A stretch of DNA of 32,702 bases. Source: a virus. Lineage: Duplodnaviria > Caudoviricetes. This document shows positions 1 to 32,702 of this stretch, piece after piece. Both the position numbers and the translations under genes were made by a program. Positions within the stretch are counted from its first letter, which is position 1; each line of letters opens with the position of its first letter. The notes beneath the pieces were generated by a model. The model was not told the DNA's origin and searched no databases. It worked only from the letters and a program-made list of their open reading frames with translations. The stretch covers positions 1-32,702 of the IMG/VR virus record IMGVR_UViG_3300048762_000474; one strand, given 5' to 3'.

Positions 1-1482
1 TTAAGCCATAATCAAGTTAGAGGTATCATCCTCTCTTGAGTAGAGCCATTGATTTGATTTAGAAGAATAAACTACGCATTGAAGCTCATCTCGTCTAAGG
101 ATGCTTTGTGGAATTTGTCGTTTTACCATAAAAGTACTTAGTTCTTCTTGGGTTGGAATTCTAGCTGAAATATATCGGGCTACATCTTCCATCATGTGGA
201 AAAATCTGTCTTCATTGAGTTTTGTCAAGCTGTCTTGAACTTGAGATAACAAGGTTGAAACGCTGCTCAGTTGCCCATTCATGTTGTTAATTTGGGCATC
301 TTTGTAATTTGAGTTTTGCATCAAGGCCTGGATGATTCCTTGATTGCTTTTAGATTCTTGTTCAAAGGTTTTTGATTTATTCTCCAGCTCTTCTATTTTC
401 TGATTGTCAACTGACCCATTCAAAGATAGGTATTTTTCGAACTGCTTATAATTTTTCCTAAGCTCCTCCACATCATAATTCATGTATGCCTTTTCAGTAG
501 GTGAGATTGAATGCCCACAGAAGTACTCAACTAAGGTTGAGTTCATGTTGTTTAGTTTCAGAATGGATATGAAGGCTGTTCTCAGAGCATGTGGTCTGGC
601 GGGATTCATGTCAGCACTTTTTAGCTTCTCTTTGGTAACTAATCCGGACTCAAACGCGGCCCTTCTCATAAAGCATTCAATCAGGAATGGATAAATTTTC
701 TTAATTTTATTACTATTTTTTCTTGTTGTAAATTCAATTGTGAAAAGAGGAGACTCGTCATTTAGAGTCTCTTCATCTCTAACTCTTTGGGCCAAATATG
801 ATTTTATTGCCTCTATTGCGTCGGATCCAAGGAAAGTTTCGTACTCAACATTTTCCTTTTGTCGTATAATGTGCAAGTATAGGGGTCGTTCATTGTTCTG
901 TAGCCCATTTTTTACATCACCATAAGTTAAGTTGCATAGCTCATTTATGCTCATTCCACTTTGGAACAGAGTTAGTATAATTGCCCTATCCCGGAGGCTC
1001 GTAACTGATTCGATTAGTTTTCTGATTTCTGGGATTCTGAGTGTTAACTTGAAGTTTTCTTTCTTTTTGACAGCTTTTGGTAGTTTTACAATTAATGGAA
1101 AGTTATTTTGTCTGTAGAAGCCTTTGATGGCGTGGCTGTAGGTGCAGGCAAGGTTGCTTGATAACTGTTTTTTGCTTGTTGACCTTCTATTACCCGTACC
1201 ATGTTGTTTCTGTATGTATTCGGTTGTTAGCCATTGGAAAAAAGTTCTTATTTTGTGTTCGGGTTCTCCTCTTTGTCTTGCGTTTTTTTGTCTATCTTTT
1301 TCAGCTTCATCAATAAGTTCCTTGGGAGTTAGGTTGGTGAACTCCATATAGGCGGTTAGTGCTGAAAGATAAACTCTTTTTGTTCCTATGATCTTGCCTT
1401 CGAGCCATTTCTTGACTTCATATTGCTCAAAAAGGATTTGTTTTGTATTTTGCGCCTCATTAAAGGCTTTATTCTTCTCCAT
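1..1482 (-). CDS. Tyrosine recombinase/integrase with C-terminal coiled coil (493 aa from MEKNK)
   Basis: RDRAIILTLFQSGMSINEL, RQK, HALR, CGH and KAY motifs; ATG at 1482 lies 22-29 nt downstream of TATTTAAA. Confidence 0.9.
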   Translation of the reverse strand: MEKNKAFNEAQNTKQILFEQYEVKKWLEGKIIGTKRVYLSALTAYMEFTNLTPKELIDEAEKDRQKNARQRGEPEHKIRTFFQWLTTEYIQKQHGTGNRRSTSKKQLSSNLACTYSHAIKGFYRQNNFPLIVKLPKAVKKKENFKLTLRIPEIRKLIESVTSLRDRAIILTLFQSGMSINELCNLTYGDVKNGLQNNERPLYLHIIRQKENVEYETFLGSDAIEAIKSYLAQRVRDEETLNDESPLFTIEFTTRKNSNKIKKIYPFLIECFMRRAAFESGLVTKEKLKSADMNPARPHALRTAFISILKLNNMNSTLVEYFCGHSISPTEKAYMNYDVEELRKNYKQFEKYLSLNGSVDNQKIEELENKSKTFEQESKSNQGIIQALMQNSNYKDAQINNMNGQLSSVSTLLSQVQDSLTKLNEDRFFHMMEDVARYISARIPTQEELSTFMVKRQIPQSILRRDELQCVVYSSKSNQWLYSREDDTSNLIMA

Positions 1483-1503
1483 AACGTACGATATAAGACG
1501 CCA

Positions 1504-1511
1504 TTTAAATA
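1504..1511 (-). promoter_or_regulatory. Archaeal TATA box for the first recombinase (probably leaderless mRNA)
   Basis: TATTTAAA on the minus strand at the expected distance from ATG 1482. Confidence 0.55.
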
Positions 1512-1534
1512 GTTTATTGAACGTACACCTTTTC

Positions 1535-1570
1535 AAACTTACATTAAACCCAAAACTTACATTAAACCCA
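1535..1570. repeat. Perfect 2 x 18-bp tandem direct repeat AAACTTACATTAAACCCA
   Basis: Copies at 1535-1552 and 1553-1570, between the divergent recombinase genes. Confidence 0.9.
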
Positions 1571-1656
1571 AAAATTGGATAAGGAGGCAAAATGTTTTTT
1601 GCACTATTGAAGATGCCTTGTTGGATGAACAGGCTTTTAAGTAGACAATCTCAATA

Positions 1657-2814
1657 TTGGCAACACTTATAACACCAAACCGCCAAGCAACCAAACAGAG
1701 AGATGAAAAAGTGCCTAAACCCAACAGAGCCCCAAAACACACCACACAAAAATACAGCACCACAGAAAAACACATCCAACCCTGGATCAACCAACACGAA
1801 AACATCAAAATATATCTGGGGCGCCTAAACGCAAACAAAACACGCATAGGCCTATACCTCTACCGCTACTGCGAATGGGCAAACAAAACCCCCGAGCAGC
1901 TCTTAGAATTAAAAACCAGCTACGACAACTCAGACGCAGAAAAACTACTAGACCGATTCACCATAACCGACAAGTTTCCTGAAAGCACAAAATTCACCAT
2001 GATAAACGCGGTGAAAGCTTTCTACCGCACAAATTATAAGCAACTTCAAACGGCAGCAGGCAAATTCGAATACGCCACACTAAAATGCCAAGGCGTCCTA
2101 CCCAAAGATCAGCGATTGAAACTGTATTTAGCCTGCTACACCCCACGGGACCGCGCATTAATCATGACAGCCATGTGCACAGCGATCGCCCGAGAATCTA
2201 TAGCGTTGATGTGCTGGAACCACTTTGAAGAAGACTGGATGCAGCAAGAACTCCCCTGCCTAACATTACCCAGCAGCATAATCAAAGGACACGGCAAAGG
2301 AAAATACCGAGGCGTCCAACAAGTCACGTTTTTAACACCCGAAGCAAAACACGAACTATTAGCTTACCGCACCTGGTACCAAAAAACATTCAAACACAAC
2401 TGGCAACCAAACGAACACATCTTTCTCAGCGTAAAAGACAACATCCACGAACCTCTCACAAAAGAAGGCCTCGCCAGAGTAATGATCCACCTAACCAAGC
2501 GGGCAGAAATCCCCTTTGGAATCCACAGCGGCCGCATGATAGTGCAAACAGCCCTAGAAAACGTCGGAGTCTCACCCAACTGGGTACGAAAAATAAAAGG
2601 CAGAAAAGTCAAAGGCGAAGAATCACCCTACAGCAAACCCGCCCGAGAACAGCTCCGCCAAAAATACAAACAAGCCCTCCCCGACCTCGAATTCCTAACA
2701 ACCCACAATACACCCAAAGACACACAGCAACAATTCCTAGAAAAATTCTCCAAAGTGCTAGCGAAGTACCCCGAGCAATTCGAGAAATTCGAACAATTCA
2801 TACTCAAACTATAG
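1657..2814 (+). CDS. Second tyrosine recombinase/integrase (start uncertain; GTG at 1711 possible)
   Basis: RDRALIMTAMCTAIARES, IKG, HSGR (HxxR), KGR in place of LGH, SPY nucleophile; N-terminal SAM-like helical domain. Confidence 0.85.
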   Translation: MATLITPNRQATKQRDEKVPKPNRAPKHTTQKYSTTEKHIQPWINQHENIKIYLGRLNANKTRIGLYLYRYCEWANKTPEQLLELKTSYDNSDAEKLLDRFTITDKFPESTKFTMINAVKAFYRTNYKQLQTAAGKFEYATLKCQGVLPKDQRLKLYLACYTPRDRALIMTAMCTAIARESIALMCWNHFEEDWMQQELPCLTLPSSIIKGHGKGKYRGVQQVTFLTPEAKHELLAYRTWYQKTFKHNWQPNEHIFLSVKDNIHEPLTKEGLARVMIHLTKRAEIPFGIHSGRMIVQTALENVGVSPNWVRKIKGRKVKGEESPYSKPAREQLRQKYKQALPDLEFLTTHNTPKDTQQQFLEKFSKVLAKYPEQFEKFEQFILKL

Positions 2815-2828
2815 TAGGAGATTAAGAA

Positions 2829-2969
2829 ATGCCTGAACAAAAAATAGATGCTGAGTTTCTTCATGAATTAGCAGTTGAAATACGAAAAAACACTCAAAGA
2901 CCTGCAATCAGGAAAAATAAAAATAGTGCCCAGTTAACTCCCAGACCAAGTGAACCCGATCGGGCCTAA
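2829..2969 (+). CDS. Small hypothetical protein (46 aa), possibly frameshifted at an A6 run
   Basis: AGGAG RBS at 2816-2820, ATG at 2829; MPEQKIDAEFLHELAVEIRK... Confidence 0.45.
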   Translation: MPEQKIDAEFLHELAVEIRKNTQRPAIRKNKNSAQLTPRPSEPDRA

Positions 2970-3021
2970 CTTGTTTTGAAACTGAGTAAGCCCGATCAGG
3001 CCCTCTTAGAGAAGGCCTAAA

Positions 3022-3134
3022 CCAAAGTAACTCCAATTTCAAACCTCTTTTCTTAGAGTAACTCCAACATTTCTTAACCTATGTTTAGAGTAAACCCCAA
3101 CATTTCTTAACCTTATTCTTAAGATGGAACTTAA
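3022..3134. repeat. About 3.5 degenerate tandem repeats of ~31-33 bp (core TTAGAGTAACTCCAACATTTCTTAACCT)
   Basis: Near-identical copies at 3053-3080 and 3085-3113, weaker copies at 3024-3046 and beyond 3114. Confidence 0.8.
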
Positions 3135-3249
3135 CGTTTGTCAAGTCTTCCTGGAGGATCTCTGCACTTAATTTTTTGGTCGACTGAAAAAAACTGAACA
3201 GTTGTTTAACACTTAGGCTTTTTAAGAACCTCCCAGACGTCTTGGGCAT
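3085..3249 (-). CDS. Possible small protein (54 aa, MPKTSGRFLK...)
   Basis: TGATG coupling to the upstream ORF; runs into the repeat tract. Confidence 0.3.
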   Translation of the reverse strand: MPKTSGRFLKSLSVKQLFSFFQSTKKLSAEILQEDLTNVKFHLKNKVKKCWGLL

Positions 3250-3392
3250 CAATACCTTAAATTCAGGTTATGCGGGCACAATTCACAGCTAAGGTCACAT
3301 CTACCGTTCCAACTGCAATTCTTGGTTTCCTTTGGTTCATGCACTTTCAACTGGGATTTTAGTAAGGCTTTAAGTTCTTTTCTCTTGCTCAC
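3249..3392 (-). CDS. Small Cys-rich protein (47 aa)
   Basis: GTG start after GGAGG; CSWNGRCDLSCELC. Confidence 0.6.
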   Translation of the reverse strand: MSKRKELKALLKSQLKVHEPKETKNCSWNGRCDLSCELCPHNLNLRY

Positions 3393-3393
3393 C

Positions 3394-3585
3394 TTAGACA
3401 GCCTCCAAACGCCGCCGAAGAACCAAAAGTTTAGCCCGCTCAAAAAACCCGCCTTCCAAAAGCTCACATCTTTCAGGCGTTATGTCGCAATCCATTGTTC
3501 GGATCTGTTCTTGCATGAAGAGTTGTTCTGCTTTTTCCCAGATTTGAGCTCTAACTTGCGGCCAAAACTTACCTTTCCGAGACAT
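3394..3585 (-). CDS. Hypothetical protein (63 aa)
   Basis: Tightly packed ORF ending in the RBS-containing LEAV*. Confidence 0.7.
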   Translation of the reverse strand: MSRKGKFWPQVRAQIWEKAEQLFMQEQIRTMDCDITPERCELLEGGFFERAKLLVLRRRLEAV

Positions 3586-3587
3586 CT

Positions 3588-4046
3588 CTAATAATCCTCC
3601 GGAAGCATAATCGTGTAGCGGCCTGTTTCGTTCTTCGCGAGGAAAACCTGTTGTTTCTTCCCGCTGGGCAACTCAATAATACCGCTCGCAAAATAATCGT
3701 CAGAAGCTTTTTTCGCAAAGATTCGCTGAGCCTGCATTAGTAAGTCGAAGATGTTGGCAATGTTGAGGGTTGGTTGGAGGCAACTGAGTTTGTTGCCGTG
3801 ATATTGTATCCAGACGTCGCAGGAGGCGCAGCGGTCATTGTGTCCTTTTTCTGGGTTTGGGACGCTGTTTTTGCATCGATCATCCCAGTAGCCTTTCTCA
3901 AGTAGGCCTGTGGTTATGTATTTTAGGAAGAAATCTTTGATGGGGCGTTTTAGGATTAAATCGACGTCAAAGAGGATCCCGTCTTCAACTGCTTCTGTGC
4001 TAGTGTAGGTGTAGATCACGTCTTTTTCGGAGAAAACTTGAGTCAT
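3588..4046 (-). CDS. Hypothetical protein of an MGE-associated family (DUF6573-like) with a Cys insert
   Basis: N-terminal IYTYTSTEAVEDGILFDV and C-terminal YTIMLPEDY motifs; CASC insert. Confidence 0.7.
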   Translation of the reverse strand: MTQVFSEKDVIYTYTSTEAVEDGILFDVDLILKRPIKDFFLKYITTGLLEKGYWDDRCKNSVPNPEKGHNDRCASCDVWIQYHGNKLSCLQPTLNIANIFDLLMQAQRIFAKKASDDYFASGIIELPSGKKQQVFLAKNETGRYTIMLPEDY

Positions 4047-4268
4047 CTAGACAGCCTCCAACTTCGCGTATGCTTCCTCTGCCTGCAACTCTTCTTTCGA
4101 CGGCTCTTTCACGACTTCAAAAAATTCAGGAAACAAAACCTCTATTCTACGCTTCACAAGTCCAAAAGCAGCGCGGGCATACTCTTCATTAGCATATATT
4201 GCGCCTTGCTCCGTGAACTCATAGAGGGCCTCTAATTTTTTTATTAATACGTTTTCTTCACGAGTCAT
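4047..4268 (-). CDS. Hypothetical protein (73 aa)
   Basis: GAGG RBS, ATG, ends LEAV* adjacent to the next ATG. Confidence 0.7.
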   Translation of the reverse strand: MTREENVLIKKLEALYEFTEQGAIYANEEYARAAFGLVKRRIEVLFPEFFEVVKEPSKEELQAEEAYAKLEAV

Positions 4269-4271
4269 GGT

Positions 4272-4430
4272 TTAAGCCTCTTTCGGTTTTTGATTGGGAA
4301 GCAAAAACGGGTAAACGAATTTAAGACAAGTTTTACAGAAATAATAGTGTCCGAGACTTGTTTTATGATTCTGCATAGCTTTTCCGCAGCACAGGGGACT
4401 TCTTTCATATATTTTTTGGGTTATCATCAT
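4272..4430 (-). CDS. Small Zn-ribbon protein (52 aa; not in ORF track)
   Basis: MMITQKIYERSPLCCGKAMQNHKTSLGHYYFCKTCLKF...; CCGKAM plus CxxC. Confidence 0.65.
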   Translation of the reverse strand: MMITQKIYERSPLCCGKAMQNHKTSLGHYYFCKTCLKFVYPFLLPNQKPKEA

Positions 4431-4455
4431 TTCAATTGCATCTCTTAAAATAATT

Positions 4456-4629
4456 TTAATTGAAAATTTTTAGTTGGAAATGGGGGTCAGAGGGTTCATT
4501 TAGTAGGCATTCTTCGCATAATACTAGGTTCTTTTCGTTTTGGCATCGCGGGCAGGGATCATAAGTAAATCCATATCTGATTTCTTGAATTTTTAAGAAT
4601 ATTTTTGATATTTCAGTTTTGAAGTTCAT
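4456..4629 (-). CDS. Small Zn-finger protein (57 aa; not in ORF track)
   Basis: MNFKTEISK...CPRC...CEEC...; first gene downstream of the TATA box at 4665-4672. Confidence 0.6.
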   Translation of the reverse strand: MNFKTEISKIFLKIQEIRYGFTYDPCPRCQNEKNLVLCEECLLNEPSDPHFQLKIFN

Positions 4630-4638
4630 TTTCAATCA

Positions 4639-4693
4639 ACTACATTTACTACACACACTTAATGTTTATAAAGCTTACTACACATACTACACA
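4639..4693. promoter_or_regulatory. Bidirectional promoter: palindromic TATA box TTTATAAA (4665-4672) flanked by TACTACACA direct repeats
   Basis: TACTACACA at 4647, 4676 and 4685; partial ACTACA at 4639; lies between divergent operons. Confidence 0.75.
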
Positions 4694-4734
4694 AACAACA
4701 GAAACAGTTAAAACAACATAAGGAGAAATAAAAT

Positions 4735-4908
4735 ATGGTTCAAAAAGTGATAAACAAATACGAAAGAACGAATATCTTTGTAATTGACAAAGAACTTTGG
4801 GCTTGGGCAAGCTACCGAGCAAAAACTCAAGGATACAACTCAACCTCAGAATATCTCTTTGACCTAATCAAACTCGACAAACAAAAAGACATCTTAAAAA
4901 AGAATTGA
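4735..4908 (+). CDS. Ribbon-helix-helix (CopG/Arc-like) DNA-binding protein (57 aa; not in ORF track)
   Basis: AGGAG RBS; RTNIFVIDKELWAWASYRAKTQGYNSTSEYLFDLI fits the beta-helix-G-x-S-x-SE-helix RHH pattern. Confidence 0.75.
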   Translation: MVQKVINKYERTNIFVIDKELWAWASYRAKTQGYNSTSEYLFDLIKLDKQKDILKKN

Positions 4909-4936
4909 TAGACAACCACAACTAAGGCGAAGAAAT

Positions 4937-5287
4937 ATGCTCTTCAAAAAAGCTCTCCTAGAAAAAGTGCTTCTAGGCCAAAAAACACAGACTAGAAGAT
5001 TAAGCACCCGAAGATACCACGTAGGCCGCACCTACGGCGTAACATGCAGACGCTACCAAAAAAGTCAAGCCCACATCCAAATAACCCAAGCAAAACAACA
5101 ACGCATCGGCGACATCACACTAGCAGACGTTAAAGCCGAAGGATTCGCTACATTAGAAGAATTCCGCGAAGCCTGGACCAAAATAAATGGAAATTATGAT
5201 CCAGAGCAAACCGTCACAGCCTACGAATTCCACAAAGTAGAAAACCACCAGACTAAAACACAACAACAGAAGATAGATGAAACATGA
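4937..5287 (+). CDS. ASCH domain protein
   Basis: GQKTQTRR (GxKxxTxR) signature, IGDITLADVKAEGF, terminal YEF strand. Confidence 0.9.
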   Translation: MLFKKALLEKVLLGQKTQTRRLSTRRYHVGRTYGVTCRRYQKSQAHIQITQAKQQRIGDITLADVKAEGFATLEEFREAWTKINGNYDPEQTVTAYEFHKVENHQTKTQQQKIDET

Positions 5288-5655
5288 GTCAAAAACAAGG
5301 TAAACTCTACCAGAAAATTAGAACAATAAGCCAACCTGTACCTCTAAGTCTTAAAGGTCAAGAACCAGTTCTTCGCCTAGTCCAAGAAGTAGTTACTAAC
5401 CTCATCGACGATGCAACAGCAGACTTCCCATTCAACATCTACTTTGACAACGCAGTAGGCGGAGAAAACCATTATAGCTTTTGCAAGAAAGGCGGCAGCC
5501 AAATAGAAGACGTCAGCGAAGTCACCAGAGGAGTTGCTGAATGGTTAGAACGCAATTTCTACGGCGTCAAAGAGAAAAAAGGGTTTTACCTAGTCAATCG
5601 GGACGACACCAAAACAGGTAAACCTTCGTCTGCAACAGCACCCCAACAACCCTAA
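5284..5655 (+). CDS. Hypothetical protein (123 aa)
   Basis: ATGA overlap with ASCH; 3' end overlaps the convergent ATPase-GNAT gene by 62 bp. Confidence 0.65.
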   Translation: MSQKQGKLYQKIRTISQPVPLSLKGQEPVLRLVQEVVTNLIDDATADFPFNIYFDNAVGGENHYSFCKKGGSQIEDVSEVTRGVAEWLERNFYGVKEKKGFYLVNRDDTKTGKPSSATAPQQP

Positions 5656-7039
5656 CCAACCGCGCCAACTTCGCAACATCCGCATTCCCAATCGCAATCT
5701 CCCAATCAACACGCGTAAAAAACATCTGACGCGCCCCCACACCACCAAACTCCTTCCGAAAACGCGGATGCCTATTACACCGAAACGCTTCCCTAAGCCT
5801 ACCCAGGTCCGGAGAACTCAAACCCTCAAGCTTCGCTTTAACGTAACGTTCACTTCCCAACAACTGCATATCAAACCCCAACTCCAACAGCACCCCAGAG
5901 ATTTTAGAAACAGACTTCACACTCTCCTGCACAGCAACACGTTTCATCCCGGCTTTTTCCGCGAAGGGCGAATACTTGGGCATAACCGCAATCAACTCCA
6001 CAAACTGAGTACCGCAAAGAGGCAACGTATCCCGAATCAACTTAGCCCCCAACCCCACCGTTCGATATTTCGGGTGAACAACCAACCGATTAATGATGCA
6101 AAGTTGCCTATTCGTCTCCTGCATAGACATACGTGGAAGCACCATTCGCCTACCAAAACAAGCCGGCGGAGGATAACAATACACGATCACACCGCAGAGC
6201 TCATCACCACGCACCAACCGAAAGATCCTGCGAACAACACTCGTCTTATGCCCCCGATAATGGAAACAACTGAGTTTCTCCCAGTCCTTTTTAGTGCCCT
6301 CTTCAACCTTCATCTCCCGAATCAAACTACACTCAGCAACAGAGGCGTTCGGGTAATACTTGATTTCGATCTCCTCACCAAACCGCTTATGCACAAGCAC
6401 ACTTGGCGAGAGATCCTCAACCAAGTCGCTATGCGTAGTCGCAACAATCACAGCTTTCCCTTGTTGCCGAGCAATCTTCTGCAGGTTAAAAGAAATAATC
6501 TTAGCCGTATCCCTATCCAGGCACGCGCAAAACTCATCCATCAACCACCACTGCTTCTTGGACTCAATTAACTTGGCGATTCTGTAACGGTACTTCTGGC
6601 CATCACTCAACTGTTCGTAAGACCGCAAAAAAAGGAAAGCGTCATTCAGACCCACTCGGCTAAGAAGCTCAAGTCCTTCCTCAACAGTAGCGCCAAGGGT
6701 CTCGATAAGTGGCGACTCCGGTGTGATTCGGACGTCTGATAAGTCGATGGCTTCCTCACCTAGATCTGCTCGGATGGCACGAAGCAAAACTGATTTGCCA
6801 CTGCCGCTATCTCCCGTAATGTAGACCACGTCTTGCGGTCCAATCTTGAGCTCCGCATCCAAAACCTTGAACACCTGAGCATCATCAATCCCTAAGCCGA
6901 ACGCTTCAGCAACCACAAGACTTCTGGGCGTTATCTTTGTGTGGGTTTCATAGCTTATGTTAAAGCTGAATTTGCCCTGGCATCTATCATACGTTCTTTG
7001 GCATTTATGAATCTGGAAAACATCCCTTCGACGCCTCAT
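5594..7039 (-). CDS. ABC-type ATPase fused to a GNAT (Mom-like) acetyltransferase
   Basis: Walker A GDSGSGKS, signature LSDGQ, Walker B WLMDE, H-loop TTH; then FHY, CGVIVY and NRLVVHPKYRTVGLG acetyl-CoA motif A; no transmembrane segments. Confidence 0.9.
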   Translation of the reverse strand: MRRRRDVFQIHKCQRTYDRCQGKFSFNISYETHTKITPRSLVVAEAFGLGIDDAQVFKVLDAELKIGPQDVVYITGDSGSGKSVLLRAIRADLGEEAIDLSDVRITPESPLIETLGATVEEGLELLSRVGLNDAFLFLRSYEQLSDGQKYRYRIAKLIESKKQWWLMDEFCACLDRDTAKIISFNLQKIARQQGKAVIVATTHSDLVEDLSPSVLVHKRFGEEIEIKYYPNASVAECSLIREMKVEEGTKKDWEKLSCFHYRGHKTSVVRRIFRLVRGDELCGVIVYCYPPPACFGRRMVLPRMSMQETNRQLCIINRLVVHPKYRTVGLGAKLIRDTLPLCGTQFVELIAVMPKYSPFAEKAGMKRVAVQESVKSVSKISGVLLELGFDMQLLGSERYVKAKLEGLSSPDLGRLREAFRCNRHPRFRKEFGGVGARQMFFTRVDWEIAIGNADVAKLARLVRVVGVLLQTKVYLFWCRPD

Positions 7040-7042
7040 TAC

Positions 7043-7141
7043 CTAGACACCACCGCCACCACAATCAGCACAGTCAGGTAGAGTGCAGTTATCGCATTCA
7101 CTATCAGAAACTACCCGGCCTGTAATTGGGCACCTACGCAT
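7043..7141 (-). CDS. Tiny Cys-rich peptide (32 aa; MRRCPITGRVVSDSECDNCTLPDCADCGGGGV)
   Basis: TAATG coupling and GGAGG RBS; fills the gap exactly. Confidence 0.55.
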   Translation of the reverse strand: MRRCPITGRVVSDSECDNCTLPDCADCGGGGV

Positions 7142-7383
7142 TAAGCTTCCCTCCGGAGACAATGCCGCAGAAACCCAACAAAAACATAAACCGCATAGCA
7201 CGAACCAAAAATGTACAGAGCCAACTCAGACAAACGCACCACCAAAAACGGTTCAACCCCGATAAAGTAACCGTAAATGTTGATCTGCACAAAAACAAAC
7301 ATTACCATAACAGTTGCCACTAACATGCAGATCCAACCGACTAAATGAAACAGCAAACAAAGAACCCTCAGAAGCAATCTCAT
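7141..7383 (-). CDS. Small membrane protein (2 predicted TM)
   Basis: ATGA overlap with terL stop; two hydrophobic stretches. Confidence 0.6.
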   Translation of the reverse strand: MRLLLRVLCLLFHLVGWICMLVATVMVMFVFVQINIYGYFIGVEPFLVVRLSELALYIFGSCYAVYVFVGFLRHCLRREA

Positions 7384-8828
7384 CGTGGCACCACCGAAAT
7401 AAACGGCTCCGGAGACATCTCACAAGTCGCATACACCGCTAAAGCAGACGCCCAAAAGACGTCGTCGTGTGTACTCTGGGGATGACTAAACGCTAAGCCC
7501 CCATCCATACGCAAAGCAAACCTTTCCACGTTGAATTCGTTGCAGACGTCGCCGCGATACGGTTTATCCCACGAAAGCAACGGATAGAAAAACCGTTTAT
7601 CCTGCATACGCTTCTTAAGAACACTCGCCATCTCACTTTTTCTAGGCGAACTAAATATTACGCCCTCCGCGTTATCGATCCCAGCGTTTTCCATATCCGC
7701 AATGAAACTGGGGCCATCCCGGGTAATATCCACACGAATCTTCGTGAAGCCACCCCACCTATCCTGCAGCGCCTTAATGTAACCCAATGCGTAGGCGTCA
7801 TAGGTTGGATGCGGAAAAATCTTCAAATGCCGCAAAAATAACCGCTGATCAACCCGCTCAATCACACTAAGCACATGGTAATCTCGGGTCTGCGCAGGAT
7901 CCAGCCCAGCGTAGAATTCGCCTTCATATTCAGCGTCCGGACTAAACGGCTGCAGATCCACACCACAACTCTTAGCCGTACCGATGCAGCTGGAAATTAA
8001 GCTTTGAGATAACCAAACATCTTCATCCTCAGCCCACTCCGCCTCCATCTCACGGCGCCAACGAGCAGGATCATCCCTGAGCTGCTTACGAATCTTATCC
8101 AAAATCCCCAATTTCAACGGGCCATTAGGCTCCTGAGCCCGCTCCCACGTCACATGATGACGGGCAAAATCCTCAAAATCCTTGTTATTACAAATCCGGT
8201 AAAACAAGCTATCCGTATTCCAGGGCGTACTTGTGCAAATAAACTTCCCATTAGTAGTACCCAACGTGAAGAGCGCCGCATCATAGAGATCCTCTGCGTT
8301 AGGTATGAAATTGAATTCATCCGCATAAACACAGTTAAGCGTAGGTCCTCGAATCGTATCGGGATTGTTTGGGAAAGCCTCAATCACAGATCCATTCGGG
8401 CAAGTAATCCGGGTTTTCTGAACAATAATCTTTGAGCCAGGAGGCAGCCGACGCGCAAAATCCCCAATCCTTCGAATAACCAACTTCGTTTGACGCCACG
8501 AAGGCCCAACCACACCAATATAAAACCCCGCATTAGCCAGGGCATAATTCAAAAGCAAACCAGACGTCGTAAAAGATTTACCAGACTGCCGACTCCAACG
8601 AGCAGCCACAAACTGATTCTTATAAAATAACTCAATCAGCTCTTTTTGGTAATCAGTCGGCTCAACGCCGAGCACCTGACGAAAAAACTCCAGCGGATCA
8701 GTCTTCAAAGTCTCAACTTTACCCAACCGCTCAGACTCAATAGCGAAAGCCTGCTCACGAAGCTGAGCCCATTTAGCAGATAACCTATTTGGGCTGAATG
8801 CCCGAGGACTTTTTCGAAAACTCCGCAT
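7380..8828 (-). CDS. terL: Terminase large subunit
   Basis: PTDYQ Q-motif, Walker A SRQSGKS, Walker B VYADEF, STP coupling motif, RNase H-like GLD and HDD. Confidence 0.95.
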   Translation of the reverse strand: MRSFRKSPRAFSPNRLSAKWAQLREQAFAIESERLGKVETLKTDPLEFFRQVLGVEPTDYQKELIELFYKNQFVAARWSRQSGKSFTTSGLLLNYALANAGFYIGVVGPSWRQTKLVIRRIGDFARRLPPGSKIIVQKTRITCPNGSVIEAFPNNPDTIRGPTLNCVYADEFNFIPNAEDLYDAALFTLGTTNGKFICTSTPWNTDSLFYRICNNKDFEDFARHHVTWERAQEPNGPLKLGILDKIRKQLRDDPARWRREMEAEWAEDEDVWLSQSLISSCIGTAKSCGVDLQPFSPDAEYEGEFYAGLDPAQTRDYHVLSVIERVDQRLFLRHLKIFPHPTYDAYALGYIKALQDRWGGFTKIRVDITRDGPSFIADMENAGIDNAEGVIFSSPRKSEMASVLKKRMQDKRFFYPLLSWDKPYRGDVCNEFNVERFALRMDGGLAFSHPQSTHDDVFWASALAVYATCEMSPEPFISVVPR

Positions 8829-9252
8829 ACTTCTGTGTTAACTCCTCCAATTCAGCTTCAAGCCCCCGATAATTCATGTAATCCGACAAGAGCTCCTTGT
8901 AGACCTTAGCACCCGCAATAATGCACCGCAAACGCAAAACATCGTTCTTCTCAAGCCCCACTGTCTCAAGAGACTTCAAAGCAGCAGCCAACGTCTTAAG
9001 CGTCGCCTCAACACTTGGCAACTCCTTAGGCAACTCAAACGTGCAAGTAACAGAAGAAGAAGAAGAGTGTATTTTTTTCGCATCTTCTTCTTCTTTCAAT
9101 ACCCCTAGATCAAGCAGTTTCTGGTAAATAGCGTTCTCACTATATTTGCCATCAAAACTGAAAGCAAGAACCCTGAAATTAACGGTCCCTGACTTATACC
9201 AGTCGACTAACTTCTTTTCATCCTCAAGATCCCAGGGCTTACCCTTTACCAA
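8785..9252 (-). CDS. Putative terminase small subunit (N-terminal HTH, C-terminal helices)
   Basis: Immediately upstream of and overlapping terL; KPWDLEDEKKL...YSENAIYQKL HTH-like segment. Confidence 0.65.
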   Translation of the reverse strand: MVKGKPWDLEDEKKLVDWYKSGTVNFRVLAFSFDGKYSENAIYQKLLDLGVLKEEEDAKKIHSSSSSVTCTFELPKELPSVEATLKTLAAALKSLETVGLEKNDVLRLRCIIAGAKVYKELLSDYMNYRGLEAELEELTQKYAEFSKKSSGIQPK

Positions 9253-9605
9253 TCCAGGGCCTCCAAATCAACACTAAAAAACACTATAGGTTTCCCATGA
9301 TGCAAAGGACCCATACGCTGCTCTTTACAAACCACTATAGGTTTCCCATGATGCAAAGGACCCATACGCTGCTCTTTACAAACCACTATAGGTTTCCCAT
9401 GATGCAAAGGACCCATACGCTGCTCTTTACGAACCAGCTTCAAAGTAACTAACTGATTCAAATACGAACTCTCAAGCGCACGCGCTTTCCCTGTAACAAC
9501 AGAAACAGCCGTAGCAGAACTAGGCCCCAACTTGAGCAAAGCTAAGATCGTAACCTGCAAATGCTTAGGCAACTCCAAAACATGATAAAGACGCTTACTA
9601 GACAC
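9246..9605 (-). CDS. Winged-helix (TrmB/ArsR-like) protein with a triplicated wing
   Basis: ILALLKLGPSSATAVSVVTGKARALESSYLNQLVTLKLVRK wHTH pattern; start uncertain (GTG 9605 or TTG 9614). Confidence 0.75.
   Translation of the reverse strand: MSSKRLYHVLELPKHLQVTILALLKLGPSSATAVSVVTGKARALESSYLNQLVTLKLVRKEQRMGPLHHGKPIVVCKEQRMGPLHHGKPIVVCKEQRMGPLHHGKPIVFFSVDLEALDW
9282..9434. repeat. 3 x 51-bp in-frame tandem repeat (KEQRMGPLHHGKPIVVC)
   Basis: Copies start at 9282, 9333 and 9384; one mismatch near the end of the third. Confidence 0.95.
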
Positions 9606-9615
9606 AACTTCCAAG

Positions 9616-10446
9616 CTACCCAGACCCCACAACGCCGATATCAAAGCTAAAAGCAGTAATCCCCGTAACCGTAGAAGCAACAGTCAAAGTAAAAGTCACA
9701 GCAACCAACACGCCTGGATTGAGAACGCCGCCGCTTGTATAATTCCAGGTACACGCCAAATAAGTTTGCCCACTAGCAGGAACAAAATTCCCAACCGCAA
9801 AACTCACCGTCACCGGAACATTACTAGTATTCTTCAGGTACAAAGTAGCATTCACCCTCTGGCCAGGCTCAAGCATCCCCCAATTAATATTAGATGCCAC
9901 AACCGACCCGGCAGAATCACTGTAAACCGAGATCCCAACCGCCTTAATGTTCCCTGAAGTAGTAACCGACGCATTAAACTGAAGGGCGGCAACAACAAAC
10001 CCACAGGGAACCAAAACCGCCAAAACAACAAGAACAAGCCAAAGCCGCCTAAACTTCCGAGTAACCGGCTGCTTTAACTGACTAACATCAGCGGCGCGGC
10101 GCCCCCAAAACCCAGCAGATCCAGTGCGGCCACGACCCGCCACAACCGATGCTTTACTGGTAAAATACGATAGAGGCCTAGCAACAAAGAAGTTAACCAT
10201 AACTCCAAAACTAAAACTACTAAGCAGCACATACCCTGAACCCGAACCAAACAGCACCAAAGCAGTTGAACCAGGAACATTCAACAAAGGCGAAGCAGCA
10301 ACATCAACCAGCAAAGAAACAAACAAACTCAACAGGCACACCCAGCTAAACCCAGCTTTACCCCGTTGAAAACGAAAATCGTAAGCAGTAAAACACACTG
10401 CACCCAAAACAAACCCAACCCCAACTAAAAACATAAGATCAAACAT
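9616..10446 (-). CDS. Multi-TM membrane protein with a C-terminal Ig-like extracellular domain
   Basis: About 4 hydrophobic segments, then the beta-rich INWGMLEPGQ...LKNTSNVPVTV domain. Confidence 0.75.
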   Translation of the reverse strand: MFDLMFLVGVGFVLGAVCFTAYDFRFQRGKAGFSWVCLLSLFVSLLVDVAASPLLNVPGSTALVLFGSGSGYVLLSSFSFGVMVNFFVARPLSYFTSKASVVAGRGRTGSAGFWGRRAADVSQLKQPVTRKFRRLWLVLVVLAVLVPCGFVVAALQFNASVTTSGNIKAVGISVYSDSAGSVVASNINWGMLEPGQRVNATLYLKNTSNVPVTVSFAVGNFVPASGQTYLACTWNYTSGGVLNPGVLVAVTFTLTVASTVTGITAFSFDIGVVGSG

Positions 10447-10765
10447 TTTTTCGCCCCTGCTTACCCATCACAAAAACCGTCACTAAGCCAGTGACTATGC
10501 CCGAAATCCCCGAAAACACGTCACTATTGAAAACTCCAGTAACTATGACACACACACCTTCAAGCGCAATCAGCCCGATCAAAGCGATAATTACCGCTAT
10601 AATTCCCCAGACAAACCGCTCAGACGGCGCCACGCTGCGAGAACGACGATGAGACTGCCCATCCCTAGTAGACTGAGCACTAGCATGAGACATCTCAAGC
10701 GGTATACACTCACGCGTAAACCAATCCCGAATAAAACCCCGAAGCCATCTAACGACGCCGAGCAT
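10439..10765 (-). CDS. Small 2-TM membrane protein (holin-like size)
   Basis: Two C-terminal hydrophobic helices and a basic tail. Confidence 0.65.
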   Translation of the reverse strand: MLGVVRWLRGFIRDWFTRECIPLEMSHASAQSTRDGQSHRRSRSVAPSERFVWGIIAVIIALIGLIALEGVCVIVTGVFNSDVFSGISGIVTGLVTVFVMGKQGRKNV

Positions 10766-11171
10766 GATTAATACTCAGCCTCCGCTGAAAAAGCACCCTT
10801 GGACGGTTAGAGCGGTTAAACACTTTTTTCTGCTCATCCCCGCAACGAATAAAACTGGAAACTAAACTACGAGCCGCATCCTCAGTAATGTAACGCTGAG
10901 CAATAATCTGCACATCCTCAATCCAACCCATAGGAACAGCAGTATAATCCAAGTCACAGAGGCCATCAGCGTATTCGAAGCTGTTCTGAGCCAAAATAAT
11001 ATGCTTACGCTTCCCAAAAACCCCAACAAAAATCCCCCAGCTGCTAACAGGAACATCAATCACGCCGCCATTAGTGCTGGTTTTACCAATCGACGCGTCT
11101 GTCCAGGCGCAGCAAACAAGATCCCCCGCCCTACACAACCCCAACTGACTTTCCAAAACCTTCCCACTCAC
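10749..11171 (-). CDS. Hypothetical protein (probable GTG start at 11171)
   Basis: Small beta-barrel-like pattern (LVCCAWTDAS...SWGIFVG...IILAQ...AVPMGWIEDV). Confidence 0.7.
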   Translation of the reverse strand: MSGKVLESQLGLCRAGDLVCCAWTDASIGKTSTNGGVIDVPVSSWGIFVGVFGKRKHIILAQNSFEYADGLCDLDYTAVPMGWIEDVQIIAQRYITEDAARSLVSSFIRCGDEQKKVFNRSNRPRVLFQRRLSINHARRR

Positions 11172-11187
11172 ATACGTCAACTCGAAA

Positions 11188-11331
11188 CTACGCGGCCTTC
11201 TCAAGAATTCGAAGGCGATGCTCAATTGCAACCGTTAAATCCTCAAAGAAAATACCTTGAAACTCAACAGGCAACTTCGCAACCCGCCCCGAAAACTTTG
11301 CTAAAACACCCTCAAACCCAACAACAACCAC
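11188..11331 (-). CDS. Small helical protein (47 aa; not in ORF track)
   Basis: GGGAG RBS, GTG start; ...KLPVEFQGIFFEDLTVAIEHRLRILEKAA. Confidence 0.55.
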   Translation of the reverse strand: MVVVGFEGVLAKFSGRVAKLPVEFQGIFFEDLTVAIEHRLRILEKAA

Positions 11332-11399
11332 TAACCACACAACTCCCAATCGAACCCCATATGAACCCCAACGCTAAAGAGCACTTTTACCCAAAAACC

Positions 11400-11495
11400 A
11401 CACTGAAAAACAAACACCTCAAAAACAGCAACAAGAAACAAACACACAGAAAATCACATAGAAAAAACAGTTGTGGCACCACAAAAAAAGTGCCC
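11400..11495 (-). terminator. Probable terminator of the tail operon
   Basis: GGCAC-TTTTTTTGTG-GTGCC short stem followed by several oligo-T tracts on the minus strand, just after the stop at 11504. Confidence 0.5.
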
Positions 11496-11503
11496 ATTCA
11501 AAC

Positions 11504-12316
11504 TTAAACAGTCGTGCGAATATCATAACTTACGATTGCAACTGCACCATTGTTAACGGCTTGAGAAACAGCATCATGAGCAATCAAATAGAATTTTTGA
11601 GGACCTGCACTATTGACAAATGTAACTGCCATCCCCACCTCAGTTATAGTCACAGTTCCACCACTGCCATTCACTAAAACCCTTGCAATGATAGTGTCAA
11701 CATTAGCTCCAACAATGCCTGCTGAACCCACAGCAGTCGCTTGATACTGAAGATTGCCGCTTGCGATTCCATGAGCAATCAAAGTTTGCATCACATAGTC
11801 AGTTGATGCAGGAGCAGTTGTGCCAGTACCCACTAAAATACCATAAGTCGTAATTGCAGGAGGCGCATTCAAAGCAGGCAAAAACAGAAAATAATTTCCG
11901 TTAGAGAGATTTCCTTGTTGCTGTAAAGTATTTGTTGTATCTCGCACCGCAGGGGTTGTAAACATGGGGTTTGTTGATAGAGTCGAATAAACGTGAGATG
12001 CTACATACTCTATAAAAAGTTGTGAAAACTGTAAGGTGAAACTGTGACTTTTCATTTCTCCTGTGGTCTTCGATAGTTTGCCGTGACTTTTGATGTATTC
12101 CTGTTGTTGTTTTGGGTTATCCATAGTTTGCAGGTGCGCTCTTTGCTCTGGGGTGAAGCCTCCATAGATGTCTATGCGATGCAACAACTGAATTGGGCTT
12201 ACTCGTTGAGTCGTGTGATCTTTTAGTTTCTGCCTCAGAGTCCAAAAATTGAGTCCGCGCAAAATCGCGGTGAATTCGTTGGGTTTCAATATTTTTATGG
12301 GATTCATTTTAGTCAC
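11504..12316 (-). CDS. Tail fibre/baseplate-associated structural protein
   Basis: ILVGTGTTAPASTD...ITEVG pattern typical of tail-fibre/collar proteins; last gene of the tail block. Confidence 0.7.
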   Translation of the reverse strand: MTKMNPIKILKPNEFTAILRGLNFWTLRQKLKDHTTQRVSPIQLLHRIDIYGGFTPEQRAHLQTMDNPKQQQEYIKSHGKLSKTTGEMKSHSFTLQFSQLFIEYVASHVYSTLSTNPMFTTPAVRDTTNTLQQQGNLSNGNYFLFLPALNAPPAITTYGILVGTGTTAPASTDYVMQTLIAHGIASGNLQYQATAVGSAGIVGANVDTIIARVLVNGSGGTVTITEVGMAVTFVNSAGPQKFYLIAHDAVSQAVNNGAVAIVSYDIRTTV

Positions 12317-12350
12317 TTATCCTTTATTTTTTTTGTTCATTCATTTACCA

Positions 12351-14834
12351 TTAAGTTGTGCAGGTTAAGGTGTGATAGGTCCCGTTCGTCTGAGTTGGAA
12401 CCGTATATGTTGTTCCGGTGAAAACAAGCGTACCATCTAAGTACCATTTAGTATTTGTTCCTGAGCGCGTAGCAAAATAGGTACCGCCTGATGCCACAAG
12501 AAAGTTTCCAACACTCGTTGTTCCAGCAGTAGTTATGCGCCAGCCAATCACAGGTATCGCAACTATTTGATGTAAAGTATTGTTTGTTTGCGATGGAATA
12601 GTGTAGCTCGCAGATAAACCGTTACTCGCCACTGTTCCAACATTGGTGGTTCCATCAAGTTTAAACGGGTTAGTCAATGGAAACACATAGCCAAGTGTGG
12701 CACCCAAACTACTGATTGATGCAGACACCGCCAAAGCGCCACCTGAAGCAACCACTTGCAAACCAACAGGAGACATAGCCACATGTATCTCGTATGCGCA
12801 GTCAACCCACCACTTTGCCACATCAACAGAAACAGAAACAATCGTACTCATCGACGCTATAACAGGAGAAAGAATCTGAGTATTCACAATCGCTCCAATC
12901 GCTGAAAGAACAGGCGAAAGAACCTGAGTATTCACAATAGATCCAATACTCGAGAGAATTGGTGCTCCAACACCTATTTGCCCCACAAAAATCGCAACTA
13001 AATCATGAAACCCACCCGTAACTTGAGCAGGAACCGTCACAGGATTCGCCGTCGAGTAGTTAGCGCCATCAAACTGCCAAACACTAAAAATACAGCCACC
13101 CAAAGGATTAGCCGTCACAGTCAAAGATGCGCCAGCCGCCACAGTTTGAGAACCACTAGGCGTAGTAGACCCCCGATTCGGATCATTAACATCAATCGCG
13201 CAGCCCCACCCAGCTAAACCACCTGCCCCACCTTTCTTTACGACCCGGTTAAGGGGAAAAAAGTATAACTCTAACACCTCCTGGTCGACTAAACACCGCT
13301 GCCAAAACATAGATTCAGCAACAACACCCTTCAAAAACATACCAATATAGACTGTGTTAGCTGAACTATGCGGTGCACCTGTTTGACTAAAGGTTTTGTG
13401 CAAGACACCGTTAACGTACATTTTCAGGTGAACGCCATCGTAAGTAACCATGAAGAAAAGCCGCGCCCCAACAACTGCGATTCCAGCGTCAGAGTTGAAG
13501 GTGTGACCCACATTTGAGGCATCAGTAAAAGAGAAGGTTACAACTCCAGTATTCACATAATAAAATAAGGCAAATTGCCCATCTTTATGCGCAACAAACC
13601 GCATTGTGCTATCGTTTGCTGACGGACTAAACCACGCGCCCACACTGAACTTGGTTGAAGCATGAAAATCAATCGAGGCACCACAATCAACCCACCCCGT
13701 TCCATCAAGCGTAAGCATCATAGTCACAGGACCCTGCTGCCAAATTCTGCCTACGATTGTTCCATCAACAGGCGTATCACGAGGACTCCCATCCTTAGCA
13801 ACGGTTCCTGACCCCTCATTTAGATGGTATAAGCCAACAAGCCCCTGCAGATTAAGGCTCCAACTTGTTGCACCCGGCAAATAAATACCCTGAGCCTCCC
13901 AGCTGCGCAGATCCGCAATTGTTCGATCAACACTTTTCCTGAACTTATCCAGCTGCAACTTCACCTGAGTCCGCGTTTTGTTAAGTTGCATTATGCGGTA
14001 GGTGCCATCCAGGCAGTACTGCGCATTAACAATCGAAACCGAATCCCCAGTCGCATAGGCCTTCCCAACAGTAATTAAAACGGAGATAGGCATGCCTGAA
14101 CTATCAGTGTTAACTTCAGCAAGCTTCGAAGCCGCTATACCGTTTAGGGTTGCTTGGTCAGTCGCCGTATTTTGGCTAAAAGTCGTAACTTTCACTCCGG
14201 ACCCAGCCACCCCCAAAATATGATTACCCCAACAATCAATCCCACGCACAATCACTTTGGTTCTCTGCTTAGAACGATCCAAGCCCCGACTGCTCACGGA
14301 GATGGAACTTGGCGTCCAAACAACACCCGACCCTTTCACAGCAAGATTAACGGTTGTCCCATCCGTCGAAAACAAATCAAGATTTAAGGCATCCGCCAAA
14401 AACTTGAAACAATCCAAACGATTCGCGTTATAAAAAACCACACTAACAGGCGTCGAAGGACAAGGGCCAACTGAAATCCCGGTTCCAGCTACAATGTCAG
14501 CCGCTATCGTTGAAGCAGGTTTTTGGTCGTACACGCCACTTATGGGCTCCGCTTCATCGAGCGTCAACATCACAGTATCGTAAATCACCGCTTTAATTCT
14601 TGTAGAACTAATGTCGCCCCCAGAGAGGGTGCCGCTGAAGACAAGTGCATCATCAAACCAAACAGCAACCAAGAGATCCTGCTGAATCAAAGCACGATTC
14701 ACAGCAGAATTCGCAATGTAAAATGTGGCGTAACAGTCGCCGTCAAGCTCCTCGTTTGTTTGGTCCCATACTGCTTGAAACGGAATAAAAGCAGACGACC
14801 CCACATCCCAATACTCAATAACCCAAAGACCCAA
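12351..14834 (-). CDS. Tail tip hub/adhesin with LamG-like domain and C-terminal beta-sandwich repeats
   Basis: N-terminal hub-like region; LVGLYHLNEGSG...TYDG...YVNG LamG motifs; LTVTANP...FSVWQFDG B-repeat-like domain. Confidence 0.85.
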   Translation of the reverse strand: MGLWVIEYWDVGSSAFIPFQAVWDQTNEELDGDCYATFYIANSAVNRALIQQDLLVAVWFDDALVFSGTLSGGDISSTRIKAVIYDTVMLTLDEAEPISGVYDQKPASTIAADIVAGTGISVGPCPSTPVSVVFYNANRLDCFKFLADALNLDLFSTDGTTVNLAVKGSGVVWTPSSISVSSRGLDRSKQRTKVIVRGIDCWGNHILGVAGSGVKVTTFSQNTATDQATLNGIAASKLAEVNTDSSGMPISVLITVGKAYATGDSVSIVNAQYCLDGTYRIMQLNKTRTQVKLQLDKFRKSVDRTIADLRSWEAQGIYLPGATSWSLNLQGLVGLYHLNEGSGTVAKDGSPRDTPVDGTIVGRIWQQGPVTMMLTLDGTGWVDCGASIDFHASTKFSVGAWFSPSANDSTMRFVAHKDGQFALFYYVNTGVVTFSFTDASNVGHTFNSDAGIAVVGARLFFMVTYDGVHLKMYVNGVLHKTFSQTGAPHSSANTVYIGMFLKGVVAESMFWQRCLVDQEVLELYFFPLNRVVKKGGAGGLAGWGCAIDVNDPNRGSTTPSGSQTVAAGASLTVTANPLGGCIFSVWQFDGANYSTANPVTVPAQVTGGFHDLVAIFVGQIGVGAPILSSIGSIVNTQVLSPVLSAIGAIVNTQILSPVIASMSTIVSVSVDVAKWWVDCAYEIHVAMSPVGLQVVASGGALAVSASISSLGATLGYVFPLTNPFKLDGTTNVGTVASNGLSASYTIPSQTNNTLHQIVAIPVIGWRITTAGTTSVGNFLVASGGTYFATRSGTNTKWYLDGTLVFTGTTYTVPTQTNGTYHTLTCTT
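12861..12956. repeat. 48-bp (16-aa) in-frame repeat within the adhesin
   Basis: PILSSIGSIVNTQVLS / PVLSAIGAIVNTQILS / PVIASMSTIV. Confidence 0.8.
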
Positions 14835-14846
14835 AGGCGTCAGCTC

Positions 14847-15221
14847 CTAAAGCACCACGAGGGCACTAAATTTGCTCAGCACCATCGTATAATCATAAAT
14901 CAAAGCCGCCCCCGCTCGCGTCGGATCAAACTTCTCCAAAAGCCAAATCCCATCAATACTCCCGTTTGAAGAAACCACCGTTATCGAAGACCCAATTAAC
15001 GCACGCATAGGCGCCAAATACGTACTCCACAACTGCGAATCAGTTTTTGAATCATCCGCGATTGATCCCGACAACTGAACACTATTCGCAGATGTCCCAT
15101 CCACTACTGAAACAGGGTCGGTTCCAGACTGCGGAATCACATCTTTGTTAATTGTTGTAACCCAAGCAATTTGCTTAGGCCCAAAAGGAAAAGTTACAGA
15201 TCCAAAACTCCAAGCAGTCAC
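14847..15221 (-). CDS. Distal tail (Dit-like) protein
   Basis: Beta-rich 124 aa between TMP and hub; VQLSGSI strand. Confidence 0.6.
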   Translation of the reverse strand: MTAWSFGSVTFPFGPKQIAWVTTINKDVIPQSGTDPVSVVDGTSANSVQLSGSIADDSKTDSQLWSTYLAPMRALIGSSITVVSSNGSIDGIWLLEKFDPTRAGAALIYDYTMVLSKFSALVVL

Positions 15222-16621
15222 TAACTAACCCTCCGACGCGCCAAAGCCTCATTCAACGACTCAATCGTATGTTGACTCGCCACATCATAATCAGCCTCAG
15301 TCTGAATATAATTCGTAACATAAACGTTAATGACGTCAGGCTGCCCAGACGCAGCACCCGGCGAGTTGCCTCCACCAGAAACAGGCGACATATCCAACGG
15401 AGAAACACCCTGCAACCCAAAGATACTGCTGTTACTGCCGCTCAAAGGAATCACTGCCTCCGGACCCGCCTCCCCAATCAAAGCAAAAGTCGGCTGCGTA
15501 ACAATGCCGCCTTCAGCTAACCCAATAGTTTTTAATGCACCGCCAACTACGCCGCCGATGGAACTGCCAACGTTAACCACAGTATTTATGCCATCAATCA
15601 ACGGCTTCAAAACAGCCATAACTATGTTAATTGCACTTTGAAAAGTACCTGTCAAAAAGTTACTGACGGGCACCAACACATTATTCCAAAGGTATTCCAA
15701 CGCATCTTTCACATCGTTAAAAGCTGTTGCTAAGTCTCCACCAAGAACCTTACCAATCTCGTTAATTGCATCACGAAACGGCGGACAAACATTATACGCA
15801 TAAATCAAAGCGGCCGTTATCGCAGCAATCGCAAGTACCACAAGCATAATCGGATTCGCATCCATAACAGCATCCAAAGCAGCAGTCGCCGCAGTCGCCG
15901 CCTCAGTCGCCAAAACCTGCGCCCACTGAGCCGCAGATTCAGCGCCAGACGCAACAGTAGACGCAATCTTCGCAAGCGTCCCAGCTTCCTGCATAGACGT
16001 AAGAACACCGATGATAGCAACCACCGAGGGAATCACCGTTAACGCACTCATAATCCAGGCGCTTTGGTTGCTGCGTTCAGCAACGCCAACACGTTCCTGA
16101 GCCACCGACAAAGAATCCTGCGCAGTCTGCAACTTAGCGAGGGCATCAGCAGTTTTCTGAGGATCCCCACTAGCCAACGCCGAATTATACGCTTCCTGCG
16201 CCGACTGCACAGAATTCGTGCTTTTCTGCACATTCAAATTAGCCCGATCCAAAGCAACCTGACTATTCTCCACACGGTCAACAGCCATATACAAAGTCGC
16301 ACCCGACAAAGCCGCACTATTCATCGCCACAACAGAATTCTGCAACCCCATACTCGAGCCCTGCGAAGCTGTACCTACACCTTCAAGCGCAGTTACTTCA
16401 CCCTCAGCATCCACCGTCGTAGACACCATCGCCGCACCTGCAGTTTCCTCCGCCTGCCCAGACTCAACTAACGTCTCATCAGCCGCATCAACAGCTGAAC
16501 CAAGACCACTATTAGCATCTGCAACAGCATCCGTACTCTCAGTAATTTGGCGCCCAGCATCCGCTATAACACTGCTTGCCTCATCCGTCGCATGCAAAGT
16601 AATTTCGATTTCTGTACTCAA
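15221..16621 (-). CDS. Tape measure protein (466 aa)
   Basis: IEITLHATDEAS start, Ala-rich helices, ANPIMLVVLAIAA, FRD motif, C-terminal LAEGGIV...IGEAGPEAVIPL. Confidence 0.92.
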   Translation of the reverse strand: MSTEIEITLHATDEASSVIADAGRQITESTDAVADANSGLGSAVDAADETLVESGQAEETAGAAMVSTTVDAEGEVTALEGVGTASQGSSMGLQNSVVAMNSAALSGATLYMAVDRVENSQVALDRANLNVQKSTNSVQSAQEAYNSALASGDPQKTADALAKLQTAQDSLSVAQERVGVAERSNQSAWIMSALTVIPSVVAIIGVLTSMQEAGTLAKIASTVASGAESAAQWAQVLATEAATAATAALDAVMDANPIMLVVLAIAAITAALIYAYNVCPPFRDAINEIGKVLGGDLATAFNDVKDALEYLWNNVLVPVSNFLTGTFQSAINIVMAVLKPLIDGINTVVNVGSSIGGVVGGALKTIGLAEGGIVTQPTFALIGEAGPEAVIPLSGSNSSIFGLQGVSPLDMSPVSGGGNSPGAASGQPDVINVYVTNYIQTEADYDVASQHTIESLNEALARRRVS

Positions 16622-16785
16622 TGCACTTTACTTCTCCACTGCAACCAACTCACCAAATAAGAAATTTGGGTACCCGTCAAAGACGCAATGTAATCAAGGG
16701 TGTAACCGTATTCATGCGCAATTAACCCTGTAACTTGAGCGGCGGGGCAACTTGCGATCCAATTCGGCGTTGGACACGCAAAAAA
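16618..16785 (-). CDS. gpT-like -1 frameshift extension of the tail assembly chaperone
   Basis: T TTT TTG slippery heptamer at 16785-16779; the -1 frame stays open to a TGA overlapping the TMP start and reads ...IAHEYGYTLDYIASLTGTQISYL... Confidence 0.8.
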   Translation of the reverse strand, partial: FFACPTPNWIASCPAAQVTGLIAHEYGYTLDYIASLTGTQISYLVSWLQWRSKVH

Positions 16786-17195
16786 CGGCTAAACACCTGC
16801 GACAGCAAAAGAGTCAACGCATTACGAAGATCAAACGGCATCGCCTCATAATCATCCCACGTGTAAGACGAATCAGCTTTTCGCAACATAGCAAAGACCA
16901 CATGCTCCGCCCTTTCCGTATCATCAACAATACTCTGCACATTCAACGCTGCAAGCTCACTCTTCGACAGCAAACCATAACGTATCTCGCCCAAATCAGG
17001 GTCAATTAACACCTGAATTTTACGTGTAGACTCAGCCAAAGCTTTAGGGTCAAAAAGCTTCGCAGAAGCAGCCACTACAACAGCACGCTTCGCTTGATCG
17101 TCAGCCGCCATCTTCTCAAACTCAGCGATCCGCGCTTCATTCTCCGGAGTACTAAGCCTAGCAACATCAGAACTCTGTTTATTTTTAGCAGACAA
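16722..17195 (-). CDS. Tail assembly chaperone (gpG-like)
   Basis: Lies between tail tube and TMP; contains the slippery site. Confidence 0.8.
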   Translation of the reverse strand: MSAKNKQSSDVARLSTPENEARIAEFEKMAADDQAKRAVVVAASAKLFDPKALAESTRKIQVLIDPDLGEIRYGLLSKSELAALNVQSIVDDTERAEHVVFAMLRKADSSYTWDDYEAMPFDLRNALTLLLSQVFSRFLRVQRRIGSQVAPPLKLQG

Positions 17196-17208
17196 CGAAT
17201 AGGCCTTC

Positions 17209-17607
17209 TTATGTTGTTGCAGGGAACTCTATGCCTTCAGCTTCGCCGTCAATATCCTCTAGTAACCCGGCAGCTATGTCCCCTTTGACTTCTCGGTTAA
17301 GAATCCTACAGTTCTTCCAAGTTTCAATGAAACCGCCTGCGACAACTCCATCTGGCGCAAACACCAAATCAAATTTAGTCCCTTCCAAAAGCAACTTGAT
17401 GTAGTCAGGGCCAGTGAATAAACGACTAGCTGACCACGTAAAACTCTGGTTTCCTGCACCTGTCACAGCTGGAGCCAAAGAATCCACCGTGTACACCTTG
17501 ATACTTGTCGCCGAAGCCTTCGTACTAATGCCTGTGCCAAGGCCAATCGCTACCGTTCCTTTAAACAACCGAGCATCTCGCCCTAACCCTAATGTATACG
17601 CACTCAT
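17209..17607 (-). CDS. Major tail tube protein
   Basis: Position, GGAGGT RBS, beta-rich 132 aa with GNQSFTWSASRLF. Confidence 0.75.
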   Translation of the reverse strand: MSAYTLGLGRDARLFKGTVAIGLGTGISTKASATSIKVYTVDSLAPAVTGAGNQSFTWSASRLFTGPDYIKLLLEGTKFDLVFAPDGVVAGGFIETWKNCRILNREVKGDIAAGLLEDIDGEAEGIEFPATT

Positions 17608-17638
17608 TTTGTTTTTTTACCTCCATTTTTTATGTAAC

Positions 17639-17652
17639 TTGCCACGTGGCAA
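17639..17652. promoter_or_regulatory. Perfect 14-bp palindrome TTGCCACGTGGCAA upstream of the tail tube gene
   Basis: Intergenic, about 30 nt before the start codon. Confidence 0.5.
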
Positions 17653-17666
17653 TATTACTAGTCAAT

Positions 17667-18197
17667 TTAGGAAGGCCGGAACCAAAGCTTAGCTTCAAAG
17701 AAGATGTCCCCGCCATACAGCAAACGATCCTTACCCGCTGCATCCTTGAATTTGAGTTCTCCAGGAGCAAACATAACCGGGCGACAATCCTTCACAACAC
17801 CGCCCAACTTCCGATCAGCCAACAAAGCATCCATAACAGCACTCATCGGCTCAACCACATCAACAACAAAATTCTTAGGTGCATACTCCCGGATAACAAC
17901 TGAGATACAGCCGCGAACACGAACCTCAAGCAGACCATCCACTGCTAAATCATCAATCGGGCCAGGCACCGGATTAATAGTGGCCTTCGGCAAACCATCA
18001 AGCGTAAACTGCTCACCAATAACAACCGTTTTCAACGCTTCAATGCCATGCGCGGGCACTCCGGGTACTGCAGGAACCTCAGGCACATCATCATGGGCAG
18101 GCACCGCAGGCACTTCAGGCAAAGCCGGCACATAAACCAAAGCCGCCTTGATGGCTTCAAAAACGGGCATATACGAATCATAAAACTTGTCAGTCAT
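17667..18197 (-). CDS. Tail terminator/completion protein with a Pro-Ala-Val low-complexity insert
   Basis: Position; DALLADRKLGGVV motif; VPALPEVPAVPAHDDVPEVPAVPGVPAHG insert. Confidence 0.7.
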   Translation of the reverse strand: MTDKFYDSYMPVFEAIKAALVYVPALPEVPAVPAHDDVPEVPAVPGVPAHGIEALKTVVIGEQFTLDGLPKATINPVPGPIDDLAVDGLLEVRVRGCISVVIREYAPKNFVVDVVEPMSAVMDALLADRKLGGVVKDCRPVMFAPGELKFKDAAGKDRLLYGGDIFFEAKLWFRPS

Positions 18198-18625
18198 CAA
18201 CTAACCAACCTGCTCCATTCGTCAGCAACAACCCCGCCGACACTATCCATAGTTCCCTTAGCCGCATTGTCCATGAACGGATTAGGCTTAGTCCCCGGAT
18301 GATGCACAAGCGGCGTAAACACCATTCTGCCACCCAACTGAAAAGCCAAAACCCCACCGTTAATAGGCCTAATCTCATGCGGCGCCGTACCCTCAACCAC
18401 AAACTTCGCGTAAGAAGCCGCCACACCAACAGTGGCCTCACGATCAGAAACCTCCTTGTAAACAGTACTCGCCAAATACCCAGTTTTCACCGGGGCACCC
18501 CAAAACACTAAACCGTAAGCAACATCCGCCAACCGCCCAATAACACGCGGAATAAACGAAGAATCAATCTCAGAAGCAACAACCGACAAATCCAAACCGC
18601 TGCGGAAAACCTCAAACTCAATCAA
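18197..18625 (-). CDS. HK97 gp10-like neck/tail-completion protein
   Basis: APVKTGYLAST, YAKFVVEGT and HPGTKPNPFM motifs. Confidence 0.9.
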   Translation of the reverse strand: MIEFEVFRSGLDLSVVASEIDSSFIPRVIGRLADVAYGLVFWGAPVKTGYLASTVYKEVSDREATVGVAASYAKFVVEGTAPHEIRPINGGVLAFQLGGRMVFTPLVHHPGTKPNPFMDNAAKGTMDSVGGVVADEWSRLVS

Positions 18626-18627
18626 GC

Positions 18628-18939
18628 CTACACAACTCCCACATATGAGTTGAATTCGGCTTCAACGTAAGCATCCAAAAACCTGTTCGCTTCAACCCAA
18701 AACGCCTCAGCACCCACAGGATCGCTAAAACGCCTAAATATCCACGCCGCAAAAAACTTCGCGGCATCCACAACAAGCTGAGGCACCACAACAGACACAA
18801 CCAAACCCTTAGGCTTCAAAAACCCATCAACCAACCCGCATCCACTAACCACACAATCAGCCAATTGAGCATCAAACTTAGTTTCCGCTGCATCAATCTG
18901 AAGAAGCACTTTTACATCATCCGCGTCACAGTAGCTCAT
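18628..18939 (-). CDS. Head-tail adaptor (HK97 gp6/SPP1 gp15-like)
   Basis: MSYCDADDVK start, VDGFL, VPQLV...AA helical pattern. Confidence 0.8.
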   Translation of the reverse strand: MSYCDADDVKVLLQIDAAETKFDAQLADCVVSGCGLVDGFLKPKGLVVSVVVPQLVVDAAKFFAAWIFRRFSDPVGAEAFWVEANRFLDAYVEAEFNSYVGVV

Positions 18940-19019
18940 CGATATTTCCTGCCTTGGAATCTCGCACAGCCAGACAAACTGACCATGTCGAGCCAAATTT
19001 AGGACCTAAAGTCGCTCAG

Positions 19020-19331
19020 TTAGGATTTACTTGCCGCCTGAGCATCACTTGACGCCTGCACAGCAGAAGGCACAACTACAACCTCACTAACAGGAGCTTG
19101 CACCTGCGGAGGCAGTGGAACATTCGCCGGATTACCATTCGCCTTAACAAACACCGCCCAGAAAGTACCCCCAACGAAAGCTATGAGACCCAGTATACCA
19201 GCCAAAGTTAACCTAAAACTAAGCGGCAACCAAGTCTGCGCACTAACGTATGTTGCAGTCATGCCAATTGTGACAATGCCAGCTACAACCGCGACCTCCT
19301 CATTATTACTGAAATTCGCCATTTCCCTCAT
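19020..19331 (-). CDS. Small 2-TM membrane protein
   Basis: Two hydrophobic helices and a Pro/Ala-rich tail; coupled to the portal stop. Confidence 0.7.
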   Translation of the reverse strand: MREMANFSNNEEVAVVAGIVTIGMTATYVSAQTWLPLSFRLTLAGILGLIAFVGGTFWAVFVKANGNPANVPLPPQVQAPVSEVVVVPSAVQASSDAQAASKS

Positions 19332-20620
19332 TCACCTCCGCTACTACCAGAATTACCCTGATTCTGATTACTTGCACCTGCAGGAGACACAGCCGCCTTC
19401 GGATCCGGCTCCCACAACTCCCAACCCGACTTAGTCGCAGTCTTCCGAAACTCCTCAGGGCGAATCAAATTCCCAGAAGCAGCAGAAATCAAATCCGCCA
19501 TCAACATCTCAGGCTGCTCAGGACTACCCCAATTAAGCCGAATCCCAGCCTTCACAAAATCAAACCCATTCTGCAAAAGAATAGTCTGGAAAATCTCGCG
19601 TTCAACCTGACGCTTCACATACCGCTGCACTGGCCTAATCAACATATTCTGCAGTTCCAAAGCCGCATTCGCCGAAGCTTCCGTGAAACCTGGCGTACTG
19701 AAAAGACGCGGAAGAGGCGTTTCGCACCCCAAATAAAATTGATCCAGCAACTGCTCAATGTACTTGCTAAACCCCACTGCACGAGGATCAATCGTCACAG
19801 GCGTAACAGACGCATCCTTCTGCCCATGAAACAGCCACGCACCCTCCTCAGGACGCTTCTTAATCGCCGCTTCAAAAGCCTTAATGACCTCAGGCTTCGC
19901 ACCAGGCAACCCCACAATTACATCAGGCCCCGCATACTTCTCAACCACCTTCGGCAGCAAACGCTCAATCTTCGCCTTCATAGCCGCATACGCCGGACGC
20001 CTCTCACAATTCACCGTCAACGTATGCAACAACACCTGCAGCAAACCCACACCAAACCCATAAGGCACCATCGGATTAAGCTGCCAATGAATCACAGCTT
20101 CCGGAGCCAACACACCCTGCTTATCACCAGCACCAACACTCGAAGCATACAAAGCCCGAAGCCTATACCCCGTAGGCTTATACGGAAGCCGTAAACCCTC
20201 AACTTGACCCAGTTCAACCCGCCAAACCGCATCAATGGGCAACCGCAAAACATCATCCAACTTCGAAGGAGACAACCGCAGCCAAAAATCGTTCCCACAC
20301 GCAATCAAATTCTTAGCCATATCGTTGAGAAGCTTATCTAGATTCACTTGCTCACAAAAAGCATCCACACAAGCCTTCGCCTCAGCCGCCTGAGCATACG
20401 ATTCATCAACCGTAGTGTAGAAACCCATACCCACCGTCGACGCCGCCAACAAATCTATACTGCTCTTACATGTAGGATCCCGATAATACAGCTGCATAAC
20501 ATCTACAAGCGCAATATCAGATGTCTCAAAAAACGAGTAAGCCCCAGGAGACGCAGAACCCGAAGAACCAGAAGGCGCATAAGTCAAAAACTCACGAAGT
20601 TTCTTAACCGCACCACTCAA
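19328..20620 (-). CDS. Portal protein
   Basis: 430 aa; YYRDPTCKSSID, LIACGNDF, EAVIHW...YGFG, IRPVQRYVKRQVE, IRPEEFR portal-like motifs. Confidence 0.88.
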   Translation of the reverse strand: MSGAVKKLREFLTYAPSGSSGSASPGAYSFFETSDIALVDVMQLYYRDPTCKSSIDLLAASTVGMGFYTTVDESYAQAAEAKACVDAFCEQVNLDKLLNDMAKNLIACGNDFWLRLSPSKLDDVLRLPIDAVWRVELGQVEGLRLPYKPTGYRLRALYASSVGAGDKQGVLAPEAVIHWQLNPMVPYGFGVGLLQVLLHTLTVNCERRPAYAAMKAKIERLLPKVVEKYAGPDVIVGLPGAKPEVIKAFEAAIKKRPEEGAWLFHGQKDASVTPVTIDPRAVGFSKYIEQLLDQFYLGCETPLPRLFSTPGFTEASANAALELQNMLIRPVQRYVKRQVEREIFQTILLQNGFDFVKAGIRLNWGSPEQPEMLMADLISAASGNLIRPEEFRKTATKSGWELWEPDPKAAVSPAGASNQNQGNSGSSGGE

Positions 20621-20865
20621 GATAGTGCCTCCAGCAACCGTTTGCCTTTCTCAGTTAAACGAAAAGGCGACAACAACTCATCTTCACACTTCACAATCCA
20701 TCCACACCGAACCAAACCATAAAAAATGCTGTCAAAAACATGAGGAGAATCATCCGTACACTTCACAAACGCCTTCTCCAAAACAGTATAACGCATAGGA
20801 GCACCGCTAAGCAACCGCAAAACCTCAAATTGCCGCTTCTCACGCCTCTCAAACGTTCCCTGCAC
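20617..20865 (-). CDS. Winged-helix protein (82 aa)
   Basis: LVRCGWIVK...FRLTEKGK wHTH wing motif. Confidence 0.75.
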   Translation of the reverse strand: MQGTFERREKRQFEVLRLLSGAPMRYTVLEKAFVKCTDDSPHVFDSIFYGLVRCGWIVKCEDELLSPFRLTEKGKRLLEALS

Positions 20866-21136
20866 TTGTTAATTCAACCTCAACCGGTTTCAATTTTGAG
20901 TAAAAAGGGGAATGACTGGAATGCCCAGCCAAATTATTGCAGACCTTCCACACCAACAGATCGCGTATGCCATCCAAACCATAAGGCAACGACAAATCAG
21001 GCACATAAGCCTCCATTACACCACCGCATTCAGGGCATAGTTCCCAACAGTCGCAAACCACATCATCACTATGTGTCGAGTGGTACTCGCGGCCACACCT
21101 GGAACATTTACCGCTGAATTCAGTGTTGTAACTCAA
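20849..21136 (-). CDS. Zn-finger protein (95 aa)
   Basis: CSRC, CDC, CPEC motifs. Confidence 0.7.
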   Translation of the reverse strand: MSYNTEFSGKCSRCGREYHSTHSDDVVCDCWELCPECGGVMEAYVPDLSLPYGLDGIRDLLVWKVCNNLAGHSSHSPFYSKLKPVEVELTSAGNV

Positions 21137-21146
21137 CTTTTGCCGC

Positions 21147-22118
21147 CTAAGTCAAAGTCGCTTTAATGTTGGATATACGTGAAATAGCGTTTGCCCGCAG
21201 AATGCCAAGGCCGAACCTGGTAGAAGCCCGGATGCCGTACTTCTCAGATTTCGCGTCATACCAGTCTTCAACTGTTACGTCACGTCGAAGCAACATAACA
21301 GCCGCAACATCAGTATCAATCGCGTAACCCAAAGTATTGGTTGCAAGCGAACTAAACTGGGTCGTCATCCCCAACACGTTTCCAACGCTTCCCTTTTGGA
21401 TATCAACGGTTTCTGAGGGTAAGTACACAGCTTTTATGAACTTATCATCGTTCAACAGTTGATGTTTTCCAAGGGTATTCGCGGCGAAAACGGTGGGGCT
21501 CCAATCCTGATTCTCAACTGCATTATGCGCAGCCAAGAGCAGCGCCCAACTTAGAACAGCAGCTCCACCAGCAATTTCTGCGCCACCAGCCAAGTCACCG
21601 TTTGCAACAGCAGCGTAAGCAGCCAAAATCCGTTGAGTCTCATCTTTACCTAGCGCACGACCAACACGTTCAACCATGCTGTTCATCACGTTCCAGGTAG
21701 CATCCTCAACGAACTGCTTAGTCCACTCTTCACTAGCTTCAGCAACAATGTCAGTGTATATGTCAACAGTAGTGGTTTTAGCTCCGCTTAAGCGAGTAGA
21801 TGAACCTTCAGCAAAACGGTACGCAACACCATTAACATCCAGTGGGAAACGCTCCATAGGCTCATTGGTAGGCAACACCTTGATCATGTTACGACCAATA
21901 AGATTAGGCTGCGCAGCCGCCACTAATGTATCATGCATCAAACCTAAGGCGCCAACACTGTCGGAACAAAGCGCTTCTTTAACCGCCATATCAGCGTAAC
22001 GTCTCAGGAAAGGCTGCGTAATCATCTTTGCTTTCATGTGTTCGTAGACTTGCCTGCTGGACCCTTCACCAGCGGATTTTTCCTGCATCAACGCTTCAAA
22101 AAGTTTAGGTTTCAACAT
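21147..22118 (-). CDS. Major capsid protein (HK97 fold)
   Basis: 323 aa; AEG E-loop, long spine helix, GNVLGM, RFGLGILRANAI C-terminus. Confidence 0.92.
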   Translation of the reverse strand: MLKPKLFEALMQEKSAGEGSSRQVYEHMKAKMITQPFLRRYADMAVKEALCSDSVGALGLMHDTLVAAAQPNLIGRNMIKVLPTNEPMERFPLDVNGVAYRFAEGSSTRLSGAKTTTVDIYTDIVAEASEEWTKQFVEDATWNVMNSMVERVGRALGKDETQRILAAYAAVANGDLAGGAEIAGGAAVLSWALLLAAHNAVENQDWSPTVFAANTLGKHQLLNDDKFIKAVYLPSETVDIQKGSVGNVLGMTTQFSSLATNTLGYAIDTDVAAVMLLRRDVTVEDWYDAKSEKYGIRASTRFGLGILRANAISRISNIKATLT

Positions 22119-22120
22119 GT

Positions 22121-22567
22121 CTATTTCTCAACGTCAATGAAGATCAAATCGCCAGCTTGACCAGCAGCCTGCAAAGCGCAACCAAGTTTCTGAGCAAAAG
22201 GAACCGCAACAGTATACTTTGCGACACCGCCTTCATCCACACCTTGACTAACGTCAACGAGCATCAACACACGCATAGAAGAATCAGCACCGTAAACAGC
22301 CTTGCCCAAGGTAATCGCTCCACCAGCAGCCACTTTCACGCGGCCATCAGTAAGCACAGGAACAGGACCACCCACAGTTAGTTGAGTCTTCATAGCGACG
22401 CCAATGCAGTCATGAGCAGCCCCAGCAGAAGTAACAGTTTCAGCAGCGGACAGGTAAACTGGGTCGCCCTTTGTTACGGCGGCGCCAGCAGCGTAAGTTT
22501 GAATTTCAGCGTTAGAATCGTCAGATTCGCCAATAGCCATTCCAAGTTTTCCAGATAAATCAGTCAT
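22121..22567 (-). CDS. Capsid cement/decoration protein (DUF2190-like)
   Basis: AGAAVTKGDPV, IGVA, AGGAITLGKAV, ALQAAGQAGDLI. Confidence 0.8.
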   Translation of the reverse strand: MTDLSGKLGMAIGESDDSNAEIQTYAAGAAVTKGDPVYLSAAETVTSAGAAHDCIGVAMKTQLTVGGPVPVLTDGRVKVAAGGAITLGKAVYGADSSMRVLMLVDVSQGVDEGGVAKYTVAVPFAQKLGCALQAAGQAGDLIFIDVEK

Positions 22568-22647
22568 TTATTATTGATCTCCACAAAATTTTAGCTTAAC
22601 GAGCAGTAGTGAGTTCGTCCTCATTGCCCGGTCTATGTGACTATGAA

Positions 22648-22845
22648 TCACGGAGAACCACTCCGCTTAGACGCCTTCGCCTTTTTCAATTCAGACTCTA
22701 AAAACTGAATCCGCACATACATATTGCGAATCACACGTCCCAACGCTTCATTATGCAAAAGCCCATGACTCGAGGCTTCAACAACCTCATCCGCTTCCAC
22801 ATCGTCAACGTCGTGAAGTTTACCTTTAGCAGGCAACTCAGCCAT
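22648..22845 (-). CDS. Small hypothetical protein (65 aa)
   Basis: ATG 1 nt after the protease stop; short C-terminal coiled coil. Confidence 0.6.
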   Translation of the reverse strand: MAELPAKGKLHDVDDVEADEVVEASSHGLLHNEALGRVIRNMYVRIQFLESELKKAKASKRSGSP

Positions 22846-22846
22846 T

Positions 22847-24355
22847 CTACTTCACCTGCAACCTTTTCTGAGCCTTCAAAATCTCAGACCTAACGATTGC
22901 GCCTTGACGCTCCATCCCAGGCGTAGAACGTTCAGCAACCAGAAGCGGCATACATCTCTGCAGACTAGCAAGAGACTCAACCACAGGCATCATCACCGGC
23001 GGATCCGCAAGCAACTCTATGCCAGGCATACACTTCTTGAATTTCTCCAGAACCACATTTCGTTCGCCAAGAGTCTTTTCTACAGCGGCAAGCTTCTCAG
23101 CCACAGGACCCAATTTACCAGTAGCCTCAGCGCAAGCACCTTCAGCAACAGCTTTCGCGGCTTCAGCGATCCCAAGCTTACCCTCTGCTTCAGTCACCTT
23201 CGTTTGGGCTTCAGCCAACTCAATTTTTTGTTTCTCAAATTCACGGGATTTATCGCCAAGTTTCAGGGCGATTTTCTCTGCAATTTTATCCATTTCTTTT
23301 TCTTCCAAATTTTCAACTCCTAAATTAAGATGAACATGCAACCGCTCAACCATCTGGTAACTGCACTGGCAATTCGGATGCAGCGGCAACTCTGGCTCAG
23401 TCCCATAAACAAACTCCTTGCCATCCAAAGCCTCACACCGCGCACAAGGATTAGCCCCTAAAGCCTGAAAACGCATCTTAAACGCCGTAAAATCAGAAGG
23501 CAAATCCCCAGCCGCCTCCCGAACAAAAAGATTAACCTCCCGAACAGGCAAAAGCTCCAAAGACGACATAACCGCAGAAGGCGCAGAACCACCGGCACCA
23601 GCAGAAAACTTGCCAAAACAAGCCTTACACGCAGAAACAAGATAATCCGCCTTCCCACCACAACCAACACACGACCCAATCTTCGTAATCGTCCGCTCCT
23701 CAACGGCGGGAACAGGCACAACAAAACTCTCCGCAATCCGCTCCACAGGCATAATCCTCGTCAACGGAATACCAGGCAAAGTCGAAGCCTTCGTCAACCA
23801 ACCCAAACCAGTAAGCACCAAACCGTGGCCAGGAACACCATGACTCCACTCACCCTCAATACTCACGTTAACAATCTCTTTGCGATCAATCATCCCAACC
23901 AGCTGCGACTTCTTTGGAACCCGAACAAGACACTCAACACAATCATCCTCACACTGAGCCGCAACAATCTCAACACCCGCAAGCACCTGCTTTAGGTCAT
24001 GATTCAAATCACTAGGCTTCCCCGTCAACGAACGGGCAGACTGCAACACTTCATCTCGGGTAAAAGGAGGACCATTATTCATCGATTCAACGGGGAATAG
24101 GGCCTCAACTTTGTAATAGTAAGAGTCTTTGTCTTCCTTCACAAACTCAAGCAGAAACTTCGCCCACTCAAAACTCTGCTTCACCCCAGCCGCACGAGCC
24201 GCACCCTGAGCATAATAACTCTGGGAGTCATCCAACTCAGAAGCCTTCACCCAATCAGCGTACCGGGACTCGCCAAGCTTAGGGTCTTTGCTATAGTGTG
24301 CCAAAAAAGCAGCATGAATCTTTGCGAAATCAGGATGCCTACAGCCAACAGACAT
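22847..24355 (-). CDS. Prohead protease-scaffold fusion with Zn-ribbon and MuF-like inserts
   Basis: LNHD (His) and VSIEG (Ser) protease motifs; CVGC...CKAC; CARCEALDG...PLHPNCQC; C-terminal coiled coil. Probable start MSVGCRHPDF. Confidence 0.8.
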   Translation of the reverse strand: MSVGCRHPDFAKIHAAFLAHYSKDPKLGESRYADWVKASELDDSQSYYAQGAARAAGVKQSFEWAKFLLEFVKEDKDSYYYKVEALFPVESMNNGPPFTRDEVLQSARSLTGKPSDLNHDLKQVLAGVEIVAAQCEDDCVECLVRVPKKSQLVGMIDRKEIVNVSIEGEWSHGVPGHGLVLTGLGWLTKASTLPGIPLTRIMPVERIAESFVVPVPAVEERTITKIGSCVGCGGKADYLVSACKACFGKFSAGAGGSAPSAVMSSLELLPVREVNLFVREAAGDLPSDFTAFKMRFQALGANPCARCEALDGKEFVYGTEPELPLHPNCQCSYQMVERLHVHLNLGVENLEEKEMDKIAEKIALKLGDKSREFEKQKIELAEAQTKVTEAEGKLGIAEAAKAVAEGACAEATGKLGPVAEKLAAVEKTLGERNVVLEKFKKCMPGIELLADPPVMMPVVESLASLQRCMPLLVAERSTPGMERQGAIVRSEILKAQKRLQVK

Positions 24356-24424
24356 ACAAACACATTTGCAAGCACACAGCACAAATAGCTTATCGTCGTA
24401 AACACGACAGTACCCTAAACAAGC

Positions 24425-24607
24425 CTATACCTTAAGTTGCTTAGCAAACTCCAAATCAACCCTCGCCCGCTCAATCTTCCGCAAAGCATTCAACCGACTA
24501 CGACACACACCCGTAGCATCAACCCTAAGCCTCCGAGCAATCCGATAATCACTCAACCCCTCAGCCCTCAAACGCAAAACCGCCCGCTCACGCTCAGTCA
24601 AACTCAC
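24425..24607 (-). CDS. LuxR/sigma-70 region 4-like HTH protein (60 aa)
   Basis: LTERERAVLRLRAEGLSDYRIARRL...ALRKI. Confidence 0.85.
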   Translation of the reverse strand: MSLTERERAVLRLRAEGLSDYRIARRLRVDATGVCRSRLNALRKIERARVDLEFAKQLKV

Positions 24608-24726
24608 TCCTCAACAACCTCCAAACCCCGCAACAACTCACGCACACATCCACGTTTCCAAATCGCAATCACTTCATCCATCGCCTGCAATTCTTCTTTA
24701 CTTGGACCACCAATTAGACCACCCAT
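24604..24726 (-). CDS. Small hypothetical protein (40 aa; MGGLIGGPSKEELQAM...)
   Basis: TGATG coupling, GGAGG RBS, fills the gap. Confidence 0.55.
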   Translation of the reverse strand: MGGLIGGPSKEELQAMDEVIAIWKRGCVRELLRGLEVVEE

Positions 24727-25031
24727 CACAAACCCGCCTCCAATAAGCCCTCATCAACAACACCTTTCTCTGGAAACAACGCAAGCAAAATCCGACCCTT
24801 CCGACTCAAAACATAAAACTTTTTTCGATGAGATCCCCAATCACCCGCATTAATATTACTATACACCCAAACAATAAGCCCCAATTTCAGAAGCTTACTA
24901 ATCTGAGGCCAAACACCCGAATAACTCTTCCAAGACCCATCATTAAACAAATCAACGACAGCAGTCGCCGTCCTAAAACGACGCAGCAACCCAATATTAA
25001 TCAACAAAAATTTGCTACCCGTCGTTCTCAT
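24726..25031 (-). CDS. Winged-helix (PadR-like) protein
   Basis: ISKLLKLGLI...RKKFYVLSRKGR. Confidence 0.75.
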   Translation of the reverse strand: MRTTGSKFLLINIGLLRRFRTATAVVDLFNDGSWKSYSGVWPQISKLLKLGLIVWVYSNINAGDWGSHRKKFYVLSRKGRILLALFPEKGVVDEGLLEAGL

Positions 25032-25243
25032 AGTTCACCCTCCTCCTCAACCCTGGGAACCTCAACATCTACAGCCACCACACCCACACCATCCGCAAAC
25101 TTATCCCAATGCACCCGACAACAAGGAACCATCCGAGCAGTCAAAAACACCGCAGGCTCAGACTTACAATCAGGGCAACCGCGAAGCTCAGCCAAAACCG
25201 CAGCATCCAACACCCAAACAACCTTAGAACTCTTCTTTCTCAT
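25028..25243 (-). CDS. Small Zn-finger protein
   Basis: CPDC...CCRVHW. Confidence 0.6.
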   Translation of the reverse strand: MRKKSSKVVWVLDAAVLAELRGCPDCKSEPAVFLTARMVPCCRVHWDKFADGVGVVAVDVEVPRVEEEGEL

Positions 25244-25781
25244 CCACCAAAACCTCACTTGAAGAGCCCAAAGAAACCTCACTTAAGGGCTCATTATACG
25301 ACTCAAAACCAAACCGAGTCAAAGCCCAATGATGCCCACGCTTCTCAAACAAACACTTACCCGTCTCAAAAAACAAACGCTTATTCATACGCAAAATACG
25401 CCGGGAGACATCATAATATCTTAGATTAAAGAGGCCTCTTTGGTTAACATCAGCCGCCACAACATTTGGCAAAACACCCGGAACCCCAGCCTCCCGAACC
25501 CGCTGCACAATCTCCCGATCAACCTCATCAAGAACCGCAAAACCCTCCACATCACCGACCGAGTAGTCAGCCTCACCGATCCGTTCCAGCCGACGCCGGA
25601 TCCAGCGAAGCTCATCGAGGAGGCGCTCATTTTGCGCAAAAACCTTTTTCGTTAAAACCTCATGATACTTCAAACGCCCCACCTTATCCTCTTGGCTGCG
25701 CTTCTTTAGGGGCTTTTCAACCGTTTCTTTCGATGTTTGAACATCCTCTGCATCATAAACCTGTTTTTCCTGTTCAATCAA
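25224..25781 (-). CDS. Coiled-coil plus winged-helix protein
   Basis: LDEVDREIV...VSRRILRMNK...WALTRFG; start uncertain. Confidence 0.75.
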   Translation of the reverse strand: MIEQEKQVYDAEDVQTSKETVEKPLKKRSQEDKVGRLKYHEVLTKKVFAQNERLLDELRWIRRRLERIGEADYSVGDVEGFAVLDEVDREIVQRVREAGVPGVLPNVVAADVNQRGLFNLRYYDVSRRILRMNKRLFFETGKCLFEKRGHHWALTRFGFESYNEPLSEVSLGSSSEVLVDEKEEF

Positions 25782-25866
25782 GACATTCCACTCCATCAAC
25801 AATACCCCGAATATAGTGTCCGCAGTCAGGGCTACACACTACAGGAACCCTCGAATCCGAAAGCAT
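25774..25866 (-). CDS. Possible tiny Cys protein (may start further upstream)
   Basis: MLSDSRVPVVCSPDCGHY...; carries the RBS for the next gene. Confidence 0.35.
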   Translation of the reverse strand: MLSDSRVPVVCSPDCGHYIRGIVDGVECLD

Positions 25867-25963
25867 GGAAAAACACCATACAAAAAAGCCCCAGAAAACA
25901 CCAAAGAAAAACTTTAAGCAGGCTTCCACATCCAAAAACACACCCCGATCGGGCAACTGACAA

Positions 25964-26830
25964 CTAAGAAACATACTCTTTACCTCCAGAACCAGAACCC
26001 TTCGATGCCCCAGCAGAAGCAGCACCCTCCAAATCAACAAGCCGACTAAGAATCCCAGTGATTTTCTGAATAGCCACACCAACCTTCTCCAAACTATCCA
26101 ACTTCTGAAAAGCCAAATCCATAGCATCACTAAAACCAGCAATAACCTCAACCGCATCAGGATGCGTCCGATCACCAACCTTAATCACAATCCCATGACT
26201 CTGCTCAAAATCACGAATCACCATATACGGCAACCGCTCCCCACTACTATACGGAAAATGACCACTCTTAGGACGAATCCGCTCCAAAACAGGATTCAAC
26301 AACTTCATATCCGTCAACAAACCCGTATTAACAAACGCATCACAAAACAACTGCTTAGCCCGCCCCAAATTCCCCGGACACCGAACATGCAAAGTCACCG
26401 TCCCAGACTCAAACCAAACAACACGCCCCAACCGAGAAAACCACATCCAAAAACGATTCTTAGATTTACTACGCACCCAACCAAAACCCAAAGCCCCCAA
26501 ATCACCATCAGAAGCAACAACCCCCCGCAACCCCTGACTTAAAACCAAATCCAACCGAACCTTAGCCTTAAAACAATGAACGGATGAACACTTTGAACCT
26601 CGTTCATTTACATGGTTATACTTCCACTCCCACTTGGTTTTAGAGACATAGTTACGGTACTGTTTGTAACTGATATCTAGCAATTTACAGATCTGCTTAG
26701 GCATCAACAATGGATTAGAATGTCCATCACCATCTAAAACGTCAAAGATTTGCTTATGCAAATTCATACTCTTACTACTCTTACTGTAAGAGTTCAAATC
26801 GCGTGCATTGGTATCCGATGTTTTAGCCAA
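25964..26830 (-). CDS. Hypothetical protein with N-terminal HTH (288 aa); candidate replication or transcription factor
   Basis: LMPKQICKLLDISYKQYRNYVSK HTH; VHCFK; GDRTHPDAVEV; GAGGAGG RBS. Confidence 0.75.
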   Translation of the reverse strand: MAKTSDTNARDLNSYSKSSKSMNLHKQIFDVLDGDGHSNPLLMPKQICKLLDISYKQYRNYVSKTKWEWKYNHVNERGSKCSSVHCFKAKVRLDLVLSQGLRGVVASDGDLGALGFGWVRSKSKNRFWMWFSRLGRVVWFESGTVTLHVRCPGNLGRAKQLFCDAFVNTGLLTDMKLLNPVLERIRPKSGHFPYSSGERLPYMVIRDFEQSHGIVIKVGDRTHPDAVEVIAGFSDAMDLAFQKLDSLEKVGVAIQKITGILSRLVDLEGAASAGASKGSGSGGKEYVS

Positions 26831-26845
26831 AAAACATAAGCCTCC

Positions 26846-27079
26846 TCAGATGCCTCGAACCATTTGCGTTTTATACGCCACAAGCCATGCGTGAGCTGCT
26901 TCAACAGAATCCGATTTAAACAAAACAGTAACTATCGTCAAAGGAATTGATTTTTTACAGTTAAAGCAAACAACAGTTTTGAATCCTCCTTGATGACTAA
27001 AGACGGAGCCGACTAGTTCCCTGCCTTGAAGGTAACCGCAATGGATGCATTGAACTACACCAAATTTCTCGCTCATCAT
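26846..27079 (-). CDS. Zn-ribbon protein
   Basis: CIHC...CFNC. Confidence 0.7.
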   Translation of the reverse strand: MMSEKFGVVQCIHCGYLQGRELVGSVFSHQGGFKTVVCFNCKKSIPLTIVTVLFKSDSVEAAHAWLVAYKTQMVRGI

Positions 27080-27204
27080 GGGTGCTCCGCTAATTTTGTT
27101 TGCGCAGTTCGATCAATATGCCCTCGGCTACAAAGAAAATGCCTGGAACCATCAAGAAAAGCCACAGGAGAAGCATAGAAGCCGCAACGGCAGCGCTCAG
27201 TCAT
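27076..27204 (-). CDS. Tiny Zn-binding protein (42 aa; MTERCRCG...CSRGH)
   Basis: TAATG and ATGA coupling on both sides. Confidence 0.6.
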   Translation of the reverse strand: MTERCRCGFYASPVAFLDGSRHFLCSRGHIDRTAQTKLAEHP

Positions 27205-28217
27205 TAACGTCTGTCTCCTTTAGGAAACTGCTTAGCCGCCTTCCGCCCAATGTAATAATCGTCGCGGTCACTTAGCCAAAGCCACTTGCCGCCTAATTCC
27301 AGCCCTTTCTTGCCAGCATTAACACGCTCAACAATCTGGCCGCGCAACTCAAAATAAGCATCTGAACGAGCATTGTCTGTTTCAAGCGCCTTCTCATACC
27401 GCTCCCCCTTTTGATTCTCAGCCCAGATCCAAACGACATCGCCTTCCCTGTGACCCTCAGCAGGCCTTGTAGACCGCTCAACATTCTGGATCGGAGGCGC
27501 CGCACCTGCAGGATCCGCGGCATGGGCAGGTTGGGAAGCTACTGGAATTTGGCTAATTTGCCTTTGAACATTATCTAGACTTCGATTAATTTTCTCCAAA
27601 ACATCAGTTTGGCTTTGAGCCTCAAAAAGCGTTAAGATTCGTAGGCATAATTCAAAGTTACATTTGTCTGTTCCATTATCTTCGCATAGTTCGCAGAATC
27701 TTGCCTTCAACATCTGAAGCGGCGACGCCTGCTTTGCTGATGGTGCTTTAGGAACTTCCGCGGGCTTAGCGTCAACTGACGGTTTTGCCTGTTCCGCTGC
27801 AGAAGATACTTTTGTGGCGACTTTCACAAGGGCCTCAAGCTTCGAGAGAGGCATCGATTGCAAGTCTGCATCGGGGATTCCAAGATTCAACGCCTGAGCT
27901 TTCTTAATTAACGAGCCACGAAGAGCCTGCCCTATCGAATCTTCAGATGGCAACGCAACAGCACGTTTCTGCTTCACTGCATAGTAGGGTTGCTGTGGAA
28001 ACGCGGGGTTAGTGAAGTCTGCACAATAATTTTCTTCCAGGATGCTGCGGAGCTGCTTAAAGTTTTCTTTGCCCAGTGCACCCATATCTTTGAATACAAT
28101 GTTTATGCAGTCTTTGTTTTCGTCAGCCTCTAAAGTGACATGTACTCGCAGGTGATCGGGCAATTCAGCTTCAATCCGAGTAAAGAGATCTTGAAGCTTC
28201 GAAAGGTGCTCAGTCAT
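27204..28217 (-). CDS. Multi-domain hypothetical protein (337 aa)
   Basis: Long ORF with CELC..C..C cluster, Pro/Ala linkers and an aromatic C-terminal domain. Confidence 0.8.
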   Translation of the reverse strand: MTEHLSKLQDLFTRIEAELPDHLRVHVTLEADENKDCINIVFKDMGALGKENFKQLRSILEENYCADFTNPAFPQQPYYAVKQKRAVALPSEDSIGQALRGSLIKKAQALNLGIPDADLQSMPLSKLEALVKVATKVSSAAEQAKPSVDAKPAEVPKAPSAKQASPLQMLKARFCELCEDNGTDKCNFELCLRILTLFEAQSQTDVLEKINRSLDNVQRQISQIPVASQPAHAADPAGAAPPIQNVERSTRPAEGHREGDVVWIWAENQKGERYEKALETDNARSDAYFELRGQIVERVNAGKKGLELGGKWLWLSDRDDYYIGRKAAKQFPKGDRR

Positions 28218-28453
28218 TTTTGGAGCTCCTCTAAAAGTTCATCAAACGTTTCAAGTCTGGTAAATATGCAATTTTCACATAGGCATTTATTACGGTTTTT
28301 TTCTCGGCGTTTTTGTGTCAACCATTCTTTTGTTCCTTCTTTAACTATAGTCATAAGAATGGGGTAAAGTGAATCAGTATTGTTTTTGCCGTCTGCTTTT
28401 CTGCTAAATTTGTCTTCTGCTTCTTTGAGACATTCTTCAAAAGTTTTAGTCAT
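28214..28453 (-). CDS. Hypothetical protein (79 aa), AT-rich
   Basis: GGAGG RBS, ATG at 28453; CLCENC. Confidence 0.7.
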   Translation of the reverse strand: MTKTFEECLKEAEDKFSRKADGKNNTDSLYPILMTIVKEGTKEWLTQKRREKNRNKCLCENCIFTRLETFDELLEELQK

Positions 28454-28454
28454 C

Positions 28455-29009
28455 TTAAGAAACCTCCCTATCTTTTGGCTCAACAAACTGTAAGCCTAAC
28501 GCAGTGAAAATATCCTCTTCTGACTGAGAAGCAATTACTTTGGAAGCAGTCATACAACCACTCGTAAGAGTCTGAATAACGCCATCTTTGGCACTCAACA
28601 TCAAACCCTTCGAACGCGCCAACGTGCAAAGCTTCACATTATGCTCTTTGCTGCCCGTTCGAATCAGCAGGATAATGCCCCACGTCTCCATACGCGCACG
28701 GTAAAGGTCAACTTGAAAGCCATCAGCGAAAGTACAACGCAGCAGTTCCTTACCTGAAACCCCAACCATTAACCCCTTCTTTTTTAGAACATAAGGAATC
28801 ATGTCAGCCCAAACTGTATCTGCTGAAAACTCAACATCAAACCCAAAAGCCGAAGGATACCAACCAGCCTTAGGCACAGCTACAATATCAACGTCGCCAA
28901 CCTCAACCTTCTCACGCCGAATGGATCCAGCAAACGCAACACGCTCACAAAACGGCTGCAGAGCATCACAAACTTTTTGGGCTAAAGGCAAAGCATCTTC
29001 TAGTCGCAT
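28455..29009 (-). CDS. polX: Minimal family X DNA polymerase (palm + thumb)
   Basis: AGSIRR...GDVDIV, VDL third Asp, TGSKEHN, SEEDIF..LGL.FVEP.DRE. Confidence 0.9.
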   Translation of the reverse strand: MRLEDALPLAQKVCDALQPFCERVAFAGSIRREKVEVGDVDIVAVPKAGWYPSAFGFDVEFSADTVWADMIPYVLKKKGLMVGVSGKELLRCTFADGFQVDLYRARMETWGIILLIRTGSKEHNVKLCTLARSKGLMLSAKDGVIQTLTSGCMTASKVIASQSEEDIFTALGLQFVEPKDREVS

Positions 29010-29173
29010 CAAGAACCCTCCTTATCATCAAAATCATGCGTCCAAACACATGCACAGTTCCCGCCCTCACATGCCGAATGCCAACCCTCAAAACAAGGGT
29101 CACAAATAGGAACGGGAACCTGAGCGACGTTTTGGTTAAAGCGCACTGGATGCTTCTTAACAGACTTTGTCAT
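29009..29173 (-). CDS. Small Cys-rich protein (54 aa)
   Basis: CDPC...HSAC...CAC; coupled at both ends. Confidence 0.6.
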   Translation of the reverse strand: MTKSVKKHPVRFNQNVAQVPVPICDPCFEGWHSACEGGNCACVWTHDFDDKEGS

Positions 29174-29388
29174 TTCCGTTTTCTCCTACAAGTAATCGAC
29201 TTAACATCCAACAAACACAAAACACTCTTCCTGCAACCAACCATACAACTGCAAGACACAGGAACCCCAGTAATCATATCACCAACAGGAACACCCCAAC
29301 GAGTACGCACAGAAATACGGACCTTGCCACGCTGTAAACAACAGAAAGATTCAACATCCTCAAAATACGGCTCAGAGTTATCGCTCAA
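29170..29388 (-). CDS. Small Cys-rich protein (72 aa)
   Basis: TTG start overlapping the MTase stop; multiple Cys. Confidence 0.6.
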   Translation of the reverse strand: MSDNSEPYFEDVESFCCLQRGKVRISVRTRWGVPVGDMITGVPVSCSCMVGCRKSVLCLLDVKSITCRRKRK

Positions 29389-30026
29389 GAAGAAACAACC
29401 TCCAATGCTAGAGCATCCCGGCAAGCCTCACCCAAAGGAACAGACAGCGGCAAAGGAATCTTCGCCCTAAAGAAACTCCGAAGCGGATTAAACGCAAAAA
29501 CACTATTCAGTTTGTCTTGAGCGCCATTACAATGATCTTTCGAGTACCGGACAGAGCGAATACAACCGCTCGTTTTAGCCATAACCTCAGGCGATTCAGG
29601 CAACAAGAAATCAGGAAACTTACCCCACAACATCCACGGACCACGCTTAAGCCGAGGCGCCCCCAACAAAGGCTCAATAAACGGCAAACTACCCCTAACA
29701 TTCTCCAAAATCCAAAACCTTGGCTTAACCTCCTCAATAATGCGGATGCAACCCCGAACAATCGCTAAACCCTTCTCTGGATCAGCAGGCCCACGCTGAC
29801 CCCTAGCAACCGCAAGCCGCACCAAAGAAGAAAACTCTGTGCAAGGAGGACTAGCAGTAACCACATCAAAGCATCCCGAAGGACTCCAAGAGCACACATC
29901 AGCATCGATTAAACGATACGGGTAACCAATGTCAAGCACATCAACGCCCGTACATTCGAAACCTGCACGGTGAAAACCAATACTCCAACCGCCAAGTCCC
30001 GCACACAAATCCAGAAGAGCAGGCAC
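29385..30026 (-). CDS. Short DNA (cytosine-5)-methyltransferase
   Basis: Motif I DLCAGLGG, motif IV ASPPC, motif VI ENV; only 213 aa. Confidence 0.88.
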   Translation of the reverse strand: MPALLDLCAGLGGWSIGFHRAGFECTGVDVLDIGYPYRLIDADVCSWSPSGCFDVVTASPPCTEFSSLVRLAVARGQRGPADPEKGLAIVRGCIRIIEEVKPRFWILENVRGSLPFIEPLLGAPRLKRGPWMLWGKFPDFLLPESPEVMAKTSGCIRSVRYSKDHCNGAQDKLNSVFAFNPLRSFFRAKIPLPLSVPLGEACRDALALEVVSS

Positions 30027-30127
30027 TACTTATGAGCCTCCAAAAACTGGTTCTGCTGATCAACAATCAAACGCCAACCCTTACCCAAACGCCTCTGCAT
30101 ACTCTTTGTAACCCGCAGCGGCGCCAA
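30026..30127 (-). CDS. Tiny basic protein (33 aa)
   Basis: TTG directly after the upstream stop with GGAGG RBS; carries the RBS for the MTase. Confidence 0.45.
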   Translation of the reverse strand: MAPLRVTKSMQRRLGKGWRLIVDQQNQFLEAHK

Positions 30128-30265
30128 CTAAGAAACCTCCCCACCAAAAGTTACTATGATAGCATTCAGATGCGAACAACTCTCAAAAACAGGGTTCAAC
30201 CAGAGACAACACTCGAGACAACGCGGACAAACTACAGGTAAAGAGGCTATAACCTGCTCAGTCAA
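30128..30265 (-). CDS. Small Cys-rich protein (45 aa)
   Basis: CPRCLECC...CSH; ends in the EVS* junction motif. Confidence 0.55.
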   Translation of the reverse strand: MTEQVIASLPVVCPRCLECCLWLNPVFESCSHLNAIIVTFGGEVS

Positions 30266-30277
30266 ACTCAACAACAT

Positions 30278-31201
30278 CTAAGAAGCCTCCAGGGGCAACA
30301 TCGCCTCACCAGAAAATACATCGTGTTTATGCTTAGCGAACTGGGGTTTCAGCTCCTTGATTGCATCGATATTCATTGAAAGCGGAACATAGACTGAATC
30401 TAAGACGAATGTTTTGAGTTTCTCTAACTCTGTTTTCAATTCAATGTATGATGTGCTCAGAGAATCATATGCTTCAGAAAGAACTTGCAATTTCTTCTCT
30501 AGGAGTTCCTGACGGCGATCGACATATTTTTCTATGCTATTGGCAATTTCCTCAATAACCTCGTCTTGACTCTTAACGGGATTCGCAGGCTCAATTTTTA
30601 TCGGAGTTTCTTTAAGTGCACCATCCTTGCCGAGCAACGATAACGGAATAACATGTTCAGAAGTATTTTCACCTATGAGGGCAAGTGTTGGAGCAGAAAC
30701 TATGCCACCTTTAGGCGTCTCAGGACTTCTTTCTGCTTCTTTAGTTGCGGCGCCTTTTGGCTTAAGTTTCCAGCGAGACACAATAACCCCTTTCTTCTGC
30801 AAAACAGTAATACGGAGCCCCACAGCAGAAGCCTTACGCTTAGGAAACTTTACATTAAACTTTTGAGCAATCACGCCAGTCGTTAATTTAGGCTGCCGAT
30901 TCCACAACTCCGTTAAAAAAGCGTCTTCAGCAGGCTTCCACATAACCTCAGGATCATGCAGGTTCATTTTATTTTTAGTTGATTCCACATCTTTCACCTC
31001 AACATTACCAAGAACTTTCAAAGGAACAACCGTCATGGGGTGATTATCCCATGTCTCAAAAAGAACCGTAAAACCTTGATCACATAGCAAGGCTTCCCAA
31101 TCTGGATCAAACAATTCGCCTGAAATAGCAAGGCACATGCCAAACTCAGGCACATCCAACAATGGCCCAAACTTCGCTGCTAACTCCTCAAAAAGAGTCA
31201 C
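30278..31201 (-). CDS. Myb/GcrA-like HTH plus coiled-coil protein carrying a tape-measure-like motif
   Basis: WKPAEDAFLTELW...IAQKF...RKASAVGLRI; GGIVSAPTLALIGENTSEHVIPLS; heptad region; KHKH. Confidence 0.8.
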   Translation of the reverse strand: MTLFEELAAKFGPLLDVPEFGMCLAISGELFDPDWEALLCDQGFTVLFETWDNHPMTVVPLKVLGNVEVKDVESTKNKMNLHDPEVMWKPAEDAFLTELWNRQPKLTTGVIAQKFNVKFPKRKASAVGLRITVLQKKGVIVSRWKLKPKGAATKEAERSPETPKGGIVSAPTLALIGENTSEHVIPLSLLGKDGALKETPIKIEPANPVKSQDEVIEEIANSIEKYVDRRQELLEKKLQVLSEAYDSLSTSYIELKTELEKLKTFVLDSVYVPLSMNIDAIKELKPQFAKHKHDVFSGEAMLPLEAS

Positions 31202-32034
31202 TGTGCAGGCACCTCCGCCATCGAACCCTCAGCATAACGAAGCTCCTCAAGCTCAGCCTCCCTCGCCGAATCAGCCGAATCAAAAATCTTCTTAACAATC
31301 TTATGCTTCCGCTCAGCCTCATCCAGCAGCAAAAGCCGCACCTTGAAAGCATTACTAACCTCCTGAGCCAAATCCTGCAACACATTAATTTCCCGCTCAA
31401 GACTCTCCAGGATAACTTTTTCTCTCCCAGTAGCGACAGCGTTCAAGTAAGATTCCAACTTGGAAATCGTCGAAACAATCTTATTTTCAAGTTCAATATA
31501 GGACTGCGCAAGCTGATGCAGGTCCACTTTCTCCTCAAGCAAATAGAGGCCTTCAACCTCAGTTTTGTAGCGTTTACGAAGAGAACCGATATCCGCCTTA
31601 AGTTCAGCCGACTTTAAATGCAAATTCGCAAGCGTCTTATCCGTCCAGCCCCGATGAACACCACAATCGCCGCAAATCGCTTGGCCAGTATCCCCATGCC
31701 AATGCGCCCACGCCCCAAACGGCAAATCCTTCCCACAATCCAAACACACTGTAGAAACAGGAATCCTCTCCCACTTAACAGGCGAAGACTTGAGGACCTC
31801 AGTAACGAAGAGCTCCTTGGCCGCAATACGATTAGCAATGCATAAGCCGCAACCGACGTCAGAGGCAGTAGTGCCAACCGATCGGGCCTTCTTAGCCTCC
31901 CCACCCAAACGCTTCGCCTCACCCTTTCCAGTCGTAATCACAAACTGGGTTTCAGCCAACTTACCACAGTCACAGCAAGCACCCTTACCCATCTCAACAG
32001 AAAACAACTTCGTCTCAGGCAACTTACCAGGCAT
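31198..32034 (-). CDS. Double Zn-finger plus coiled-coil protein (278 aa)
   Basis: CCDC..CGLC and CLDC..CGDC, then long heptad repeats. Confidence 0.8.
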   Translation of the reverse strand: MPGKLPETKLFSVEMGKGACCDCGKLAETQFVITTGKGEAKRLGGEAKKARSVGTTASDVGCGLCIANRIAAKELFVTEVLKSSPVKWERIPVSTVCLDCGKDLPFGAWAHWHGDTGQAICGDCGVHRGWTDKTLANLHLKSAELKADIGSLRKRYKTEVEGLYLLEEKVDLHQLAQSYIELENKIVSTISKLESYLNAVATGREKVILESLEREINVLQDLAQEVSNAFKVRLLLLDEAERKHKIVKKIFDSADSAREAELEELRYAEGSMAEVPAQ

Positions 32035-32138
32035 TAAGAAACCCCCTTTTCCTCTCGTGCCCAGCTGTACAACTCATCCGTCAACCAGTGCAAACGCAAC
32101 ACACAAAAACGGCGGTACTGCTCAGAACCCTCAAGCAT
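32034..32138 (-). CDS. Tiny hypothetical protein (34 aa)
   Basis: MLEGSEQYRRF...KGVS*, TAATG-coupled to the next gene. Confidence 0.45.
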   Translation of the reverse strand: MLEGSEQYRRFCVLRLHWLTDELYSWAREEKGVS

Positions 32139-32235
32139 CAAAATCGACTCCACTGTACAACTCGCAGGGACAAACGCCCGGCCTGAAAGTTTTAGTTTTA
32201 AACACGTAACATTCTTTTTCGAATTGACAAGCCAT
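32131..32235 (-). CDS. Tiny Cys-rich protein (34 aa)
   Basis: MACQFEKEC...CPC; TAATG coupling with RBS. Confidence 0.5.
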   Translation of the reverse strand: MACQFEKECYVFKTKTFRPGVCPCELYSGVDFDA

Positions 32236-32525
32236 TAAGAACCCTCCAGGAGCTTCCACCTGTAGAGTCGAATAACACGCCCGTGATTAGATGCAATTTT
32301 ACTTCTAACTTGCCCGCATTCAACCACTATCTTTTGGTGTTTTAATTTACCAAAGAATAAACCAACACCGTATTGAGTGTCCCCTACGAAACGATCCAGC
32401 CTATAACGCCTAAAATCATCCGACGAAAACTCTACAATCTCATCCATCTTTAGCAAAGTCCGGAAAGCCTTCAGCGTCTTCTCATCCTGGCAAGACAAAC
32501 AAAAATCAAACTTGCCCGACTGCAT
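32235..32525 (-). CDS. Hypothetical protein, wHTH-like (96 aa)
   Basis: GGAGG RBS; GLFFGKL...IVVECG...SNHGRVIRLYRW. Confidence 0.7.
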   Translation of the reverse strand: MQSGKFDFCLSCQDEKTLKAFRTLLKMDEIVEFSSDDFRRYRLDRFVGDTQYGVGLFFGKLKHQKIVVECGQVRSKIASNHGRVIRLYRWKLLEGS

Positions 32526-32702
32526 CTAGACAGAAACCTCCAGCAACTCACGCGTCATTCGACAATACCTGCAAAAATCAGTCAACAGGGGCAAAGCCAA
32601 CTTAACAGGCACCACATGCAACTTGCCATCACTACACTTTACCCTACGCACCCAATGATGATGACCCGCATGATACCTATTTTTAGCCGGACCATAACCC
32701 AA
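32526..32702 (-). CDS. 3' end of a hypothetical protein truncated by the window edge
   Basis: Open frame ...HAGHHHW...FCRYC...LEVSV*. Confidence 0.55.
   Translation of the reverse strand: MGYGPAKNRYHAGHHHWVRRVKCSDGKLHVVPVKLALPLLTDFCRYCRMTRELLEVSV

Follow-up and report, generated by a model that had tools for sequence, protein, structure and literature searches.

This study concerns a 32,702-nucleotide stretch of viral DNA (hereafter the window; IMG/VR record IMGVR_UViG_3300048762_000474), in which a short motif characteristic of the C-terminal region of tape-measure proteins (TMPs) recurs in the linker of an apparently non-structural protein of 307 residues. The question raised by this locus is whether the displaced motif has a role connected with tails, as suggested by an earlier note on this DNA, which proposed a decoy or sensor of tail assembly, or whether it is a captured fragment that is merely tolerated.

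Architecture and genomic context of the 307-residue protein

The window represents a temperate head-tail virus, Pfam or PHROG matches having identified genes for an integrase, terminase, capsid, neck and TMP, and its host is likely to be a member of the Bathyarchaeia because all nine of the nine genome loci with a relative of the 307-residue protein belong to this group. The principal features of the gene are as follows:

30278..31201, minus strand: 307-aa ORF, a member of a mosaic Bathyarchaeia-provirus family with an N-domain, one or more HTH units, a variable linker, a coiled coil and a conserved C-tail
31016..31201, minus strand: N-terminal alpha/beta domain (residues 1-62), family-defining, without a Pfam match
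30767..30940, minus strand: three-helix HTH-like unit (residues 88-145), Myb-like or winged-helix, putatively DNA-binding
30326..30568, minus strand: long predicted coiled-coil helix (residues 212-292), from the AF2 model

In the AF2 model, which was built from a 13-row alignment, the alpha/beta N-domain is followed by the three-helix unit and by one long helix, and the motif falls within the low-confidence linker between the latter two (pLDDT<50 at residues 146-186). The window protein itself gave no Pfam HTH match, and among 13 homologues Pfam Myb matched two (best E 0.0013) and GcrA one (E 6e-6). The best Foldseek match was likewise Myb, with an E-value of 0.19 and no match at E<=0.001, and VIA returned winged-helix rows at Z about 7, the fold rows being divided between Myb and winged helix. 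Such a modelled fold would be consistent with DNA binding by this unit, and together with the position of the gene it suggests that the protein might act as an early regulator. Among homologues, both the linker content and the number of HTH units vary, and in related proviruses the family gene adjoins methylase, PolX-like and ATPase genes. A single-protein viral scan recovered no relative of the protein, Atlas offered no usable match to it, no RNA holder is listed for the sequence, and the accessible parts of two papers on Bathyarchaeia viruses (PMC11705971, PMC10848311) contain nothing on the family.

Several neighboring genes show features of their own. Immediately downstream of the family gene is a short C5 cytosine methylase-like gene (29385-30026, 213 aa). 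A 185-aa protein (28455-29012) matches the palm and thumb of PolX only and has relatives in 17 family loci, and a 481-aa ABC-type ATPase with a weak GNAT acetyltransferase match (5594-7039), adjoining the terminase, has related genes in 18 family loci. The 270-aa gene after the hub (11504-12316) combines a lower GC3 (0.35) with a local break in strand skew, which suggests that it was swapped in.

Origin of the motif in the 307-residue protein

The features that bear on the comparison of the motif with the TMP of the same virus are:

30638..30709, minus strand: 24-residue TMP-type motif (residues 165-188 of the 307-aa ORF)
15221..16621, minus strand: the virus's own TMP, 466 aa, identified by 21 PHROG families (mostly TMP) and by gene order in the tail module
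15440..15511, minus strand: canonical motif copy in the TMP (residues 371-394), starting 96 residues before the C-terminus
15227..15298, minus strand: terminal helix of the TMP (residues 442-465), the sole confidently modelled part of the TMP end and the likely equivalent of the tip-binding helix

The two copies share 17 of 24 residues, whereas after 1000 shuffles of the 307-residue protein no ungapped 24-mer matched the TMP at more than 11/24, and PHROG TMP profiles match this stretch of the protein (E 8.5e-4 and 4.8e-3). At 14 of the 17 identical residues the codons differ, and only 39 of 72 nucleotides are the same. These observations bear out the propositions of the earlier note that the match is real, that the motif is of TMP origin and that it did not arise by a recent local duplication. 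Contigs from runs X2 and X3, which belong to other studies, span the motif with no differences. Runs X1 and X2 also contain a second allele over the motif, which shows 28 and 43 differences, respectively, and a 6-nt insertion. This allele is probably P0002-like, as its loose ends, translated by hand, give N-terminal residues of that protein; in runs X4-X8 the motif is not covered.

All TMP profile matches to the ORF center on the motif, with none beyond it, and a profile of the post-motif region of TMPs scored -2.4 bits on P0001 and -2.9 bits on L050. As far as sequence comparison goes, the demonstrably TMP-like part of the cassette found in the motif-bearing proteins is 24 residues only. Further possibilities were considered and rejected. 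A continuation of TMP homology into the 15-residue tail after the motif and the next helix is unsupported by the post-motif scores. Nor is the ORF placed like a TMP gene: the TMP itself sits between the genes for the chaperone (16722-17195) and for Dit (14847-15221) and the hub (12351-14834), whereas the ORF has methylase and PolX-like genes for neighbors, some 14 kb away from the tail module. A foreign insert marked by a shift in codon composition is not indicated, the rise in A-ending codons not being specific to the cassette (3/24 fourfold sites versus 8/66 upstream). Among 72 motif DNAs no close donor TMP was recovered, the best match over the 36-nt core of the motif being 24/36 nt for the window and 31/36 for L050.

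The motif in virion proteins and the tail tip

The motif matches 4765 clusters at 50% identity. A set of 65 viral loci provided 46 closed ORFs, and in these its start lies 57-178 residues (median 71) before the C-terminus. Of the Bathyarchaeia motif ORFs that were scanned, 26 of 27 match a TMP PHROG, several through the motif alone, and two TMP sequences in the PDB contain it (25vf_5 and 9g8s_w, E 2.4e-4 and 0.13). It also occurs, mid-protein and in canonical form, in podovirus-like proteins encoded immediately after the portal (L122:2572-3537, 321 aa; L164:2608-3471, 287 aa), which have differing C-terminal domains. Moreover, a Peptidase_S74 domain near residue 255 is present in 3/60 scanned representatives (P0114, P0149 and P0163), which bear at least two motif copies each and are probably virion proteins other than TMPs. 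Judged on these architectures, the motif is not exclusive to TMPs. An AF2 model of the TMP end, from a 44-row alignment, is confident for the terminal helix only and leaves the motif without a confident fold.

Functionally, the earlier note built on the premise that TMP C-termini, and with them this motif, engage the tail tip. According to the available portions of the structural reports, 33 C-terminal TMP residues are resolved in JBD30 and contact the upper baseplate protein (PMC11445458), the last 35 TMP residues of T5 lie in the hub cup (10.1101/2022.09.20.507954), and in the 853-residue lambda TMP residues 818-849 are resolved and about 690-817 unresolved, with the lambda study stating that what cleaves the TMP in this general region, and exactly where, is unknown (PMC12617516). 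The premise is thus unsupported, though not disproved, because the resolved tip contacts are confined to the last 30-35 or so residues and the motif of the virus's own TMP begins well upstream of them. The motif-bearing family members lack the terminal region of TMPs altogether.

Distribution within the family and alternative linker cassettes

A pool of 124 sequences was assembled from 25 database proteins and the family ORFs of 99 loci; 53 of these end in the family C-tail and reduce to 42 that are non-redundant at 95% identity, the full-architecture set. The motif was found in three of the 42 (the window protein, P0002 and L050) and in none of 71 other family sequences. A TMP-derived profile separates these carriers sharply, with 50-58 bits against 3.8 for the next best family sequence. 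The earlier note had itself named absence of the motif from homologues as evidence against a function, and this is largely the situation encountered, 39 of 42 being without it. Three carriers on two backbones nevertheless show that the motif is not an accident of a single genome. No fourth carrier emerged from scanning viral contigs for sequence patterns (two scans, neither with a match), from a profile search (61 matches, comprising two known carriers and 59 sequences without the family domain), from 401 class-level genomes (17 with motif matches, none in a family ORF) or from the best 150 of the 4765 cluster representatives.

In the carriers the motif is part of a larger shared unit:

30593..30715, minus strand: 41-codon linker cassette (residues 163-203), consisting of a Pro-Lys junction, the motif and a 15-residue tail, common to the window, P0002 and L050, with 73% nucleotide identity to L050

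The same linker holds a different, Cys-rich cassette in six proteins (P0004, P0005, P0007, P0012, P0024 and L094), in five of which it directly follows Pro-Lys, like the motif; the remaining full-length members have neither. The carriers do not form one clade in trees of the N-module (AU p 0.0055, 60 columns) or of the C-module (0.0058, 75 columns), trees that are based on few columns with rough support and that conflict with each other, for example in the placement of P0009. Since the carriers nevertheless share the cassette, it appears to have moved between two backbones. Between the window and L050 the cassette flanks are identical at 73/87 nt, versus 59-64% in four neighboring domain blocks. 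The Cys-rich cassette has four cysteines that could possibly bind metal, and no source for it was found outside the family in the loci examined. In L050:1603-5603 the carrier gene abuts an integrase and then the host EF-1-alpha gene, a probable provirus end.

Carrier residues and the TMP consensus

For comparison with the carriers, 148 cluster representatives (of the best 150 of 4765) supplied 275 motif copies without gaps. Each of these representatives has two to six copies, in a ranking that favors proteins with several. The near-invariant TMP positions 1, 2, 7, 13, 14, 18, 22 and 23, i.e. the Gly-Gly, Pro7, Gly-Glu, Glu18 and Pro-Leu residues, are intact in all three carriers, and the motif has no indel. 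Elsewhere the three carriers depart from the consensus, with rare residues in the second half of the motif. Position -2, which is Ala or Gln in 261/275 natural copies and never Pro, is Pro in 3/3 carriers, and Gly16, present in 267/275 natural copies and never replaced there by Thr, has been lost in two of the three. The window copy has Thr, Ser and His at positions 16, 17 and 19; Ser is found at position 17 in none of the 275 copies, and His lies outside the eight commonest residues at position 19, which account for 272/275. L050 retains the canonical Ala-Gly-Pro-Glu. The change away from consensus is probably not purely decay, because a Bathyarchaeia TMP (L168) has Asn-Thr at positions 15-16; it also has the nearest core to that of the window (24/36 nt). 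A tendency of the carriers to vary where TMPs vary was not significant (p 0.28).

Selection and the 36-nucleotide core

The earlier note had looked to a low dN/dS as a sign of function. This could be assessed on DNA for one carrier pair, the window and L050, and for the 41-codon cassette as a whole it holds, with pS 0.47, pN 0.20 and dN/dS 0.31 (Fisher p 0.005). When the motif is split at a point picked post hoc, the first 14 codons give pS 0.79 and pN 0.15 (p 3.5e-5) and the last 10 give pS 0.31 and pN 0.39. However, the divergence is concentrated in one segment:

30659..30694, minus strand: 36-nt core (motif positions 6-17), much more diverged from L050 than its flanks, possibly overwritten by another TMP gene

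Only 17/36 nt of the core are identical between the window and L050, fewer than either copy typically shares with 72 TMP-type motifs (medians of 20 and 25 of 36). The silent differences cluster, with an unbroken run of seven (p 0.006; 0.04 when only multi-fold codons are counted), a result that becomes borderline when the boundaries are left free (p 0.064). Outside the core the excess of silent change loses significance, with pS 0.27, pN 0.12 and p 0.18. The dN/dS signal may therefore reside in a core that was overwritten from another TMP gene, and such a patch would explain the clustering and would have imported the TMP pattern of conservation. At the protein level, the window and P0002 agree at 21/24 motif residues, 49/58 residues of the HTH and 78/89 of the coil, i.e. 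the motif is kept no better than the folded parts.

Possible functional significance of the TMP-type motif

The reading that we favor, with a probability of roughly 0.6, is that the motif is part of a captured, laterally spread and weakly constrained spacer or passenger without a role in tail assembly. According to this reading, the motif would have been captured once by non-homologous recombination at the Pro-Lys junction, the 41-codon cassette would have spread between backbones by recombination between co-resident proviruses, and the core would later have been patched from another TMP gene. The insert would be tolerated because its site is a flexible tether between the HTH and the coiled coil of a protein that presumably has a regulatory function. 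Consistent with this are the rarity of the motif (3/42), the alternative Cys-rich cassette, the scattered placement of the carriers, the truncation relative to TMPs, the off-consensus residues, the comparison with P0002 and the proneness of the motif to duplication. Pulling the other way are the cassette dN/dS of 0.31, the signal in the first 14 codons, the intact invariant residues and the Asn-Thr of L168, and the overwrite itself rests on borderline statistics with no close donor found; the spread onto two backbones, too, may be a sign of selection. The motif is real and repeated, but rare in its family and truncated, and a constraint of its own is not firmly evidenced. In such a setting it is apparently undescribed: the literature searched, which for the most part did not include subscription papers, yielded no account of a TMP fragment within a non-structural protein.

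Alternatively, the captured piece might have been co-opted as a structural or self-association element that aids coiled-coil assembly or positions the HTH, unrelated to tails. Retention of the invariant residues in 3/3 carriers and the purifying signal in the first half of the motif would fit this, as would the tandem copies and the non-TMP virion proteins, which are what would be expected of a portable module. Nevertheless, we consider it rather unlikely, as 39/42 relatives do without the motif and AF2 predicts no confident fold for it in either the carrier or the TMP, albeit from shallow alignments (13 and 44 rows).

The TMP end motif could also be a portable interaction module displayed on a non-structural regulator, where it would either sequester a factor, host or proviral, by which the TMP end region is recognised or keep competing viruses from assembling their tails, with its core refreshed, and its specificity updated, by recombination with the TMP genes of competitors. 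Its patchy distribution and lateral spread suit conflict genes, one carrier (L050) keeps the canonical Ala-Gly-Pro-Glu, and the core of the window is nearest to a TMP of the Asn-Thr type. The TMP C-terminal region is moreover a known defence target: prophage-encoded interference with tail assembly is described for the Tab/anti-Tab system of Pseudomonas phage JBD26, in which, in the accessible part of the report, inhibition by Tab maps beyond TMP residue 856 (PMC10884400), and for Tai (PMC11364771, likewise available in part). However, that part does not describe Tab/anti-Tab as bearing a TMP fragment, and most members of the present family are without the motif. Similarly, the STAND NTPase Avs18 indicates that host sensors of TMPs exist, so that a decoy is conceivable, but in the portion of the preprint at hand what it senses, and is modelled on, is a central helical segment of about 130 residues, necessary and sufficient for activation, and not the motif (bioRxiv 10.64898/2026.01.04.697583). 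In the available structural data it is the terminal helix, missing from the carriers, that makes the resolved tip contacts, and two of the three carriers have residues absent from the 275 natural copies. The best PADLOC match among five proteins was E 0.006 (weak rows at E 0.006-0.04, from a 2023 library that may lack Tab and Tai). We therefore regard a decoy or poison as improbable; if it were true, it would constitute a new way in which archaeal viruses interfere with tails or TMP sensors.

A coupling of transcription to tail assembly, in which a tail-tip or chaperone protein binds the regulator as feedback, could be entertained in that the motif adjoins the HTH-like unit; it is very improbable given that 39/42 orthologues in similar gene neighborhoods lack the motif and that the copy diverges from the virus's own TMP instead of following it (39/72 nt, seven residue differences). 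Chance similarity or an assembly chimera, to which the shortness of the match and PHROG E-values of only about 1e-3 might point, can for practical purposes be dismissed in view of the shuffle maximum of 11/24, the profile scores of 50-58 bits, and the identical sequence in two further studies together with a diverged allele spanning the motif.

Relationship to mosaic evolution and to TMP end motifs

Genes of tailed viruses are mosaics of segments joined by illegitimate and relaxed-homology recombination. The incongruent module trees, the variable number of repeats and the interchangeable cassettes in one linker are reminiscent of this process, with the differences that in this case a virion-protein motif can be named as the donor and that the core may have undergone a second exchange. 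The 24-residue homology to the C-terminal GG..P....GE...E...PL motif of TMPs (PHROG 10093 and 12798, part of NCBIfam NF058675, and the PDB entries above) preserves the invariant positions. Unlike in TMPs, however, the motif is internal to a non-structural HTH/coiled-coil protein, without the upstream hydrophobic-Ala/Gln element or the TMP terminal region, and the window copy is off consensus at positions 16, 17 and 19. If the preferred reading of a captured spacer is correct, the locus offers a traceable virion-gene fragment that entered the linker of a regulator and then moved between backbones, and a warning that a captured piece may owe its dN/dS to the gene from which it came. Under any reading, the motif deserves notice in its own right: it is widespread, extends to virion proteins other than TMPs, and is assigned no role in the literature examined. 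The soluble proteins that carry it in canonical (L050) and altered (window, P0002) form would be handy baits for its partner.

Some further occurrences of the motif were observed. It is repeated within proteins, with two copies in L178:2-967 and in L200:1393-3105 and six in P0087. Short motif frames of 91 and 92 aa, considered as separate genes, proved to be broken TMP genes, and in two assemblies (L166 and L170) TMP and hub genes are split by frameshifts that could reflect sequencing error or decay. A cyanomyophage gene annotated as an M15 metallopeptidase (L201:3855-6905), beside a hub assembly gene, also carries the motif and may be a TMP equivalent.
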